Positions 1 through 64,000 of a DNA stretch of 64,000 nt are shown piece after piece. Each line of letters starts with the position of its first letter. Position 1 is the first letter of the stretch. This stretch comes from a virus. Lineage: Duplodnaviria > Caudoviricetes. The notes under the pieces were generated by a model that made no database searches, was not told the origin of the DNA, and was given only the letters and a program-made list of their open reading frames with translations. Both the position numbers and the translations under genes were made by a program. The DNA is taken from the IMG/VR virus record IMGVR_UViG_3300014836_000320, positions 1 to 64,000 of that record. The stretch is one strand, 5' to 3'.

Positions 1-163
1 CAATGTTGTCTTGCAGGAGATCATCTGCTGTGATTCTTGCTAATATCTCTGCATCAAGATTAGTTTGTAAAGTAGTGTCACCAGCAATTCTAGCAAGTTC
101 TTCGGCATCAATGTTGTCTTGCAGGAGATCATCTGCTGTGATTCTTGCTAATATCTCTGCATC
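1..163. repeat. 55-bp perfect direct repeat (1-55 and 109-163), 108-bp period, within the fibre gene
   Basis: caatgttgtcttgcaggagatcatctgctgtgattcttgctaatatctctgcatc occurs twice. Confidence 0.95.
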
Positions 164-598
164 TATATTATTTTGTAATGCAGTATCGGCCGTGGTTCTG
201 TCAAGAATTTCTTGTGTCAGGGCTGTGTTAAGTGAAACTGATAGTGCAGTAATGGCGTCGGTAAGACTGCCATCTGAGTTCTGAAATGCTTGAACAATTT
301 CTGTCAATGAATCCAACGCCACAGGATCAATGTTACTGAGAATGTTATTGATTTGATTCTGCAGATTCTGATCGCCGGCATCTACATAGGTCTTGCTGGT
401 TATTTTATCCCAAACTGAGCCATCAAAGTATTCTGGCTTTGTTGAAGTTTGATCAAAACGAATGTGACCAGCGGCAGCACCCAACGGGCGGTCTGTTTCA
501 GCACCCGCTGGTAATGCTAAAGCCCCAGTGGCATCTATTGCTAGAACACCACTGTCAGGCTTTAAACTCTCTGTAGAGTGATTGGTTTGGATTGCCAT
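1..598 (-). CDS. Tail-fibre-like coiled-coil virion protein, partial (runs off the left edge; absent from the ORF track)
   Basis: Manual translation from ATG at 598: MAIQTNHSTESLKPDSGVLAIDATGALALPAGAETDRP...GHIRFD...EYFDGSVW (fibre-type motif), then 18-aa repeats AEILARITADDLLQDNID; frame open to base 1. Confidence 0.8.
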   Translation of the reverse strand, partial: MAIQTNHSTESLKPDSGVLAIDATGALALPAGAETDRPLGAAAGHIRFDQTSTKPEYFDGSVWDKITSKTYVDAGDQNLQNQINNILSNIDPVALDSLTEIVQAFQNSDGSLTDAITALSVSLNTALTQEILDRTTADTALQNNIDAEILARITADDLLQDNIDAEELARIAGDTTLQTNLDAEILARITADDLLQDNI

Positions 599-603
599 TA
601 TGT

Positions 604-1053
604 TTAAGTCTTGCTCTCAAGTTTTTCTTTAGTTCTACCATAGGCAGCGATACCAAGCACAGCACCCATGGCCACGTGGTAAAGTCCAGCGCCTTGCAAT
701 GTTAATGGTTGCCATTGCATTGATACTTGTCCTTGTCCTAATGCTTGAACAATTGACCAAAGCACAGGAGCAAGAATAAAGTCAAATGTGCAGGTTGCCA
801 TATACATCCAACCCATCATCGGACGCCATTTCTTGTTGACCCAATCTTGTGCGTCTTTGTCTAGTTCTACTTTGGTATCTGCACCGCCGGCTGTGGTAAC
901 AGCGGCCGCATCGGCTGTGGCTTTAACACTGGCGGCATAATCAATGTTGACAGTTGTGCCACCCAAACTTGGTGAATTTGCTAGTTTTTGTGCGGCTGCG
1001 GCACTGACAGGATTCTGAAATCCATCGTTGTTGTATTCTTCTAACTTTGGCAT
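604..1053 (-). CDS. 3TM holin-like membrane protein
   Basis: WRPMMGW motif plus hydrophobic segments ending GRTKEK, as in the GTA-type 3TM holin family; TAAATA late motif at 1075-1080. Confidence 0.6.
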   Translation of the reverse strand: MPKLEEYNNDGFQNPVSAAAAQKLANSPSLGGTTVNIDYAASVKATADAAAVTTAGGADTKVELDKDAQDWVNKKWRPMMGWMYMATCTFDFILAPVLWSIVQALGQGQVSMQWQPLTLQGAGLYHVAMGAVLGIAAYGRTKEKLESKT

Positions 1054-1084
1054 AGTGAGCCTCCTTCTTGGCTCTATTTACCGG

Positions 1085-1336
1085 TTAGAGTTTATTTTGA
1101 TCCTGGCTTGGATCTTTGCTAAACTTTTTCCACAGGCGTTGTTGGAAACGTGATATAGGGTCTTGGCCTCCTTCAACTTCTAGCCATTTATCAACAGGAC
1201 AACGAGTATTTGCCCAAGTAATTTTTAGACTGACCAAACAACCACATATGGTGCATTGTTTAACTGATCGTCTATAGTGCTCGCAACTGTGGCAGATTTC
1301 TACACGTTTTAATCTATCTTGTATTGATGCTAACAT
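1085..1336 (-). CDS. Small Cys-rich protein (DUF6171-like), probable metal binding
   Basis: CHSC..QCTICGC..CPVDKW; start moved to ATG 1336 because the track start overlaps the terminator and a TAAGTA motif lies at 1342-1347. Confidence 0.7.
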   Translation of the reverse strand: MLASIQDRLKRVEICHSCEHYRRSVKQCTICGCLVSLKITWANTRCPVDKWLEVEGGQDPISRFQQRLWKKFSKDPSQDQNKL

Positions 1337-1352
1337 AGGCATACTTATAGTC

Positions 1353-1385
1353 AAAAAAATAGGGCTAGTTGCCTAGCCCTATTTT
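1353..1385 (-). terminator. Rho-independent terminator after the major capsid gene
   Basis: 13-bp stem aaaatagggctag/ctagccctatttt, 4-nt loop, T tract on the minus strand. Confidence 0.85.
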
Positions 1386-1408
1386 GCACGTTTTCTTCTA
1401 ATCTAAGA

Positions 1409-2608
1409 TTAGATGAATGACAATGCTGATGTGTCGATTGCGATGTTGTTAACGTAATCGGCAGCGTTACCCAAAGAACTTGCAGAATTTGAAAGTTCCA
1501 CATAGCCGTAACGTGTCATGAATGACACAGTTGGCTCAAATGTTGCTGGGTCAAGGATAACACCACTGCTCATCAAAGGAATGTATGGGCAGTAGAATGC
1601 TGGTGCATCCATTTCGTTGGCACCCTTGTAACCGATCAGAACAGGCACATCGTCACCAGCGTAGTGGTTAACGTATACACGAACTGAACTGTTCAATGTT
1701 CCAACAAACTTGGTGTTGGTTGGTGCTTCGAAAGTGCCTTCTGTTGTGCGAGCAAATGCTGAAGTTGTCGCTGACTGAAGGATTGTCAATGCTGTTGGGC
1801 TAACAACGATGTAGTTACCAGCACCACGACGTGTGCGAGTAGCGATGTCGTTGGCAGCGCGGTTGATCAACACAGCAAGAGCGGCGTGTTGGTCACCAAC
1901 GAATGATGCCTGGCCTGATACGCCTGACTGGTCGTATGTGGCAAATGCTGAACCAGAAAGATTCAACAATGACTCGATGATCTCTTGGTCGATTTCAGCA
2001 GTGATTTCCTGAGCAAGTGCGGCCATGATTTCTGCCTCAACGTCAACGCCATGGATGGCTTGTGCGTCTTGAGCGGCTTCAAATGTCCAACGTGCTGACA
2101 ATTTACGGCTCTTGGCTTCAACTGTCTCTTTCAGGATCTGGATGCTCATCTTAGCACCGCCTGTGCCTTCTTTGGTTGCTGTAGTATCGGCTTGGCCTGC
2201 GCTGTTACCTGAATACTGTGTAGCAATCTTGAATGGGCTTAGGGCCTCGTCGCCGGCTGTTACAGCGGCACCAACTACGCCACGAGCGTTAGAAGCGGCT
2301 GAAGCGGCTTCTGCGTAACGAACGCGGAGAGTATGGATTTGGCTAACTGGACCTTGCATTGGCTGAACACCAACTAGTTCGTTAGCAATGGTTGTTGGCA
2401 TTACACGGCGGATAACTGGAAGGATAACCTTGTTAAGAACGCTGATGTTGCCTGATGCTGTTGCACCTGAAGTTGCAGTTTCTGTCAAATACTTCTTTGT
2501 ATTCTCCAAGCAAACTTCCATTGTTGTTTTCTTCTGTCCGCTAAGACCTTCGGTAAGGGCTTCCTTGGTTGCGGCCCAGTTCTTTGATTCAAATAATGCT
2601 TGTGACAT
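1409..2608 (-). CDS. gp23: Major capsid protein, T4 gp23-like
   Basis: LPVIRRVMP, GVQPMQGP, AKSRKLSARWTFEAAQD, FYCPYIPL, MTRYG motifs. Confidence 0.97.
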   Translation of the reverse strand: MSQALFESKNWAATKEALTEGLSGQKKTTMEVCLENTKKYLTETATSGATASGNISVLNKVILPVIRRVMPTTIANELVGVQPMQGPVSQIHTLRVRYAEAASAASNARGVVGAAVTAGDEALSPFKIATQYSGNSAGQADTTATKEGTGGAKMSIQILKETVEAKSRKLSARWTFEAAQDAQAIHGVDVEAEIMAALAQEITAEIDQEIIESLLNLSGSAFATYDQSGVSGQASFVGDQHAALAVLINRAANDIATRTRRGAGNYIVVSPTALTILQSATTSAFARTTEGTFEAPTNTKFVGTLNSSVRVYVNHYAGDDVPVLIGYKGANEMDAPAFYCPYIPLMSSGVILDPATFEPTVSFMTRYGYVELSNSASSLGNAADYVNNIAIDTSALSFI

Positions 2609-2622
2609 TTGTATGTCTCCTA

Positions 2623-3735
2623 TTATCTTTGAATACCAGCCAACTTGCGTAGTTGTTGAATAGTTGCTGTTTCTTCTGAAACGACTGATTCAACTGCAGG
2701 GGCTGATTTATCTCCTGTAACCACAGTCTTCTGTGATTGGACTCCCTCAACGAGTGTTTTCTTGTCTCTGCGGACCTCTTCGTTAAGAACTGATGGCAGG
2801 TATTTCTGGAATTGATCTTTGAGTTTGGCAGTTTCAGTGCTCTCAAGCAACTCTTCCATGATGTTACGCTTGTCTTTAGACAAAGGCGCACACAAATCCT
2901 GCATGACACGATTGCGAGCCATCTGGTCTTCCGCGATGCGCTGACGACGGCTTGCTTCGGTAATTTCTGATTGTTTAGATTCAATGATTTTTTGTGATTC
3001 TTCTAATTGAGCCTTGATAGTTTTAATTTGACTGTTTAGTTGACTTACTGCTGTTCCATCAGCAAACTTGCTGGCCATAAACTCTGCGGCAAACGCTTCC
3101 ATGATCTTACGACCAAAGTTGTTTTCTTTGGCTTCACGGATGTCTTCCTTGAGTTGGCTCATTTCCTTCTTGAAAGTTTCAGCAACAAGTGTATTAACTT
3201 TTTCGCTGGCCTTCTTGATGAATGTTGAGCGGGCTTCTTCAATTGCCTTACGGCCTTCTGCTACGAGTTTAACTCGAGCATCCACAAGTTGTTTGTGGTC
3301 TTCATGCAACTCTGACAATTCAGAAGTAAGTTTACGAAGTGCAAACTCTTCCAAACGGCCTAAGTTATCTTGTTGTGTTTGACGATCAGATTTAAGTTCT
3401 GCTACTTCTTTGGCCAGTGTTTCCATAACGAAACGCTGTAGAAGTTCAGCATCTTCTTTAATCTTAGCGGCATACTTTACACGTTGACTGATAGCGTCTT
3501 CGTGTATCTTTTTAAATTCGGAACTGGCTCCGGTGATGGTGTCGTTAATAAGTTTATCCATCGCTTCAACCAATTGACCTTTGTCATGCTCGTAGCGTGA
3601 AGCAAATTCTTCGCGGAGTTCTGCGGTAATTTCTTCACGACTTTCAGCAATATGCTTTTCCCAAGCGGCGTTGATATTCTCACGCACCTCTTCAGAAAGA
3701 ACCACTGAGCCGAGCAATTCTGTTAAGTTACTCAT
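2623..3735 (-). CDS. Prohead scaffolding/core protein (gp22-like)
   Basis: Long charged coiled-coil protein between protease and capsid genes. Confidence 0.8.
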   Translation of the reverse strand: MSNLTELLGSVVLSEEVRENINAAWEKHIAESREEITAELREEFASRYEHDKGQLVEAMDKLINDTITGASSEFKKIHEDAISQRVKYAAKIKEDAELLQRFVMETLAKEVAELKSDRQTQQDNLGRLEEFALRKLTSELSELHEDHKQLVDARVKLVAEGRKAIEEARSTFIKKASEKVNTLVAETFKKEMSQLKEDIREAKENNFGRKIMEAFAAEFMASKFADGTAVSQLNSQIKTIKAQLEESQKIIESKQSEITEASRRQRIAEDQMARNRVMQDLCAPLSKDKRNIMEELLESTETAKLKDQFQKYLPSVLNEEVRRDKKTLVEGVQSQKTVVTGDKSAPAVESVVSEETATIQQLRKLAGIQR

Positions 3736-3745
3736 TTGTGTCTCC

Positions 3746-4384
3746 TCAGACTTTCTTCAGATTCTGAATGAATCTAGTCACCTCTGTTGCAAGGTGCTTT
3801 TGTGCGGACCTATCGTAGGTCGCCGCAAGGGCCACATCCATAAGGGCGGCTCGTCTGCGATCTAGCATCACACGTTCGTAAATTGGTGTTGGATATGCAT
3901 CAGGAGCACTGGGTTGTGCAACAACGTCAACAGTAACAATTTCAAAATCTGAAACTCTACCATTGGCGCCTACGTTGCCTGAACCACGGCTGCTGACACC
4001 TAACTTGACACCACTTTCTAGTAGTGTGCGGATGATGTTACCCATGGGTGTTGGAATAATTTTTAGTTTTCCATATCCATCGGCACCATCTACCCACATT
4101 TCTGTGACCATATGACTTACACGATCAATATTGACTTGTAGATCATCTGGATGGTCGGCTTCTCCTAGCACGGAGTAGCCTTGCTCTAGTCGTGACTTGA
4201 TGCTCTCTACTGCTCGGGCAATTTCGCTGCCAGGGTAAACACGTTGATTGTGGTTTACCTTGTCACCTTGAATGAAAATGCCTTTCATGTAGAGATCCTT
4301 ACCGCCATTGGCTGTCTCTTTGGCTTCAACCGTCATTTGTGCTTGATCGAAACTTAGACGTTCACGTAATGGCTGTAAGTTCAT
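3746..4384 (-). CDS. gp21: Prohead maturation protease, gp21-like
   Basis: GIFIQG..NHNQRVY, LGEADHP, GVSSRGSG, DVVAQPSAPDA motifs. Confidence 0.95.
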   Translation of the reverse strand: MNLQPLRERLSFDQAQMTVEAKETANGGKDLYMKGIFIQGDKVNHNQRVYPGSEIARAVESIKSRLEQGYSVLGEADHPDDLQVNIDRVSHMVTEMWVDGADGYGKLKIIPTPMGNIIRTLLESGVKLGVSSRGSGNVGANGRVSDFEIVTVDVVAQPSAPDAYPTPIYERVMLDRRRAALMDVALAATYDRSAQKHLATEVTRFIQNLKKV

Positions 4385-4388
4385 CGTA

Positions 4389-5084
4389 TTAGCCCTTTGG
4401 TGTTGCTACTTTACTGAGGGCAGGCTTAGTTGTTCCACCTAGGTCTTGCGCCTTGGGTGCTGTTCCACCTGTTTCGTTACCACCACCAAATTTGGTAGCA
4501 GGACGGCTCATCATTGGATTCTTGCCAGCAACTGGACTGTTCTTTTGGTCAGCCTTGTCGCCGTTGTCAGGTGAAGATACTTTTTCTAGTTCTGCTGACT
4601 CTTCAATACTTTCTTTTGGTGCTTCTGCATCTGCATCTGCTGGCATTGCATCGCCTGCTTCTGCACCTGCATCAGCGGCACCACCAGTAACCATTTCTTC
4701 AAACTCAGACTTGAGTTTAGCCAATGCTGACTCAACGTCCATCATGGCGTCAGCAACATCTGCGGCATCGCCGGCTACGGGTTCTGTTGTGGGTTCTGCG
4801 TTCAATGCACCTGCTACATCTGCTGTAGCGGCTCCATCTGGTGTAGCAGTGGGGTCTAGTGCCTCATCGTCACCTTCTTCAGTTAAGTCTGATTCGACTT
4901 CATCAACTGCGTCAGTTACGTCTTCGAGGGCTTGTTCGTCTTCTAAGTTGATATCGTCAGCCATAATGTCTTCATAGACTTTGCGGCCGATGCCAACGTA
5001 GTAATCATGTAGGAGTCCAGCGGCTTTATCTTCCTCTCTATTCAAGAGGTGTTCAAGCGCCTGCTCTAATACGGTTTTACTCAT
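4389..5084 (-). CDS. Acidic prohead core protein
   Basis: Asp/Glu/Ala-rich protein between portal and protease genes; SD AAGGAG upstream. Confidence 0.65.
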   Translation of the reverse strand: MSKTVLEQALEHLLNREEDKAAGLLHDYYVGIGRKVYEDIMADDINLEDEQALEDVTDAVDEVESDLTEEGDDEALDPTATPDGAATADVAGALNAEPTTEPVAGDAADVADAMMDVESALAKLKSEFEEMVTGGAADAGAEAGDAMPADADAEAPKESIEESAELEKVSSPDNGDKADQKNSPVAGKNPMMSRPATKFGGGNETGGTAPKAQDLGGTTKPALSKVATPKG

Positions 5085-5088
5085 TATT

Positions 5089-5172
5089 CGTTCTCCTTTG
5101 CGCGAAGGCGGTTTTTCACCAAAAACTACTTACAAATGGCGCAAGGGAACGGAGGGGATATGGTGGAAAAAC
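5089..5172 (-). promoter_or_regulatory. Late promoter (TAAGTA 5127-5132) inside an RBS-occluding stem
   Basis: 5139-5151 pairs with 5089-5103 (13 bp, 2 bulges, covers the SD); 5161-5172 pairs with 5111-5121. Confidence 0.6.
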
Positions 5173-5212
5173 TGCGTTTTTTTACGCAATTATGACACCG
5201 CTAATAACTAGA

Positions 5213-5422
5213 TCACGCCATGGGCGCGGGTCTAGCATACATTTTTTTGACTAATTCTAACCGACTTTTGGTTTCGTATTCACGCAATTCACGCAATTTA
5301 CGCAGACGATTCACATGCTCTAGTGTAAGCCTGTGTCTGCGTAAATCAGAATAAAATGCTACTTCTGGATCTTCTTCGATCTCAATTTCATTCTGATGCT
5401 GTAGAATATCGTTGAATCTCAT
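5213..5422 (-). CDS. Small hypothetical head-module protein
   Basis: 69-aa ORF collinear with portal; TAAGTA 5 nt before ATG. Confidence 0.75.
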   Translation of the reverse strand: MRFNDILQHQNEIEIEEDPEVAFYSDLRRHRLTLEHVNRLRKLRELREYETKSRLELVKKMYARPAPMA

Positions 5423-5430
5423 GGATCTAC

Positions 5431-7113
5431 TTATGCTCCGGGTGCAGTTGGTTCTGTTGGTGCAGAACCAGAAATTGGGCTTTCAGCGCCGGCATCTGTG
5501 GGTGCCGCAGTGGCATCACCTGTGGCCGGAACTGCTCCATCAAGGTCACCGGCTAGACTCATGTCGGCTTCGCCTGGTGCGGCAGCACCAATGTCACCAA
5601 AATCACTGCCTGTTGGCTGTGTGGTTCCTTGATTTTCTTCTTCCCATAGGCGTTCATTTTCAAGGATTTCGTCTTCAGTCAAGCCCAAGAACTTCTGTAG
5701 TTTGAATCTATGTGCTAGATATGGAACTTCAGCCAACTGTGTAAACACAGCGGCTCTGGCGTTGTTGACTTCAATTTGGCGATAGTCGCTGAAGTTTTGT
5801 GGCTCCAACATGTCAATGTCAAAACTTGAAGCATCAATGTTAACGCCGCGATGTTTAATAAAAGTCTTAAACTCTTTGTCTAGATATGGAGCAATCAATC
5901 CCTGCAATCTACGGCAATATCTGTTGAAACGATATTCTTGAATCAGTGCTGTGCCAACTCGTCCGTCAGTAAAAGCAATGGCAGAATCGTCAGGTCCGGT
6001 AGGCATGTAACTGCTGGGAATACGTAGACCGCGCAACAGTTTATTGGTAAAGAACTTGAGATCATCAATTTCGCCTAAGTTTGTGCCGCCTGGCAGAACT
6101 TCAACCTTTGAACCACGACCATCAGCAGTTTGAGCAAAGAAGAAGTCTTCCATGATGCTCAATGGATTATAACTGGCATCTAAGGCTGTGCCGCCACCTG
6201 CGCGAGTTGGAATACGGCGCTGATGGATTTCGTTTTTTACACGTTCCACAAAACTCATGGCCTGGTGTGCAGGCAAGTTGCCGGTGTCAATATAGAACAC
6301 ACGACGCTCTGGAGCACGTTGCACACGATAGATAATGATAGCATCTTCAAGCAGTTCTTTTTGCTTGTAGATTTTGAACACGCTGTCCAAGATACTGGCA
6401 CCAAATGGCCAGTTAGCATCAAGACCTTCGCTGAGACTCATGTGAATCACATGCTTGGAATCAATGGCTACTTCTGTGCCGTTGTTGCCTGTTTTTTGTG
6501 TGGAATTGGAAATTGTAAAACTGTTGTTAGGACCAGTGGTCACTGCATTGGCCATGGTCTGAACATTTTCAATAGGCTTGGTAGCAACCTTGGTAGCAAA
6601 GTTTGGATGCAAGTTTGAAATCACATACTGTTCAACTGCACGACCTTCGGCTTCGTTGATCACTGCACGTTTGACATCTCCAGGATTTACCCAATACAGT
6701 TCAAAGGTTTCAGGATCACGTAAGAAAAAGTGATCTCCATACTTGATGGCAGATCTAAATGTTCTAAAAACCTTTTGATCCCATTTGTTGATTGCACACC
6801 ACTTTTTCAGTGTTTCGGCAATGACTTTGCTTTCGCTTTCTGTAGGATCTGATTTCCACTTGACTTCAAATGGTAAATTGGTTTCTGCTTCGCTTTGTGT
6901 GCAGAATTCAGAAATAGTGTCTAGTGCGGCATTGATTTCAGAATCCTGATCCATTTGATCATACTGAGTGTAACGCTCAACACGGTTGGGCTGACCTGTG
7001 TAGACATCCTGCAACCAACTGGCAAACTTCGCTGAACTGCCAGCCGAACGTTGACCATTGTTGGTCTGTTCTGCTTGTGGATCCCAAATTTTAAAATGCT
7101 TACGCCATGACAT
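5431..7113 (-). CDS. gp20: Portal protein, T4 gp20-like
   Basis: LEDAIIIYRVQRAPERRVFYIDTGNLP, EDFFF..GRGSKVEVLPGG, LRIPSSY motifs. Confidence 0.97.
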   Translation of the reverse strand: MSWRKHFKIWDPQAEQTNNGQRSAGSSAKFASWLQDVYTGQPNRVERYTQYDQMDQDSEINAALDTISEFCTQSEAETNLPFEVKWKSDPTESESKVIAETLKKWCAINKWDQKVFRTFRSAIKYGDHFFLRDPETFELYWVNPGDVKRAVINEAEGRAVEQYVISNLHPNFATKVATKPIENVQTMANAVTTGPNNSFTISNSTQKTGNNGTEVAIDSKHVIHMSLSEGLDANWPFGASILDSVFKIYKQKELLEDAIIIYRVQRAPERRVFYIDTGNLPAHQAMSFVERVKNEIHQRRIPTRAGGGTALDASYNPLSIMEDFFFAQTADGRGSKVEVLPGGTNLGEIDDLKFFTNKLLRGLRIPSSYMPTGPDDSAIAFTDGRVGTALIQEYRFNRYCRRLQGLIAPYLDKEFKTFIKHRGVNIDASSFDIDMLEPQNFSDYRQIEVNNARAAVFTQLAEVPYLAHRFKLQKFLGLTEDEILENERLWEEENQGTTQPTGSDFGDIGAAAPGEADMSLAGDLDGAVPATGDATAAPTDAGAESPISGSAPTEPTAPGA

Positions 7114-7136
7114 AGTGGACTACTTACCTTAATTCG

Positions 7137-10100
7137 TTAACCTAGCCTTACCGGAGAGACTCCGCTGTCCGGTCTAGTATTGCCTCTAATGGCATTGATA
7201 TCCGTGGCAATGTTGCTTAGAAGGCTTAAAATTGCACGGGATGCCGGGCTGTCTTCTTGGCCCAATGGATTATTTTGTGCCAACTGTTGAATCTGTGTAT
7301 TGGCTGTATCTGTGGGAGTCAACAATGCTGAAACTTGTTCTGTAGGATTGATTGCTGTTTGAATTGGTTGTGCTGTCCTTGGATTTACACCCATTGGACT
7401 TTGTCTTATACCTTGAAACTTTCTGATATCATCTTGAGTTACAGTTTTCAATGACTCCATGACTCTTTGCAGATGGTCGACATTGATCAACTTCAGTGCC
7501 TCAGCAAATGATTTCAGTCCTGTGCCAAAGTTCAACATGCCTTGACCCATTGATGCAAGATTGTTAAGCCCTGACTCGCGGATCACAGCAAATATTCTAT
7601 GCATTGAATCTGCGCCCACACCCTTGAGAGATGCAAATGCTTCACCAAAATATTTTAGGCCTTGACCAAAATTCTGAATTCCTATACCAAAAGGTGCTAT
7701 ATTGCCAAGTCCAGATTCTCTGATTACAGCAAATATTTTTTGCATCTCTCCTGCACCTACAGCCTTGAGTGATGTAAATCCTTCACCAAAGAATTTTAAT
7801 CCTTCACCAAAATTACGCATGGCTGGACCAATAACACTCAACATTGGTGCAATAGGCGCTAGATCTTCAACTGCACGTTTAATTCTAGTGGTTATATCTG
7901 CGCCAAACAAACTGGCAATGCCGTTGACCAACGAACCCATGATGTTGGCACCAGCGGCAAGGCTGAACGCCAAAACACCTGTGGTTAGATCTTTGAGACC
8001 TGTGGCAACTTCACTGAGTTTTGCTCCGTCAATTTCGTTTACGTCTTTGAGTCCCCAGGCAAAGGCCTTTAATCCTAGACCCATTGCACCCAATGCCAGT
8101 GCAATGCCTCCACCAACAATGGCAACAACACCGGCCAATATCAATGCTCCTTTGAGCACGGCCGGATTACCAAACGCAGAGATAAAGCCTGCAATACCTT
8201 GACCAATGGCTGGCAGTAGTTTGGCGAGGCCTTCGCCAATGCCAGCGGCTAGGCCTGCAATACCTTTGCCTAATCCTTCGCCTACGGATCCTATACCTGA
8301 TCCAATTTTATCCATAACTCCGCCGCCAGCACCACCAGCACCACCAGCACCACCGCGTCGACCTCGGCCACCACCTATTCTTGTTCGACGTCTTGCACCG
8401 GCATCGGGCATGGCTCCACCGCCAATGCCTATCTTTTCCAAGGCTGTTTTAGCAACTCCGCCAATGCCACCACCCAGCATTTTCATTAACGCGGCGCCGG
8501 TCAATGCTGTGGCAATCAGCGCCAATGGTCCACCAACTGCATAGATGGCTGTGATCAAACTTGAAACTGCGCCCTTAAGGCTGTTAATGGCTGTTTCCAG
8601 TTTGTTTAATGATTCAATGTTTCTGGCTTCAGTGGTCATGCCAGCCTGACGATTTTTTTCAGCATCTTGTTCAGCCTGCTGTCTAACTCTTGGATCTAGA
8701 TTGCTTAAAAATCTGTTGATATCTTCACGTGTTCTTGAAATGCCTGTGTTGTCGATACCTTCTCTTACACCTTCGTATGCACCTGCAATACGTTGTAGAT
8801 TGCCTTGCTCTTGTAGTGCTTTGGCTAAATTTTCTGCATTGGCCCCGCCTTGCATTTGGTTGGCCTGCTCTCTGGCACTACCCAAAGCCATGACTGATTG
8901 ACGTTGTGCGGCATTTAAACCTTCAACTGCTACAGCATCGCCAGTTCTACCTTGTGCCAATGCACCTGAAATTCTTTCTTTCTGATCTTGACTCAGTGAA
9001 TCGCCAAACAAACTTTCAACACTGGCAATCATTCCTTGTGCTTCGGCACCCAGACCTCGTCGTGCCAGGGTTCTACCCGAAGTTGATCTGTTGAAGTTTT
9101 CAATGGCTTTTAACAAAGCCTTGGAACTGATACCAAAGGTGTTGCTGAGTTCTCTGGCAGATACCACTGTCCTTGAATACTGATCAACCAACATGCGCTG
9201 TGCGTCAACTTCATTCTTGGCAGTCATACGCACCTGCGTCATGATTGACGCTTGTAGATTTGCACGTTCTTCGTCGGTCATGCCCAAGGCAGCGGCAGCA
9301 TTAGCGGCTCTGTCAAAGGCTTTGACTGTGTCAGCACCTAGTTCTTTTCTCAATGATCTACTGAGTTGTCCGCTACCAGATTTAAGACCACGCGAAAGAT
9401 CTGCCAAACGATCCACGGCTTCTTCTGTGGTGCGTCCAAAAAACTTAAATGAATTTTCGCTTTCGTTGATTACTCTAGAAAAGTTTTCGCCAAGGCCGCT
9501 GTAGAGCATGCGCGAAGTGTAAAAACCTGCTCTCAATGCTCTTAGGTCAATGGCACCTGCCACACCCTGTGCATTTTTAGCAAACTCCTGCATGGTAGTA
9601 AGTGTAAACGACAACGCACCCACTACTATTCCAGCAAAGGACGCAAATTTGTTACCAGCCTCGGCGGCTTGGTTTAGCCCGCCTTGTAATCCACCCAGTG
9701 CTTGCCCTAGGGTTCCACGACCCATCAACATTTCTTTGGCAAATTCACCTGTGCTCTTGATTGCCTCTTTGTTGGCCCTGGCCAACTGTTCGGCTTTCCA
9801 CTTGGCTTCGTTTTCGGCCTCTGTGCGATCTTTAGTGGCCTTGGTGCTGTCATCAATGGCCTTGCTTGAAATGCCCAATGCCTTTTCAAACTCTTGTTGC
9901 TCTTTGGTCAACGCACGACCTGCGGCTCTAGCGGCCGCAATTTGGTCTAGCATGACCCGGCTTAGTTTTTCACCGTTTTTGGAAATCTTTTTGGCCACAT
10001 CGTCCAACGGGTTACCCGTTGACCCGCTGGACCCGCCAGGTTTGCCGCCGCGAGCGCCACCACTGCCGCCACCACTGTTGATTCCACGCCCAAGATTGTT

Positions 10101-10160
10101 ATTCATCATTGAGATGGTTCTTTGTAAGTCGCGGAGTGCGTCTATTAACTGCTGTTCCAT
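7137..10160 (-). CDS. Tail tape measure protein
   Basis: 1007 aa, Ala/Gly-rich helical, hydrophobic central segments, internal 47-aa repeats; next to baseplate-hub chaperone genes. Confidence 0.75.
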   Translation of the reverse strand: MEQQLIDALRDLQRTISMMNNNLGRGINSGGGSGGARGGKPGGSSGSTGNPLDDVAKKISKNGEKLSRVMLDQIAAARAAGRALTKEQQEFEKALGISSKAIDDSTKATKDRTEAENEAKWKAEQLARANKEAIKSTGEFAKEMLMGRGTLGQALGGLQGGLNQAAEAGNKFASFAGIVVGALSFTLTTMQEFAKNAQGVAGAIDLRALRAGFYTSRMLYSGLGENFSRVINESENSFKFFGRTTEEAVDRLADLSRGLKSGSGQLSRSLRKELGADTVKAFDRAANAAAALGMTDEERANLQASIMTQVRMTAKNEVDAQRMLVDQYSRTVVSARELSNTFGISSKALLKAIENFNRSTSGRTLARRGLGAEAQGMIASVESLFGDSLSQDQKERISGALAQGRTGDAVAVEGLNAAQRQSVMALGSAREQANQMQGGANAENLAKALQEQGNLQRIAGAYEGVREGIDNTGISRTREDINRFLSNLDPRVRQQAEQDAEKNRQAGMTTEARNIESLNKLETAINSLKGAVSSLITAIYAVGGPLALIATALTGAALMKMLGGGIGGVAKTALEKIGIGGGAMPDAGARRRTRIGGGRGRRGGAGGAGGAGGGVMDKIGSGIGSVGEGLGKGIAGLAAGIGEGLAKLLPAIGQGIAGFISAFGNPAVLKGALILAGVVAIVGGGIALALGAMGLGLKAFAWGLKDVNEIDGAKLSEVATGLKDLTTGVLAFSLAAGANIMGSLVNGIASLFGADITTRIKRAVEDLAPIAPMLSVIGPAMRNFGEGLKFFGEGFTSLKAVGAGEMQKIFAVIRESGLGNIAPFGIGIQNFGQGLKYFGEAFASLKGVGADSMHRIFAVIRESGLNNLASMGQGMLNFGTGLKSFAEALKLINVDHLQRVMESLKTVTQDDIRKFQGIRQSPMGVNPRTAQPIQTAINPTEQVSALLTPTDTANTQIQQLAQNNPLGQEDSPASRAILSLLSNIATDINAIRGNTRPDSGVSPVRLG

Positions 10161-10197
10161 TGTGGCGTTTGGTTCTTTTTACCGTTAAAACTCCAGA

Positions 10198-10244
10198 TAA
10201 GTATATCATCAACTTATAGTGGGGTTCTTTTATGAGCCTATTTA
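10198..10244. promoter_or_regulatory. Overlapping face-to-face late promoters (TAAGTA + strand 10198-10203; TAAATA - strand 10239-10244)
   Basis: Same TAA(A/G)TA motif found before many structural genes in this window. Confidence 0.6.
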
Positions 10245-10262
10245 CCAACAAGGATTAACTAC

Positions 10263-11147
10263 ATGGATAATCAAAATCCGCTGACGCAAAAGGCTCAAGC
10301 CAATCCGTTAGCACAATACTATCGCAGACCCGGCACCTATGTGCAACTGCCCAGTTCTGGACGTTTTTACTCAAAGCCGCCTAAATTCAGCGACACTGGC
10401 GAATTGGCTGTGTTTCCAATGACAGCCAAAGATGAACTGATTTTAAAGAATCCTGACGCACTATTCAACGGCGAAGCCATCAAGCAGGTGGTAGCCAGTG
10501 TTTGCCCAGATATTCCTGATGTCAATGAAATTCCTGCCGCAGATTTGGACATGATTTTGGTGGCCATGCGTATGACCAGTTACGGCGATGACATGGGGTT
10601 ATCAATCAGCCATGGCTGTGACGAAAGCAACGGTCGTGAACAAAGCATCACTGTAAGCCTAGGTTCCATTGTTGCTAGTCTGCGTCCAATTCCCAGCGAT
10701 GTCGGCATTGTAAAACTGGGTTCAGGCATCACAGTTGCACTTCGTCCGTATAATCTACATGATCAAAGTCGACTGTTGAGAATGCAGTTTAACACCATGC
10801 GCCAAATACAGGCCAATGAAGAAAACAAACTGCTCAGCACCGAAGATCGCACTCGCATTGCCACAGAACAATACAACTCCATGGTTGAATTGGCTCAACA
10901 ACTGTTGACAGGATGTGTGGAAAAAGTTTCAACACCAGACGGTGTTGAAGTCACTGATCGTCGACACATTGCAGATTGGGTGAAAAATCTCGATCGTGCC
11001 AGTGTTGATCGTTTGGATCAGGAACTCAAACGCTTTCAAGAGTTTGGTATCATTCGTGAAGTCACTACCAAATGTGATTATTGTGGCACCGACTATAAAA
11101 CTGACATGCTGTTTGATCCCACAAGTTTTTTTACCGCAGGCTCTTGA
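10263..11147 (+). CDS. Baseplate hub assembly chaperone, gp26-like
   Basis: MTAKDELILKNPDALFNG, DLDMILVAMRMTSYG, C-terminal KCDYCG..FDPTSFF. Confidence 0.85.
   Translation: MDNQNPLTQKAQANPLAQYYRRPGTYVQLPSSGRFYSKPPKFSDTGELAVFPMTAKDELILKNPDALFNGEAIKQVVASVCPDIPDVNEIPAADLDMILVAMRMTSYGDDMGLSISHGCDESNGREQSITVSLGSIVASLRPIPSDVGIVKLGSGITVALRPYNLHDQSRLLRMQFNTMRQIQANEENKLLSTEDRTRIATEQYNSMVELAQQLLTGCVEKVSTPDGVEVTDRRHIADWVKNLDRASVDRLDQELKRFQEFGIIREVTTKCDYCGTDYKTDMLFDPTSFFTAGS
11126..11132 (+). other. Candidate -1 ribosomal frameshift slippery site T TTT TTT
   Basis: In-frame X XXY YYZ heptamer 4 codons before the stop; the -1 frame is open into ORF 11144-11377. Confidence 0.6.
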
Positions 11148-11377
11148 GTCTTGGTAAAAATGGTCAAGCCATCAGAAAATACATTGATGGTATAGAATCA
11201 GAAGCAAGAGCCTTAATTAAAGAAGTCAGCACTATCAGTGTGTGGTCAGGAACCAGTGCCGAACATGTTTGGTTTATGACTTACCAAGAGCGCGAAGTGT
11301 TTACCGAAGTTATCAAAGAGAAACTTGATCTTCTTTACGGCAAAAAAGGAGTAGCCCGCGGTGGCTACTCTTTGTAA
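11144..11377 (+). CDS. gp51-like chaperone segment, probably expressed as a frameshift extension of the gp26-like protein
   Basis: WFMTYQEREVF motif; only a TTG start with no good SD; lies in the -1 frame of the upstream gene. Confidence 0.65.
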   Translation: MSLGKNGQAIRKYIDGIESEARALIKEVSTISVWSGTSAEHVWFMTYQEREVFTEVIKEKLDLLYGKKGVARGGYSL

Positions 11378-11547
11378 ACATAGTTGGGTTCTGCTTTCCA
11401 ACGTCCTTCAGGACAGGCCATAACAGCCAACTTGGTTTTGATAGGCATCAAACACCAGCATTTTCTGCAAACTCTAATAGAATTTAAATTAGGACAAGCC
11501 CAGCAGATGTTCAATCGCTCTTGGGCTACTTCTGGTTCTACAAACAT
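11365..11547 (-). CDS. Small Cys-rich protein (DUF6171-like), paralog of 1085-1336
   Basis: ERLNICWAC..VCRKCWC..CPEGRW; start trimmed to ATG 11547. Confidence 0.7.
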   Translation of the reverse strand: MFVEPEVAQERLNICWACPNLNSIRVCRKCWCLMPIKTKLAVMACPEGRWKAEPNYVYKE

Positions 11548-11659
11548 ACGCCATTCAAGACGCTGTAGCCCTTGAGGTTTGCTGTCGTGATCTCTGTTGA
11601 CCGTAGTAGATTTTGATACTCGCTTCAAGTCGTGGTTGTCCTTAATTGTTTCATCTTCT

Positions 11660-12240
11660 CTAGGGCGATTTCATCGCCCTGAATTTCGCGATGCTTCGCA
11701 TCTGCTCATTCTTTTTTATCTTGTTTTAGATTGGATATTTACAGTTTCAAACTTTATTAACTGTAGATTGTTTTTTAACTTAAGATGATACTTGACGATG
11801 ATGGACTAGCCACACTTAGCCGTAAGCACGGCTAAGTTTTTTGATGTTTGTGTCATCTTGACGATGCCGTCTACACCACCTTGGATTAAGCAACTGTTTG
11901 ACAACAGCAAAGGCGGTCACGCTCTACCTTTTTACACTTGACTTATAACGCTAGAAACTGCAACCGAATCCAAGCAATTTGCAGTTCTATGTAGGTTGTA
12001 ATAGTTCACCAGAGCCTACTCATTTTGGCAATCATATACTGCGCCAATCTCTTCCATGCCTGAGATCGCGTCCTGTTAAGGATAGTGGCGACAAGTCCCC
12101 GCTACCGCGTCGGGAGTTCCTTCCCCTGTGCAACCCAAGTGCCAGGTTTTATGGGTGTCAATTAACCGGCTGACACAAGCCTATCGGTAGTTATTCAAGC
12201 CTAAGCAGAGGTGCCGTCGTTAAAACATGCTTTAAAGCGA
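11660..12240 (-). ncRNA. Putative large structured ncRNA (size and ornateness like the ROOL/GOLLD class; family unconfirmed)
   Basis: No credible ORF; about 10 hairpins (e.g. 11814-11837, 11894-11907, 11909-11932, 11952-11989, 11991-12019, 12071-12082, 12155-12176); TAAATA late motif at 12247-12252. Confidence 0.7.
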
Positions 12241-12282
12241 GTAAGTTATTTAAGAGCCAGAAAAAATTAAAATATGCTATTA

Positions 12283-12804
12283 TTATGAATTAGCCGAAGA
12301 GGATGCCTGAACGCGATCTTTGTTGTGTTGCCAGAAGAGATCGTAGTCTACGATATACCAAATGCCGTATTTTTGACTACGATAGATAGAGTAGTTTTGA
12401 TTTTCAATGTCTGCCCAAGGGTGAGCCACAGCGATGAATTTACCTTTGCGGTTGAATTTCATTATAAGGATGTTAAAGTCGCCAGGATCGGCTGCGTCAT
12501 GTAGTTGATCTAGCCAAGATTCTAGTATTTTGATTTCGCCAGAGTAGAGTTGATGGAATGGAAAGTCAGCATAACTTTTGCATTCGCAGTTGAATTTAGT
12601 CCAGGTCAGGGGAGGTGTTATGTCCCCTTTCATGGACCTAATTTGTCCTTCGTGCAGAAACTCTTTGCGGAACTGATTCTTTCCGCCAATGTAGGCGCCC
12701 GAGTGAGGAACGCGGATGAACGTTTCACCATACAATTCAGTAAGGTGATTGGCTACATCCCGCTCCCAACTCTTGCCTTTGTTTTTGCTTTTGCTACCGG
12801 CCAT
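12283..12804 (-). CDS. Holliday junction resolvase-like PD-(D/E)XK nuclease
   Basis: SKNKGKSWERDVA..GDI..ECKSY motif. Confidence 0.85.
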   Translation of the reverse strand: MAGSKSKNKGKSWERDVANHLTELYGETFIRVPHSGAYIGGKNQFRKEFLHEGQIRSMKGDITPPLTWTKFNCECKSYADFPFHQLYSGEIKILESWLDQLHDAADPGDFNILIMKFNRKGKFIAVAHPWADIENQNYSIYRSQKYGIWYIVDYDLFWQHNKDRVQASSSANS

Positions 12805-12992
12805 TATTTTGCGGCCAACGCTTCCTTCTCGGCCGTAATCTCTTTACGGCGTTCTTTGATAGCCTTGCTCATTTCCTGTAGAGCCTTACGAGCGCGAGCG
12901 GCTGATGCCTTTACGCCCTTGACTGTGAACTTTTCATTTTCGGCCATATAGGTTTCAAATGCGTTCTTAATTGCTTCGTGATTTGCTGACAT
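12804..12992 (-). CDS. Histone H1-like (Hc1 family) small basic protein
   Basis: KGVKASAARARKALQEMSKAIKERRKEI resembles the Hc1-family KGNKAAG.RARK motif. Confidence 0.7.
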   Translation of the reverse strand: MSANHEAIKNAFETYMAENEKFTVKGVKASAARARKALQEMSKAIKERRKEITAEKEALAAK

Positions 12993-13002
12993 AAATGTCT
13001 CC

Positions 13003-14781
13003 TTAAATTAACAGCGAAGTATCTGTGTCGTTTTCCAACATGGTGAATCCATTTTGTTTTACGACCATCAATACATTATTGACTCGACCAGCCAACTCAT
13101 CTCGGTGACTGATCAAGAATACGTTACGATTCATTTCACGACCCATGGTCTTCAAAATAGCCATTGCGTTTTCAATGCCAATTTGATCCATGCCAGAATC
13201 CACAAGTTCATCAATGAACATGAGATTCATGGTTTCGTTGAAACTTTCATAAACGTCCCTAAAACTCCAACTCAGCGCAAGAATCAATCTATTACGCTCT
13301 CCGCGGCTTAGGTTGTCAAAATCAAAACTTTGACCCAGTTGTGTAATGTCCACTTCCAGATCACTTTTGAAAACAACCGTATGCGGTAGTTGTAGTTTAT
13401 CCAAGTAATATCCTAGCCTGTGATTCAAATAGCCAAGATTTTGCTCAATTATACGCTTTCGGACAAATGAGTCTTTGTTGGTCAGCAGTTTGAGCAGGAA
13501 ATCCTGATGCTCCAACAGTTTGGTCAAGCGATTCATTTCGTCCCAGTTGATTTCGGCCAGTGCAGTATTTTTCAAACTGGCAATCTGTTCTTGATAAGGA
13601 TCTTGTTCAGCATCCTTGGCAATCAACTGTTGTTTGAGGTTCTCTAGATTGTTTTTATGCGCGGCGGCATCTTCGAGATTCAAATATTTGGTTTTGGGTC
13701 TTTCCCCAAGGTCACCAATGGTTCTAACTGCTATGTCAGCCTGAGCCAGAAAACTATGTTCTTCTCTCAGAGAGGACTTGGCCAAGTCAATGGTTTGATT
13801 GGCGTTTGTCAACATTTCATCATGCTTGGTGTCGTGAACATCTTGACCACAACTGGGACAACGATGTTCAACCAAGTGACTGAGATTTGATTCGGCCAGT
13901 CGTAGTGCTTCTTGTAGTTTCTTTACGTTGGCTTGCCGCTGAGCCAATTCTTTATTGGCTAACTTTAGGCGAGTTTCATTTTCTTTGTAGACCACTAAAC
14001 TACGGTGTGATTCAAGTTCAGCCTCAATGTCCGTGGCTTCCAATTCTGCAATGGCCGCATCCAGTGCCGACATGTCTGTGGACTTTTTTGTAGCCCAGGT
14101 TCTACTACGTCGTTCTAGATCGTCAATGCTGGCCTGAACACGAGTATTGGCTTCTTGTAAAGCCTTGATACGAGCCTCTTCATCACGAATAGACTCTTTG
14201 GCGTTTTTAATGTGTTCACGCAGATACTCGGCCTTTTCACTTAGTTGTGTGATGCCCAGCAGTTCTTCAATGATATCGCGCTGTTCATTGGCCTTGAGAC
14301 TCAAGAAAGGCAATGTGTAGGTGTTAAGAGCCACAAGATGCTTGAACATTTCTGGGCCCATACCAACAACACGATCAATGGCTTCTTGTGTCACACGATT
14401 TTCACCAGCGCCTTCATCAGTGTTGGCTTCGTTGACTTCGCTGTCGTCAACATAGAAATGCAAGACATTGGGCTTGCGACCACGTTCAATCTTATAGCGA
14501 TTGCCATTCTTTTCAAACTCCACTGTGACCAACATGTTTTTGCCATTGGTCTTGTTCAGCAGATTCTCTTTGCGAATGTTGGTCAGTGCTGATCCATAAA
14601 GTGCATAACTCAAGGCATTGACCATTGTGGTCTTGCCCACACCATTGCGAGCACCATCACCGCCCAAGTCAAGATTGTTGCCTAGCACAAGGGTCAGGCC
14701 ATGTTGATCCATACGAAGAGCCTGGGTAACATTACCCACACTCATAAAGTTACGCATGGTTAGATTGCGAAATATAATCAT
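13003..14781 (-). CDS. gp46: Recombination ATPase, gp46/SbcC/Rad50-like
   Basis: Walker A GARNGVGKT, zinc hook CPSCG, signature LSRGE, Walker B FIDE. Confidence 0.95.
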   Translation of the reverse strand: MIIFRNLTMRNFMSVGNVTQALRMDQHGLTLVLGNNLDLGGDGARNGVGKTTMVNALSYALYGSALTNIRKENLLNKTNGKNMLVTVEFEKNGNRYKIERGRKPNVLHFYVDDSEVNEANTDEGAGENRVTQEAIDRVVGMGPEMFKHLVALNTYTLPFLSLKANEQRDIIEELLGITQLSEKAEYLREHIKNAKESIRDEEARIKALQEANTRVQASIDDLERRSRTWATKKSTDMSALDAAIAELEATDIEAELESHRSLVVYKENETRLKLANKELAQRQANVKKLQEALRLAESNLSHLVEHRCPSCGQDVHDTKHDEMLTNANQTIDLAKSSLREEHSFLAQADIAVRTIGDLGERPKTKYLNLEDAAAHKNNLENLKQQLIAKDAEQDPYQEQIASLKNTALAEINWDEMNRLTKLLEHQDFLLKLLTNKDSFVRKRIIEQNLGYLNHRLGYYLDKLQLPHTVVFKSDLEVDITQLGQSFDFDNLSRGERNRLILALSWSFRDVYESFNETMNLMFIDELVDSGMDQIGIENAMAILKTMGREMNRNVFLISHRDELAGRVNNVLMVVKQNGFTMLENDTDTSLLI

Positions 14782-15800
14782 CTATTAAGGCCCTGATAAA
14801 TTTCTGTCAGTAGTCTGCGATCAATGACTTCAGAGTCAATGGCTTGAATCTGATTCAACACAATTGCATCTACACTTTCAAACTGGATTTCACCACCCGA
14901 CCACTCAGTGGTGTGTTCTTCCTTTTTACCTGGAATCAGTGCCAGTTCGCGCATGCCATATTCTTTGACCCACTGTTCTTTGATGTAGGTGGCTTCCTCG
15001 TAGGAGATGTCTACGTCAATGGTTACCCTGGCAAATGTTTGTGTATCAAATAAACTTTCATGCTTGTCAATGGCTTCAGTAAGTGTCAGCGTCTTGAACT
15101 TGGGAGCATTGGGCCAGCGTCGGTAGTCAGGCTGTCCGCCATACTCCAGGAACATACACCCACGCTCGTCATCCCAGGCATCAGCATAGTTGTGCGGGAA
15201 ACAATTGCCCATATACACTACATTACCCTGTTGCTGTCGCTTGTGAAAGTGACCTGAGAACACCAGTTCTTGGTTGGGGAAGTGTCCAGCATTGAGTCCG
15301 CCATGATCAGGCATTTCAACCATGGCATTCATTTTGAATTTAGGCAATTCAAAGTGCCCAAACACATATCGACTCTTTAGTCGTTTCATTGATTGCCACT
15401 CGTCTCCGACCAGCCAAGGCACAATGGTCATGTCACCCACAGTGAGTATGTCATTGACCAGTGTGACATTAGGCAAGTAGCCGCCAAAAGGCAAACTGTT
15501 GATTTCTCGTTTTTCTCTGTAGGCCAAGTCATGGTTGCCCATGATAATGTAGACACGTTCAAAGTTTTCTGAAAGATACTTGATGTTTGATGCAGTATAG
15601 TTCAGCGTGGAAACGTTGATGTTGCTACGATTATTGTGCCAGTCACCTAGGAAGATTGCAGTTTCGGCTCCCTCGCGGTGAGCCTCTTCAGTCATCCAGC
15701 GGATAAAGTTTTCGCAGTCGTCATTGTGGGCACGACTGTTGTTGCGTAGTCCAAAATGGATGTCCGTAAAGCACACGGCTTTCTTGAAAGGTTGAGTCAT
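14778..15800 (-). CDS. gp47: Recombination nuclease, gp47/SbcD/Mre11-like
   Basis: Metallophosphoesterase motifs DIHFG, GDWH, GNHD, GHFH. Confidence 0.95.
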   Translation of the reverse strand: MTQPFKKAVCFTDIHFGLRNNSRAHNDDCENFIRWMTEEAHREGAETAIFLGDWHNNRSNINVSTLNYTASNIKYLSENFERVYIIMGNHDLAYREKREINSLPFGGYLPNVTLVNDILTVGDMTIVPWLVGDEWQSMKRLKSRYVFGHFELPKFKMNAMVEMPDHGGLNAGHFPNQELVFSGHFHKRQQQGNVVYMGNCFPHNYADAWDDERGCMFLEYGGQPDYRRWPNAPKFKTLTLTEAIDKHESLFDTQTFARVTIDVDISYEEATYIKEQWVKEYGMRELALIPGKKEEHTTEWSGGEIQFESVDAIVLNQIQAIDSEVIDRRLLTEIYQGLNR

Positions 15801-15804
15801 CTTG

Positions 15805-15999
15805 TTATTTTAACATACTTTCTAGTTGATGTCTACAGCGAGTTATTTCGTCTTTGATATACAACTTTTTCTTTTTAATATTGTGAGCCTCTACCGAATC
15901 GTTTTGATGTTGTTTTTCTAGTTTAATCAGTTGGCTATCCAAGTGTCTATGCGAATCTTCTAAATGACTGATGTGATGTTTAAGGCTTTCGGTATGCAT
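15805..15999 (-). CDS. DUF465/YdcH-like small protein
   Basis: HRHLDSQL..IKKKKLYIKDEI pattern; SD GGAG. Confidence 0.75.
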   Translation of the reverse strand: MHTESLKHHISHLEDSHRHLDSQLIKLEKQHQNDSVEAHNIKKKKLYIKDEITRCRHQLESMLK

Positions 16000-16012
16000 A
16001 TCTTGCGTCTCC

Positions 16013-16426
16013 TTATTTTAGATACGGCTTCAAGTCCGGTGGCTTCCATCCTTCGGGCTTTAATACTTTGCCATCTTCGCGTTTGCGAACCTTGCCCGTG
16101 ATTGGGTCAATTTTGGCCAAGTTAGTTCTCATTACTTCATTCCAAGCACCTTCTGCATTGGCACCCATTGAATGGATGGCACCAATGGTCACTACCAGAA
16201 TGTCTACCAGCGCATCTAGTGTTTCTACAGGATCAGCATCTTTGACTCTGTTATGGTCGGTGTCTAATCCCTGTGCTTCCAACAGTTCGTGATATTCTTC
16301 CTTGATCAACTTTAGATATAGATCAAATTGAATACCCAATGGATCTGTAACTTCGTGCTGGTTGGAAGGAACTGCCTGATCGCAGGCTCGCATAAAGTGT
16401 TCTTGGTCCTTAAAAGGATTGGTCAT
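16013..16426 (-). CDS. MazG-like/PRA-PH-family NTP pyrophosphohydrolase
   Basis: LIKEEYHEL, LDALVDILVV, NLAK..RKREDGKVLKPEGW. Confidence 0.85.
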   Translation of the reverse strand: MTNPFKDQEHFMRACDQAVPSNQHEVTDPLGIQFDLYLKLIKEEYHELLEAQGLDTDHNRVKDADPVETLDALVDILVVTIGAIHSMGANAEGAWNEVMRTNLAKIDPITGKVRKREDGKVLKPEGWKPPDLKPYLK

Positions 16427-17430
16427 AGTTGATCCTCCTCAACAGGCATAGGCAAGTTTTCTTCATCAACTTCTTCACCAATCATGTCCATAGCATCCTT
16501 ATACGGTTCTTCTTTGTTTAGTTCGTTTTCCACGGCTTCGGCCTTAAGCGCATTTAGACGCTCGACTTCAGCATGGTGTTGTTCAATATGCTCCATTTGA
16601 CGTGTCCACGAAGGCATCTGACCGGCTTCTTGCAGTAAGTCATCACGAATATCACGCTGGCGTTTCTCTACGTTGAGCACCCGAGTAAACGAATTGGTTA
16701 CTGCCGCTGTGTAGTAGGCAAAAGGATTGTTGGACTTGGATTCATCAAACTGAAGTGCAATCTGAGTCAACTGTATAAGAGCCTGGCCTCGCATTTCGTC
16801 GATATAACTGTAGCCACGCCAGTTTGATCGCAAACTGTAGCGTTCACACAGTTTCAAGAACATAGCACCCAGGTGATTGGTAAGCCCGCCGTGGTCCACA
16901 CTAAATTTGCCACGCTTGAGCGTGCCTGACCAATGGCTACGAACTACTTCTTGCCAGTTTCCTTCACTGTCTTGAACAAAGTGTTTGAACGGTGGAAAAT
17001 TGACCTTGGCTCTGTGATCGCTTTCGCTTTTGGGATTGTTCTTGCGCCCAGGCTCCAAAGGAATATGTTCCCAGGACATGAGCCTGACCACTAGGTCAGT
17101 TGTGGCAATCTTTTTAATAGGTATCTCAAATTCGTCGGCTTTGGGTTTGGTGCTGGCTTTGCCGCCTTCTTCTGTCCACTTTGCCAGTGCCTGCTGATGT
17201 GCTTGTTGGCTAAGACGTGATGATCTAGCCTTTTTTGCCAAATTCAGCACACCCTCAGGATATGCCTTGGTTTTGCGATTATGAAAATGTTTTAGATCAT
17301 GTAGAATGATGTCATACTCAGTGTATTTTGGATCATCAATCCAGCAGTATGTGAGTTTACTGCGATGTATTTCTGCTAAAAGGTCTTTGTTTTTTAGGTA
17401 TACTTGTTTTGGTTTTTGTTCTTCAATCAT
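16423..17430 (-). CDS. gp55: Late-transcription sigma factor, gp55-like
   Basis: YLKNKDLLAEI, NWRGYSYIDEM, FDESKSNNPFAYYT motifs. Confidence 0.85.
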   Translation of the reverse strand: MIEEQKPKQVYLKNKDLLAEIHRSKLTYCWIDDPKYTEYDIILHDLKHFHNRKTKAYPEGVLNLAKKARSSRLSQQAHQQALAKWTEEGGKASTKPKADEFEIPIKKIATTDLVVRLMSWEHIPLEPGRKNNPKSESDHRAKVNFPPFKHFVQDSEGNWQEVVRSHWSGTLKRGKFSVDHGGLTNHLGAMFLKLCERYSLRSNWRGYSYIDEMRGQALIQLTQIALQFDESKSNNPFAYYTAAVTNSFTRVLNVEKRQRDIRDDLLQEAGQMPSWTRQMEHIEQHHAEVERLNALKAEAVENELNKEEPYKDAMDMIGEEVDEENLPMPVEEDQL

Positions 17431-17448
17431 TCAGGGCTCCTTAGGTTT

Positions 17449-17477
17449 AGTATAGCAGAAGACCAGAGCAAGGTCAA
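17449..17477 (-). promoter_or_regulatory. Sigma70-type promoter for the gp55 operon
   Basis: TTGACC-N17-TATACT. Confidence 0.75.
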
Positions 17478-17534
17478 TAGATGATTATATGCGCGGTTAA
17501 CTAAAACGGTAAATAGGCACTGGAGAATCATCTA

Positions 17535-18200
17535 ATGAAGATCAAAGATCTATCACGCCAACTTGTTGCTGTATATGCAGGCCGCTTTCATCCGTTTCAT
17601 ATCGGACATGCCATGGCCTTCAAAGAACTACAGGCAAAGTTTGGCGCGGAATCTACTTATATTGCCACTAGCGGCAAGGTGGAACCACCTAAGAGCCCAT
17701 TTAGTTTTGAAGAAAAACTAGTAATGATCAGCGCCGCTGGCATTGATGCTGGCCGTGTTTTTCAAGAAACGGTTCCATATGCACCGTTGAACTTGCCACA
17801 GGCTCTAAAACTTGATCCAGCCAAAGATGTTTTGATTTTTGGCGTTGGCAGTAAGGACATGGCTGAAGATCCCAGATTCAACTTTGCACCTTTGAAGAAC
17901 GGAACACCCAGTTATTTCCAACCCTTGAAAGGCAACGAGAACAATCTCAAGCCTTTCAGCAATGACAAATTACCCGACGGCACTAGAGCCGGGCACGGAT
18001 ACGTTTTTGCTGTCAAGGATTACAAATTTAATGTAGCAGGACAAACTGCTGGATCTGCATCTGACATACGCAATAGATTTGTTGCTGGAGATGCAGAACT
18101 ACGTCAGCAAATTGTTGCAGATTTATATCCCAATGCATCGCCGGCAGACCAGGCAAGAATTTTAAAAATCTTTGAATCAAAATTGGGAGCAGACAAATGA
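17535..18200 (+). CDS. HIGH-motif nucleotidyltransferase (cytidylyltransferase-like)
   Basis: YAGRFHPFHIGH, SPFSFEEK, SASDIR; TAAATA at 17510-17515. Confidence 0.8.
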   Translation: MKIKDLSRQLVAVYAGRFHPFHIGHAMAFKELQAKFGAESTYIATSGKVEPPKSPFSFEEKLVMISAAGIDAGRVFQETVPYAPLNLPQALKLDPAKDVLIFGVGSKDMAEDPRFNFAPLKNGTPSYFQPLKGNENNLKPFSNDKLPDGTRAGHGYVFAVKDYKFNVAGQTAGSASDIRNRFVAGDAELRQQIVADLYPNASPADQARILKIFESKLGADK

Positions 18201-18745
18201 ACATTGATACCCCTGTTACCTTGGCCTTCAAAGCACTTGGCGCAACAATAACATGGAAGTCGTCACCTAAGATTGATCAGACCATTGATGTAAACTATCA
18301 GACCTGGGAACTGCAACACACAAACTATCAGCCCAGTGCATTTGGCAATAGAGTTACTCCGGTGATCAGTATCAGTGGCCCCTTTGTCAGCAGAACTACA
18401 GAAGAGGCCACAGAAACACTTATGGCTATTCATGCGCTTCGTTCAGCAACATCCATGTATTACGGACGCGAAGACAAAAACAAAGGAACTCCTCCTCCGG
18501 TGGGTCGATTAAATGCCTATGGACTCTACAACAATACTCCTGTGGTAGTCAAGCAGTTTCAATACAATTACCCCAACGAAGTTGATTATGTCACTGCGCC
18601 AATGTTTGGAGGCAATCAAGCAGTTCCTGTGTTATTTGAAATGACTGTTCAGTTGATTGTTCAAATTCCACCAGTAGAAGCAGTCAAAGAATATTCACTG
18701 GACGCCTTCTACTCAGGTAGCCTATTAGGCAAAGGATACATTTAA
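18197..18745 (+). CDS. Baseplate/tail-tube initiator protein (gp48/gp54-like)
   Basis: KGTPPPVGRLNAYG..NTPVVVKQFQYNYP.EVDY; position in the baseplate operon. Confidence 0.65.
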   Translation: MNIDTPVTLAFKALGATITWKSSPKIDQTIDVNYQTWELQHTNYQPSAFGNRVTPVISISGPFVSRTTEEATETLMAIHALRSATSMYYGREDKNKGTPPPVGRLNAYGLYNNTPVVVKQFQYNYPNEVDYVTAPMFGGNQAVPVLFEMTVQLIVQIPPVEAVKEYSLDAFYSGSLLGKGYI

Positions 18746-19041
18746 TGAACACAGGCAAAGGACTTTACAGCAAAACTTTCATCAAGGATTTTTATCTTGA
18801 TTTGTCAGTAATACCTACCAGCGAAGCCATGGCAGGAGGTAAAAGCCTTGAACGCCATGTGGTGACACCAAAACAACAACACAGACCAGACCTGCTCAGT
18901 TATGACTTGTATGGATCCAGCAATTACTGGTGGACCATAGTGTTACTGAATCGCGATCAACTCAAAGACCCTATTCGTGATCTCAAGGCCGGAACAGTTC
19001 TTAGAGTTGTATCTCCTGGTTCAATCGCAGGAGCAGTATAA
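18745..19041 (+). CDS. Baseplate wedge LysM-like protein (gp53-like)
   Basis: HRPDLLSYDLYGSSNYWW..N..DPI.DLKAG. Confidence 0.85.
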   Translation: MNTGKGLYSKTFIKDFYLDLSVIPTSEAMAGGKSLERHVVTPKQQHRPDLLSYDLYGSSNYWWTIVLLNRDQLKDPIRDLKAGTVLRVVSPGSIAGAV

Positions 19042-21344
19042 TGCCTGTAGGACAAAAGCCTCAACTCAATCTCCCAGGCTTGGGCGAACTTCATTATAAC
19101 CCATTACAACAATATCGCAACGTCACCTACAACGTTCGCCTGTCAATGATGCCAGCCAGTGATGGAAAAATGGCCAGAGAAGCAAGATCTTACAATTACA
19201 AAATTGGTATTGTCATGCTTGAAACAGGCGGCACCGGCAGCGTTAACCTAGAAGAACTGACAATGAAAATGGTTGGTGCCGGCAACCAGACTCCTAACTT
19301 TAACATGGTTCCGCCACACGAAATAAAAATGAAGTTGGTTGAGCCATTGGGCGGAAGATTCATTGAGTCATTGTCTATTGCGGCAATCAAACAAAACTAT
19401 GTCACCAACCCTGATGCAATTTATTTGCTGGAAGTTTGGTTCACAGGCTATGACGATGATGACAATCCAGTGGTTTGCAAAAACTGGGGAGGTGGTCCAT
19501 TGGAATTTAGGTGGTATGTTACAATGACTGAATTAAAAATGCAGTTAGACTATCGCGGCTCTGTGTATGATTTAGAATTTGTTTCTTCAGAAGGCCAAGC
19601 CAACCTTGGTGACTTCATGAGCCTTGAACAAGGATTTAGAATGGTAGGGTCACCTTCAACCATTGGTGAGTTCTGCAAGGAATTAGAAACAGCCTTAAAC
19701 AAACGCGAAGAGGACAAAGTCAAAGCAGGACTTAGAGAGCATCCTCACAAGTATAAAATCACTGCACACAAAGACCTAGTCAATTTAAAGTATGACTACA
19801 GTTTGTTTTCACGAGTAACTACACTTTTTGGCCTGTTTCGAGGAGAAATACAAGTTTCCAATTCCACAAGCATTCCTAGATTCATCACAAATCAAATGCC
19901 AAACAGCAAGGAAGTTTTAAAGTATTTGCATCGTGTTGACGACGGTAAAAAACTATACAACGTGCCTGACACCAAGCCTAACACAATCAACAAACCAACA
20001 AGAAACATTGTGTGTATTGCAGGATCCAAGTTCCAAGAACAGGGTTCTGGTTATCTATTTGACACAAAATTAAATGCGCCTGCACAAGAAATAAACTTTT
20101 TTGTCTACGCAAGAACGGACAGTAAATCTTTTATCAGTCCTCAAGAATATATTGATGCCTACGAGGCCAGTCAACGCAATGGCCGTGTTCAAGTATGGCT
20201 TGATCAAGGCCTGCTCAGAAAAGCCTACAAGTGGATCTATACCGGAGAAAACACAGAAGTCATCAATGCTGAATTAAAAATTGACAATCTTTGGCGAGCA
20301 GTTAGACCTCTTTGGATTGACACAGAAAGCGGCAAAATTATTGCACCAGGCGCCTCAACTGCTCCTGCACAACAACGTCCACCTGGTCAAAGAGAAACTC
20401 CTCCAACATCTAATCAGGCAAGACAACCTCAACCCAATACTTGGGCCGCCGCTGGTCAAACTCTTTATGCAGAGGATCTGCCAGCACGGCCAGGCAAGCC
20501 CGAAGACAATCCGCATATCAGATGGAGACCACAATTTTATCATGCCAACACAGCAGTCCAGCAGTCTGGAACGCAGTCAACAGTTTCAGAAGAAAACGCA
20601 CACGAATACAGCATCTTTAAACAGATTCATGGACAAGTGGGTGCAGGTTCACAAGACATGGTGAATCTAGATCTAGACGTGGTTGGAGACCCATACTTCT
20701 TGATGCAGGAACCATCTGAGTCAGGCAAAAGTCCGTGGCAGGACGATGTTTGGTGGTTTGAAAAGAATTATGTGTCGGAAGAACAACTCAAAGATAAACG
20801 CAAATATACTGCCACAAGAACCAATCAACCTTATATTTGGTTTGAAGCGCAAGTGCCAGCCGCTGATTTAAATGATCAGGATCTTATGAATCTAAGACCT
20901 GCAGATGCCATAACAGGAATTTACTGTGTCAAGGAAGTGGCACACACTTTCCAAAAGGGCAAGTTTGTTACCAAACTCTCAACATTTAGAGAAGTGCTGG
21001 CTAATCCTTACGATGTGAGAAGTCCACGCAGTTCTAGTTCCATAGCCAACTCTGGCGGCCAAGCCAACAACGGAGCAGGCCAAGCATCTGCCATGGGCCC
21101 CAATAGTGCTTGGGTCCAGAACGGTGGTGGCCAAACACCATTGGTTGATCCCAACAACCCCAGTGCAGGTGGTGGTGCCGCCACAGGTAACCCAAATCTT
21201 GCACGTCAAGGCGACCGTGTCAGAGAAAATCAACGCAGACGTCGCGAAGAAGCCGAACGCGAAAGACAACAACGCCGCAACAGACAAAATGGCACGAACA
21301 GTTCTGGATCTGCTCCTGGCATTGGCGATATCATTGCGCCCTAA
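19041..21344 (+). CDS. Baseplate hub protein (gp27-like)
   Basis: LDVVGDPYFL, GIYCVKEVAHTF..GKFVTKL motifs; precedes the spike gene. Confidence 0.7.
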   Translation: MPVGQKPQLNLPGLGELHYNPLQQYRNVTYNVRLSMMPASDGKMAREARSYNYKIGIVMLETGGTGSVNLEELTMKMVGAGNQTPNFNMVPPHEIKMKLVEPLGGRFIESLSIAAIKQNYVTNPDAIYLLEVWFTGYDDDDNPVVCKNWGGGPLEFRWYVTMTELKMQLDYRGSVYDLEFVSSEGQANLGDFMSLEQGFRMVGSPSTIGEFCKELETALNKREEDKVKAGLREHPHKYKITAHKDLVNLKYDYSLFSRVTTLFGLFRGEIQVSNSTSIPRFITNQMPNSKEVLKYLHRVDDGKKLYNVPDTKPNTINKPTRNIVCIAGSKFQEQGSGYLFDTKLNAPAQEINFFVYARTDSKSFISPQEYIDAYEASQRNGRVQVWLDQGLLRKAYKWIYTGENTEVINAELKIDNLWRAVRPLWIDTESGKIIAPGASTAPAQQRPPGQRETPPTSNQARQPQPNTWAAAGQTLYAEDLPARPGKPEDNPHIRWRPQFYHANTAVQQSGTQSTVSEENAHEYSIFKQIHGQVGAGSQDMVNLDLDVVGDPYFLMQEPSESGKSPWQDDVWWFEKNYVSEEQLKDKRKYTATRTNQPYIWFEAQVPAADLNDQDLMNLRPADAITGIYCVKEVAHTFQKGKFVTKLSTFREVLANPYDVRSPRSSSSIANSGGQANNGAGQASAMGPNSAWVQNGGGQTPLVDPNNPSAGGGAATGNPNLARQGDRVRENQRRRREEAERERQQRRNRQNGTNSSGSAPGIGDIIAP

Positions 21345-21353
21345 GGAAATAAT

Positions 21354-23501
21354 ATGAGAGTCAACGCCACAGGAGCAACACCAGCACATCAACAAGGTTC
21401 TGCCAACAGCGGAAAATACAACGGAATCTACATGGGTAAAATCAAAGAAACCCATGATCCTCAAGGACTAGGACGTCTAAGAGTTTGGATTTCACAACTA
21501 AGCAATGCCAATGAAAGCGACCCGCGGGGTTGGTTTACCATGCGTTATTGCCCTCCCTTTGCCGGTGCCACAGATACCAAAGAAGAAGCCACTGCTCGAG
21601 ATGCAAAGACTTATCCACAAACCAATCAAAGTTATGGCGTGTGGATGATCCCTCCAACAAAAAATGTCTCAGTGATTTGCGGGTTCCTCAACGGCGATGT
21701 CAATCAAGGCATCTGGTGGGCATGCTTGCCGCCTGACGGTCACACCCACTCATTGCCAGGCATATCATCTGGTTCCACTCATGACAAAACAGTCAAGCCT
21801 GTGGCCGAACGCAACAGATTTAATACTGCTGATCCACAGGCTGAAAATCGTCCTGAACATCCTGCAAGTTTTAGAATCAGTGGCCAAGGACTAGACAAAG
21901 ATCTACGACGTGGTCACACCAATGCTGGTCCTTTTAGAGCCAAAGACAAACATCCAGGTCTAGCCTATGGTATCTTGAGCCCAGGCCAACACAGCATCAT
22001 GCTTGATGACGGTGACGATGGTATTAGTGGTGCCATACGTCTAAGAACTTTTACCGGTCATCAAATTGTCATGCACGAAGAAGGCGGGTTCATACATGTA
22101 ATCAACGCCAAAGGAACTGCTTGGTTCCAACTTGACACAGATGGCAACATTGACTTTTATGCAGCCGGAGACTTTTCAGTTAACGCTGAAAAAAATATCA
22201 ACTTCCGTGCCGGTGACAACTTTAACTTTGATGCTGGCAACAATGTCAATGGTGTATCTAGAAATAACATGCACATTGAAGCCTGTGAGGTCATGCACTT
22301 GACAGGTGTCAACGGACAGAGATTTACATCAAGACTAAACACCGACATCTACAGTTCTGCCAGCATGAAATTGTCAGCCAACAGAATTGACCTAAACGGC
22401 CCTGTGGCCGCTGAAGCAGAACTACCGGGCGAAAACAGTTTAATAACCAACTCTACAGTTGGACGTAGCGTGGCCGGGCGTGTGCCTGAGCGCGAACCCT
22501 GGGGCGGTCACTCAGCAAGAAATGGTGGAGAACCCATCACAACTCCTGCAGGTGTTGTTGATCCTACTCTAGGGAATCAACAAATAACTCCAGCGGCATC
22601 AAGTCATGAAGAATTGCCACCGCCAGAAACGTCTGATGCTGTTACTTGTGTTCCTGAAGTTAACATTGATTCAATTGTCATGAGTGATACTGCCTTCAAC
22701 ATGATGAAAAGTCGTGAAGCCTACCGTGGCATGATGTATAGTGACTTCCAGGGTTATAGTGTAGGTTATGGAACGCGAGTTGATATTTTTGGCCCTAGTA
22801 ATCCAGCCAGTAAAATTGATGACAATTTAAAACAAGCATTGATCAATGGACCCAGCGAAGCCGAAGCACGTCAGGCCAGCAGACAAATCATCGATAGGCA
22901 CATTACTCCTCCGTTGAGAGCAAGATTAAAATCTGCCATGGCTGGTAAAAATGTCTGTATTACACAAAGCCAGTTTGATGGGTTGTGCATGGCCGCTTAC
23001 GGTAATCCACAGTCGGCGTATCAAATGACCGATCAATTGGTTGAAGCCGGTGCCAAGGCCCCTGACGGTAAGCCTCCCAGAGCAGACATTGCTAGAATTT
23101 GGGCCAACTCGGTAAGTGCCAATGCCAATCAGCGCAACGCAGAAGCACAATTTGTCATGACCGGAGAAGTGCCATCCAGCGTTAGGATAAGAACACCCGA
23201 GCAGTTGATGCGTGACGGTATTGAATCAGATCGTCAAGCCGTGGCCAATGCCCGTGCAAGAAATCCAGCATATCCTTGGAAAAGTTCTTTGGGAAATGGT
23301 CCTCAAACTGGGCAACGTGTGGATGCCGCATATGGTCGTCCAACCCCTACTCAGTTAGCACAATGGGAACGCAGTTACTATCTTAACACAGGGCAACAAG
23401 CACCAGGAACCACGTTGACCACACAGCAACTGGCGGCCAAACATGGTAGTTCGCACCAAGGCGCCAATAACCCACCCAATCAGCCTACACAGACCGCTTG
23501 A
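21354..23501 (+). CDS. Baseplate central spike (gp5/VgrG-like) with C-terminal lysozyme-like domain
   Basis: OB fold (DPQGLGRLRVWI), beta-helix repeats, PEREPWGGH, then SREAY..YSDF.GYSVGYG and TQSQFDGL (GH24-like). Confidence 0.8.
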   Translation: MRVNATGATPAHQQGSANSGKYNGIYMGKIKETHDPQGLGRLRVWISQLSNANESDPRGWFTMRYCPPFAGATDTKEEATARDAKTYPQTNQSYGVWMIPPTKNVSVICGFLNGDVNQGIWWACLPPDGHTHSLPGISSGSTHDKTVKPVAERNRFNTADPQAENRPEHPASFRISGQGLDKDLRRGHTNAGPFRAKDKHPGLAYGILSPGQHSIMLDDGDDGISGAIRLRTFTGHQIVMHEEGGFIHVINAKGTAWFQLDTDGNIDFYAAGDFSVNAEKNINFRAGDNFNFDAGNNVNGVSRNNMHIEACEVMHLTGVNGQRFTSRLNTDIYSSASMKLSANRIDLNGPVAAEAELPGENSLITNSTVGRSVAGRVPEREPWGGHSARNGGEPITTPAGVVDPTLGNQQITPAASSHEELPPPETSDAVTCVPEVNIDSIVMSDTAFNMMKSREAYRGMMYSDFQGYSVGYGTRVDIFGPSNPASKIDDNLKQALINGPSEAEARQASRQIIDRHITPPLRARLKSAMAGKNVCITQSQFDGLCMAAYGNPQSAYQMTDQLVEAGAKAPDGKPPRADIARIWANSVSANANQRNAEAQFVMTGEVPSSVRIRTPEQLMRDGIESDRQAVANARARNPAYPWKSSLGNGPQTGQRVDAAYGRPTPTQLAQWERSYYLNTGQQAPGTTLTTQQLAAKHGSSHQGANNPPNQPTQTA

Positions 23502-23538
23502 TATAACCCAGTATTATCAGTGGTGGTAAATAGGCGTT

Positions 23539-23919
23539 ATGCCACGTGTAATATCAAAATTTCGAGGATACAGTAGCGTAGGGACTACATTTCTTAGTCC
23601 TGTTCGCTATGACCTAGATCTTGCTAGACAAGACCTAGTAAATCAATTTAATACACGATTGGGCGAACGTGTAATGTTGCCAAAATTTGGCACAATAATC
23701 TGGGATCTGTTATTTGATCCCTTAGACGAATCGCTTATAAAACTCATCCGAGATGATGTGGTCCGTATCATTAACGAAGACCCACGATGGAGACTGATAT
23801 CAGTTGATGTTTCAGAAGGACCCAACGCTTTAGACATAAGAATACTTGTCAACTATCGTCCCAGTGATGAAACTATTACGTTGCCATTGACCTACGACAA
23901 AGGAACTAAAACAGAATGA
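23539..23919 (+). CDS. gp25: Baseplate wedge protein, gp25-like
   Basis: FNTRLGERVMLPKFGTIIWDLLFDP..EDPR. Confidence 0.9.
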   Translation: MPRVISKFRGYSSVGTTFLSPVRYDLDLARQDLVNQFNTRLGERVMLPKFGTIIWDLLFDPLDESLIKLIRDDVVRIINEDPRWRLISVDVSEGPNALDIRILVNYRPSDETITLPLTYDKGTKTE

Positions 23920-26900
23920 GCCAAACTAAACGCTTGAGCCAATTGTTTGCCGCAGAAAGTTGGCTCAACAATTATCGTTATCTAGTAAATGCTGACTTCA
24001 AGTCCTATGACTTTGAAAGTCTCAGGGAAGCATTGCTGAACTACATCCAGGTAAACTATCCTGAAGACTTCAACGATTTCATCAATTCCAGTGAATATGT
24101 GGCTTTGGTTGACTTGATCAGTTATTTGGGTCAAAATTTGGCTTTCCGTGCGGATCTTAATCTCCGCGAAACATTTCTAGAAACTGCCGAAGTTCGTGAC
24201 AACATCCTAAACAATGCAAGACAGTTGGGCTACAAGCCTTTCCGTAATACTGCGGCTCGAGGATTTTTGCGTATTGAAGCAATTTCTACAACACAAAACT
24301 TATACGACAGCAAAGGTCAAAACTTGTCTGGGCAGACCATAGTATGGGCAGACTCTGCAAATCCAGACTTCAACGAACAATTTTCATTGATTCTCAATGA
24401 GGTTTTCAACAAGAACAATCCTGTTGGCCGCCCAGTGTCAAGTCTAATCAGCAATGGTGTGTCACGTCAACTCTATGAGTTTGATCAACCTGACAACAGA
24501 ACAATGGTAGCATCATTTGATGCATCAGCAAAAAACAACAACACCTACAGTTGTGAAGTTGTGCCAATGATGTTAAACACAGAAACTGGCCTAATTGAAG
24601 AAAAGTCTCCTAATCCCTATGGCTACATGACCATGTTGTTCAACAACGACGGAACAGGATATTCCAACACCAGCAACGGTTGGTTCTTTTTATTCACTCA
24701 AGGCATTATGCGTTATGTAGATTATAGTTTGCCAACTAGAATTGAAAACCGAGTCATTGATGTTGATGCCTTCAACGTCAACGAAACTGATGTTTGGGTT
24801 CAAAGCATTGACGGCCAAGGCCGCGTAATCAAGCAATGGAAACAGGTATCTGCTATTGCAGGAAAAAATGTCATCTTCAACAATGTTGAAAAAGATGAAC
24901 GAGATATTTTTGAAGTAGTGACCCGCGGCAATGATGCAATCAGTATCAAGTTTGGTGATGGTAGTTTTGGAAACATACCCACAGACAATCTACGCATTTG
25001 GTATAGACAAAGTGCCAACGCAAACATTTCAATTTCTGGCATTGATGTAGAAGGTCTACAAATTCCAATCCGCTACATTGACGCAGACGGATTTACACAA
25101 GATGTAATTTTTACACTGGGCCTAAACCAGGATGCTGTGGGCCTTGCCAACGAAACAATATCTCAGATTAAAAATCGTGCCAGTAGAACTGCTGCCAGTC
25201 AAGATCGCATGATCACTGCCAGTGACTACAATACCTATCCAGAAGGAAAAGTAGCAGGCGTTGAAAAAATCAAAGCAATCAATCGTGTTCATGCTGGTCA
25301 AAGTGTTTTTGCTGACATCAACGATCCCACAGCAACATATCGCCCAGTGATTGTTTTGGCCGACGATGCTTTTGTTTATTCATCACAAGACATAGGCGAG
25401 GATACTGTTTCAGATGACCTAGGAACACTACAAGTTTTTAAATGGTTGGAAAATGCTTTGCTACAAAGATCACTGCATCAGTTCTATTATAGAAATTTCT
25501 CAACCATTCCTGCTCCAAATGGACTACAGTGGCGTTTAGTTGATACTGTGGTAGGAGCCAGCCACGGATTCTTTACCTTAGATGGAACTACACCAATTCG
25601 TGTTGGCAGAGGAACCACAGATCAAAAATTAAGAACTATTAGAAAGAATACATTATTCAAAGCCAATGATGGGTCATGGCATCGTATCTTGGACATTTAT
25701 CGAGAAGGTTTTGGTGTAAGTCGCAACGACGGGACCAACACTGGTGTCCGCGCCAATGGAGAAGGAGCAGTATTTATTTCTGGAATCCAGGAATCTGCGT
25801 CTATGGTTGAATGGTTCCCGTCATTGAGAACAAACTTCAATCCCAATGAACGACAGTTGATTCAACAGATAATCAAAGATCAGTTGAACTTTGGTCTACG
25901 CTACGATCAAACAACAGACAGTTGGAAAATCATCAATGCAGATGATTTGGTTGAAGAAGGCGAATTTGCAAACATAACAGGAAGAAACTGGCTGATACGA
26001 TTGAAGCACGATTCCAGCAACAACTCGTGGATCTATACCTTTAGAAAAGATGTTGTGGTATTTGGTAGTGAAGGTCAGTTGTCATTCCACAATCAAAGAT
26101 TTGGCACAGCACTTGACCAAGTGACACGCCGAGTCCTCAAAGACAGCGTTGAAATTTTAAAAACCAATGTTGGTGTCACTGACAAACTGGTCTTTGACGT
26201 GGCAGATTACATCGTGCTAGATGATGCACGTTATGATCCTAAACGTGTGCAATTGTGGTTGCCAGGATTGTCAGAGAACCTAGTGCCAGAAGATCCGCGG
26301 CTATTTGACAAATTGTTTGGCAATTCAAAGATCAATTTAAAAACAGTGGAATTTGCCGATGCATTGGGTCAGTTTACAGTTCAACCAGTTGCCGACGATG
26401 ATAGGATCACAGTTCCAGTCAAAGAAGATGTAACAGGCAAGAAACAATTGAAAGTTCAATACAATCATGTGCCGTTGCGTGACAATCGTGTCAACGCCGC
26501 AACTACCAACATCATTGACATGTTTGTATTGACCACTGAATACAATATCTTGTTTAGAAACTGGATCGCTGGGGGTCTCAAAGGAACAATGCCGTTGGCA
26601 TTGACCACATTTGAATTGGAACAGTTGATGCAGACTATTGTTCCTTTCAAGAGTGTCAGCGACACAATTGTTTTCCACCCAACCAAATACAAGGTTATTT
26701 TTGGCAACGGTGCAAAAAGCAAGGATCAAGCAATTATTCGTGTAACAAAAAGTGATGGCACAAAGGTCAGCAATGCAGAGATTCGCAGTCTTGTAGTTTC
26801 TGCCATCAATGAATACTTTAGTGTTGACAATTGGGACTTTGGTGAAAGTTTTTACTTTACTGATATGGCATCCTGGGTTCATAGACGACTCGCAGGGGTG

Positions 26901-27059
26901 ATCAGCAGTATTGTCCTGATTCCAAAACAATCTAATTCAAGTCTAAATCATTTTTTCCAAATCAAATGTGAGGAAGATGAGTTGTTAATTAGTAGTGCAA
27001 TTGTGTCTGACGTTGAAGTGATCACGACACAACAAGCACCATTACCAAATAAGATCTAA
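23916..27059 (+). CDS. gp6: Baseplate wedge protein, gp6-like
   Basis: DFKSYDFESLR..YPEDFND..SSEY, IKFGDG.FG.IP, QDRMITASDY. Confidence 0.85.
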   Translation: MSQTKRLSQLFAAESWLNNYRYLVNADFKSYDFESLREALLNYIQVNYPEDFNDFINSSEYVALVDLISYLGQNLAFRADLNLRETFLETAEVRDNILNNARQLGYKPFRNTAARGFLRIEAISTTQNLYDSKGQNLSGQTIVWADSANPDFNEQFSLILNEVFNKNNPVGRPVSSLISNGVSRQLYEFDQPDNRTMVASFDASAKNNNTYSCEVVPMMLNTETGLIEEKSPNPYGYMTMLFNNDGTGYSNTSNGWFFLFTQGIMRYVDYSLPTRIENRVIDVDAFNVNETDVWVQSIDGQGRVIKQWKQVSAIAGKNVIFNNVEKDERDIFEVVTRGNDAISIKFGDGSFGNIPTDNLRIWYRQSANANISISGIDVEGLQIPIRYIDADGFTQDVIFTLGLNQDAVGLANETISQIKNRASRTAASQDRMITASDYNTYPEGKVAGVEKIKAINRVHAGQSVFADINDPTATYRPVIVLADDAFVYSSQDIGEDTVSDDLGTLQVFKWLENALLQRSLHQFYYRNFSTIPAPNGLQWRLVDTVVGASHGFFTLDGTTPIRVGRGTTDQKLRTIRKNTLFKANDGSWHRILDIYREGFGVSRNDGTNTGVRANGEGAVFISGIQESASMVEWFPSLRTNFNPNERQLIQQIIKDQLNFGLRYDQTTDSWKIINADDLVEEGEFANITGRNWLIRLKHDSSNNSWIYTFRKDVVVFGSEGQLSFHNQRFGTALDQVTRRVLKDSVEILKTNVGVTDKLVFDVADYIVLDDARYDPKRVQLWLPGLSENLVPEDPRLFDKLFGNSKINLKTVEFADALGQFTVQPVADDDRITVPVKEDVTGKKQLKVQYNHVPLRDNRVNAATTNIIDMFVLTTEYNILFRNWIAGGLKGTMPLALTTFELEQLMQTIVPFKSVSDTIVFHPTKYKVIFGNGAKSKDQAIIRVTKSDGTKVSNAEIRSLVVSAINEYFSVDNWDFGESFYFTDMASWVHRRLAGVISSIVLIPKQSNSSLNHFFQIKCEEDELLISSAIVSDVEVITTQQAPLPNKI

Positions 27060-27062
27060 GAG

Positions 27063-30000
27063 ATGCAGAAAGATCCAAAACAATTTACAGGACAAGTTCC
27101 AGAAAATAACACTTACCCTGGCCAGCGTAAAGAAGGGCGTGTTGCACCATTGGCCATTGATTTGTTGCCATTGGTATTTAGAACAGATACAAACAAGAAA
27201 ATCTTTGGCGCCGCACTGGAAGACATGTTCCAGCCTTCGTCTATTGAAAACGTAAACTATGCAGTTGGTCAGCCATCTGGTAATGCTGGCATATCACAGG
27301 AATTCTTGCCAAGGAAAAATAGCCGCAGACAATTTGAAACTGGTCTTCTAGTCCAAGATTCAACCGGCACACGAGTTTTAACAGCCGATGACATTGCATT
27401 GAGCCAAGGCTTTTCTGATCAGCATCTCAATGAAAAACAAGTTCCAGTCAGTGTGTTAGATTTGCCAATCAATCCTGACAAGTTTGTCAATTGGAGCAAC
27501 TACTATTGGCTTGAAGAAGGAATGCCAACACTTTATATTGTTGGAACTTCATTGGAAGATGGCGGTGTTATCAGCATTGTCAACGACATCATTGGCAAAA
27601 AGAACTACACAATACCAACTCAAACCAATGGTCGAAGTGTTGAATTAAAAAATGGAATGCGTGTTGTATTCCAGAAAACTTACCCTAATAGAAACAACAT
27701 TGACGGCAACACATCTGAGCAACATGTTGCTGACGGGTCAAATCAACTGGACTTCCAGCATGAAATGACTCAACAATACAATAAGAGCAAGATTTCCATA
27801 TATGTAGACGGAGTATTAAAAACAGTCAACACTGATTATGCCTACACACTTGGCAGCATTATCTGGAGAGAAGGTAGTATTCCAGCCGCTGGTGCAGTGG
27901 TAGACATTGATCTACCAGACTACTGGGTCACTGAAGAAACTATACCACCAGAGCAACCAAAAATGGATCGCCGTTGGCAAGTGGAAGGCGTAGGCAGTCC
28001 CAGCGGCATTAGATTGCTTCCAAGATCACATCAAACAACAACCACAGTTTACAGTTCAACCATTCAGAGTCTATGGGATCAAACAACTATTCCTTGGGAT
28101 AGAATTGAATGGGACGGTGACATTCCTGGCATTAACAAAAAACATTATGTGCTACAGAACACAGGCGCCAGCAATCGATCAGCGTTCAGCCGTGTCAACG
28201 TTTGGATCCATAGAGATACAATCTTAACGGTTTGTAACTACCTCAACATAAAAACTGAAGAACTCATTGACGACCGTAAACGTGCATTGAGGCCAATTTT
28301 AGAGTTTGATCACAGACTTGAGTTGTTCAATCACGGCACAAAATTTAGACATTGGGTTGACGCTGTGGTTGACAGTAGATTTTCAATCATTCCTGTGAAT
28401 CCAGGATCTATTGGTCCATTTACATTGATTGGTCAACCATTGACCAAACTATTAGTTTATACATGCTTCAATGCAATTAGCAGTCAGTCTAATGCTATAA
28501 CTGCGCGAGCAGTATTGGATAAACTGGCCCTGGCACTAGACAACAACGATGACGAAGCATTAAACGAATTTGCCTTGGGTTTTGAAGCCAACGATAGAAC
28601 ACTGGTCATTGAAACATTGTTGAATATCAAAACAATTTTGAGAAATGTTCGCCAAGGAAAACTTTCAAATGTTCAGCGACGTGTGCTGTGGATCATTGAA
28701 GGTGCTTGGCAAAACAAGATCATTACTTTTAAAACCAACGACGACAACATTGTAGTGGGCTTTGAAGTTGAATCAGCCAATGACGGTGATGCCACTGTGG
28801 TGTTGCCAGGCAGCGGATTTGAATCAATGATGGAATATCAATGGATCAACGGTCAAGTTGTTCCAGCACAGACTCGATTGACACCTGTTCAGAAGCCTTT
28901 GTATAACATATACACTCGAGACCAACTGTCAATGACAGAGTGGTATCAAGTAAATGGAGTTAAGCCTACCAAGTTAAACTCAACAATTATTGAGTTTCTG
29001 GAAGAAGATGATCCCATTGACACCGAATCTGGCTACAAACTTTCGTTCTTGGCCAGCAAATTTAAGTCATTGGATCCTAATACTCCAGCGGCCAATCCCA
29101 TGTATGATATTCAATTTAAACATACGTTGCAGGATAAAATTTACTATCTAACTTCTGCTGTCACAGACAAAGAAATTCCTGGCCCTTATAGTTTTAGACG
29201 ATTGCAATCTGTGATCACCGAACAAGAGCAATCAGTCAATGAAGGATTGAGTTTTGGATATAGACGTGCGTGGTTTAGGCTACGCAGTTGGGTAATCAAT
29301 ACTCACAGCCTCGACAAGCACATTGTGGGATCAGTATCTCGCATTGCCATTGATGCTCATGCGTGGCCTACCTATGAATGGAATATTTGTTATGAAAATA
29401 ACATGCCAATGGTTTGCCACAGTGACAACCTTGAATACGCAGTTGAAAATTTAGTTGTGGCAGGCCGCGGCGAGAACCTAAAACTCAATACCATTGGTGT
29501 TAACACCATTGACATTTTTAACAAGAATACGCAGACAAATGTAATGTCTGGAAGCACCAACGGCCATGGTCAAATAACAGTATTCATTCCTGCTGACATT
29601 GAAGCAGGTTTTTATGAACTACACTTCAATGGTGAAACAAAAGTCAACCTATTGATAATTGATCCTGCGGCTGATCCTAGAGCACCAGCAATCAAAGTCA
29701 ATGGTATTGATGACACCAACTACAGTTTTATTGTTGGCAGAGGAATTGACAATTACGCAACTAACTTGACAATTGAATTTAACAGCATCAGCGGTATCGC
29801 TGAAATCAAGCACCAAGGCGAGTTTACCAGCAAATCAGATCATGCCACTGCTATTCCAGGGATTGAACTCAATCCCCTACAGATAGTAGAACTTGGCACG
29901 TTCACACCCAGTCGTTTGGTCAAAGGCATGCAAAGAACAATTAAAGCCAATGACATTCAAGAAAACTTAATTTGGACGTTGAGTCCACAGATTCCTGCAC

Positions 30001-33000
30001 TGGATGGAGCATTGATGGCTGACACATCTGCCATCAGAAGCACTTGGTTAAAAGAAAGAGTTAATCCCACTTTAACAGAAGCCTTGGCCAGTAGAAGCAT
30101 GACCAGTTGGCGCTGGTTTAGAAAATTTATTTCGCTGTTGGATCGCTACAACAAAATGTATGATCTAGACAATGAATTGCCGCGGCTGACCCTTGATCGA
30201 ATGTTAGAAGAAATGAACACAGGTATCAATTATAGTGTGCCTGATGCAGTTTCTGGTATGGCGTTTAACACCAATGACATGAACATGGCGTCATACATTG
30301 CCAATGGTCAAACAAGTTTTGCTATCAACACCGGTAGCCAAGAGTTTTACAGGGGAGTATATGGTCCTGATCACGTTTATGTGTATGTCAACAATATCTT
30401 ACAGCACACCGGCTATGCCATCGTTGGCCAAAATGTAGTGTTTGATGTTGCGCTGGCAACAGATGATCAGGTTTCAATTTACCACAGTGGAGAAGAATTC
30501 ATATATGCTGGCATTCCTGCCAGCCCAGCAAAATTGGGCCTAGGTGGAGTGTTTAAACCGCAGTTGATTAGAGAAACCTGGGGAAATTACGATCGTGTCT
30601 TGATTCAATGTCACGATGGCAGTAAAATTGTTGCCTTTCAAGAAAACTGGTTCAGCAACGGCGATCCCAGAGATGCTGTTATCCTGGAACTAGAAAGAAG
30701 AATTTATGCTGGATGTGTCAACAGAATAGGTGATCCAACACGCCAACGTTTGTCAACATACATCTATGGTCAAGAAGCCAGTGCTGATCGAGCCTTGGCA
30801 GAACTACAATGGTTTTTTGCAAACAACATTGATTACAAAGAACGCACTGACTTTATCAACGACAATCCATGGACATGGAACTACAGCGGTAAGAGTTGGC
30901 GTCGACTTTATCTTGATGAGTTTGGCACAGTCCAGCCTCACAGTCATCCTTGGGAGATCCTGGGCTTTGATGAAAAACCTGTTTGGTGGGACACACACTA
31001 TTCTTGGACAGATCCTGTAAAACGTGCCAACTTAGAAATGGCTCTCATGGGAGGAAAAATCTCTGAGCCAGGTCAGCCTGTCACTTACGATTTCCGTGTG
31101 CGTAGACTTTCAGCACTGGGCTATCCTGTGGGAAGCCTAGGGCAACTGTTAAACCCTGTTGAGTGGGGCTTGCCTTCGCCCAGCGTTGATCAAGCACGTC
31201 AACCGTGGGACATTGGCAGTTATGGTCCTGCTGAGGATGTATGGCTAAGAACTGGCGCCGGCATGTGGGCCGCTTGCATTGACAAAGCCAGCGATCTCAA
31301 GACTGCCAGCGAATTTGTTGAAACTGGCATCAATCCTTTTATCAAACCAAATATCAATAACTCACCCAAGGTTTTAGGTGATACATCATTGGCACCCAGC
31401 AATTTTGTGCAGGCGAGACCAACCATTGGTATTGGTGCAGTATTGTTTGAAACCAATCGAGAACTGAATTTGTTAGGCGAATCTCCGCTACTGGAAATGT
31501 CACTGATTCAGCCAGTGCTACAGTTTAGCGTGGGTGGATTTACAGATTCCACTGTGCGGTTTAGAATGTATCACACAAGATACCAGTCTGGCAATTATGT
31601 GCCAGAAGAAGACTTTGGCCTAACCCTAGACAGCGGTGTTGCTGAACACCAGGTTCGATATAGTGCAGTTCGTGTTGAAAAAGACGGCACAGGATTCAGA
31701 GTTTATGGTTTTGATCCCGAATACCGATATTTTGAAATCCTAGAACCCATTAAAGAAAACCCCAGCGGTGGTATCACTGGCTCATACCAGAATGTGTTTT
31801 CAACACCCACAGGTGATTACGTTGACTACAGTCAATGGAAACCCAATGCAGTCAAGGTTCCTTATGGTTCATTGATCAACAGCAAACAAGACTTGTTTGA
31901 CTTTTTTGCAGGCATGAACGAACTACAATCACAACGAGGATTGATTTTTGATCAACTCAATGATCGTGGAACTGTCAACAACTGGAAACAAGCGGCCATT
32001 GATGCCCTATCTTGGATTGACGAAAACTGGAGTGAAGAACACTTTTGCGTTGTTGAACCAGCCACTGCTGCCGGCGGATTCAAGTTTCATCACGCAGAAG
32101 GCCAACTTGATCAACTCAATTCAGACTTGCTCAAACGCGGAAAAATTCTTTTTGCCACAGGCAAAATTGCACAAGGCTCAGATCTGTTGACCACAAGAGA
32201 TTATGAAGAAAACACAGATTTGATTCAATCTCTCAATGATGAACAAGTTATTTTTGCGGATCTAAAAATCCGCAAATATGATCATGTATTTTTCTTCAAC
32301 TCTAAAACAAGATTCAATGATCTCATTATAGATCATGTCACTGGACAGCGATTGGATTATATTGGCATTGTTGGACGTAGAACTCGTGGATGGGACGGGC
32401 GTTATCAAGCCAATGGTGTATTGCCTACATTTACTGGTCTGCTACCAGGATTTGATGCACTGATCAATGACATCGTTGAAACTCGCAGACCTGAGAAATC
32501 ACAATTTGACAACTTCCTAGGCAGACTGTCTAAATCAAACGTTGTGCCAGTAAAAACCACTGTGCTCAGTGAAGTTATTCCTGATGCGGGTGTTGAATTT
32601 TTATTCAGACAGGGTCTACAAAGTGCTTCAGGCACCAACTTGGCCATCACAGCATTTTTCCGAAATGCCAATATTGATATTCCTGGCCGTAGCCAAGACA
32701 TCAACGTCAACGAACAATGGCTGTTTGCCAGCGGAGAGTTTGGCAGACTAGGCAACAGAAAAATCTGGGAAATTGAACTCAGAAAAGAAGATTTGATCAA
32801 CGACCGTCAAGTGATTAGATTCCTTGAAGGAAGAACAGATGTTGACCTACGCAGTGACAACATCATTGATATTATTGGCCCTAGAGACCCTCGCTGGATC
32901 AATCGTGATAGTTTTGATATACGTTTTGAAAAAGTAGCCCGTGCTGACATAGAGCAACAAAAACTTGCCACTATACAAAAGTGGTTGCCCAGTGCCGGTG

Positions 33001-36000
33001 TTGCCAACATTGATCAAACTGATCTCAAGGCCAGAGATTTAAATCAACTGTCCAATGGACTGGCGTTGGACAATGAAAAAGTTCAACATCTACTGTCAAT
33101 TCTAAGTTTCAGCAAGTTCAGAAACTATGAGCCAGAAGATCTTGTTTGGAACGATGGCGCTCTTTACAAGTGTGTGACAAAAGTCCAAGGCGGAGAAAAT
33201 ACCGCTTGGGATCCTGATCAGTGGACAATCTACAATGTAGAAGCAACATTGTTGCCTCCAAACATTTGGGTCAGCGATTACAATTTCAAAAACCCGTTCT
33301 CAGAAACAACTCCTCCTGGAGATGCTGACGTTGTAGGCTGGAACGTGCTACAGTTGGTAGGTCCCACTTATGTTGAAGAATGCTGTCCAAATGCTATTCA
33401 GACAGGGTTAAATGAAAGCAAAGTTACTTTTGGTAGCCCGCATCGTTTGACCACAGGAGATGTATTCCTAATGGTAGGAGCCAATGACGGCAACTACGAC
33501 AAGTTCCACACAGTCAAAGATCGTGTTGATGACTACAACGTATTGATTGAAGGTCGTAGCACCAGCAATACACCTATTTTTAACCTAGTGGTATTCAAAC
33601 TAACTTCAATGAAGTTTGGTTCTGTTGAAAGTCTACAGGCACAGTTAAATGGCGTTGAGGGTCTTAAAGAAGGCATGAAAGCCTTTGTAGAACCTGACGG
33701 AAGTCCCGACGGCGAATACATTGTTTACAAGTATACCAATCAAGGTAGCGTGTTCTCATGGCAACGTGACGAAACCTATACCACTGTTGCTGCCGCAATG
33801 GTCAATACACAAACCATTGAAAGTGTAACATTGTTGGATTCTGCCAATGAAAATATGTTGGCCACAGTTGAAGTATTTGATCCTTACAAGGGTCTTACCA
33901 TTGACGAGGTGGCAAGATTCATTGACTACAGAGACGGTGTTGATCCTGCAATCTACAACACAGATGACCTGGGTTTACCTGATCCAGATGCTGTCAACGT
34001 ATGGAACAATCAACACTTGGGTAGAATTTGGTGGGATACCAGTCGTGTTCGTTACTTTGAATACGAACAAGGCGACATCAATTATCGTGCCCGTAATTGG
34101 GGACAACAGTTTGACGGCAGTGAAGTGATAGTATATGAGTGGGTTCGTTCTGAACAATTGCCCACAACAGATGATGAACCAATGGCAAGACAAGACACCA
34201 GCAGTGGTGTTGGTGTTGTCAGATACAATGCCATTGAAGAAATTGAAACCACTGGTGCCACTCGCATATATTATTACTACTGGAAAAAGAATGTTTCTGA
34301 GTTGCCGGCCAACAGCAGTAGACGCTACAGCGCCATTCAAATACAAACAGTATTAGACAATCCAGACGTTGCTGGTGTGACCTGGATGAGCCCCATTGAC
34401 AGTAATGCGCTGATTATTTCAAATATTAGACAATACCTTACTACGCGAAACAGCGTGATATTACGCATTGAACAAAAAGACACACCAGAACAACAGCACG
34501 AAACAGGCATTTTGGTCAGCGAAGGCTTTACTGGTGACGTTGTTCCTGAGTATCTGTTCCGTAGACTTCGTGTAAGCCTGACAGGCCGAGACAATTTTAG
34601 AAAGTCATACCCGCTCAACACATGGCGTGAGAACACCGCCTATGAAGTTGGTGCTTATGTAATCAAGCAAGACTTCCCAGCAGAAGTTTCTGTGTATGAC
34701 AGTTACAGCACACTGGAGTTGGCCATCAATGGCAATTACGGTGGCAGAGATATTCCCATTATTCAAGTGTTTGATGATGGTAGAGAAGAAGTCAAGAATG
34801 TGTTGCGTCCAAAGTTAACCGGAGATGATTTATCTCCCATTGATGAAAAACTGCATCGTGTGTTTTATGTGGCCAACAGAACAGTTAATCCTGCCAATGA
34901 CATAGAGTCTCTTTGGAGAGTAGTGGCCAACGTTAATGGCGATCGCTTGGTTGTTGACTTGTATTCAGAAAACGAAGAAACAGCCAAACTACAAGTGTTG
35001 ACCGACAACCCAACAGCATCAATTGTTGAGGTCAACGGACTTTACATTTCTTCCACAGACTTTAGGCAAGACTACGTTGATGAAAAAATTGTGGTAAGTG
35101 CCACTAGTGCAATTATTCGAGGAGTTTTGGAAAGCAACGAATATCGTGCTGTGATCAATGCCAGCCGTCGTGTGCCAGATCCAAGGCTACATCCTCTACG
35201 TCGCTACGGCAACAACTACACAGTCATTCCACAAACATGGTTCAAGCACATTCGTGAGTCTCGCAGAAACTTTGTGAGAAGTGCCAATGCATACCTGCTA
35301 AAGATCAATGCAGTTGGCAAAGATCATTGGAATGCACACTTACTGACTTATAAACCTTTGTTTGGTCCATATATCAAGGACCTAACACCATACTGGAGAT
35401 ATGTTGATTATCTGGCCAATGGCTATCAGTATAACACAGAACAGTTTGTTATCAGCGATATTTCAGAAATGTCAGTTGATGGCATTTATGGCGTTGCAGA
35501 CAGTCGTGGTGTCATTGACAAGTCCTTTGTCAAAACAGGCAATGACATTGCCTTGGTATATCAACGCAACGGCACCATTCAATTCAATGATGCAATCTGG
35601 GATGGTAGCCTAGGCGACGCTTGGGACATGGCTCGTTGGGATCAGTATGCCTGGGACGAAGACAACAGCGAAGTGGTAAGAAGTCTAATCACCGCATTGC
35701 GTGAAGACCTTTTTGTGGAAGATGATCTGGGCTACTTTAATCTATTCTTCTTTGACATGGTCAAAGAAAGCCTGAGACAAATCCCCAACGCAAATTGGGT
35801 GTCAAAAACCACCTATTTGAACATCAGTCAAGTGTCAACCAATGATCTAACACCTGTGGGTGTTTACTTTGATCGCAGAGATGTGTTTGTTAAAAACTAC
35901 ATCAACGAAGTTAAACCTTACCACAGCAAGATTGTTGACATCAACCAAAGTCTAAGTAGCAACGAAAACATCACAGTCAACATTGAAGAAACGCTGGTAT

Positions 36001-36056
36001 TGTCCATTGAAGAAAATGGCACAACAACTGCTCAAACCCTGGCCGAAGGCGGCTGA
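27063..36056 (+). CDS. Giant virion structural protein (2997 aa), probable gp7-like baseplate wedge
   Basis: Follows gp6; INPDKFVNWSNYYW near N-terminus and YINEVKPYHSKI near C-terminus. Confidence 0.65.
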   Translation: MQKDPKQFTGQVPENNTYPGQRKEGRVAPLAIDLLPLVFRTDTNKKIFGAALEDMFQPSSIENVNYAVGQPSGNAGISQEFLPRKNSRRQFETGLLVQDSTGTRVLTADDIALSQGFSDQHLNEKQVPVSVLDLPINPDKFVNWSNYYWLEEGMPTLYIVGTSLEDGGVISIVNDIIGKKNYTIPTQTNGRSVELKNGMRVVFQKTYPNRNNIDGNTSEQHVADGSNQLDFQHEMTQQYNKSKISIYVDGVLKTVNTDYAYTLGSIIWREGSIPAAGAVVDIDLPDYWVTEETIPPEQPKMDRRWQVEGVGSPSGIRLLPRSHQTTTTVYSSTIQSLWDQTTIPWDRIEWDGDIPGINKKHYVLQNTGASNRSAFSRVNVWIHRDTILTVCNYLNIKTEELIDDRKRALRPILEFDHRLELFNHGTKFRHWVDAVVDSRFSIIPVNPGSIGPFTLIGQPLTKLLVYTCFNAISSQSNAITARAVLDKLALALDNNDDEALNEFALGFEANDRTLVIETLLNIKTILRNVRQGKLSNVQRRVLWIIEGAWQNKIITFKTNDDNIVVGFEVESANDGDATVVLPGSGFESMMEYQWINGQVVPAQTRLTPVQKPLYNIYTRDQLSMTEWYQVNGVKPTKLNSTIIEFLEEDDPIDTESGYKLSFLASKFKSLDPNTPAANPMYDIQFKHTLQDKIYYLTSAVTDKEIPGPYSFRRLQSVITEQEQSVNEGLSFGYRRAWFRLRSWVINTHSLDKHIVGSVSRIAIDAHAWPTYEWNICYENNMPMVCHSDNLEYAVENLVVAGRGENLKLNTIGVNTIDIFNKNTQTNVMSGSTNGHGQITVFIPADIEAGFYELHFNGETKVNLLIIDPAADPRAPAIKVNGIDDTNYSFIVGRGIDNYATNLTIEFNSISGIAEIKHQGEFTSKSDHATAIPGIELNPLQIVELGTFTPSRLVKGMQRTIKANDIQENLIWTLSPQIPALDGALMADTSAIRSTWLKERVNPTLTEALASRSMTSWRWFRKFISLLDRYNKMYDLDNELPRLTLDRMLEEMNTGINYSVPDAVSGMAFNTNDMNMASYIANGQTSFAINTGSQEFYRGVYGPDHVYVYVNNILQHTGYAIVGQNVVFDVALATDDQVSIYHSGEEFIYAGIPASPAKLGLGGVFKPQLIRETWGNYDRVLIQCHDGSKIVAFQENWFSNGDPRDAVILELERRIYAGCVNRIGDPTRQRLSTYIYGQEASADRALAELQWFFANNIDYKERTDFINDNPWTWNYSGKSWRRLYLDEFGTVQPHSHPWEILGFDEKPVWWDTHYSWTDPVKRANLEMALMGGKISEPGQPVTYDFRVRRLSALGYPVGSLGQLLNPVEWGLPSPSVDQARQPWDIGSYGPAEDVWLRTGAGMWAACIDKASDLKTASEFVETGINPFIKPNINNSPKVLGDTSLAPSNFVQARPTIGIGAVLFETNRELNLLGESPLLEMSLIQPVLQFSVGGFTDSTVRFRMYHTRYQSGNYVPEEDFGLTLDSGVAEHQVRYSAVRVEKDGTGFRVYGFDPEYRYFEILEPIKENPSGGITGSYQNVFSTPTGDYVDYSQWKPNAVKVPYGSLINSKQDLFDFFAGMNELQSQRGLIFDQLNDRGTVNNWKQAAIDALSWIDENWSEEHFCVVEPATAAGGFKFHHAEGQLDQLNSDLLKRGKILFATGKIAQGSDLLTTRDYEENTDLIQSLNDEQVIFADLKIRKYDHVFFFNSKTRFNDLIIDHVTGQRLDYIGIVGRRTRGWDGRYQANGVLPTFTGLLPGFDALINDIVETRRPEKSQFDNFLGRLSKSNVVPVKTTVLSEVIPDAGVEFLFRQGLQSASGTNLAITAFFRNANIDIPGRSQDINVNEQWLFASGEFGRLGNRKIWEIELRKEDLINDRQVIRFLEGRTDVDLRSDNIIDIIGPRDPRWINRDSFDIRFEKVARADIEQQKLATIQKWLPSAGVANIDQTDLKARDLNQLSNGLALDNEKVQHLLSILSFSKFRNYEPEDLVWNDGALYKCVTKVQGGENTAWDPDQWTIYNVEATLLPPNIWVSDYNFKNPFSETTPPGDADVVGWNVLQLVGPTYVEECCPNAIQTGLNESKVTFGSPHRLTTGDVFLMVGANDGNYDKFHTVKDRVDDYNVLIEGRSTSNTPIFNLVVFKLTSMKFGSVESLQAQLNGVEGLKEGMKAFVEPDGSPDGEYIVYKYTNQGSVFSWQRDETYTTVAAAMVNTQTIESVTLLDSANENMLATVEVFDPYKGLTIDEVARFIDYRDGVDPAIYNTDDLGLPDPDAVNVWNNQHLGRIWWDTSRVRYFEYEQGDINYRARNWGQQFDGSEVIVYEWVRSEQLPTTDDEPMARQDTSSGVGVVRYNAIEEIETTGATRIYYYYWKKNVSELPANSSRRYSAIQIQTVLDNPDVAGVTWMSPIDSNALIISNIRQYLTTRNSVILRIEQKDTPEQQHETGILVSEGFTGDVVPEYLFRRLRVSLTGRDNFRKSYPLNTWRENTAYEVGAYVIKQDFPAEVSVYDSYSTLELAINGNYGGRDIPIIQVFDDGREEVKNVLRPKLTGDDLSPIDEKLHRVFYVANRTVNPANDIESLWRVVANVNGDRLVVDLYSENEETAKLQVLTDNPTASIVEVNGLYISSTDFRQDYVDEKIVVSATSAIIRGVLESNEYRAVINASRRVPDPRLHPLRRYGNNYTVIPQTWFKHIRESRRNFVRSANAYLLKINAVGKDHWNAHLLTYKPLFGPYIKDLTPYWRYVDYLANGYQYNTEQFVISDISEMSVDGIYGVADSRGVIDKSFVKTGNDIALVYQRNGTIQFNDAIWDGSLGDAWDMARWDQYAWDEDNSEVVRSLITALREDLFVEDDLGYFNLFFFDMVKESLRQIPNANWVSKTTYLNISQVSTNDLTPVGVYFDRRDVFVKNYINEVKPYHSKIVDINQSLSSNENITVNIEETLVLSIEENGTTTAQTLAEGG

Positions 36057-36093
36057 TAAAATGGGTTATAATTTAAGCCGCTAAATATCCACT

Positions 36094-36711
36094 ATGAACA
36101 GAATTGACTTACCAGTTAGCATTGAAGGATTTGTCAAGATTATAGATCTTGACACTCAGCAAGTATTACTCGAAGGACGCAATGCTATCCACAAGGAAAA
36201 TATGAGTGTGGCCATCAGCCAAGCATTGACCAACGGAAATGTTGTCAGTGAAATACACTTTGGCAACGGTGCTACAATTACAGCAGTAGATGGGTCAATT
36301 TCTTATCGCCCTGCCAATATTTTTGGTGTGGATGCAGATCTTTACCGCCCAATTTACTATCGTGTTGTTGATCCGCTGGATTTTGACAACGGCGATCCAC
36401 AAAACAACAACGTGCGTGTGCAACACATCAGCGGACTTGCTTACTCAGACATAGTGGTTACAACCACGCTTGACTATGCAGACCCTGGTGTTGACGGCAC
36501 TGGTGGTGGATTCATCAAGAGTTCATCAACTGCACCGTTGGATCAACAGGCCACCAACGGTGCCATGCGCTTTGACGAAATTGGCCTTAAAAGTCGAGGA
36601 ACCACAGGGCTTGATTCTGGTAAACTGTTGACACATTTTAGGTTTCACCCGGTGCAAAAGACTGCTGAACAGAGGATTCAGATTGTCTACACTCTAAGGG
36701 TAAGGGCGTAA
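36094..36711 (+). CDS. Virion structural protein (baseplate/fibre-attachment type)
   Basis: FDEIGL..LLTHFRFHPVQKTAEQRIQIVYTLRV pattern; TAAATA 6 nt before ATG. Confidence 0.6.
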   Translation: MNRIDLPVSIEGFVKIIDLDTQQVLLEGRNAIHKENMSVAISQALTNGNVVSEIHFGNGATITAVDGSISYRPANIFGVDADLYRPIYYRVVDPLDFDNGDPQNNNVRVQHISGLAYSDIVVTTTLDYADPGVDGTGGGFIKSSSTAPLDQQATNGAMRFDEIGLKSRGTTGLDSGKLLTHFRFHPVQKTAEQRIQIVYTLRVRA

Positions 36712-36769
36712 CCATGGGCCTAAAACTAAATAGCGGAATCGAGCAAATTGCTCTAAAAGGACACTAAAA

Positions 36770-37867
36770 ATGGCATATGAAGTTAATAAAACCGATGGTT
36801 CAATTTTGCTCAACATTCAAGAGGGCGAAGTTGATACCACTTATGGTTTAAACTTACTGGGTAAAAACTACCTAGGCTACGGCGAACTGATCGCTGAAAA
36901 CTTTGTTCGTTTGTTGGAAAATTTCTCCAGCACCGACGAACCCTCAAACCCAATTCCAGGACAACTGTGGTTTAGCCTTCCTACCACTGCTGGCCAACCC
37001 AAGCAACTTAAAATTTTCCACGGCAGCGGTGTATGGAAACCACTGGGACATGTATTTGTAGGCAGTGAGCCCAGCCTTGCTAATCGTAGCAAAGGCGACA
37101 TGTGGTTTGATACTGCCAACCAGTCATTGTTGATTTGGAGCGGTTCACGTTGGATTCACTTGAGCAACCTATGGGGTCCGCCAGGTCAAGAAACAGGCAT
37201 GATTGTCAATGAGCCCATCAAGTGTGTCAACGGCAATCTTCATCGTGCCATCAAGTTTAAAGTAAATGGTGTGCTTACAGCAGTATTCAGTTCAGATGCC
37301 GCTTATACACCTGCACCTGCTGGTGAGCAAATTGACGGCTACGACTACACAGAATTCTGTGGTGGTGGCGATGCTGAAGGCGACGAAGGCGACTACAACG
37401 ACACAGGCAAAATTGGCAAAGGTGTTAACCTTAATTCCAGCAGTGACTTTAAGATCCGCGGCGTGGCCATTGAAGCAGAGTTTGCTGACGTTGCTGAGAT
37501 CTATGTTGGTGATGCCGCCTACGAACCTGGCACACTAGTTGGCCTAGGTGGCGCACAAGAAATTACTTCAACCAAGCGTGATGCTGATACCAGCATCTTT
37601 GGTGTAGTGTCAACTCGTCCTGCTTACCTGTTGAATGCCAGAAAGAAATATGTAAAGAACGCACTACCAATTGCTGTGGCAGGTCGTATTCCTGTCAAGG
37701 TGCAGGGTTCAGTGCGTAAAGGTGATCGCTTAGTAGCCAGTGCAACACCTGGTGTTGCAAGATCTGCTACGGAAGCAGATCCAATTTGGAGTGTGATTGG
37801 CCGTAGCCTACAAGATTGGGCCGGCGAAGGCATAGGCAAAGTAGAGGCCACAGTAGGGGTTAGATAA
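36770..37867 (+). CDS. Tail fibre protein with C-terminal chaperone/autocleavage-like domain
   Basis: N-terminal LGKNYLGYGELIAENFVRLLENF; C-terminal AEFADVAEIY..YEPGT..GVVSTRPAYLLN..GRIPVKV. Confidence 0.75.
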   Translation: MAYEVNKTDGSILLNIQEGEVDTTYGLNLLGKNYLGYGELIAENFVRLLENFSSTDEPSNPIPGQLWFSLPTTAGQPKQLKIFHGSGVWKPLGHVFVGSEPSLANRSKGDMWFDTANQSLLIWSGSRWIHLSNLWGPPGQETGMIVNEPIKCVNGNLHRAIKFKVNGVLTAVFSSDAAYTPAPAGEQIDGYDYTEFCGGGDAEGDEGDYNDTGKIGKGVNLNSSSDFKIRGVAIEAEFADVAEIYVGDAAYEPGTLVGLGGAQEITSTKRDADTSIFGVVSTRPAYLLNARKKYVKNALPIAVAGRIPVKVQGSVRKGDRLVASATPGVARSATEADPIWSVIGRSLQDWAGEGIGKVEATVGVR

Positions 37868-37915
37868 TGCCTGTCCAACAGAGCATTAAAGGTAAAGGTT
37901 GGAAGAGCAAATCTA

Positions 37916-40900
37916 ATGGATAAAAAGACCTACATTGTTGCACTCAAAGATGGAGTAGACTACAATCAGTTTTGGACTGAAGTAGAAACGCCTACCACAG
38001 GATTAGCCACGGTTCCTGACCGTGTAGTGGAAATTTCCAATGACAAAACAGGCATTCCTAATTTATGCGAATATTTGTTAACTGATGCGGAAGTATTACA
38101 GTTAAGAAATGATTCAAGAGTAATTTCAGTCGAACTTCCAATAGACAAAAACCCATACATTACTGTTGGGCCTTACAATTTAAATTTTACTAAACCAAAT
38201 GATAATTCAAGCAATGATTCTTATGTAAATTGGGGGTTGCCAAGGCATAGCAATATAAACGATGTTTATGATAGCAATGGAAATGCTTCCAGCGGCTACG
38301 CATATAACATTGACGGCACAGGAGTTGACGTAGTAATATCTGACTCAGGTATACAATGGGATCACCCAGAATTTCAAGATTCAACTGGTGTCAGTAGAGT
38401 TAAACGGATAAATTGGTATCAGGTGACTGGTGTAGCCAATCAAAATGGCGTTAACAGTTATGTAGACACTGATGGACATGGAACGCATGTAGCAGGAACG
38501 GTTGCTGGGAAAACGTATGGCTGGGCAAAAAATTCTCACATTTATGCAATCAAAACATATAACACACAGCAAGGTGACAATATCAATTCTGCAGAAGCAA
38601 TGAGAGCAATATTGCTTTGGCATCAAAGAAAAACTAATCCGTCTGATCCAATTTATACTGGTAGACCGACTGTTGTTAATATGAGTTGGGGTGCTAGCCT
38701 TCGGTTGATAACGGTTGATAACGGAGTAGCGGATCCTACCAATTTAGTATCACTGCTAACATCAACCACTGGCGGAAAATATAGAAATCAAGAGTGGTCA
38801 AAGAATGGATTAGAGACAACATTTACAGACCGTGGAATATTGATTGATGATTTGAACAATCCTATAAACAATCTCTGTTTAAGCAGTATGTTCAATGGAT
38901 TCCCATTACTAAACGATGAAACGGATTCTACATTAAACAGTATGATAAATGCTGGCATAATTGTTTGTATCGCCGGTGGCAATAGCAGTTATAAAGTAGA
39001 TAACCCGTCATCTGATGTTACAAAGGATTTTAATAACTATCTAAATACTAATCTTTCAGGACTTTCAAGCACTGGTAAACTTTATTATCACCGTGGAAGT
39101 AGTCCTACAAAAAATTTAAATTATCCTGCTACGCTAGACGCTATTAAAGTAGGCAACATTGATGCTATAAAGTCAGGCTCAGACGATCAAGCCAATCAAA
39201 GTTCAATGAAAGGGCCAGGCATCGATGTTTGGGCAGCCGGCACATTCATAATGAGTGCAGGTAGCAATAATGATACAAAGGCTAGCCCTTATTTTTTAAA
39301 CAGTTCATATAAACAAAAAAATGATACCGGAACATCAATGGCCAGTCCGCAAGTTGCAGGTATGGCTGCATTGTATTTGCAACAGCACCCAACATCAACA
39401 CCAGCACAAGTTAAAACGGCGTTATTAGCAAATGCTAAAAATACAATTTTAAATACCGGCACAGATAGCGATTACACCAATGGTAGATCATTACTTGGTA
39501 GTGAACCTAACGTCGCCTATATCAATCCTGTTATTCCTTATTACAGGCTGATACCCAGCACTTCAGATGTCAACGAAGGAAATCAGTTTACAGTTGATTT
39601 CACAACTAATCAAGCAGGCACATTTCCTTACCTGATCACTGGAACTATAAATTCAGCAGATTTAAGCGGTGCGCCAATGTCTGGGTCTTTAGCCAATGGC
39701 GATAGATTAACATTCACAGTAGCCGCAGACTCTGTCAGCGAAGGCAACGAAACTTTTACAATCAAACTTCGCAACATCGTGCCTGAAGTAAGTGCTACTG
39801 TAACTATCACAGATACATCAATGGGTCCTCCGCCATATTACTACTTTGAACGTTCTACACCCACAGTTTTTGAAGGTGGCACCTTCACTCTGACATTTAG
39901 AACCAATCAGTCTGGCTACTTCAACTACCAACTAAGCGGAGTGCAAAGCAGTGATCTTGTCAGTGGTGCGTTCCTTGGCAGCGTGGCCAACGGCGACGTA
40001 TTGACATTCAATGTTTCACCAACAGTGGCATTTCCTGGCAGCAGTCAAAGCAAAACATTTAGAATTGATTTGACCAACGGTGCCGCATCATCATCTGTGC
40101 AGATTCAAAATAGTCTACTGCCATTCGGCACACTGATTAGAACGGAATGCCGCGGCTTTGACAAGTATGGCATTTATGCTGATGGTCTAGGTGGTGAATA
40201 CGATCAAATGATCGAAAACAACAGCACCGAATGTGGTTACGTTGGTCCGCCTTCTGTGATATCTATTGTAAATCGTGGTCAAAAAATCCAAGACGAAGTA
40301 TTCAATGGTGTGCTATTGTCAACCAATGAATTATTTGGCGACACTCATGCAGGTGAGGGCCCAAGTGCTGTGCCGGCTGTGCAGGACAATATTCGTTGGG
40401 GCTGGGGCGGAGAAAACATGCCATTAGTTGAACGCGGTGAAAAAATTACAGCGACATTGACCAACGAACTTGTGCATAGAATTAACCTAAGCACACTACG
40501 CACAGCCAGTTCCGATCAAGAACTTGTTGTTGTGGCCCGAGGTGAAAAAATCACTGCTGAGTTCCTTAATACTGCATCAACATTGTTGACAGGTGCAAGA
40601 GAACTTCGCAACGTTGTTGATCCTGCTTTTACAGAGTTGTCAACACTGGGCACATATCCTTCAGATACCGAATGGCAAAATAAACTGGAAATTGTGTTGG
40701 AATATGCCTTTGGAGATTTTGGCACCTATGAAAGTGCTAGACACTTTTTCAATGCTGGTGGAGATCTAAGATTTGCACTGGGATTGGCCAATGGTTACGG
40801 CAACGGGTATCATACTTGGCGTTGTATTTTCCAAGACATGGGCACCGTTCGTTTTAACATTGAAACTGCCAACAGTTTGAACACTCGCGGTGTCAGTCAA

Positions 40901-41335
40901 ACTGTAGGATTCAGCGAACTAACCACAGAAGAACAATTGCTTTATACTAGCCCAAGTGGATCTGGTGGTGGTGGTTATGGCGGATATGGCGGATACGGCG
41001 GATATGGCGGATACGGCGGATATGGAGGCTATGGTGGCTATGGTGGCTACGGTGGCTATTGTGGATACGGAGGCTATGGTGGCTATGGTGGCTATGGTGG
41101 CTATGGTGGTTATGGTGGCTACGCATCAAGCCGAGCCAAACTCTACGGTTACATTGACGGAGAAAAACTAATTCTTCGTTGGCTCTTGGACAACAGCGGC
41201 CTAAATATTCCTGTGCGCGGTGACCTATCATTGATCACATCCATGGTGCATCCAACCACAGTCACAGAAGGTTCAGTGGCTCTATCAATTCCTGAACCAT
41301 TGGTTAGTATTAAAACCAACTGGCAAGAAATTTAA
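37916..41335 (+). CDS. Subtilisin-like S8 protease fused to Ig/Calx-beta-like domains and a virion-type C-terminal domain with a YGG tract
   Basis: Catalytic triad VISDSG, GHGTHVAG, GTSMASPQVAG; two beta-rich repeats (VNEGNQFTV / VFEGGTFTL); three RG(E/Q)KI repeats. Confidence 0.85.
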   Translation: MDKKTYIVALKDGVDYNQFWTEVETPTTGLATVPDRVVEISNDKTGIPNLCEYLLTDAEVLQLRNDSRVISVELPIDKNPYITVGPYNLNFTKPNDNSSNDSYVNWGLPRHSNINDVYDSNGNASSGYAYNIDGTGVDVVISDSGIQWDHPEFQDSTGVSRVKRINWYQVTGVANQNGVNSYVDTDGHGTHVAGTVAGKTYGWAKNSHIYAIKTYNTQQGDNINSAEAMRAILLWHQRKTNPSDPIYTGRPTVVNMSWGASLRLITVDNGVADPTNLVSLLTSTTGGKYRNQEWSKNGLETTFTDRGILIDDLNNPINNLCLSSMFNGFPLLNDETDSTLNSMINAGIIVCIAGGNSSYKVDNPSSDVTKDFNNYLNTNLSGLSSTGKLYYHRGSSPTKNLNYPATLDAIKVGNIDAIKSGSDDQANQSSMKGPGIDVWAAGTFIMSAGSNNDTKASPYFLNSSYKQKNDTGTSMASPQVAGMAALYLQQHPTSTPAQVKTALLANAKNTILNTGTDSDYTNGRSLLGSEPNVAYINPVIPYYRLIPSTSDVNEGNQFTVDFTTNQAGTFPYLITGTINSADLSGAPMSGSLANGDRLTFTVAADSVSEGNETFTIKLRNIVPEVSATVTITDTSMGPPPYYYFERSTPTVFEGGTFTLTFRTNQSGYFNYQLSGVQSSDLVSGAFLGSVANGDVLTFNVSPTVAFPGSSQSKTFRIDLTNGAASSSVQIQNSLLPFGTLIRTECRGFDKYGIYADGLGGEYDQMIENNSTECGYVGPPSVISIVNRGQKIQDEVFNGVLLSTNELFGDTHAGEGPSAVPAVQDNIRWGWGGENMPLVERGEKITATLTNELVHRINLSTLRTASSDQELVVVARGEKITAEFLNTASTLLTGARELRNVVDPAFTELSTLGTYPSDTEWQNKLEIVLEYAFGDFGTYESARHFFNAGGDLRFALGLANGYGNGYHTWRCIFQDMGTVRFNIETANSLNTRGVSQTVGFSELTTEEQLLYTSPSGSGGGGYGGYGGYGGYGGYGGYGGYGGYGGYGGYCGYGGYGGYGGYGGYGGYGGYASSRAKLYGYIDGEKLILRWLLDNSGLNIPVRGDLSLITSMVHPTTVTEGSVALSIPEPLVSIKTNWQEI
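40976..41122 (+). repeat. 9-bp coding tandem repeat: (YGG)9-YCG-(YGG)6-Y
   Basis: TAY GGN GGN units read directly from the sequence, with synonymous variation. Confidence 0.97.
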
Positions 41336-41352
41336 CATCATCTAAGGTTTGC

Positions 41353-41401
41353 AATCCTAGTCCTGCGGGCTATAAATAACCGCGTATATAATTCTAGGAT
41401 T
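41353..41401 (+). promoter_or_regulatory. T4-consensus late promoter TATAAATA (41371-41378) inside an 8-bp inverted repeat that covers the next SD
   Basis: aatcctag 41353-41360 / ctaggatt 41394-41401; AGGA at 41396-41399; ATG 41407. Confidence 0.65.
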
Positions 41402-41406
41402 TCTAC

Positions 41407-41754
41407 ATGGATCAACGACTTAATGATGCCTTGGCGTTTGCTAACTATCGCTTGACGCTACAGATACAGCGCCAAAACATCATGGCCAGGGTTGAAGCGG
41501 CCCTGCTTGTATCACACCAAAATTCAATTTTTCGTGCGTCACCAGAACTCATTGGGTTTGTTGATGCACACTCCCGCTTGTCCAAAGAACCATTGATTGT
41601 CAACGATCAAAGCGACAATGCCATTATAATTGCAAATCCACAGGAATTCATTGAGCAATTGATCAAGGCCTACGATTCAGCAATGGTTCTAAAAAATCAA
41701 GAACAACAGCGACTAAAGACAGCCAGAAATCCTGCTAAAATTGTGGGGTTGTAA
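41407..41754 (+). CDS. Hypothetical protein, first gene of the modification operon
   Basis: 115-aa ORF with SD and late promoter. Confidence 0.75.
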   Translation: MDQRLNDALAFANYRLTLQIQRQNIMARVEAALLVSHQNSIFRASPELIGFVDAHSRLSKEPLIVNDQSDNAIIIANPQEFIEQLIKAYDSAMVLKNQEQQRLKTARNPAKIVGL

Positions 41755-42633
41755 ATGAGCAGTCGCGGATTCATGATGTTTGCCTACAACAACGAACAGT
41801 TGGATTATACCCAATTGGCCATTGTTGCGGCCTACGCAGTTAAAAAATACATGCCCGGCATGCCAGTGGTTTTGGTCACTAACCAAATGAGCGTGGACCA
41901 GTGCCGCGAACGCCACGGCGAAGAAATCATGCGAGCCGCTTGGGACGACATTGTCATGACCAATCCTGACTATCAGCAGAACATTCGTCTACATCACGAC
42001 GGTGCCTACAACAGTTTCAATGCACAGTTTACCAACACCAACAAGCACGATATCTACAATCTTTCGCCCTTTGACGAAACCATCCTTATTGACACAGATT
42101 ACTTGTGTGGCAATGACAATCTAGCCAAACTGTTTGGTGGACAGCACTCGGTGGCCATGTATCGAGACGCTATAAATCTACGCTGTGAAGAACCCTATAC
42201 CACAGAACGTTGGCTACACTATGCAGGTATTCGCATGTGGTGGTCAACTGTGGTCTACTGGCGCAAGAGTGAAGAAGCACAACATTTCTTTAACGTTTGG
42301 TCCAGTGTAAAACAACACTGGGAATACTATCGTTATCTCTACAAGTTTCCAGGCAGTCTCTATAGAACTGACTATGCGGCTTCAATTGCCGCACATCTCT
42401 GTGATGGCTGGCAAGATGGCGGATTCATTGGCAGAATTCCTTTGCCCATGCGCTATCAAGACCAGCGTGACGATGTGGTCAAAATCCTAGGCCCCAATCA
42501 TTGGGTCATGCTCAGTAATTTGCCTGAAGAATGGAAAAACGTTGCAGTGGAAATCCGCGGCGAAGATGTTCACATGATGAACAAGAAAAGCATCTTACGC
42601 AACTATGACACTATCATGGAGCAGTTGGCATGA
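41755..42633 (+). CDS. GT-A fold glycosyltransferase-like protein (GT8-like)
   Basis: LSPFDETILIDTDYL DxD motif, WSTVVYW, YRTDYAASIA. Confidence 0.75.
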   Translation: MSSRGFMMFAYNNEQLDYTQLAIVAAYAVKKYMPGMPVVLVTNQMSVDQCRERHGEEIMRAAWDDIVMTNPDYQQNIRLHHDGAYNSFNAQFTNTNKHDIYNLSPFDETILIDTDYLCGNDNLAKLFGGQHSVAMYRDAINLRCEEPYTTERWLHYAGIRMWWSTVVYWRKSEEAQHFFNVWSSVKQHWEYYRYLYKFPGSLYRTDYAASIAAHLCDGWQDGGFIGRIPLPMRYQDQRDDVVKILGPNHWVMLSNLPEEWKNVAVEIRGEDVHMMNKKSILRNYDTIMEQLA

Positions 42634-43334
42634 CTGTATATGTTATTGACAATGCCAACAATCCAAGATTATTTGATGTCACGCAAGCAGACATCAAATT
42701 CCACAATCCGCATCTAGGAGCAGAACGTTTGCCGGCCTACAGTGATCCTGCAGAACAGTTAAAATGTCTGCAGAGTTTGCCACTGGATGCTGGTGATATT
42801 ATTTGTTTTGCTGGTATTGCTCTCAGACGACATACTTGGCTCATGAAAGACATTGCTGTAGAACGCAGTTGGAATCTCATGCCGGGTCAGACAGTTGATC
42901 ATAGACTAGTGCCCATCGAAGCAGGAAAGACTTTTAAGCGGCGACCACAAGACATGAACAATCATGTAGGATCACCATATGTAATGATCATTGGCAATCC
43001 ATTGACAGCCGTAGAGTCTTGGTCAATGATACAGAATTTTGCACCTGAAGATGTTTGGCCACAATACCTACCAGAACAGCCAACCATACATCATTGGCTC
43101 AGTGCCACTGCGGCTTTGTGCCCAGGCTGGTTGACTCCAGATTGGTTTCCAGTTGTTGACACCAGTGTTAGAGATTTAGAAATTGCACCAGTGATGTATG
43201 CCAGCAATCATTGGACAGATTGGATTGCCTTTTATCCAGCCAACGGAAACTTTAAACTGGAAAACCACAGCCAACTTTATCCTGTGTGGTTAGACGAAAC
43301 AGAAAAACCATTGGAGTATTGGCACAATGAGTGA
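42630..43334 (+). CDS. Divergent glycosyltransferase-like protein
   Basis: Loosely parallels the layout of the upstream GT; no clear DxD. Confidence 0.4.
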   Translation: MTVYVIDNANNPRLFDVTQADIKFHNPHLGAERLPAYSDPAEQLKCLQSLPLDAGDIICFAGIALRRHTWLMKDIAVERSWNLMPGQTVDHRLVPIEAGKTFKRRPQDMNNHVGSPYVMIIGNPLTAVESWSMIQNFAPEDVWPQYLPEQPTIHHWLSATAALCPGWLTPDWFPVVDTSVRDLEIAPVMYASNHWTDWIAFYPANGNFKLENHSQLYPVWLDETEKPLEYWHNE

Positions 43335-44310
43335 AATTATTGATGATGGCATTCAGTTTGAACTTAGAAAACGCAAGAAAACTGGCCAAGACTTTTGGAC
43401 AATTTACTATAACACCACCAACGGAACCATTTTAAACATTGAACCAGGTCAAATGCAATCTCCAGAAACCCTGGTAATCAGTTATGTCAGAGTTAAAAAA
43501 ATTCTGTCAGGTCAGGAAAATCAAAACAACTATCGCATAGACTACAATGAAAAACTTGGAGCACTAGATTTAATTGATCTTAGAAAACCTCAGGAATACA
43601 AAAAGAAAAAGCAAAATTGGCAAGTTTGGCTTAGCCAATCAGAATTCAGCGGAGATGCGTTTGCAGATCTACGAGCCACCCTGTTCCAAGAAAATGGAAT
43701 GCTACGCATTGAAGCCAGTAGAGATTGGGGACAACAAACCAAAGAAAATCCCAACAGACTCAAAGACTTTGAGATTTACTTGTCAGACATTGAAGATCCT
43801 CATCTGGTGTTTGGCTTTAACAATATTCCTACTCAAGAAATCATTGAAAAGGGATTTTGGGAGTGTAGACTTTGGAGTTTTATGGATCACGGTCTAGTGC
43901 AAAATATCTTGTATCACAATCAAAACATCAGACTAAATCTTCCCCCTGTTGCTCGATCAGTTTCATTTAAAAGATCCAAACAATACTTTCCTTTCAGCGG
44001 TATCATTGATGATCAGACACTCATGAGTCATCCAGGGCCTGGACAACACATCAGCATTTTTGTTAAAAACAACTCTGTCTGGGCGCAGAGTCATTATGAA
44101 AAAGGTTCAAGTCTTGACAACATAATTGGAAACCTTCGTGCAGGACTGATCTGGCGCGACGACCCAGATAACTTTCTTGGTTGGGTTGAGTTTCCTGCTT
44201 TGATGTTGAGACAACCTCAACCATTTGAATTGATCAGTGATTGGAACGATCCACACCCACCAAATCTATTATATAAAGCAAACAACATAGACATTGGAGT
44301 CTTACAATGA
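43327..44310 (+). CDS. Hypothetical protein
   Basis: 327-aa ORF translationally coupled to both neighbours. Confidence 0.75.
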   Translation: MSEIIDDGIQFELRKRKKTGQDFWTIYYNTTNGTILNIEPGQMQSPETLVISYVRVKKILSGQENQNNYRIDYNEKLGALDLIDLRKPQEYKKKKQNWQVWLSQSEFSGDAFADLRATLFQENGMLRIEASRDWGQQTKENPNRLKDFEIYLSDIEDPHLVFGFNNIPTQEIIEKGFWECRLWSFMDHGLVQNILYHNQNIRLNLPPVARSVSFKRSKQYFPFSGIIDDQTLMSHPGPGQHISIFVKNNSVWAQSHYEKGSSLDNIIGNLRAGLIWRDDPDNFLGWVEFPALMLRQPQPFELISDWNDPHPPNLLYKANNIDIGVLQ

Positions 44311-45278
44311 AAACCCCTATCAGTGAATTTGATGTAGTGTTCATCAGTTACGATGAACCTAATGCCGACGAGAACTGGGCAGACTTATTAGAGAAGTGCC
44401 CGTGGGCCAAACGCAGTCATGGCGTGTTTGGTAGTGATGCTTGCCATAAAGCCGCTGCCAAAATGGCAGAAACAGAACGATTTATCAGCATTGATGCTGA
44501 CAACAAAGTGCGTCCTGACTTTTTTGAATTAGAACTTGATTTACACAAGTTTGATCGCAGTGATGTATTGTCTTGGTCAGGTAAAAATGTCATCAATGGC
44601 CTAGTCTACGGCAACGGCGGTGTTAAACTTTGGCCCAAGAAAGTTGTAGAGCAAATGAGAACACACGAAGCAGTGGATTCAGGCGCCGGTGCTGTTGATT
44701 TTTGTTGGGATATTCACTATCATCAACTCAACAACATCTACAGCGATGTCTACAATAACTCAACACCATACCAGGCCTATCGTGCAGGATTTCGTGAAGG
44801 GGTGAAACTTGCACTACACGACGGTCGTCCAATGGATTGGCGCCAAATCAAAGACAAGAATCACTACAAGAATCATCGTAGACTCTTGGTGTGGATGAGT
44901 GTTGGTGCCGACGTTGACAATGGTCTTTGGGCCATGTATGGTGCTAGATTGGGCTGTTATCTAACCAACCTACATCGCGGCTGGGACTATACCCTAGTCA
45001 GAGATTTTGAATGGCACACTCAGTATTGGAACGAAGATGTAGCACCAAGATTTGCCGGCGGCAATGAACGTTGTGTGCGTAGCAATTACACCTGGGACAG
45101 AGAAAAACTTCAATCAGAAATTGTCAAACTTGGTCGCGCACTCAGACAAGATCTAGGCCTCGATATTGCCGAACTTGACGACGCCGGCAGCAAGTTTTTT
45201 AAAGCCAGTTACTTTAATCCTCATAGACTTGGTCCACTAGTCAAAGAATCTGATGTTGAACAGTTTATTCTGGAATGA
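44307..45278 (+). CDS. GT-A glycosyltransferase-like protein, paralog 1
   Basis: FISYDEPNAD, ISIDADN, YGNGGVK, GFREGVKL. Confidence 0.75.
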   Translation: MKTPISEFDVVFISYDEPNADENWADLLEKCPWAKRSHGVFGSDACHKAAAKMAETERFISIDADNKVRPDFFELELDLHKFDRSDVLSWSGKNVINGLVYGNGGVKLWPKKVVEQMRTHEAVDSGAGAVDFCWDIHYHQLNNIYSDVYNNSTPYQAYRAGFREGVKLALHDGRPMDWRQIKDKNHYKNHRRLLVWMSVGADVDNGLWAMYGARLGCYLTNLHRGWDYTLVRDFEWHTQYWNEDVAPRFAGGNERCVRSNYTWDREKLQSEIVKLGRALRQDLGLDIAELDDAGSKFFKASYFNPHRLGPLVKESDVEQFILE

Positions 45279-45281
45279 TCA

Positions 45282-46157
45282 ATGCTAGATGTCTTTTTTA
45301 TTTCCATAGGTGAGGCCAATGCCGAAGATAACTGGAAAAAGTTAACACAGTTACGGCCAGATGCCAAGCGTGTGCAAGACGTCAAAGGCATCTATGAAGT
45401 TCATAAGACTTGTGCAAAAATCAGCACCACAGAAAATTTTTGGGTAGTTGATGCGGATGCTTGGGTTCTCAATGACTTTGATTTTGCTTGGGAGCCAGAT
45501 GCCAATGTTCATCACTGGAACGTGCCTGAACCCGAGTGTGTGTTAATTTGGCGCAGTCGCAATCCAGTCAACGACCTTGAATACGGATACGGCGGTGTCA
45601 AAATGTTTCCAAGACAACCGTTTATGGAAGATCGTGCCTGGCACATTGATCTATCAACAACCATTGGATCTGTCACAGTAGTCAAAGATCAACTCAGTTG
45701 TGAAACGCGATTCAATGCCACGCCTGAAAGTGCTTGGATTGGTGGATTTAGAGAGTGTGCTAAACTAGCATCATTGACTTCGGTGTGCGGTCGTATTCAA
45801 CGTAAAAATTACAGTATGATGGAAGAATTAGAAGAACTAGAGCGTTACATTGCCACGCAAGACTGGACAGCAGAACAACGCACAGCCTATCGCAAAGGTA
45901 AAAAGGCTGTTATCATTGACAGTTACAAATACGAAACAAACATCTACAATTACTTTGGCGACATAGAAACAGCCGCTGATCGTTATAGTGCTTGGTCACG
46001 TTACGGTTGGCATAGATACAACGGGCAGTATGCAGTATTAGGTGCTCAAGCAGGAGTCAAGTATGGATTAAAGAATGCCAGCAACCTGCAGGCAATGAAC
46101 CAAATCAATGATTGGAATTGGTTACGACAGGAGTTCAAAAAACATGTCAATGTTTAA
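45282..46157 (+). CDS. GT-A glycosyltransferase-like protein, paralog 2
   Basis: FISIGEANAE, VVDADAW, YGYGGVK, GFRECAKL. Confidence 0.75.
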   Translation: MLDVFFISIGEANAEDNWKKLTQLRPDAKRVQDVKGIYEVHKTCAKISTTENFWVVDADAWVLNDFDFAWEPDANVHHWNVPEPECVLIWRSRNPVNDLEYGYGGVKMFPRQPFMEDRAWHIDLSTTIGSVTVVKDQLSCETRFNATPESAWIGGFRECAKLASLTSVCGRIQRKNYSMMEELEELERYIATQDWTAEQRTAYRKGKKAVIIDSYKYETNIYNYFGDIETAADRYSAWSRYGWHRYNGQYAVLGAQAGVKYGLKNASNLQAMNQINDWNWLRQEFKKHVNV

Positions 46158-47121
46158 AGTTAAACCAACTGCTCAGAGTTTCAAACCCAGCAATAGAATG
46201 ATTCGAGACATCCCTGTGGTGTTTTTAAGTTTTGATGAGCCCAACGCAGATCATCACTGGGAATTGTTGCAAAAAGTAGTGCCACATTCCAACATTGCCC
46301 GAGTGCATGGAGTCAAAGGATTTGATGCCTGCCACAAAGCCGCTGGCAATGCATTTCCTTGGAGCGACTATGTTATCACTGTAGACGCTGACAATCAAAT
46401 TGATCCTGAGTTCTTTAACAAAACTGCGCCACAGCAGATCACGTTAGGCATGACTTTTACCTGGGGCGGCCGCCAATTTACCAATGGCTTGATGTATGGC
46501 AACGGTGGACTCAAAATGTGGAATCGAGATCACTTGTTGAACATGCGTAGTCACGAAGCATCTGACAACGAAAGAGATGCTGTTGACTTTTGCTGGGACT
46601 TTCAACAATACAAAGAAGTTCCAGGTTGTTATTCAACTGTTTATACCAACGGCAGTCCTTATCAAGCATTTCGTGTGGGCTTCAGAGAAGGTGTAAAATT
46701 GTCAATGGAACAAGGACAGGTCATTGATCCGGAACGAATCAGCAAAGACATGCATGCCGCTAACTTTCAACGATTGCTGACTTGGATGACTGTGGGTCGA
46801 GATGTAGAACACGGTGCCTGGAGCATGTATGGCGCCAGACTAGCGGCCAAGATGTTGTATTTTGATGATTTTGATTTTACTTTGATCAGAGATTACGATT
46901 GGTTCATTGACTTTTTTGAACAACACAAAAACAAAGAAATTATCACTGAACTTACCACACTGAGTGTAAAATTGCAAGACGTGTATGGATTCAGACTTCC
47001 TGGGTTTACCGCTGATGAAAGTCGCATGCTCAAAATGCTACAACTGCATCCTGAAAAACCTTTGACCTATGAAGATGTGCGTTGGAGAACCAACTTGGGC
47101 ATGTTTGGATGGTTCAAATGA
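46144..47121 (+). CDS. GT-A glycosyltransferase-like protein, paralog 3
   Basis: FLSFDEPNAD, TVDADNQ, YGNGGLK, GFREGVKL; start trimmed to ATG 46144. Confidence 0.75.
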   Translation: MSMFKVKPTAQSFKPSNRMIRDIPVVFLSFDEPNADHHWELLQKVVPHSNIARVHGVKGFDACHKAAGNAFPWSDYVITVDADNQIDPEFFNKTAPQQITLGMTFTWGGRQFTNGLMYGNGGLKMWNRDHLLNMRSHEASDNERDAVDFCWDFQQYKEVPGCYSTVYTNGSPYQAFRVGFREGVKLSMEQGQVIDPERISKDMHAANFQRLLTWMTVGRDVEHGAWSMYGARLAAKMLYFDDFDFTLIRDYDWFIDFFEQHKNKEIITELTTLSVKLQDVYGFRLPGFTADESRMLKMLQLHPEKPLTYEDVRWRTNLGMFGWFK

Positions 47122-48344
47122 CAGAAGAACAAATCTTAGAAGCCAAGATTGCCATCCTCTATTTCATTGAAGAAGCCTGCGGCTATCGTCACAGTCTGCA
47201 TTGGCTTAGACGCTGGATGGAAAGTGGTCAACAAAGCGACCTAGAACATCTCATTATTGAAATTGGTCGAGAAAATTTCTACGACTTCAAGCGGTTAATT
47301 CAAGCAACGCAGGGCGACAATGATGCTCGTTGGGAGATGATGTCAATTTTGACTCAACGTGGTATCATAGTTCCTGATGAATGGAAGCCAGTGCGCGAAG
47401 AAGAAGGCTCGTTACTAGAGCAGGATATAGTGTTGACCTCAGCACCAGAAGCAATGATTCACAGTATGCAGTTTGGTGAGCAGGATTTTAATACTGCTAT
47501 CGGCAACACATGGAACGTGTTTAATTGGATTCAAGAAAACAAAAAAAATTATCCTGAACTAGATCCCATGGGGATCTTGGCCTATGCGATGGAAAAACTT
47601 TACAACAGTCAAAGCAATGTCTATGAAGTGTGTTACTTTATTAGAATGCTGTTGGGCAAAGGCACACTGATAGAAAATACCATCAATGAAGACCTAGAAC
47701 TTTTTGCCAAAAACGTTGGCAATTATTTTGCTGACCAAGAATGGGTAACCAAAAATCTCATGTTGGCTATTCAAAATGGTCCAGAAGAAAACTGGAAGGA
47801 TGCGCTCAGTAGAAACCAAGTTAAAAGTAAAATTTGGTTGCTGGACAAACTCGAAAGCACTGGCTGGTTTACACAAAAGCCAACAGTGACCAAAGAAAAT
47901 CCCACAATGGTTTTGGTTGGGGGTTGGGTTGGATTACTGCCTTTTATTGCGGCAGTTCGCAATCAAAAACTAGGTGCAGTGATCAATGTTGACATAGACG
48001 AATCAACACATTTGCCAGCCAAGGTTTTAAATGGTCAGCACTACACTGAATTTAGAAATCTAGCCAAAGACATAAGAACACTTGACTTCAACAAGTTTAA
48101 AAACTTTGTCATAGTTGACACCATTGTTGAACATTTTGAAAATCATGCAGAATGGATACAAAGTCTGCCCGCAGGAACCAAACTTATATTGCAAGGCAAC
48201 GACATGTTTGATGTGCCAGACCATGTAAACTGTCATCATAACTTGGATGAGTTTGTTGACACCTGCGGCCTAGCCAAAGTTATTTGGCAAGGCGAACTCA
48301 CAATGCCAGGTTGCACAAGATTTATGGTAATTGGCACAACATGA
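47118..48344 (+). CDS. Protein with C-terminal class I SAM-dependent methyltransferase-like domain
   Basis: VLVGGWVGLL followed by INVDIDE; start trimmed to ATG 47118. Confidence 0.55.
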   Translation: MTEEQILEAKIAILYFIEEACGYRHSLHWLRRWMESGQQSDLEHLIIEIGRENFYDFKRLIQATQGDNDARWEMMSILTQRGIIVPDEWKPVREEEGSLLEQDIVLTSAPEAMIHSMQFGEQDFNTAIGNTWNVFNWIQENKKNYPELDPMGILAYAMEKLYNSQSNVYEVCYFIRMLLGKGTLIENTINEDLELFAKNVGNYFADQEWVTKNLMLAIQNGPEENWKDALSRNQVKSKIWLLDKLESTGWFTQKPTVTKENPTMVLVGGWVGLLPFIAAVRNQKLGAVINVDIDESTHLPAKVLNGQHYTEFRNLAKDIRTLDFNKFKNFVIVDTIVEHFENHAEWIQSLPAGTKLILQGNDMFDVPDHVNCHHNLDEFVDTCGLAKVIWQGELTMPGCTRFMVIGTT

Positions 48345-48859
48345 GCAAATTAAGATATTATAGAACAGATGCCAAAATAGATCTAGAACGTCTGCTGGTA
48401 GAAGCCAATGCCTTGGCCTGGGACGATACAATCAAGCAGTATCGTCCTCAAACTGCTGTGCAAAATGCCGACGGCAACGAAGACTACCTCGAAGGCACAG
48501 GATCAAAACCTGGTCAAACAGACGACAAGTGGGCCAATCTACGAAGCGATTTATCAAACACCTGGTGGGAAACATTTTTTGCCAGTTTGCCTTGGCGTGT
48601 GTATAGAACCAGAATTATGATAATGCCGCCGCGAAGTTGCTACAGCATACACAGCGATACCAGCCCTAGGTTGCACATTGCGTTAAAAACACATCCGCAG
48701 GCCAAGTTCATTTTTACCAATCCACCAGAACTGGTTCATGTTCCTGCTGATGGATATGTTTGGTGGGTTGATACTCGTGAGGAGCACACAGCCATCAATG
48801 CCAGTATGGAACCACGTTGGCACCTGCTATTAAGCCTGGTAAACACACCAGACCATTAA
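48341..48859 (+). CDS. 2OG-Fe(II) oxygenase (Asp/Asn beta-hydroxylase-like)
   Basis: RIMIMPP..IHSD..RLHI..HTAIN..RWHL; start trimmed to ATG 48341. Confidence 0.75.
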   Translation: MSKLRYYRTDAKIDLERLLVEANALAWDDTIKQYRPQTAVQNADGNEDYLEGTGSKPGQTDDKWANLRSDLSNTWWETFFASLPWRVYRTRIMIMPPRSCYSIHSDTSPRLHIALKTHPQAKFIFTNPPELVHVPADGYVWWVDTREEHTAINASMEPRWHLLLSLVNTPDH

Positions 48860-48875
48860 ACGGCTACATAATGAC

Positions 48876-49520
48876 ATGTCACTATATGTAGAAATTTCCA
48901 ATGCCGAAACCTTTGATAGCCATTTACCGGCCTACGAAACCTTTTTGCGTCGAATTGCCGCTGAATCCAGAGAAGAAAACAAAGTATTGGTCAACATGGG
49001 TTGGGAACCACCCAGTGGTCTATTGTATCTGATTCAACCAGAGCGAGATCAATATCGTCGATGGACACAAGGACAGGGCGAAATTGCATTGCTCTATGAT
49101 AGACTCACTGGCGGTATTGTTGGCATCAGCGCAGTAGAGCATAGCCTACTCAGCGACAACATCAGTTCAGGTGGAAATCGTTGCTGGCTACAACGCGAAT
49201 ATAGACTCAACAACGAAGTTTCAAAACATCTGTTGGCCAGCAATTTTGCCTGGACTCAAAAACAAAACAAAATTGGCATGATGCTGACATTCAATCAGTA
49301 TAACAAAGGCATCTACGACATTATTGTTCATAGAACACAAGGTAAAAAGGTCTCCATTGGCAAAGTATGGAGCAATTGGTGGGACGACTGTGTGCCTATA
49401 CAAAAGAAAATTTTATTACACAATGTTCCACAGTGGGCAGTTATAAAACCCAATGCAGACCGGAGTATGATCCACGACGAGGTCCAAGAACTAACAGAAC
49501 TATATGGTGTTGACGAATGA
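48876..49520 (+). CDS. GNAT-like acyltransferase fold protein
   Basis: IVGISAV..GNRCWLQREYR pattern; weak. Confidence 0.45.
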   Translation: MSLYVEISNAETFDSHLPAYETFLRRIAAESREENKVLVNMGWEPPSGLLYLIQPERDQYRRWTQGQGEIALLYDRLTGGIVGISAVEHSLLSDNISSGGNRCWLQREYRLNNEVSKHLLASNFAWTQKQNKIGMMLTFNQYNKGIYDIIVHRTQGKKVSIGKVWSNWWDDCVPIQKKILLHNVPQWAVIKPNADRSMIHDEVQELTELYGVDE

Positions 49521-50467
49521 TACAAAACACACTTAACAATCATTTGACTTATTGGTATAATGATGATGAAAACCAACGTTGGCGCAAAGACCCCAACGAC
49601 TATACATCAATGCGTGTTGGTGGCTGTAGCAGAGCACCTTTTTCTGCAAAAATTGAATGGACTAGAATTGCGCGGCTACTGATTGATCAATATCCTGATC
49701 TCACAATTTTTATGAGCGGCGGACTTGACAGTGAAATTGCACTTCGCTGTTTTTTGGCCGCAGGCATTAAACCAAAACTTGCAACCATACGTTTCCCTGA
49801 TGACAAGAATGCCTACGATATTGCTCCCATGATTGATCTGGTCCAGCAAGAATGGGGGTTAGATGTTTCTGTCATTGACTTTGATCCTGAAGAGTTTTGC
49901 CTGAGCGGAGAGTATCTAGCAATTGCTGAAAAGTATCAGGCCTATACATTTTACCAACAGATTTTGCTTAAGGTTGCCGAAGACTATTCTGCGCCAATGA
50001 TCACTGTTGATGAAGTTGAATTGGAAAAACTGCCCGCAGTCAACTACGACACTGGCGAGGTCATGTGGCGTTGGACATTTTTAAAGAAAGAAGACCAAGA
50101 CGGTGTCTGGAGAAGATTTGCTGACAAAACAGGAATACCAGCGTTGAACAATTTTTATACCTACACACCAGAAAGCATGTTGGCATTCCTTAGGCTACCT
50201 ACCACAGCCGCCTTGATTCGAGATCAGATCCCATTCAAGTTGAGTTGGACCAGTAGCAAAATGAAAATTTATTCAGAGGCCGGGTTTAAATTTAGAATGC
50301 GACCCAAATGGCACGGGATGGAAAACTACATGCACTTGTGGGACTTTGTGAAGTCAAACCAACACACTAGTCTATTAGGATGCAACCCTCAATCTTATAC
50401 AATTCCAGCATTGGAGTTGGAAGAAAATTTAGCAAAAGGAAGAATCAGCCAATGCAGTATTCTATAA
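49517..50467 (+). CDS. PP-loop (adenine nucleotide alpha-hydrolase) ATP-dependent ligase-like protein
   Basis: IFMSGGLDSEIAL. Confidence 0.7.
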   Translation: MIQNTLNNHLTYWYNDDENQRWRKDPNDYTSMRVGGCSRAPFSAKIEWTRIARLLIDQYPDLTIFMSGGLDSEIALRCFLAAGIKPKLATIRFPDDKNAYDIAPMIDLVQQEWGLDVSVIDFDPEEFCLSGEYLAIAEKYQAYTFYQQILLKVAEDYSAPMITVDEVELEKLPAVNYDTGEVMWRWTFLKKEDQDGVWRRFADKTGIPALNNFYTYTPESMLAFLRLPTTAALIRDQIPFKLSWTSSKMKIYSEAGFKFRMRPKWHGMENYMHLWDFVKSNQHTSLLGCNPQSYTIPALELEENLAKGRISQCSIL

Positions 50468-51099
50468 AACCATTGGATCACGACCAACTTGGCGTGGTAA
50501 CCAAACTAGCCAATGAAATTTATAACGGACTAGATGAAGACAAGTATCCTGACTTTAGAGTAGGCTACGATATCAATGCTGAAGAAAATCGAGAAAAATA
50601 TTTTGGCATGTTCATGCTTCCTTCACATTTCATTGGTTTTACTCAGCGAAGAGCCTATGGTGTATTTGACGAAAACAATCAACTGATTTCCGCAGTTGGT
50701 GTTCGTCGTTATAGTCACATGCCTTGCTGGAGTTTAAGTTGGCTATTGAGTCCTAAAATTGGTGCTAGATTTATTCCTTTGTTTAGATACATGGTTGATG
50801 AACTGTGTAAAATTCATGAAACAGCAGGATTCAATGAATTGCTGGTCACTTATCCCAGTTCCAGAGAAGAAGCCTACAGTAGAATCATGTTGTTCATGCG
50901 TGAACGGTATTTTACATTTGTAGAAACCACTATTCCTGCAAAAACAGTCAGTGCTTTTGAATTCATTCACGAACTGTCTGGAAAAACGTTACACCCGCAC
51001 GACATCAATCTGAGAAGATACATACTGCGTAGAGAAGATATGACCCCCGCCAGTGAAGGCGGACAAGCAAAAAGAAAAATAAAACAAGACAATGATTGA
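50452..51099 (+). CDS. GNAT-like acyltransferase fold protein
   Basis: AYGVFDENNQLISAVGVRRYSHMPCWSLSWL; start trimmed to ATG 50452. Confidence 0.45.
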   Translation: MQYSIKPLDHDQLGVVTKLANEIYNGLDEDKYPDFRVGYDINAEENREKYFGMFMLPSHFIGFTQRRAYGVFDENNQLISAVGVRRYSHMPCWSLSWLLSPKIGARFIPLFRYMVDELCKIHETAGFNELLVTYPSSREEAYSRIMLFMRERYFTFVETTIPAKTVSAFEFIHELSGKTLHPHDINLRRYILRREDMTPASEGGQAKRKIKQDND

Positions 51100-52003
51100 T
51101 ACTACTGTAAAAACCTGGCTTGCTGACCAGTGGGATTTATATGCCAAAACTCGGCAAATTCCTTACATTGTTGCACTATGGCTTCCATACCATATTCTTG
51201 GTATTGGTGCTATTTTATTTGCATTGGCCACTGAGTGGAGTTGGTGGTATCCAGTATGGGCTGTTTGCGGCTGGATTCTACTGGACGGCGTAGGCAACAA
51301 CCTAACACTACACAGATTCCTAAGTCACCGCAGTTGGCAACCCCGCAAGTGGATGGAACCCTTTTTACTTTGGGCGGCAACAATGACTGCCGAGGGCTCA
51401 CCAATTTGGTGGGCGGCACTACATCGCGGTCATCACCATAGAGTCAGCGATCAAGAAGGCAAAGATATCCACACACCTGTGGGCAATGGCTGGTGGCACA
51501 GTTACATGGGTTGGCAGTTTGGCATCAAGCAAGACTCAGTGAGTTTCCGCCATGCAGTAGATCTATTGCGTGATCGTAGGCTGGTGTTTATTCACGAAAA
51601 CTACAACAAGATCATCTATGGAACTTTGCTGTTGAGTTGGTTACTGTTTGGTTTGACTTTTACCATTTGGTTCTTTATTGTTGGCGCACTGATGAGTCTA
51701 CATGCTGACGGATTGGTAAACACATTTGGACATGTGCCTGGTGCTGGTTACAAGAACTTTGAAAACCGTGATGCCAGCACCAATGTATGGTGGATTGGTT
51801 ATTTTCATTGGGGCTCAGGTTGGCACAACAATCATCACAGAGAGCCCAGCAGTTTTGATTTTGGTTCAACAGTCAGTGGTAGAAAGTTTGAGTTTGATCC
51901 TTGTTTCTTGATAGTATGGCCATTTGCTTCTACAACGGAATTAAAGAGGTTGTGGAGCAATCGTAAAAATGCTATACTCAAGAGACAAGGAACATCAGCA
52001 TGA
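51092..52003 (+). CDS. Membrane fatty acid (delta-9-type) desaturase
   Basis: His boxes HRFLSH, HRGHH, HNNHH; VNTFGH; hydrophobic spans. Confidence 0.92.
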   Translation: MIDTTVKTWLADQWDLYAKTRQIPYIVALWLPYHILGIGAILFALATEWSWWYPVWAVCGWILLDGVGNNLTLHRFLSHRSWQPRKWMEPFLLWAATMTAEGSPIWWAALHRGHHHRVSDQEGKDIHTPVGNGWWHSYMGWQFGIKQDSVSFRHAVDLLRDRRLVFIHENYNKIIYGTLLLSWLLFGLTFTIWFFIVGALMSLHADGLVNTFGHVPGAGYKNFENRDASTNVWWIGYFHWGSGWHNNHHREPSSFDFGSTVSGRKFEFDPCFLIVWPFASTTELKRLWSNRKNAILKRQGTSA

Positions 52004-52881
52004 CTTTACGAACAGAAATTGATTTTGAGCAAGACAAAACTTACCTTCCAGTCCTGGATCACGGATTTGTTGGTTTAGTTGATCACATGGGATCAGATGC
52101 GGCCATTGTGCAGGCCGCTAGAGTCAGTTATGGAGCCGGCACCAAACAAGTGCAGGATGACCGTAACCTAATTCGTTATCTAATGCGGCACGAGCATACT
52201 ACGCCATTTGAAATGTGCGAAGTCAAGTTTCACCTCAAGTTACCCATCTTTGTGATGCGACAACTTGTTAGACACAGGACAGCCAGCCTAAATGAATATT
52301 CCGCTAGATATTCTGTTATCACAGATGAATTCTACATACCTGATGCCAAAAACCTTAAGCCGCAGAGTTCAACCAATAAGCAGGGTCGAGAAGGAGAACT
52401 CGACAGTATCGCATCAAACCACACCATCTACGATATGCGACAAGCATGGGATAGTAACTACGAACTCTATGAACGCTTTATCAACGACTTTGGCCTGGCG
52501 AGAGAAACTGCTAGACAGATCTTACCGGTGGGTGGATACACCGAGTGTTATTGGAAAGCAAATCTAAAGAACTTTCTGCATATGGCACGACTTCGTATGG
52601 ATAGTCATGCACAATGGGAGATTCAAGAATTTGCCAGAGCCATGTATGCATTGGCTCAACCATTGTTTCCTGAAGCCTGTCAAGCATTTGAAGATTATCA
52701 ACAAAATGCTGTCAAATTCAGTGCCCAAGACCTAGCATTACTCAAACGTATAATCAACAGAGAACGTTGGTTTGATCTGGAACAAGATTTTCGTGACGAC
52801 AAAGGCATTGCCAAATCTTTTGGCATGAGTCAGCGAGAAGTCGTTGAGTTCAAACAAAAGTTAAACTTGGATGCTCTATAA
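52000..52881 (+). CDS. thyX: Flavin-dependent thymidylate synthase
   Basis: HTTPFE, RHRTASLNEYSARY motif, HAQWEI. Confidence 0.96.
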   Translation: MTLRTEIDFEQDKTYLPVLDHGFVGLVDHMGSDAAIVQAARVSYGAGTKQVQDDRNLIRYLMRHEHTTPFEMCEVKFHLKLPIFVMRQLVRHRTASLNEYSARYSVITDEFYIPDAKNLKPQSSTNKQGREGELDSIASNHTIYDMRQAWDSNYELYERFINDFGLARETARQILPVGGYTECYWKANLKNFLHMARLRMDSHAQWEIQEFARAMYALAQPLFPEACQAFEDYQQNAVKFSAQDLALLKRIINRERWFDLEQDFRDDKGIAKSFGMSQREVVEFKQKLNLDAL

Positions 52882-53752
52882 GATCAGTGATCAACCTTTT
52901 TTGAGATTTGACCAGCATCTAGATATTCCTGGATTGTTGGATCTCAAAGAAGAACTTTGCCATGCTTTCACTGAGGCTTGGTTAGGGCTTGGCAAAGGAA
53001 ACCAAGCATTGCCATCAGTGGCAGGTCATCCAGCCAATTGGCCAAACAGCAACAGCAATGTTGAGGAAGTGTATCTTCCTCACTATGAAGGGCAGGAACT
53101 GGCAGGAGCACTACATCAGACTCTCAAAGACCAGTCTGCTCCCGGGCATGCTCGTGTTAAATCTTTTGTAGAAAATGGTCACCCCAGTTACGCATACATG
53201 TTTTTAAAACTGCTGGGTAATAATCAAGGCATTGGCTATCAAATGTTTATCAGACAGCCAACAACCAGCAATTATGCAGAAAAGCATCTGGCAGACAAAA
53301 CCAAAGATTCATTGTATTATGACAGGTTTACTTTTTTCCTAGATTGGGTTAAAAAGCAAAAAATATTTTCTGAGATTGGTCGTGTGGTCGTCTTCTTCAA
53401 TGACCAGCATCAGTTTTGCCTAGTGCATAGAGATCACAATCAATTCAATGTAGTGGAAAATCCAGATGAGTTTGTTTGGTTCAATGTATTTCCGGATCGC
53501 AAACGTTTTTATGTGCTAGATGGTGAAACCGGAGAAAAGCACTACTTTGACAACCATGCAATTTGGTTTGACACAGCAAACTGGCACGGCAGTGATCCTT
53601 GTGCGTTTGCGGCATTTACAATTCGTGTTGACGGAGTCTTTACCAAAACTTGGCGTAAGAAGATTGGATACAAACCAAAAGTCACAGAAGAAAAGAAGGT
53701 TCCTAAGAAACCTTCTAAGTCTAAAAACATGTGGAGTCAGGCTAAGGACTAA
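52871..53752 (+). CDS. 2OG-Fe(II) oxygenase-like protein
   Basis: VHRD...WHG facial triad, IRVDG. Confidence 0.6.
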   Translation: MLYKISDQPFLRFDQHLDIPGLLDLKEELCHAFTEAWLGLGKGNQALPSVAGHPANWPNSNSNVEEVYLPHYEGQELAGALHQTLKDQSAPGHARVKSFVENGHPSYAYMFLKLLGNNQGIGYQMFIRQPTTSNYAEKHLADKTKDSLYYDRFTFFLDWVKKQKIFSEIGRVVVFFNDQHQFCLVHRDHNQFNVVENPDEFVWFNVFPDRKRFYVLDGETGEKHYFDNHAIWFDTANWHGSDPCAFAAFTIRVDGVFTKTWRKKIGYKPKVTEEKKVPKKPSKSKNMWSQAKD

Positions 53753-54809
53753 GTTCTTTAGTGGCAGTTAAACCACCCTGCTCGTTTTCCCACAAGAATC
53801 CCCAGGCATTGTTGTATCTGGTAATGGTAGGCAAACTAGGCCACTTGGTTTTGTGTAGCAGGTAGTTTTGATTGGGCCAAATATCATAGATCAGTTTCTT
53901 TGCTGGTAGTTTGTAACTGGCCCAAGTATCTCCCAACTTGGGTTCTTTGGTATATAGAGCCCAACGTTGAAATTCTTCTGTATCAAAAAAGTTCACAACC
54001 TGACGAGCCATTGCTACTGCCTGTTCCGCAGTAGGAGCATGCATGCTCATACGATACTTCACAGCCTGCCACTTCATGGTAAAGTTTAACCACCATAGAA
54101 AGTCGTGATTGGAATCTAAAGGTATAGGACAGGCATTGACCAAATTGTAAAGCATTTGTTCACGTTCATCTCTGTGCTCTTTGACTTTGTCTAAGAGCCA
54201 AACTAGACTGCCAGTTGTCCAAGGATTATGGATGTCATTGTAGTTTAGTGTAGAGTCCATGTAACTCTTCAGAGTCAAACTACCAAACAGATTATCAGCA
54301 CATTCACCAGTGACACACAGGTAGCGAGGATTTGACACAATATCATAAAATCTGTTGCTGTTGATCAAGCAATGGCCAAAATTTGGCAATATCACTTGTT
54401 TGAAAAAGTCAGGGTTTTCAATCTGACTGTCTTCGTTGAATGCCAACAGCACATGGTCGCGGATGTCATTCCAATAAGGACTTGCTATAAGGAGACAAAC
54501 AATCAGCGTGGAATCAATGCCACCTGAATACATGATCACCAACTTGTCAAGATTTTCATCTTGTTTGAAGCGAGCAATGATATCGCTCATGCGCTGATTA
54601 GCACAGGCTTCAAATGACATAGCCAACCCTGGACTGGGCATAGGGCTATTGTTGTGGATTTCAATCCCTGGCACATTTAGTGTGCCAGTCCTATCACTTA
54701 AACTGATCCAAGGATTAAACATTCGTAAGAAACTGATTTCTGGTGGATCAATTTCTTGTGCAATGTTGCTGTTGATCAGACGGTGTGGAATATAATAGAG
54801 TAAATTCAT
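53742..54809 (-). CDS. Asparagine-synthetase-like PP-loop amide ligase lacking the glutaminase domain
   Basis: MYSGGIDST and VTGECADNLFG; start ATG 54809 overlaps the upstream TAA. Confidence 0.8.
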   Translation of the reverse strand: MNLLYYIPHRLINSNIAQEIDPPEISFLRMFNPWISLSDRTGTLNVPGIEIHNNSPMPSPGLAMSFEACANQRMSDIIARFKQDENLDKLVIMYSGGIDSTLIVCLLIASPYWNDIRDHVLLAFNEDSQIENPDFFKQVILPNFGHCLINSNRFYDIVSNPRYLCVTGECADNLFGSLTLKSYMDSTLNYNDIHNPWTTGSLVWLLDKVKEHRDEREQMLYNLVNACPIPLDSNHDFLWWLNFTMKWQAVKYRMSMHAPTAEQAVAMARQVVNFFDTEEFQRWALYTKEPKLGDTWASYKLPAKKLIYDIWPNQNYLLHKTKWPSLPTITRYNNAWGFLWENEQGGLTATKELSP

Positions 54810-55435
54810 TACATTAACATACTCAAAAATGCATCTTCGTCCATAGCGGCTCTTGCCTGGGCAAATTCTATTTTGTTTGAGGCACAACGAATAGCCTCTT
54901 GATGCTTGATACGCAGGTATTCAAGTTTTCTAATCATGTCTTGTTGATTCATTGATTTGACAGTGATCATCCTGGCAGCAACTTCTAGGTCAAGCCCTGC
55001 GGCATCAGCATAATCTTGAATGAATCCAATGCTTTCAGGATCACGAATACCTCCCAGCACAGACCAAGCCTGTTGTGTTTTGTATTGATAGGCTTCTTGT
55101 TGCCACGGCACCACATCAGCGAATCGTTTGTAACCGTGAGCAATACGCTGATGAAGTTCACCAACTAAACTTACTCTGGCTCGTAGGATCTGACTGAGTT
55201 CTTCAATCTCTGTGGGTTTCTTGGCACCAATCAATGATGTGTTTCTGGGCCCAGAAAATTTAATTTTAAAGTCAACATTGTTGTTTTTGAGTTGCTGGTA
55301 TTCAACATCGTCGACACCATAAATTCTACAGATGGCTCTGAATTCGCTACCGCAGGCACTTTCCAACAAAGACAAACTTTCGTGCCAGGCCAAAACATAG
55401 TTGTCGGCCGTGCAGGCCAATGCTATCCAATTCAT
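54809..55435 (-). CDS. Hypothetical protein coupled to the Asn-synthetase-like gene
   Basis: 208-aa ORF; TAATG overlap. Confidence 0.7.
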   Translation of the reverse strand: MNWIALACTADNYVLAWHESLSLLESACGSEFRAICRIYGVDDVEYQQLKNNNVDFKIKFSGPRNTSLIGAKKPTEIEELSQILRARVSLVGELHQRIAHGYKRFADVVPWQQEAYQYKTQQAWSVLGGIRDPESIGFIQDYADAAGLDLEVAARMITVKSMNQQDMIRKLEYLRIKHQEAIRCASNKIEFAQARAAMDEDAFLSMLM

Positions 55436-55483
55436 TTCTTCACCTTAGTTGTGAAATATATAGTCAATGTTATTTGACAGATT

Positions 55484-56017
55484 TTACCGACCAAATATAT
55501 CTGGAGTGAATCTAGCACTCAACATCAATCGGCGGTGCTCGCGAGATTGATTGATCACTTGGTGTGGTATATCAACGCGGACTACAGTAGGACGATCTAC
55601 TATAACGGATTTAATGACTCTGGGTTCTTCTTGCCAGTTCAGTTTTAGATACTTTAGTCCTTGTCCATTGGCAGTTTCGTCAAGATTAAATTTGCCACCA
55701 TACCAAAGCATTTCACCCACTTCGGTGATTGGCAAATTCAATGCCCAATTGCTGGCTCCAATTCTTTGAGCAGTGAAACCATCAACATGGAGTTCCTGAA
55801 TGTTTTCAGGCGACTGTGCAAACACAATGGCACTTTTGATTTCATGATCGTGGCCTGTGATTTTCTTGACCTGATTGCAAAGCATAGAACCAACCCAAGC
55901 CAACTCTTCGTTTTTGAGAATATAAGATTTTTGGCCATCGACGTCCGGCATCAAGTGCTGGAAACGAACTTTGATCATGGGCCAGGTTACAATGTCAACG
56001 TGTTTGTATAAAAGCAT
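55484..56017 (-). CDS. 2OG-Fe(II) oxygenase-like protein
   Basis: LHVD..WALNLP..PHQV..RRLMLS; TAAATA 5 nt before ATG. Confidence 0.65.
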   Translation of the reverse strand: MLLYKHVDIVTWPMIKVRFQHLMPDVDGQKSYILKNEELAWVGSMLCNQVKKITGHDHEIKSAIVFAQSPENIQELHVDGFTAQRIGASNWALNLPITEVGEMLWYGGKFNLDETANGQGLKYLKLNWQEEPRVIKSVIVDRPTVVRVDIPHQVINQSREHRRLMLSARFTPDIFGR

Positions 56018-56081
56018 GTTTTTATTTAGTCGTGGTCAACAATCATATTATGAGCATATAAATACCTGGATGGAGAGTTTA

Positions 56082-56540
56082 ATGGAACATATCGTAGTCT
56101 TTTTTGCATGGACACTTTATCTATATGTCATACACAGAGCGATTCACGCAGTTGGAGTAAAATATTTTCCAATAGCGTTCCAGGCGCATGCAGACCATCA
56201 TAGATACATCAACACACATGCTAAAACCACCTGGCATTGGAACAATTTGTTTTTGTTCAATGATACCTGGATGAGCACACTTGACTTATGGATTACTGAA
56301 GTAATACCCACCTTGATCTTTAGTTGGATAACTGGCTACTGGTGGGTCAGCGTATTCTACTACTTCTGGGCGGCATTTGTTCAAGAGATAATTGAACACA
56401 ATCCAGACTTTGACATGTATCCTGTGCTTACAAGTGGAAAGTGGCATCTGGTTCATCACCGAGATACCACTGTCAACTTTGGCCTGTTTGTTCCACTATG
56501 GGATAGGCTATTTGGAACCTATCGCCGTCATGTTGGTTGA
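56082..56540 (+). CDS. Fatty acid hydroxylase/sterol desaturase superfamily membrane enzyme
   Basis: His boxes HRAIH, HADHH, HLVHH; NFG..WDRLFGT; TATAAATA at 56057-56064, GGAG SD. Confidence 0.85.
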   Translation: MEHIVVFFAWTLYLYVIHRAIHAVGVKYFPIAFQAHADHHRYINTHAKTTWHWNNLFLFNDTWMSTLDLWITEVIPTLIFSWITGYWWVSVFYYFWAAFVQEIIEHNPDFDMYPVLTSGKWHLVHHRDTTVNFGLFVPLWDRLFGTYRRHVG

Positions 56541-57253
56541 GTTTCAAACCTTTTAGAACTTCCTGAGCGTTCAACCCAATCGTAAAAACTGTTGATTGAT
56601 TTCTTGGGATTATCTATTTCGTGCTCAATGACAACAGGCCAAATTTCAAACCAATGTCGAGTCACTAGACCTTTGCTGGCGCCATATGCGGCATTGGTTG
56701 GATGAAATTTTAGTTTAATGATGTTGCCAGGCATCACGTAACTTTGGCTGGGTCCATTGATAACACCGTGTGCATCTAAGTTTGCCCATGCATGCTCAAT
56801 GGCATTGATAAACTCTGGCACTTTGAACTCTTGGAACAACTTCCATTGACCGCCAATGTATTTCCAAACACTCATAACAACGTGTCTGCCTTTGTAACTT
56901 AAAGTATCAATGAAGATAGTGTCTTCTTCCACTGGCAAGTTTAGGTAAGAACTTTTGCGTTTATCAATGTATCCGGGTATGTTGACATTACATAGTGCAA
57001 TCTGGTCATTGATAGATTCTAAAAATTTGTGGCCTTCTTGATCCCACGCCACAGCAGACATAATTTTTAAACTGCGGTCCCACTCTTCTTTGGCCAAATC
57101 AATGATTCTAACATTTGAAAGATCTGCCGGAACTGTGCCAGACTCTAGTGTTCGTCCATTGGTCAACAGCACAGCAACTTCAGAGTTTTTGACTTTAAAT
57201 GCAGGAATAATTCTAGTGGCTATTTCTGATGGATTGATAAAAAGAATTTTCAC
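56528..57253 (-). CDS. Hypothetical protein
   Basis: 241-aa ORF collinear with upstream minus-strand genes; non-ATG start. Confidence 0.65.
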   Translation of the reverse strand: MKILFINPSEIATRIIPAFKVKNSEVAVLLTNGRTLESGTVPADLSNVRIIDLAKEEWDRSLKIMSAVAWDQEGHKFLESINDQIALCNVNIPGYIDKRKSSYLNLPVEEDTIFIDTLSYKGRHVVMSVWKYIGGQWKLFQEFKVPEFINAIEHAWANLDAHGVINGPSQSYVMPGNIIKLKFHPTNAAYGASKGLVTRHWFEIWPVVIEHEIDNPKKSINSFYDWVERSGSSKRFETQPT

Positions 57254-57257
57254 AATT

Positions 57258-57560
57258 TTACTCTTGATTGAAATGTGTGGCTAACAGGGCACCTACGAAT
57301 CTCGTAACTCTGGTTTTGATCAGTTCGCTGTTCATCATTACTTCAAAATCAACAATGCGATCTAGGTATTGTTCTAACTGCTTAATGCCTAATACTTCCT
57401 TGCTGGTTTTAATTTCACTTAACTCTGCTTGCTTAAACATAAGTTCTGTTCCGTCGTCTAGATAAACTTTGATCCAATCAATGTATTCTACAGGCACTTC
57501 CTCTACATGGATTTCTCTCAGCATATCTTCAAAACTACGATCCTTTTTCCTAATACTCAT
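57258..57560 (-). CDS. Hypothetical protein
   Basis: GGAG SD upstream of ATG 57560. Confidence 0.7.
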   Translation of the reverse strand: MSIRKKDRSFEDMLREIHVEEVPVEYIDWIKVYLDDGTELMFKQAELSEIKTSKEVLGIKQLEQYLDRIVDFEVMMNSELIKTRVTRFVGALLATHFNQE

Positions 57561-57603
57561 CCTTTGCTCCAAAAAGACCGCAACCTAAAACTCCATCGTT
57601 CTA

Positions 57604-58203
57604 TTAGGCCGCGGTTGTCACTTTTGATGGTCTCCCGCGGCCGCGCTTTGCGGGTTCGTCGGGGACCGTTACTAAGTTTGGGACTGCTTGGTCCTTTGGG
57701 TCAAGTTTTTCTGCCTCCTCACGCAGACGTTTGGCTTCGGCTTCAAATGTTCGCGCCTGAGACCTAAACTTGTCAGCAATTTGCTTGTCAGACAACACAC
57801 CTGGTGGGTTTTTGCTTTCAGCAAGAGCCTGTGCTTCTTTTGGTGCTTGGTTGATTAAACGCAATTGTGAATTTAATTCAGCCAGGTTAATTGAAACACT
57901 GGGTTGCGGAGTCATCATAACTGATTTAGTTGTGACTTTTACCAGCCAACCATTTTGATGTAGTGTGTTCAGCATGTTGGTGCCGTCTTTGAACTTTTGT
58001 CTAAACAAAAACTCACTGACTTCTGTGCTTTCTTGAGCGGTTGTGCTTTCAATAGCGGCTATGAGGTCGTCGTGGAATTGTGTTGGTAATGCTTCGGTCA
58101 AGACGATCAATGCATTTTCAGCGTCGCCTGGAACTTCTCGAAAAACCACAATACACTTCTTACCTTTGCCATCAACACCAACGTGTTTAATAAATTTTGG
58201 CAT
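57604..58203 (-). CDS. Hypothetical protein with C-terminal AT-hook-like KRGRGRP
   Basis: 199-aa ORF with SD AGGAGG. Confidence 0.75.
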   Translation of the reverse strand: MPKFIKHVGVDGKGKKCIVVFREVPGDAENALIVLTEALPTQFHDDLIAAIESTTAQESTEVSEFLFRQKFKDGTNMLNTLHQNGWLVKVTTKSVMMTPQPSVSINLAELNSQLRLINQAPKEAQALAESKNPPGVLSDKQIADKFRSQARTFEAEAKRLREEAEKLDPKDQAVPNLVTVPDEPAKRGRGRPSKVTTAA

Positions 58204-58218
58204 AATGCCTCCTTATGT

Positions 58219-58458
58219 TTAGTTTGTGCCGTCAACAGGTGTTGTATCGCCGGTTTCGGTAACTTCTGCACCCTCGCCACCTTCGGTAGTTTCGTCGGCG
58301 GCAGGTGCTGGGGGTTCTGCACTCTTGATAAAGGTAGTCAACTTGTCGTAGACATCACCAATGATCTTCATCTCATTGGCACGAAAAGCGCCGCGCTGGG
58401 CGCCAAGTTCGATAGCGCCTGCGGCTACCTTAAGATCTTGAAGGACTAGTCCTTGCAT
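58219..58458 (-). CDS. Hypothetical protein
   Basis: AGGAG SD before ATG 58458; TAAGTA at 58508-58513. Confidence 0.7.
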   Translation of the reverse strand: MQGLVLQDLKVAAGAIELGAQRGAFRANEMKIIGDVYDKLTTFIKSAEPPAPAADETTEGGEGAEVTETGDTTPVDGTN

Positions 58459-58552
58459 TTTAGTTCTCCTGTTTTGGATTATGGACATGTCACTATGTCC
58501 TCGGAGATACTTATAGTCGCAAAGACTCGGGGTGTTGGCCATTGCGGCCAAA

Positions 58553-58579
58553 AATAAAGCGCACCTGGTGCGCTTTATT
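58553..58579 (-). terminator. Rho-independent terminator
   Basis: 12-bp perfect stem aataaagcgcac/gtgcgctttatt followed by T tract. Confidence 0.8.
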
Positions 58580-59045
58580 CTACCAAGTTACTCCAAACCC
58601 ATCCTGTAATGGATTCGTCATCTGGTGATCCTTTTTGTATTATTTTTATATGGTGCCACCCGTCTCGTGTTTCAAGTATCTCAACTGTAGATCCTTCATA
58701 CAGCACAGACATGATTGGGTAACCCATTCCTGGACCAGTGCGTAGATTTGAATCTACAGAAATTTTACCAACTGCGGTATACTCGCGTTCTGTGGGGTTA
58801 ACCATCGATTCAATTTGTGCTGGTGTTGGTGTTGTTGCCATCGTCACAGATTTGACAACTTTTAATTCAATGGGCTCAACATCTTTCTTGACAGGAAGAG
58901 GTCTATGATTCTGGCAAGTGCTGATTCCGGGTTTATAAAACCAAACACAATTGTAAAAAAAGGAACCAACGTGGATGGAAGTCAGTAGCACAAATGCAAA
59001 TGTCAAACAGGTGACAAAAAAAGGACTGTGCCCAAAACTAAGCAT
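58575..59045 (-). CDS. Membrane-anchored bacterial SH3 (SH3b) domain protein
   Basis: N-terminal hydrophobic helix; SNLRTGPGMGYPIM..GWHHIK..TGWVWSNLV; TGATG coupling. Confidence 0.8.
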   Translation of the reverse strand: MLSFGHSPFFVTCLTFAFVLLTSIHVGSFFYNCVWFYKPGISTCQNHRPLPVKKDVEPIELKVVKSVTMATTPTPAQIESMVNPTEREYTAVGKISVDSNLRTGPGMGYPIMSVLYEGSTVEILETRDGWHHIKIIQKGSPDDESITGWVWSNLVE

Positions 59046-59212
59046 CAATGTGCAACCATTTTTGGTAGATAAGGAACGGAACGAACTCCGTGTAGTTGTT
59101 GCAGGAGTTCACGAGCCTGCTGGGCAGATTCGGCCATGACTCTGACTGTTTTTTCTTCTCCACCTGGTCCAGGTTGTCGGACTGTGGTTTCAAACATTTT
59201 TAAGTTTTTCAT
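59045..59212 (-). CDS. 55-aa hypothetical protein (below the ORF-track cutoff)
   Basis: MKNLKMFETTVRQPGPGGEEKTVRVMAESAQQARELLQQLHG...; TGA overlaps the SH3 gene ATG. Confidence 0.65.
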   Translation of the reverse strand: MKNLKMFETTVRQPGPGGEEKTVRVMAESAQQARELLQQLHGVRSVPYLPKMVAH

Positions 59213-59235
59213 TCTAGTATCATAATAAAGTGCTC

Positions 59236-59405
59236 TGCGAACCCCGGTGGTAATTATACCGCATCAAGCGCCAGGAACCCCCAACACCATCACGCACGGC
59301 CTCCACCCACTCCCCGACGGGTTCCGTTAACGCATTGCCAGCGGCCTTTCGGTTCAAAGACTACCACCCGTGGCTATCACACCACTTCTCATCCTGCGGG
59401 TCACA
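59236..59405 (-). ncRNA. Candidate ~170-nt structured RNA, family unknown
   Basis: 60% GC over 59241-59400 (counted); nested helices 59236-59245/59398-59405, 59246-59252/59362-59368, 59259-59262/59341-59344, 59274-59280/59319-59325; cc-GAAA-gg loop. Confidence 0.6.
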
Positions 59406-59443
59406 GTATCTGCTGATTAGGCAGAACGTTCATTGCCAACTAG

Positions 59444-60649
59444 TTACCTACGATTGGCAGGCACATAATTGGCAGTAATGCCAAACGGTGCAGTGATATC
59501 TCTGCTACCATGCACAACAAACAAGGTATCGCAGTAGTCTGGATCACCCCAACTACCACAAGGATAGCCGTCTGTGAACATCACCAACTGGTGCGGATGG
59601 ACTTCATTGTCCTTCATCCACTGCCATACACATTCAAATGCAGTTCCACCACCGCCTTGAATAGGATATTCGCTCATGTCGCGGCCATCATCGCTGGTGA
59701 ATTCGTCTTCGTTGTAGACGCTGGTATCAAAGGTAATGATACGAACCTTGTAAGACGTAAACTGATCCAGCGAGCCTTGCACCATGCCCAAGAAGTCTGA
59801 CAGCATGTCCTCGCCAATGGATCCAGAAGCGTCTAATGCAACCACAATGTCAAGTTCCTCGCCAGGCAGTTGACCGGGCAAGACTGCACCAGTGTGCCAG
59901 GCCTTACGATTAGGACGCATCCAGGTGTAGTCGCTTTTGAGCGAACCACTGAACTGAATACGAAGCAGATCCTTCAAGTCCATTACAGGTGCAGTAATGT
60001 CTTTGACCAAACGCTGGATATCGCCTGGCACATTGCCGGCACCTGCATTCTTTGCGGCCTGAAGCACAGCCTCACGCCATTCGTCACGCAAGGCCTTCTT
60101 TTCTTCTTCAGTCAACGGCTTCATCTTAGGACGGCCCTTGCCATCCTTGCTGTCAGTGCCGTCGCCGTCACCTTCATCTTCACCGTCCCCATCAGGGTCC
60201 ATGTGCATGTCCAAGGTCATCTTAATTTCTACAGCATTGGCCATGAGTTCGTCATAGACTTCGTCTGCGGTCTTGCCAGTGTATTTAGAGTCCAACAAGA
60301 TTGGCACCGCTTGAATAGCACGGCCAATACCTTCACGGACCAACATGCCGTTGATCACATAGTCGCCAGCCATGTTCCAGACCTGCGGATTACGATCACC
60401 GCGGCGTGACATGTGATCAAAAATAATGTGGCCAAGTTCGTGGCCAAAGCCAAAAATTAGTTCTTGCTCGTCAAGTTTTTGGATGAAGTCGGAATTGTAA
60501 TAAAAAGACCTGCCGTCGGTGGCCAATGTAGGACACCAATCGCATTCTTCTAGTTTGAGTCGGGCGGCCAAAGGACCCCAGAAAGGATACTTCAGTAGCA
60601 TAGCGACACGAGTCTTAATCAACTTATCGCGGGCGGACATCTTTGACAT
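59444..60649 (-). CDS. VWA-domain protein with N-terminal putative metallopeptidase domain (DUF2201-like)
   Basis: HELGH, MIDAS DASGS, GGGT, TDG; start trimmed to ATG 60649 with AGGAG SD. Confidence 0.9.
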   Translation of the reverse strand: MSKMSARDKLIKTRVAMLLKYPFWGPLAARLKLEECDWCPTLATDGRSFYYNSDFIQKLDEQELIFGFGHELGHIIFDHMSRRGDRNPQVWNMAGDYVINGMLVREGIGRAIQAVPILLDSKYTGKTADEVYDELMANAVEIKMTLDMHMDPDGDGEDEGDGDGTDSKDGKGRPKMKPLTEEEKKALRDEWREAVLQAAKNAGAGNVPGDIQRLVKDITAPVMDLKDLLRIQFSGSLKSDYTWMRPNRKAWHTGAVLPGQLPGEELDIVVALDASGSIGEDMLSDFLGMVQGSLDQFTSYKVRIITFDTSVYNEDEFTSDDGRDMSEYPIQGGGGTAFECVWQWMKDNEVHPHQLVMFTDGYPCGSWGDPDYCDTLFVVHGSRDITAPFGITANYVPANRR

Positions 60650-60680
60650 GGTGGCTCCTATGTTTTCAGCGTATGTATCT

Positions 60681-60709
60681 ATTATAGTGCAATTTTGGAT
60701 TAAGGTCAA
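60681..60709 (-). promoter_or_regulatory. Sigma70-type early promoter
   Basis: TTGACC-N17-TATAAT. Confidence 0.85.
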
Positions 60710-60714
60710 CCATT

Positions 60715-61002
60715 TTATTTTGGCCCACACAAGTCCCAAAGCATGGCAACTTGTGGGTCTCTGAACCAAATGGTTTTGCGTGGCACATAGTCCCAATCCA
60801 ATCTTTTTAGGCCTTGATTTCTGGCCCACTCGGTAACTTCACGGATCGCTTGGCTCTGCCATGGGCGGGCAGACCAGCCCTTCCTTTGTTCGCGGAGCCA
60901 CTCGCTGACATCGGATGGTGTTGGAGGCCGGTCTGCCCACTGACTGTGAACGTCTGGCCCATACAATTGCTCTACTATGGGCCATGGGCGTTCTCTATGC
61001 AT
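60715..61002 (-). CDS. Trp-rich hypothetical protein between the AAA and VWA genes
   Basis: 95-aa ORF filling the gap on the coding strand. Confidence 0.6.
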   Translation of the reverse strand: MHRERPWPIVEQLYGPDVHSQWADRPPTPSDVSEWLREQRKGWSARPWQSQAIREVTEWARNQGLKRLDWDYVPRKTIWFRDPQVAMLWDLCGPK

Positions 61003-61004
61003 AC

Positions 61005-62108
61005 TTACTCATCTGTAAGCAGGTTGGCATACCGCTTGAAGAAATCAGGGAAGTTCTTCATCTTCTTGCGGTCAAATACCACCTTGTAATTCTTGAGCAC
61101 GGTGTGAGCACCCATGATAACCATCTCGGGTTCAAAGTTCGCCATCATAAAGCCCAGCCAGTTATCGGCACTTTCATTGAACGTGTCAATCTTGCCAGAA
61201 CGTTTGGCGTCTTCGTAGCGGCTACGAAGTTCGTAGCACAGGCTAGTGACCAGAGCGTAGCCTGCGGACACTTCCTTGGCACGGAACTCCTTGACCTTAC
61301 CATTGAGCACATCTGACGGGTCGGGCAAGTCTGCGGCATGCTTACGATGGGCCATAAACTTAATTGCCATACCTTCACCTACCAGACCAGCCACCATATC
61401 GGTGTTGGAAGAGTCAGGCAGGTTGTCATCCAGCATGTCAGACACGAAACTCCAGGTGCGCGGAGTAGCAAAGGCGCGGTCGTGTTGCACCGGATCAAAA
61501 TTGTAGAGGTCGCCCTTGAACTGCTTCAGGAAACCCACCACATGCGGATGGATCTCATGGCCAAGAGCCCAGTGCTCCCAGTCTTCAAAGTCCACACGGA
61601 TTTCCAAGTGCATGAAGCGGTTAGCCAGTGGGCTAGGCATACGATAGGTAACACCCTTATCGCCCATACGGTTACCTGCGGCAATGATCACTACATTGTT
61701 GGGCAGAGTATACTGGCCTACTTTGCGGTTGAGCACCAACTGATAGGCCGCGGCCTGAACAGCCGGCGGAGCAGAGTTCAACTCGTCCAAGAACAGGAAC
61801 ACAATGTCGTGTTCTTGTGCAAATTCTTTGCTGGGCAATTCTGAAGGGGTAGCCCACTTCATGGTATTGTCGCCTTGACTGTAGTAAGGCACACCTTTAA
61901 TGTCTGTGGGATCCATAAGGGCCATACGCAAGTCAATTACAGTAGAGTTAGGAAACTCACTGGCAACCTGGTTCACCATGTCGGACTTGCCAACACCGGG
62001 AGGACCCCAAACAAATACCGGGCGGCGTTTTGCAACGGCACGGCGAAGAATAGGTTTGCACTCGCTAATCTTAACGGTGCGGGTTTCAACTTGACTACGA
62101 TTTCCCAT
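61005..62108 (-). CDS. MoxR-like AAA+ ATPase
   Basis: WGPPGVGKS, LFLDELN, AAGNR, PLANRF, TPRTW. Confidence 0.92.
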   Translation of the reverse strand: MGNRSQVETRTVKISECKPILRRAVAKRRPVFVWGPPGVGKSDMVNQVASEFPNSTVIDLRMALMDPTDIKGVPYYSQGDNTMKWATPSELPSKEFAQEHDIVFLFLDELNSAPPAVQAAAYQLVLNRKVGQYTLPNNVVIIAAGNRMGDKGVTYRMPSPLANRFMHLEIRVDFEDWEHWALGHEIHPHVVGFLKQFKGDLYNFDPVQHDRAFATPRTWSFVSDMLDDNLPDSSNTDMVAGLVGEGMAIKFMAHRKHAADLPDPSDVLNGKVKEFRAKEVSAGYALVTSLCYELRSRYEDAKRSGKIDTFNESADNWLGFMMANFEPEMVIMGAHTVLKNYKVVFDRKKMKNFPDFFKRYANLLTDE

Positions 62109-62140
62109 GGTGGCTCCTTCAGGGGGTTGATGATGTTTAT

Positions 62141-62169
62141 ATTATAGCAAGGCAGGGTAGAAGTGTCAA
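62141..62169 (-). promoter_or_regulatory. Perfect sigma70 consensus early promoter
   Basis: TTGACA-N17-TATAAT. Confidence 0.9.
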
Positions 62170-62191
62170 CCTCTACCCGCTCCTGCTACAA

Positions 62192-62470
62192 TTAAGAGGC
62201 TGTGGCTTCCTTAGCGCCAGCAGGCTGGACCTGAGCAACAAACTCAGATGCGTCAATCTCAGCCTTAGTCATAGGCTTGGGCAGTTCCACAAACTTGACG
62301 TCAGTGCAACCTGCGCGAACAAGAGTGCGGGTTCGACGCTTGTCGTTAGTATAACGCAGAGCGCCACGACCCTTCTTGTCTACGGCATAGCCGACAAAGG
62401 CAAAGGTCTCGCCAGCGGCAACAGCCTCAACAGCGGCTTCGATGGACTTAGCAGAAACGGGCTTGGACAT
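62192..62470 (-). CDS. Early hypothetical protein
   Basis: 92-aa ORF with own promoter and AGGAG SD. Confidence 0.75.
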   Translation of the reverse strand: MSKPVSAKSIEAAVEAVAAGETFAFVGYAVDKKGRGALRYTNDKRRTRTLVRAGCTDVKFVELPKPMTKAEIDASEFVAQVQPAGAKEATAS

Positions 62471-62526
62471 AATGTAAACTCCTGTGAGTGTGTAAAATGT
62501 AGCAGAACCATTCCGCTACAATGTCT

Positions 62527-62555
62527 ACTATACTAGAGATCCAGATCCTTGTCAA
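62527..62555 (-). promoter_or_regulatory. Sigma70-type early promoter
   Basis: TTGACA-N17-TATAGT. Confidence 0.85.
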
Positions 62556-62697
62556 CCTCTTTTTGAGTCTTGGGTTTTCGCTTGTAAGCCATACGGTTAC
62601 GCTCAACCCTACCTCGAAAAGGGGTATCTGCTGAATAAAGTTCCGTGGCACGGCGCTTTATTTTGGGCAGTTTGACAGTGATAGTGGTTCTTCGCAT
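62533..62697 (-). CDS. 54-aa ArfA-like basic protein (not in ORF track)
   Basis: MRRTTITVKLPKIKRRATELYSADTPFRGRVERNRMAYKRKPKTQKEVDKDLDL; PFRGRVERN..AYKRK resembles E. coli ArfA PLFRQRVEKN...SYMRK. Confidence 0.6.
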   Translation of the reverse strand: MRRTTITVKLPKIKRRATELYSADTPFRGRVERNRMAYKRKPKTQKEVDKDLDL

Positions 62698-62706
62698 AGT
62701 TCACTT

Positions 62707-62735
62707 ATTATGCCTGATTCTGGGTCAAAGGTCAA
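62707..62735 (-). promoter_or_regulatory. Sigma70-type promoter for the ArfA-like ORF
   Basis: TTGACC-N17-CATAAT, 9 nt before ATG. Confidence 0.7.
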
Positions 62736-62754
62736 CCCCTAAATGCCAAAAAAA

Positions 62755-62861
62755 GTGTTGTATTTTTGCAACACGCTAAGTCATTGATTTTTAAGGGTTT
62801 TTTGCTTAATCTGCTAAGTTGTTGATTTTTAAGGGCTTTTTTGTTGTAAAAATGCCACAAT
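62755..62861. promoter_or_regulatory. Two IHF-consensus sites flanked by two related imperfect palindromes
   Basis: TAAGTCATTGATT (62777-62789) and TAAGTTGTTGATT (62815-62827) match YAANNNNTTGATW; GTGTTGTATTTTTGCAACAC (62755-62774) and TTGTTGTAAAAATGCCACAA (about 62842-62861). Confidence 0.65.
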
Positions 62862-62867
62862 TTCTGC

Positions 62868-63302
62868 TTATTTTTTGTGCAAATGTAGGTCACGGACTTG
62901 ACGTAGCACATGGCTCATAGTAGTAAAATGCTCGCTAACCAACTCTAAGGTTGTGTCAATTGGACTAGTAGCCACGCTGGCCATGCCAAATGCAATGGAG
63001 CCCATGTCTTTGAAATAGTTAGGTGAGGGCCAGCGCCGTTGTTTGAACTCCCAAGCATCAATGAACAAGCATTCTTCTCCTACATTACGAAGTTCTATGC
63101 GTTTGGTTAGGCCAGGTTTGGTTTGTGCTGTCATCATTTTGATTGCAATTGGTTCTTCCCACACATCTGTTCGATCTATGGTTCTTGCAATGGTATGCAC
63201 AAGGAACGCTTCAACATCTGGAACCAAATAGGTCTTACTAGCACCTTGTGCTTCCATGACCATTTCCCAACCGGCACGAACATATGGTTCCCAATGCTTC
63301 AT
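62868..63302 (-). CDS. Hypothetical protein
   Basis: 144-aa ORF; TAAATA 5 nt before ATG. Confidence 0.75.
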   Translation of the reverse strand: MKHWEPYVRAGWEMVMEAQGASKTYLVPDVEAFLVHTIARTIDRTDVWEEPIAIKMMTAQTKPGLTKRIELRNVGEECLFIDAWEFKQRRWPSPNYFKDMGSIAFGMASVATSPIDTTLELVSEHFTTMSHVLRQVRDLHLHKK

Positions 63303-63315
63303 GCGGATATTTATT

Positions 63316-64000
63316 CTAGGTGGTAATAATCCTGATCTTATTGCGGTCTTGTTGACTGCGGCATTGATTCATGACACAGGCAAAATGGCTGGTGGGCGGT
63401 TGCCAGTCTGGGTCAAATACATTTCTAGGTTCGCTCCTGCCACCACACTGGCTGTAAGACACAAACCCTCGAGCATTGATCTGCATCCAGTCAACACCAG
63501 CATAACATGGCTTTCCTGTGTAGATAGGATCTGTTGAATTGACCGTTGCCAGGCTCACATAATTGGGATCTGCTTGACCTGGTTGCAAGGGCTCTGTGTT
63601 GTCCTGCCATATATCAGGACGGCCATAGATACGATTAACATCAACAAGATCGTATTCTCTGTGTGGTTCACCGTCTACACCACGCAACATCTGCTCTTGA
63701 CATTGATAGCCAAGACTACGGAAACGTTGAACATGTTCTCTTGACTCTGTGATTGCACCAGGAGCCAATGGCACAGTGATGGCTATTTGTATATCTCTGC
63801 CTTGACTTTCTTCAAATATAAAATCAAACACCTCGTTGTTTTGCCAAGGATGGTAGGTCAGTTCCAAACGATCAATTAAACCCAGTATTGGATAGATTCC
63901 AAACCAAGTGTCATCACCACTGGTTTCAAGACAGATGCTGGCAGGGCGTGACTTTATCTTTTTTAGTAAAGTGCTGAGATGAGGATAGTGTAAAGGTTCA
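63316..64000 (-). CDS. Radical SAM protein with Cys-rich C-terminus, partial (runs off the right edge)
   Basis: Frame open from base 64000: EPLHYPHL..CLETSG..; C-terminal CYAG..C..C....C resembles twitch/SPASM; the CxxxCxxC motif lies outside the window. Confidence 0.6.
   Translation of the reverse strand, partial: EPLHYPHLSTLLKKIKSRPASICLETSGDDTWFGIYPILGLIDRLELTYHPWQNNEVFDFIFEESQGRDIQIAITVPLAPGAITESREHVQRFRSLGYQCQEQMLRGVDGEPHREYDLVDVNRIYGRPDIWQDNTEPLQPGQADPNYVSLATVNSTDPIYTGKPCYAGVDWMQINARGFVSYSQCGGRSEPRNVFDPDWQPPTSHFACVMNQCRSQQDRNKIRIITT

What the first reader, a model, noticed from the sequence alone, without database searches (positions are those of the whole stretch)
11660..12252. ~600-nt ornate non-coding RNA candidate with its own late promoter
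This is the largest ORF-free gap in the window and is packed with helices: 11662-11680, 11814-11837 (10-bp perfect), 11894-11907, 11909-11932, 11952-11989, 11991-12019, 12025-12047, 12071-12082 and 12155-12176. The 10-mer cttgacgatg is repeated (11791, 11857), and TAAATA at 12247-12252 would drive minus-strand transcription. Size and phage location fit the large ornate RNA classes ROOL and GOLLD, whose function is unknown. Late expression would hint at a role in assembly or packaging (inference).
Basis: partly seen in the sequence, partly recalled or inferred. Interest (0 to 1): 0.85.

Follow-up and report, generated by a model that had tools for sequence, protein, structure and literature searches.

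The report
Full-length Polynucleobacter-1 phage RNA
The gene-free gap holds a real, knotted non-coding RNA of about 400-530 bases on the minus strand, found in uncultured freshwater T4-like giant phages and in small mobile islands of Polynucleobacter; only its first third is catalogued (Rfam Polynucleobacter-1), it is not ROOL or GOLLD, and its function is still unknown.

Summary
Observation confirmed. Window 11660-12282 is non-coding, and 8 of the 9 helices named are kept in relatives with compensatory changes.

Interpretation partly right. It is a large ornate RNA, read from the minus strand. It is not ROOL, GOLLD or HEARO (no Rfam match). Rfam places 12181-12037 in RF01718, Polynucleobacter-1 (90 bits, cut-off 37).

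The conserved RNA runs further, from about 12190 to 11791 (400 nt), and has three pseudoknots. An AT-rich spacer and a conserved tail module (11711-11662) follow.

About 68 of 80 phage contigs and about 15 Burkholderiales genomes carry the same architecture.

These are always identical within an RNA and differ between RNAs, with about 20 variants. No complementary partner was found.

The "own late promoter" is not supported. In most relatives the RNA starts 0-30 nt after the stop codon of a small nuclease gene (PDDEXK_15 here, SegE-like GIY-YIG elsewhere). TAAATA is not conserved there.

The mechanism is unknown. My best guess is a trans-acting scaffold RNA of mobile elements. An origin pre-primer RNA is the main rival.

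This scan had already found the same RNA and its twin boxes on other genomes.

The parts
12283..12804 (-). Upstream gene on the same strand: small PDDEXK_15 endonuclease (173 aa). The RNA follows it.
   Evidence: Pfam PF24608, E 2.3e-25. The same slot holds a SegE-like GIY-YIG nuclease (PF19835, E about 1e-31) in about 60 related loci.
12198..12282 (-). Leader or spacer between the nuclease stop codon and the RNA.
   Evidence: Relatives have only 0-30 nt here, or unrelated sequence.
12185..12190 (-). 5' strand of pseudoknot PK1 (CUACCG). It pairs with the P3 loop CGGUAG at 12107-12102 and lies outside the Rfam model.
   Evidence: 100% paired in 13 sequences, with UA/CG/GC exchange at one pair. 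A sequence's own leader and loop pair better than leaders and loops from different sequences: mean run 5.7 vs 4.0, and runs of 6 or more in 67% vs 15% of 51 sequences.
12037..12181 (-). 5' domain, equal to the Rfam RF01718 Polynucleobacter-1 motif (helices P1, P2, P3, P4, P4a, P4b).
   Evidence: cmscan gives 90 bits (gathering score 37), E 7e-18, model positions 1-141 of 141.
11881..12036 (-). Uncatalogued middle domain. It holds the PK3 3' strand (12030-12027, pairing with 12060-12057), H6 (12019-11991), H7 (11986-11956), H8 (11931-11909, around the conserved GGUAnAGCGUGACCGCC), H9 (11907-11894) and the PK2 3' strand (11887-11881, pairing with the H7 loop at 11973-11967).
   Evidence: A profile of the part of the RNA lying 3' of the Rfam motif (middle domain through box 2) hits directly after that motif in about 68 of 80 phage loci. 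Compensatory changes are seen. For PK2, 5 of 7 pairs change on both sides and 91% of cells pair. PK2 also pairs better within a sequence than across sequences (7.7 vs 6.2).
11857..11866 (-). Twin box 1 (CAUCGUCAAG).
   Evidence: Exact copy of box 2. In 54 loci the two boxes are identical, with about 20 variants across loci. Mutual information equals the full column entropy at all 7 variable columns.
11809..11836 (-). H10, a 9-10-bp G+C hairpin (11836-11815), followed by the nearly invariant AAGUGUGRC.
   Evidence: Conserved with CG/UG/GC/UA exchanges. CTAAGTGTGGC is single-copy in the window.
11791..11800 (-). Twin box 2 (CAUCGUCAAG).
   Evidence: As for box 1. The spacing between the boxes is 66 nt here and 47-66 nt in relatives.
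11712..11790 (-). AT-rich spacer (G+C about 0.35 in this stretch, against 0.45-0.5 in the flanks). It is variable in relatives.
11662..11711 (-). Tail module. GAAU-GAGC-[hairpin]-GCGAAA-UUC lies at 11711-11681, and the hairpin AGGGCG...CGCCCU at 11680-11662.
   Evidence: Conserved in 9 of 13 clade members. It recurs as stem-UGAGCGnnAGCGAAA-stem in the main phage clade and in the bacterial copies.
11365..11628 (-). Downstream ORF on the same strand: a Cys-rich small protein (DUF6171-like, phrog_13558). It is probably not part of the RNA.
   Evidence: It is present downstream only in this phage and in L002.

Best explanation
Shown: window 12190-11791 (minus strand), probably continuing to 11662, encodes the full-length form of the Polynucleobacter-1 RNA. 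This is a 400-530-nt non-coding RNA with at least 14 conserved helices, three of them pseudoknots. It is carried only by mobile elements: uncultured freshwater T4-like giant phages and small integrase-bearing islands of Polynucleobacter and other Burkholderiales.

Inferred from anatomy: it has no conserved promoter of its own and is made as the 3' part of the transcript of the nuclease gene in front of it.

Inferred, low confidence: it acts in trans as a folded scaffold. It presents two identical, element-specific 10-15-nt single-stranded 'twin boxes' on either side of a G+C hairpin. These would serve as paired recognition or processing sites for a partner that is private to each element. That partner could be a protein or a nucleic acid encoded elsewhere in the element.
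For: Identity:
- RF01718 at 90 bits over the full model.
- The part 3' of the Rfam motif is found after it in about 68 of 80 phage loci. The same blocks are visible in about 13 bacterial loci.

Structure:
- Covariation statistics (0 of 500 shuffles reach the observed value; slid controls 0.05-0.12 against 0.321).
- Compensatory pairs in 51 sequences.
- Pseudoknot checks within and across sequences.
- G-U pairs fix the strand.

Not coding: alignments show indels that are not multiples of three, and the small ORFs are not kept.

Carried by mobile elements, not a housekeeping RNA:
- Found in 13 of 121 sampled Polynucleobacter species, 1-2 copies, at scattered positions.
- The copies sit in islands with tyrosine recombinases, an AAA ATPase and AbiEi.

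Co-transcription: the RNA starts 0-30 nt after the nuclease stop codon in most loci.

Not a 5' leader: in many loci the next gene converges on the RNA.

Twin boxes:
- Identical in 54 loci. The correlation is perfect at all 7 variable columns.
- Two paralogous RNAs in one genome carry different boxes.
- No helix with covariation support uses them.
Against: - There is no transcript evidence of any kind. No cultured phage carries the RNA.
- No partner for the boxes was found: none in cis, none in 367 kb of flanks, none in a 99%-complete 345-kb relative.
- No protein is shared between the phage and bacterial neighbourhoods within 3.5 kb. A common protein partner, if it exists, is unidentified.
- The ends of the RNA are not mapped. 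No intrinsic terminator follows box 2 or the tail.
- The single-sequence folding energy is unremarkable.
Confidence: 0.55

Rival explanations
1. Replication-origin pre-primer RNA, working like ColE1 RNA II or the R-loop origins oriF and oriG of T4. The folded 5' 350 nt would shape a transcript whose 3' part stays hybridised to the DNA. The twin boxes would act as iteron-like or R-loop-anchoring repeats specific to each replicon. DNA would open in the AT-rich stretch that follows.
For: - Direct repeats that are identical within an element, yet differ between two related elements in one cell, are what replicon-specific origin repeats look like.
- An AT-rich stretch follows box 2.
- The element lies on independently replicating or mobilisable DNA of two kinds: phages, and islands with an AAA+ clamp-loader-like ATPase.
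- The locus sits beside recombination and replication genes.
- From general knowledge, not tested here: T4 primes origins from R-loops, and ColE1 RNA II is a structured pre-primer of about 550 nt.
Against: - The boxes differ at three fixed positions (CUC vs UCU). Box 1 RNA on the box 2 template would therefore carry two C-A mismatches.
- Box spacing varies from 47 to 66 nt with no helical phasing.
- There are only two repeats, and they are short.
- No initiator protein is shared by phages and islands.
- The AT-rich spacer is poorly conserved in length.
- Nothing here measures replication.
Confidence: 0.18
2. A self-processing RNA (ribozyme), or the substrate of a sequence-specific RNase. Cuts at the same position in both twin boxes would release the fragment of about 55-66 nt that holds H10 and AAGUGUGAC, in the way repeats flank a unit in CRISPR or ToxI transcripts.
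For: - Size, pseudoknots and many invariant unpaired nucleotides (CACUAUCC, GGUAC..ACCGCC, AAGUGUGAC) resemble catalytic or tightly folded RNAs.
- Identical boxes flank a conserved unit.
Against: - No match to any ribozyme family in Rfam.
- No internal guide complementary to the boxes.
- There is only one unit, not an array.
- The tail's UGAGC...GCGAAA only superficially recalls a hammerhead core, and it lacks CUGA in this window.
Confidence: 0.1
3. A purely cis-acting element of the nuclease operon: a 3'-UTR stabiliser or terminator, or a leader or antitermination element for the variable genes downstream.
For: - It directly follows a gene and has no conserved promoter.
- Weinberg et al. 2010 listed the motif as possibly cis-regulatory (PMC2864571).
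- Variable genes on the same strand follow it in about 20 loci.
Against: - A pseudoknotted fold of 400 nt is far more than is needed to protect a 3' end.
- In many loci the next gene converges on the RNA, so it is not a leader there.
- In bacteria the neighbouring DUF6641 gene is divergent, so there the RNA is not a 3' UTR.
- The same RNA is kept behind two unrelated nuclease genes.
Confidence: 0.1

Closest known systems
Polynucleobacter-1 RNA motif (Rfam RF01718; Weinberg et al. 2010, Genome Biol 11:R31, PMC2864571)
   Same: Window 12181-12037 matches the whole 141-position model at 90 bits. The habitat is the same (fresh water, Burkholderiales). The position downstream of a small phage-like gene is the same: the paper's supplement notes genes of family GOS11034, similar to P-SSM2 gene 218.
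   Different: - The catalogued motif is only the first third. A 5' pseudoknot strand lies outside the model, as do about 250 nt of conserved helices and pseudoknots, the twin boxes and the tail module.
- The 2010 paper found no example in any sequenced purified phage. Here the RNA lies in IMG/VR T4-like giant-phage contigs.
- One relative (L010) keeps the 3' part but not the Rfam domain.
ROOL, GOLLD and HEARO large ornate RNAs
   Same: All are large (400-800 nt), heavily structured and often carried by phages or prophages. The functions of ROOL and GOLLD are unknown.
   Different: There is no sequence or structure match to their covariance models. The helices and conserved motifs are unrelated. 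The taxa differ: freshwater Betaproteobacteria and their T4-like phages.
ColE1 RNA II and the R-loop origins of T4 (oriF, oriG)
   Same: This is a resemblance in how it might work, drawn from general knowledge: a long structured transcript ends at an AT-rich stretch, with a repeated RNA segment that could anchor a hybrid.
   Different: There is no homology and no evidence of replication. The repeats are not fully identical at their 5' ends.
Lambdoid nutL/nutR sites
   Same: Two copies of a short RNA element are identical within a phage and differ between phages. In lambda this is because a phage-specific protein reads them (general knowledge).
   Different: Here both copies lie 47-66 nt apart within one structured RNA. 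There is no boxB-like conserved loop and no N-like protein has been identified.

Membership tests
Polynucleobacter-1 RNA (RF01718) | Score at or above Rfam's gathering score, over the full model. | tested here: met
   90 bits against 37, model positions 1-141 of 141, E 7e-18.
Polynucleobacter-1 RNA (RF01718) | The model's helices are kept, with compensatory changes, in homologues. | tested here: met
   P1, P3, P4 and P4b each have 3-5 pairs that change on both sides in 13 sequences. P1 shows 12-27 double changes per pair in 51 sequences.
Polynucleobacter-1 RNA (RF01718) | Lies downstream of the small phage-like gene noted by its authors (GOS11034, similar to P-SSM2_218). | tested here: inconclusive
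   About 60 relatives have a SegE-like GIY-YIG gene there, whose homologues are common in cyanophages. This window has an unrelated PDDEXK_15 gene in the same slot. I could not check the identity of GOS11034.
ROOL (RF03087), GOLLD (RF01998), HEARO (RF02033) | A match to the family's covariance model. | tested here: not met
   No match at the gathering score in 64 kb, and none at E<=5 in 11200-12500.
tmRNA or tRNA-like RNA | A tRNA-like domain and tag reading frame that ARAGORN or Rfam can detect. | tested here: not met
   ARAGORN finds 0 genes and there is no Rfam tmRNA match.
T4-type late transcription unit | A late promoter TATAAATA about 6-10 nt upstream of the start, conserved in relatives. 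| tested here: not met
   The sequence is CTTAAATA at 12245-12252. There is no conserved motif, and usually no room for one, in relatives. TATAAATA and ATAAATA occur elsewhere in the window, upstream of genes.
Origin pre-primer RNA (ColE1 RNA II-like) | DNA synthesis starts at the 3' end of the RNA, through a persistent RNA-DNA hybrid. | not testable with these tools
   Only anatomy is available: direct repeats and a downstream AT-rich stretch.

The most novel reading that the evidence does not exclude
The twin boxes are an element-specific address. Each phage or island carries a private 10-15-nt sequence, presented twice on a conserved RNA scaffold, that directs a partner to matching nucleic acid. 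The partner could be replication machinery, a nuclease or a recombinase. On this reading the RNA would be a new class of programmable RNA in mobile elements. The fixed differences between the boxes are transitions only (CUC/UCU, G/A), which is what wobble pairing to a single partner strand would allow.
Probability: 0.12. Interest if true: 0.9.

Novelty: new variant of a known kind. Interest (0 to 1): 0.55.

Why it matters
Large, intricately folded bacterial and phage RNAs of unknown function are rare, and they have repeatedly led to new biochemistry.

This one turns a 141-nt Rfam motif of unknown function into an RNA of 400-530 nt with three pseudoknots. It is shared by giant freshwater phages and by chromosomal islands of the same bacterial group (Polynucleobacter and other Burkholderiales). 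That sharing points to a role in the conflict or cooperation between mobile elements.

The twin boxes are private to each copy and always matched. They give a concrete experiment: change one box, or both.

The result also corrects the catalogue. The Rfam model misses two thirds of the RNA, including the part that is most widely kept.

Tried and rejected
- ROOL, GOLLD, HEARO, tmRNA, ribozyme families: no Rfam or ARAGORN match.
- Protein coding: the small ORFs in the gap are not conserved.
- Own late promoter: rejected.
- Cis partner for the boxes: no complement of 8 nt with G-U allowed, or of 6 nt with Watson-Crick pairs only, at any consistent place. No third column shows comparable mutual information.
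- Box 1 pairing with box 2, as RNAalifold proposed: broken in the GCAUAAU, GAAUAAU and R=A variants.
- Trans partner revcomp(N7)+GGG: none in 367 kb of flanks or in a 99%-complete relative. The two extra TCTGGATAATA sites there are at chance level and lie in coding DNA.
- Box targets in this window: only chance-level near-matches.
- H10 as a repeated mini-element: it is single-copy.
- Proteins shared between phage and bacterial neighbourhoods: none.
- DUF6641 as a hidden nuclease or a relative of the phage nucleases: hhalign probability 0.2%. The AF2 model (pLDDT 74) has no PDB fold match.
- Island proteins as a known defence system: only an AbiEi cargo gene.
- Cultured phages with the RNA: none by BLAST. 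Melnitz, Variovorax phage V45v66 and Acidovorax ACP17 have the GIY-YIG gene but not the RNA.
- Pseudoknot PK3 across all 51 sequences: my column ranges gave no signal. It is supported only within the 13-sequence clade.
- Thermodynamic stability as evidence: not significant.

Full report
**Setting.** The window is part of an 86-kb IMG/VR virus record. CheckV rates it 26% complete, which implies a genome of about 330 kb.

Around the finding lie genes of a T4-like phage:
- a gp55-like late sigma factor (16423-17430, minus strand)
- SbcD/SbcC-like gp47/gp46 (13003-15800, minus)
- an Hc1-like histone H1-like protein (12804-12992, minus)
- a PDDEXK_15 endonuclease (12283-12804, minus)
- a Cys-rich 87-aa ORF (11365-11628, minus)
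- converging on these, a 77-aa ORF and a baseplate hub gene (10263-11377, plus)

**The observation.** The stretch 11629-12282 has no credible ORF. The 10-mer is present exactly twice in the whole record. Single-sequence folding does not distinguish the region from shuffled sequence: the z-score is -0.42 on the minus strand. "Packed with helices" is therefore not evidence on its own. The evidence is comparative.

**What it is.** Rfam's cmscan gives a single hit in the window: RF01718, Polynucleobacter-1 RNA, at 12181-12037 on the minus strand. It scores 90 bits against a cut-off of 37 and covers the full model. No ROOL, GOLLD, HEARO, tmRNA or ribozyme family matches, even at E<=5.

Homologues of the PDDEXK gene were fetched from IMG/VR, giving 49 loci. 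The Rfam motif follows that gene in 11 of the 12 nearest loci. Alignment of the intergenic regions showed that conservation continues 3' of the Rfam motif.

A scan of IMG/VR for the invariant core CACTATCCTTNNNAGGACG returned more than 119 stretches, of which 80 were kept as loci. A profile of the part lying 3' of the Rfam motif hits directly after it in about 68 of the 80. The misses are mostly loci that are cut short.

The same scan of one genome per prokaryote species found about 15 true copies. These are in Polynucleobacter and other Burkholderiales, plus a few metagenome bins labelled otherwise. By eye they carry the same 3' blocks, although they are too diverged for the phage profile to detect.

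**Structure.** For the 13 sequences of the window's own clade I wrote out 14 helices with 82 pairs, three of the helices being pseudoknots. I counted them with the neutral tool:
- 85.7% of cells pair, against 75.7% in shuffles.
- 37 pairs show changes on both sides, against 23.7 +/- 2.6 (0 of 500 shuffles reach this).
- The covariation score is 0.321, against 0.146 in shuffles and 0.05-0.12 when the 3' partners are slid.

Helices outside the Rfam model are supported:
- PK1 (12190-12185 with 12107-12102)
- PK3 (12060-12057 with 12030-12027)
- H6, H8, H9
- PK2 (11973-11967 with 11887-11881; 5 of 7 pairs compensatory)
- H10

H7 is a hairpin in every sequence, but it is misaligned in this alignment and pairs in only 39% of cells.

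Across all 51 non-redundant sequences, RNAalifold's pair table shows 7-27 double changes per pair in P1, H6, H7, H8 and H10. PK1 and PK2 also pair better within a sequence than across sequences.

G-U pairs fix the strand as minus. P3 has U-G in 12 of 13 sequences, and several H10 pairs alternate between C-G and U-G.

Its strands belong to P4 and PK3.

**Extent.** The core runs from 12190 to 11791, which is 400 nt. After an AT-rich spacer comes a tail module at 11711-11662. It is conserved in 9 of 13 clade members. It recurs as stem-UGAGCGnnAGCGAAA-stem in the main phage clade and in bacteria. The RNA may therefore be about 530 nt long. Neither end has been mapped.

**Twin boxes.** In 54 loci a 7-10-nt box before H10 is repeated exactly after H10, 47-66 nt away. 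About 20 different box sequences occur across loci.

In 32 main-clade RNAs, every variable column of box 1 has its highest mutual information with the same position of box 2. That value equals the column's whole entropy. This extends the twin stretch to about 15 nt.

The fixed differences between the boxes are transitions only: A-CUC-N8-G against A-UCU-N8-A.

Two paralogous RNAs lie 18 kb apart in one Polynucleobacter genome, and they carry different boxes: AGAGAAAG and AGCGAAAG. The boxes are therefore private to each RNA and are not set by a single host factor.

I found no complementary partner:
- none in cis
- none in 367 kb of flanking phage DNA
- none in a 99%-complete 345-kb relative
- none in this window

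The two boxes do not pair with each other in a way that survives the variants.

**Context.** In phages the order is gp47 - gp46 - Hc1-like - small nuclease - RNA. Then comes either a converging 77-aa gene plus the baseplate hub, or a variable gene inserted on the same strand.

The small nuclease is PDDEXK_15 in this window and its nearest relatives. In about 60 other loci it is an unrelated SegE-like GIY-YIG protein. This is a non-orthologous replacement in a fixed slot.

In most loci the RNA starts 0-30 nt after the nuclease stop codon. The 92-nt leader of this window, with its TAAATA, is therefore the exception, and no promoter is conserved. The words TATAAATA and ATAAATA are rare in the window and sit mostly just upstream of genes. 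The site in front of the RNA reads CTTAAATA.

In bacteria the RNA lies next to a divergent DUF6641 gene. In 7 of 13 loci it lies upstream of a 188-aa tyrosine recombinase. These loci are small islands that also hold an AAA+ clamp-loader-like ATPase, a second integrase and cargo such as AbiEi.

Only 13 of 121 sampled Polynucleobacter species carry the RNA, with one or two copies at scattered positions. It is accessory, not housekeeping. No protein is shared between the phage and bacterial neighbourhoods.

No deposited or cultured phage has the RNA.

**How it may work.** Shown: this is a conserved, pseudoknotted minus-strand RNA of mobile elements, with matched private boxes.

Inferred: it is co-transcribed with the nuclease gene. 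It is not a 5' leader, because the next gene often converges on it. It is not merely a 3' UTR, because in bacteria the neighbouring gene is divergent.

My best guess is a trans-acting scaffold that presents the two boxes to an element-specific partner. I give the identity about 0.9 and the mechanism about 0.25-0.3.

The main rival is an origin pre-primer RNA, at about 0.18. Direct repeats that are private to each replicon, followed by AT-rich DNA, on two kinds of independently replicating elements, fit that picture. The three fixed mismatches between the boxes, the variable spacing and the lack of any shared initiator speak against it.

A self-processing or processed RNA, and a purely cis-acting element, are each given about 0.1.

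**Relation to earlier work.** Weinberg et al. 2010 described the 141-nt motif from 16 sequences. They noted its position downstream of a gene similar to cyanophage P-SSM2 gene 218, and they found it in no sequenced phage (PMC2864571).

Earlier agents of this scan reported the same full-length RNA and its twin boxes on other genomes. My results on this window agree with theirs and add five points:
- the replacement of the GIY-YIG nuclease by PDDEXK_15
- the bacterial island context, with paralogues in one genome that carry different boxes
- the transition-only differences between the boxes
- the negative search of a complete genome for a partner
- the rejection of the late promoter

Noticed in passing
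L064:1350-2087, L072:4979-5917, L078:8256-9140, L081:3705-4619, L112:2015-2872, L104:6621-7973(-), L101:8581-9705(-), L088:7283-8461(-), L097:6210-6776(-), L131:4820-5671(-): In related phages the slot just downstream of the RNA holds a different, mutually unrelated gene in almost every lineage. All of these genes nevertheless begin with M-K/R-(V/I/L)-x-(E/D)-(I/L)-(I/L)-x-E. This resembles the short capsid-targeting sequence of T4 internal proteins, which are otherwise highly diverse (PMC3012670). They are candidate injected internal proteins in a hypervariable cassette site.
   Followed up: partly
window 12283-12804 (-) versus L110:1869-2294, L063:855-1292 and others: Two unrelated small nucleases occupy the same slot between the Hc1-like gene and the RNA: PDDEXK_15 here, SegE-like GIY-YIG in most relatives. 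Given the neighbouring gp46/gp47 genes, the slot may encode the phage's structure-specific (resolvase-like) nuclease rather than a homing enzyme. The GIY-YIG gene has homologues in 603 deposited phage records, many annotated 'NAD synthetase', which is probably a mis-annotation.
   Followed up: partly
L264/L265 (G050:C1:394000-428000); also L189, L214, L231, L234, L256: The Polynucleobacter islands that carry the RNA share a module: DUF6641, the RNA, a 188-aa tyrosine recombinase that is catalytic domain only, an AAA+ clamp-loader-like ATPase, and two proteins of 256-290 aa with no known family. One genome holds two such modules 18 kb apart. They are possibly phage satellites. No known defence system matched apart from AbiEi cargo.
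   Followed up: partly
window 12804-12992 (-): A 62-aa protein matches the chlamydial histone H1-like Hc1 family (PF07432, E 3e-11). It is conserved between gp46 and the nuclease in most related phages.
   Followed up: no
window 41371-41378 (+), 63308-63314 (-), 56057-64 (+): (T)ATAAATA is under-represented in the window: 4 copies of ATAAATA against about 8 expected. Three of the four sit just upstream of genes or between genes. They are probably the real late promoters of this phage.
   Followed up: partly
window 11349-11370 (-) / 11308-11380: A terminator-like hairpin lies between the converging 77-aa ORF and the Cys-rich ORF. It gives a sub-threshold Rfam hit to STnc370 (30.8 bits against a cut-off of 54). 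That hit is most likely just the shape of a terminator.
   Followed up: no
window 27063-36056 (+): A single ORF of 2,997 aa lies inside the structural gene block. It was not examined.
   Followed up: no
L010:3478-3925: One relative keeps the 3' domains of the RNA (H8, box 1, H10, box 2) but has no Rfam-detectable 5' domain. The uncatalogued part is therefore the more widely kept part.
   Followed up: partly

Follow-up and report, generated by a model that had tools for sequence, protein, structure and literature searches.

A single-copy structured RNA family of freshwater jumbo phages, encoded mostly within tRNA arrays

Introduction

A freshwater phage contig encodes a compact structured RNA that is conserved, as a single copy, in a family of jumbo phages, where its gene mostly lies within an array of tRNA genes and on their strand. 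The window in which it was recognized is a stretch of 64,000 nt (positions 1 to 64,000 of the IMG/VR record IMGVR_UViG_3300014836_000320), and all positions given below, unless a locus is named, are those of this stretch. We hold with moderate confidence that the element is a single-copy gene for a stable, compact non-coding RNA of ~205 nt, which would be cut from a polycistronic transcript and act in trans. Here, we present the family, its fold and its genomic surroundings, and weigh other readings of the same element where the evidence touches them.

The element and its neighbours

The R1 covariance model, built from 41 sequences with the window's own among them, matches the minus strand at 59225-59434 (cmsearch, 225.8 bits, E 2.4e-71, model positions 1-215). 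Within this match of ~210 nt, the likely RNA body of ~205 nt spans about 59227-59430. The first-pass annotation, made from the letters of the window alone, had placed a structured RNA on the same strand at 59236-59425; strand and site were right, and the limits fall short of the covariance-model match. It had also pointed out that the region is richer in G+C than its flanks, which holds (0.587 at 59250-59399, versus 0.40 at 58950-59099 and 0.47 at 59400-59549). The 86-kb IMG/VR contig containing the window has a CheckV completeness of 26%, and we infer that its source is a jumbo phage of roughly 330 kb. The R1 search finds only one copy of the element in this contig, ARAGORN predicts no tRNA or tmRNA gene in the window, and tRNAs are absent from the whole 86 kb around this copy.

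The element sits between two minus-strand genes. Upstream lies a DUF2201 metallopeptidase/vWA gene (59444-60829; Pfam PF13203, 7.1e-37, and PF09967, 1.4e-17), itself preceded by a gene for a MoxR-like AAA ATPase (61005-62108, minus strand). These MoxR and DUF2201/vWA genes (59444-62108), with a small overlapping ORF between them, occur together as a conserved pair in 44 related viral contigs. Downstream of the RNA, also on the minus strand, come a 55-aa ORF (59045-59212) and then an SH3 gene. The 55-aa protein has the conserved core ...ETTVR...EA..L.EQ.HGPR.VPYIP, belongs to no Pfam family, and its conserved start is probably the second ATG (MFETT...). Elsewhere in the window, the plus strand carries a very large ORF of 2997 aa (27063-36056), preceded by one of 1047 aa and followed by one of 1139 aa.

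A family found in phages

An 18-mer of the element is present in 68 IMG/VR viral contigs, and a second, independent structural pattern, based on a different part of the RNA, was found in more than 119. Altogether, at least 170 IMG/VR phage loci carry exactly one full R1 match each, with scores of 96-228 bits, a range also covered by the relatives that were not part of the seed. One copy is present in each of five genomes with lengths of 320-353 kb and a completeness of 92-100%, and the carriers are freshwater jumbo phages of about 320-350 kb. No similar sequence was found by blastn of the element against 50,697 GenBank phage records at 1e-5, where relaxing the threshold to E<=10 returned only chance matches of 24-33 nt inside protein genes. 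Scanning 185,579 cellular species genomes with a pattern produced two matches, both due to chance (one of 12 bits, the other without a model match).

The site behind the vWA gene is the less common one. Among the 44 viral loci encoding a relative of the vWA protein, the RNA occurs at the same place only in L002 (96% identical) and L007 (79%), and an R1 search of 29 whole vWA-bearing records, which are fragments with a completeness of 5-38%, yielded nothing further. Two of these loci, L003 (2975-3077) and L004 (4486-4588), have at this site a 103-nt, internally deleted remnant of the RNA, which retains H1, GGGUGGU, H3 and H4 of the fold described below, and has lost Hx, H2 and the entire 3' arm. 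RNA copies at the vWA site can thus decay.

The family is new to the catalogues. At the gathering threshold, cmscan of the whole window against Rfam 15 detects only Polynucleobacter-1, away from the element, and at E<=10 positions 58900-59700 return just three chance-level matches. The same search on ten loci of the family reports tRNA, tmRNA and Polynucleobacter-1 only, none of them overlapping the element. This agrees with the earlier statement, made from the sequence by eye, that the region could not be matched to tRNA, tmRNA, 6S, SRP, RNase P or hammerhead motifs. A description of an RNA of this kind was not found in the literature searched; a catalogue of 10,006 viral candidate RNAs (PMC10690425) may contain this family.

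The Polynucleobacter-1 RNA (RF01718) of the window is full length (12037-12181, minus strand; 90 bits versus a gathering score of 37), and another copy lies near the tRNA array of L150 (9381-9527). Like the present RNA, it is a structured orphan that these phages carry, but it represents a distinct, already catalogued family of 141 nt with a different fold. Its presence in jumbo phages bears on the true origin of that orphan family.

A fold maintained by covariation

Taken alone, the sequence of the element folds no better than chance (z = -0.91, with 39 of 200 shuffles folding equally well), so the helices drawn in the first-pass annotation could be judged only by comparison with relatives. 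In an alignment of 99 distinct sequences, 47 base pairs are kept at 96.8%, and 38 of them vary on both sides. Such values of pairing and covariation were not attained in any of 500 shuffles, and when the partners are slid by 1-3 columns, 32-45% remain paired. Together with the lack of an Rfam match, this strong covariation among homologs bears out the original proposal of a structured RNA of an unrecognized family. Regarding the sampling, the first search pattern fixed the 18-mer, and the second fixed GGGUGGU, the ACC of H3 and parts of H4; a base is termed invariant here only if it is also kept in a sequence set whose search left that base free.

The variation follows base pairing rather than codon position, which leaves a negligible probability to the element being a short protein-coding region, on either strand, instead of an RNA gene. 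What speaks for coding is that the C-rich antisense strand is often free of stops, with one antisense frame fully open in 20 of the 99 members, and that ORFs of 45 aa and 47 aa run across the element in the window. However, most members have stops in every frame, no frame being fully open in more than those 20 members, in line with the earlier remark that the region has no ORF. Moreover, the lengths fall into all three mod 3 classes (55/39/35), and the element abuts tRNAs on its sense strand. That an antisense frame is often open simply follows from the G-richness of the sense strand.

The overall shape consists of five hairpins in the 5' half and a 3' half formed by one long, bent arm, all on the minus strand. 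The first hairpin, H1 (59409-59425), has the stem UCUGC/GCAGA and a 7-nt loop, CUAAUCA; all five of its pairs change on both sides, with 99.6% of the alignment cells paired. After an invariant UA comes the small hairpin Hx (59394-59406; 59394-59408 including the UA), with the stem CUGUG/CGCAG and an invariant ACC triloop at 59399-59401, kept in 99 of 99 sequences, including those from the pattern that left this ACC free. Three of the five Hx pairs change on both sides (e.g., GUGUG/CACAC and GUCAG/CUGAC). A joining strand, GAUGAGAAG (59385-59393), follows, whose GA and GAA parts are nearly invariant by column counts, and leads to H2 (59371-59384), with the stem UGGU/GCCA, the loop GUGAUA and changes on both sides at four of four pairs. 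H2 is the gtgg/ccac side hairpin that had been proposed from the sequence alone and that covariation confirms.

The loops of H1 and H2 make a loop-loop (kissing) contact, seen by covariation, between AUCA (59414-59417) and UGAU (59376-59379). Its three pairs all covary (G-C 55 / A-U 26; U-A 76 / C-G 9; C-G 62 / U-G 14 / G-C 9), and the complementarity of the two loops amounts to 3.76, compared with 3.27 +/- 0.12 when partners are shuffled, a value as high as the observed one being reached in 0 of 2000 shuffles. Other members pair their loops as GUC/GAC or AACG/CGUU, and in one subfamily the two sides are swapped (UGAU/AUUA).

Loops that stay complementary as their letters change, even to the point of being swapped, could also pair between molecules, in which case the RNA would be a unit of a larger assembly, made of RNA only or of RNA and protein, like the rings of phi29 pRNA or the cages of GOLLD and ROOL. 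GOLLD and ROOL, several hundred nucleotides long and three to four times larger than this RNA, share with it a phage origin and a tRNA neighbourhood, with no likeness in size, sequence or Rfam family. According to PMC12286853, they are elaborately folded phage and prophage RNAs, often located beside tRNA genes, that form homo-oligomers and whose function it gives as not known. Similarly, the pRNA of phi29 is a phage RNA with a three-way junction and two loops kept complementary by covariation, but it belongs to another type of phage, in which its loops pair between molecules on the packaging motor. However, the similar lengths of H1 and H2 and their shared origin at one three-way junction are well suited to an intramolecular contact, and the Rfam models for GOLLD, ROOL and phi29 pRNA do not match the element. 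We thus consider an assembly of this kind distinctly unlikely, and return to a single folded molecule.

Between H2 and H3 runs the single-stranded GGGUGGU (59363-59369), invariant in the 43 sequences from the pattern that left it free. H3 (59344-59361) has the stem GUCUU/AAGGC, four of whose five pairs change on both sides, and an 8-nt loop, UGAACCGA, containing the second invariant ACC. A cc-GAAA-gg tetraloop had been read here in the first pass; its letters are in reality part of this loop and stem, and the tetraloop has to be abandoned. GGGUGGU may pair with the two ACC loops; all three elements are invariant. The base preceding GGGUGGU covaries with the base preceding the ACC of H3 (C.A 66, A-U 25, U-A 7). 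The last hairpin of the 5' half, H4 (59331-59343), has a short stem, CGC/GCG, with C-G 83 / U-A 16 at the third pair, and a 7-nt loop, UGGCAAU, whose last base pairs with A59327, four positions after the hairpin (U-A 89 / C-G 9 / G-C 1).

The long 3' arm (59235-59326) is likewise defined by covariation. It starts with H5 (59319-59326 with 59235-59244), in which eight of eight pairs change on both sides, and continues with H5b (59315-59316 with 59245-59246) and H6 (59307-59310 with 59247-59250), where one pair does so (C-G / U-A / A-U). A conserved 6x7 internal loop, GUGGAG opposite AUAAUUA, separates H6 from H7 (59295-59300 with 59258-59263), all six pairs of which change on both sides. The arm ends in a kink-turn-like motif and a variable tip hairpin, H8 (59264-59294). 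H5, H5b, H6, H7 and H8 correspond to the nested long-range helices of the earlier helix set, so that of this set both the nested helices and the side hairpin stand, and the tetraloop falls. The tail after the arm (59227-59234) consists of AGCA, with A200, G201 and C202 conserved at 98-99%, and then U-rich bases.

A kink-turn consists of a regular stem, a 3-nt bulge and then tandem G.A/A.G pairs. In the window, the kink-turn-like motif has a 3-nt bulge, CGU, followed by GA.U opposite UGA; its sequence pattern, GCCGUG-CGU-GAU opposite UGA-UGCGGU (59288-59300 with 59258-59266), is present in 49 of the 99 members, the window included. The others have a plain helix, a short GNRA-capped hairpin or a longer insert instead, and the kink-turn, judging from its sequence pattern, is thus a peripheral device, replaced in about half of the members. 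In a divergent subfamily (L131, L152, L158 and L167), an insert of 70-93 nt takes the place of the kink-turn arm. In L131, L152 and L167, this insert contains a GAUGGGUGGAUGG-like motif (GAUGGGCGGAUGG in L131) and a AACCAACC motif, both missing from L158, and its letters look as if the GGGUGG/ACC motif pair had been recreated at a new place.

Three other pairings were tried and rejected. The energy-minimum fold has an outer pairing of GGUGGUA with UACCACC, and the variable base of UACCNCC covaries instead with the other G-rich strand. A long-range pairing between GUUCUGC and GCAGGAU finds no support from relatives. As to a closing helix (P1) that would bring the 5' AACGU together with the 3' AGCA, U9-G201 is the one pair that can form consistently, and 13 of the 99 members break G8-C202.

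Genomic context: tRNA arrays and a second site

Even though the copy in the window has no tRNA beside it, most members of the family do. Of 151 distinct members, 124 (82%) have three or more tRNAs within 3 kb; these tRNAs number 1546, every one of them on the strand of the RNA. The gene often abuts a tRNA at one end or at both: the end of an upstream tRNA is within 15 nt in 81 members, and in 74 of the 151 the first bases of the model overlap or abut its CCA end (offsets -3 to 0). The start of a downstream tRNA lies within 15 nt in 52 members, 29 of them flush, and the next tRNA in an array often begins 0-6 nt past the end of the model. The species of the neighbouring tRNAs vary among members.

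These arrays hold some other features of their own. In three of the related phages, they include a permuted (two-piece) tmRNA of the beta-proteobacterial type (L167, 5891-6267; L150, 10790-11187; L090, 13045-13489), which suggests that the host is a beta-proteobacterium, for instance Polynucleobacter or a neighbour of it. In the array of L048 (9189-9270), ARAGORN reports a tRNA whose anticodon has four bases (caag), perhaps a frameshift-suppressor-like tRNA or else a miscall. An unusually long tRNA-Ile(tat), of about 92 nt, is found in several arrays.

The window copy and a few relatives are found behind the MoxR/vWA operon and not in a tRNA array. Two genomes show the two placements: in G037 the array holds the single copy and the vWA gene has none after it; in the window-like G035 the single copy follows the vWA gene, with the tRNA array 128 kb away. 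Judging from these placements, the RNA gene has moved between two sites and has remained single-copy.

This mobility bears on the third role suggested in the first pass, a leader controlling the downstream 55-aa and SH3 genes, which we now think extremely unlikely, whether as a cis-acting leader or riboswitch for these genes or as a stabilizing 3' UTR of the vWA operon. It is true that the first ATG of the 55-aa ORF lies 13 nt downstream of the RNA on the same strand, that the RNA has neither promoter nor terminator of its own, and that a homologue of the 55-aa gene also directly follows the RNA in L082 and L095. However, the RNA stands between tRNAs in most members, and in L007, where the flanks differ from those of the window and the element is kept, a radical-SAM-like ORF is found downstream instead. 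With the gene being mobile and its downstream neighbour different in L007, a leader is therefore not supported. Homologues of the 55-aa protein occur in the tRNA-array regions of 24 related loci, on the tRNA strand, at distances from the RNA ranging from 14 nt to 9.7 kb, and are detected in 2 of the 5 complete genomes. With distance and presence this variable, the 55-aa protein was also rejected as a fixed partner of the RNA.

Transcription and release

On the minus strand, the element has no promoter-like or terminator-like site beside it. It is covered by RNA-library contigs from four studies of river and other freshwater, these being assembled contigs with possible DNA carry-over. In three of these contigs the vWA gene and the element are joined (59377-60027, 59381-60142 and 59359-59942), which fits read-through from the vWA operon, assembled contigs showing neither transcript ends nor levels. 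Positions 59183-59236 are uncovered and the contigs of three studies end at 59237, a boundary that we do not take as an end of the RNA. Similarly, word depth is 16-31 for short contigs over the element and 3.5-6.5 for long contigs over the vWA gene, values that cannot rank the parts of the gene.

According to the mechanism that we propose, the RNA would be made within a longer transcript, which in most relatives would be the polycistron of a tRNA array. There, the RNA would be released by the same cuts that release its tRNA neighbours: on its 3' side, the RNase P cut at the 5' end of the next tRNA and, on its 5' side, the 3'-end trimming of the preceding tRNA. In the phage of the window, the gene, having moved behind the MoxR/vWA operon, would be transcribed by read-through and released by some nucleases, since no tRNA flanks it and punctuation by tRNAs is thus not applicable. 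Once released, the RNA would owe its activity in trans to its fold, whether it binds a partner or works as a catalyst, and would not serve to switch an adjacent gene on or off.

The closest counterparts in position are the species 1 and 2 RNAs of T4 (rnaC and rnaD). These are likewise small, stable phage RNAs that, in the T4 annotation, are encoded in a tRNA cluster, co-oriented and flush with tRNAs, and presumably are released by tRNA processing. The analogy is one of position only: with 119 and 139 nt they are shorter than this RNA, and R1 gives at most 6 bits over the T4 tRNA region with filters off. Furthermore, the co-oriented location in a tRNA cluster is shared by 124 of the 151 members of the family, the window copy having no tRNAs in its 86-kb contig.

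HDV-like theta ribozymes located behind phage tRNAs free the 3' ends of these tRNAs, and one may ask whether this RNA is also a ribozyme, either one whose self-cleavage defines its termini and releases the 3' end of the tRNA before it, or one acting on tRNAs in trans. By column counts, many unpaired bases are invariant within a compact multi-helix fold, the start lies within about 3 nt of an upstream tRNA CCA end in nearly half of the members, and the invariant GGGUGGU contains UGGU, complementary to the ACCA-3' end of tRNAs. Against this, no match to the element was obtained with the Rfam models of the hammerhead, HDV-like, twister, pistol and hatchet ribozymes, even at E<=10, and there is no tRNA directly upstream in about half of the members, the window included. 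The joining strand GAUGAGAAG does resemble fused pieces of the hammerhead core, but without a stem II between them. A ribozyme is, in our opinion, improbable, and we retain the processing of a polycistronic transcript by other activities as the likelier source of the ends.

Possible partners and the T-box analogy

Action in trans remains the best fit among the three roles that the first-pass annotation had listed (trans-acting RNA, ribozyme or leader), considering that the gene is single-copy in differing surroundings, mostly tRNA arrays; this part of the proposal stands, with the action itself inferred from these features. Our best guess for the partner, based on the context and on the UGGU/ACC motifs, is the tRNA/translation apparatus. 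The array may, however, only supply expression and processing, so that its tRNAs do not imply a tRNA-related function. Regarding proteins that could bind such an RNA, neither an L7Ae-type kink-turn binder nor Ro60 nor RtcB is encoded in the five near-complete genomes.

Both the T-box bulge and the L15 loop of RNase P read the ACCA-3' end of tRNAs. By analogy, this RNA might be a tRNA partner made by the phage, with GGGUGGU reading the ACCA-3' end and the kissing-loop junction acting as a docking platform, which we rate as unlikely. If this were true, it would represent a natural tRNA-binding sensor, a chaperone or a tRNA-processing ribozyme brought along with the tRNA sets of jumbo phages.

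T-box RNAs have a conserved strand containing GGGUGG, whose UGGN pairs with the NCCA end of the tRNA, and they contain a kink-turn. The present RNA shares the GGGUGG strand and, as an optional part, the kink-turn, and a sensor following the T-box principle can be imagined, which would bind uncharged tRNA via UGGU and tune the read-through of the array by switching between two folds. GGGUGGU resembles the T-box core GGGUGGNACC, the two G-rich strands GGGUGGU and GNGGGUGGA could compete for UACCNCC, with the energy-minimum fold using the alternative pairing, and a U-rich tail follows the RNA. Such a sensor is nevertheless very unlikely. The T-box model of Rfam (RF00230) has no match to the element at E<=10, the alternative pairing lacks covariation support, the kink-turn is in the wrong arm and absent in half of the members, and no competing terminator hairpin was found on the minus strand. 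Contrary to T-boxes, moreover, this RNA has no specifier-loop or antiterminator architecture and does not lie upstream of an aminoacyl-tRNA synthetase or amino-acid gene, its neighbours being tRNAs or the vWA, 55-aa and radical-SAM-like genes.

Implications for jumbo phage biology

The single-copy RNA acting in trans that we favour would be the counterpart of the smaller and less well-defined species 1 and 2 RNAs of T4, which, to our knowledge, have been without an established function for some fifty years. With the revised secondary structure, the loop-loop contact and the invariant unpaired bases, probing, mutagenesis and structure determination have direct starting points. Giant phages bring dozens of tRNAs and a tmRNA to reshape the translation of their host, and this RNA is a further one encoded in the same clusters. 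Because it is single-copy without exception, highly conserved, intricately folded and kept by at least 170 uncultured phages, and absent from the cellular genomes and phage records searched, it points to an undescribed RNA-based function in phage infection.
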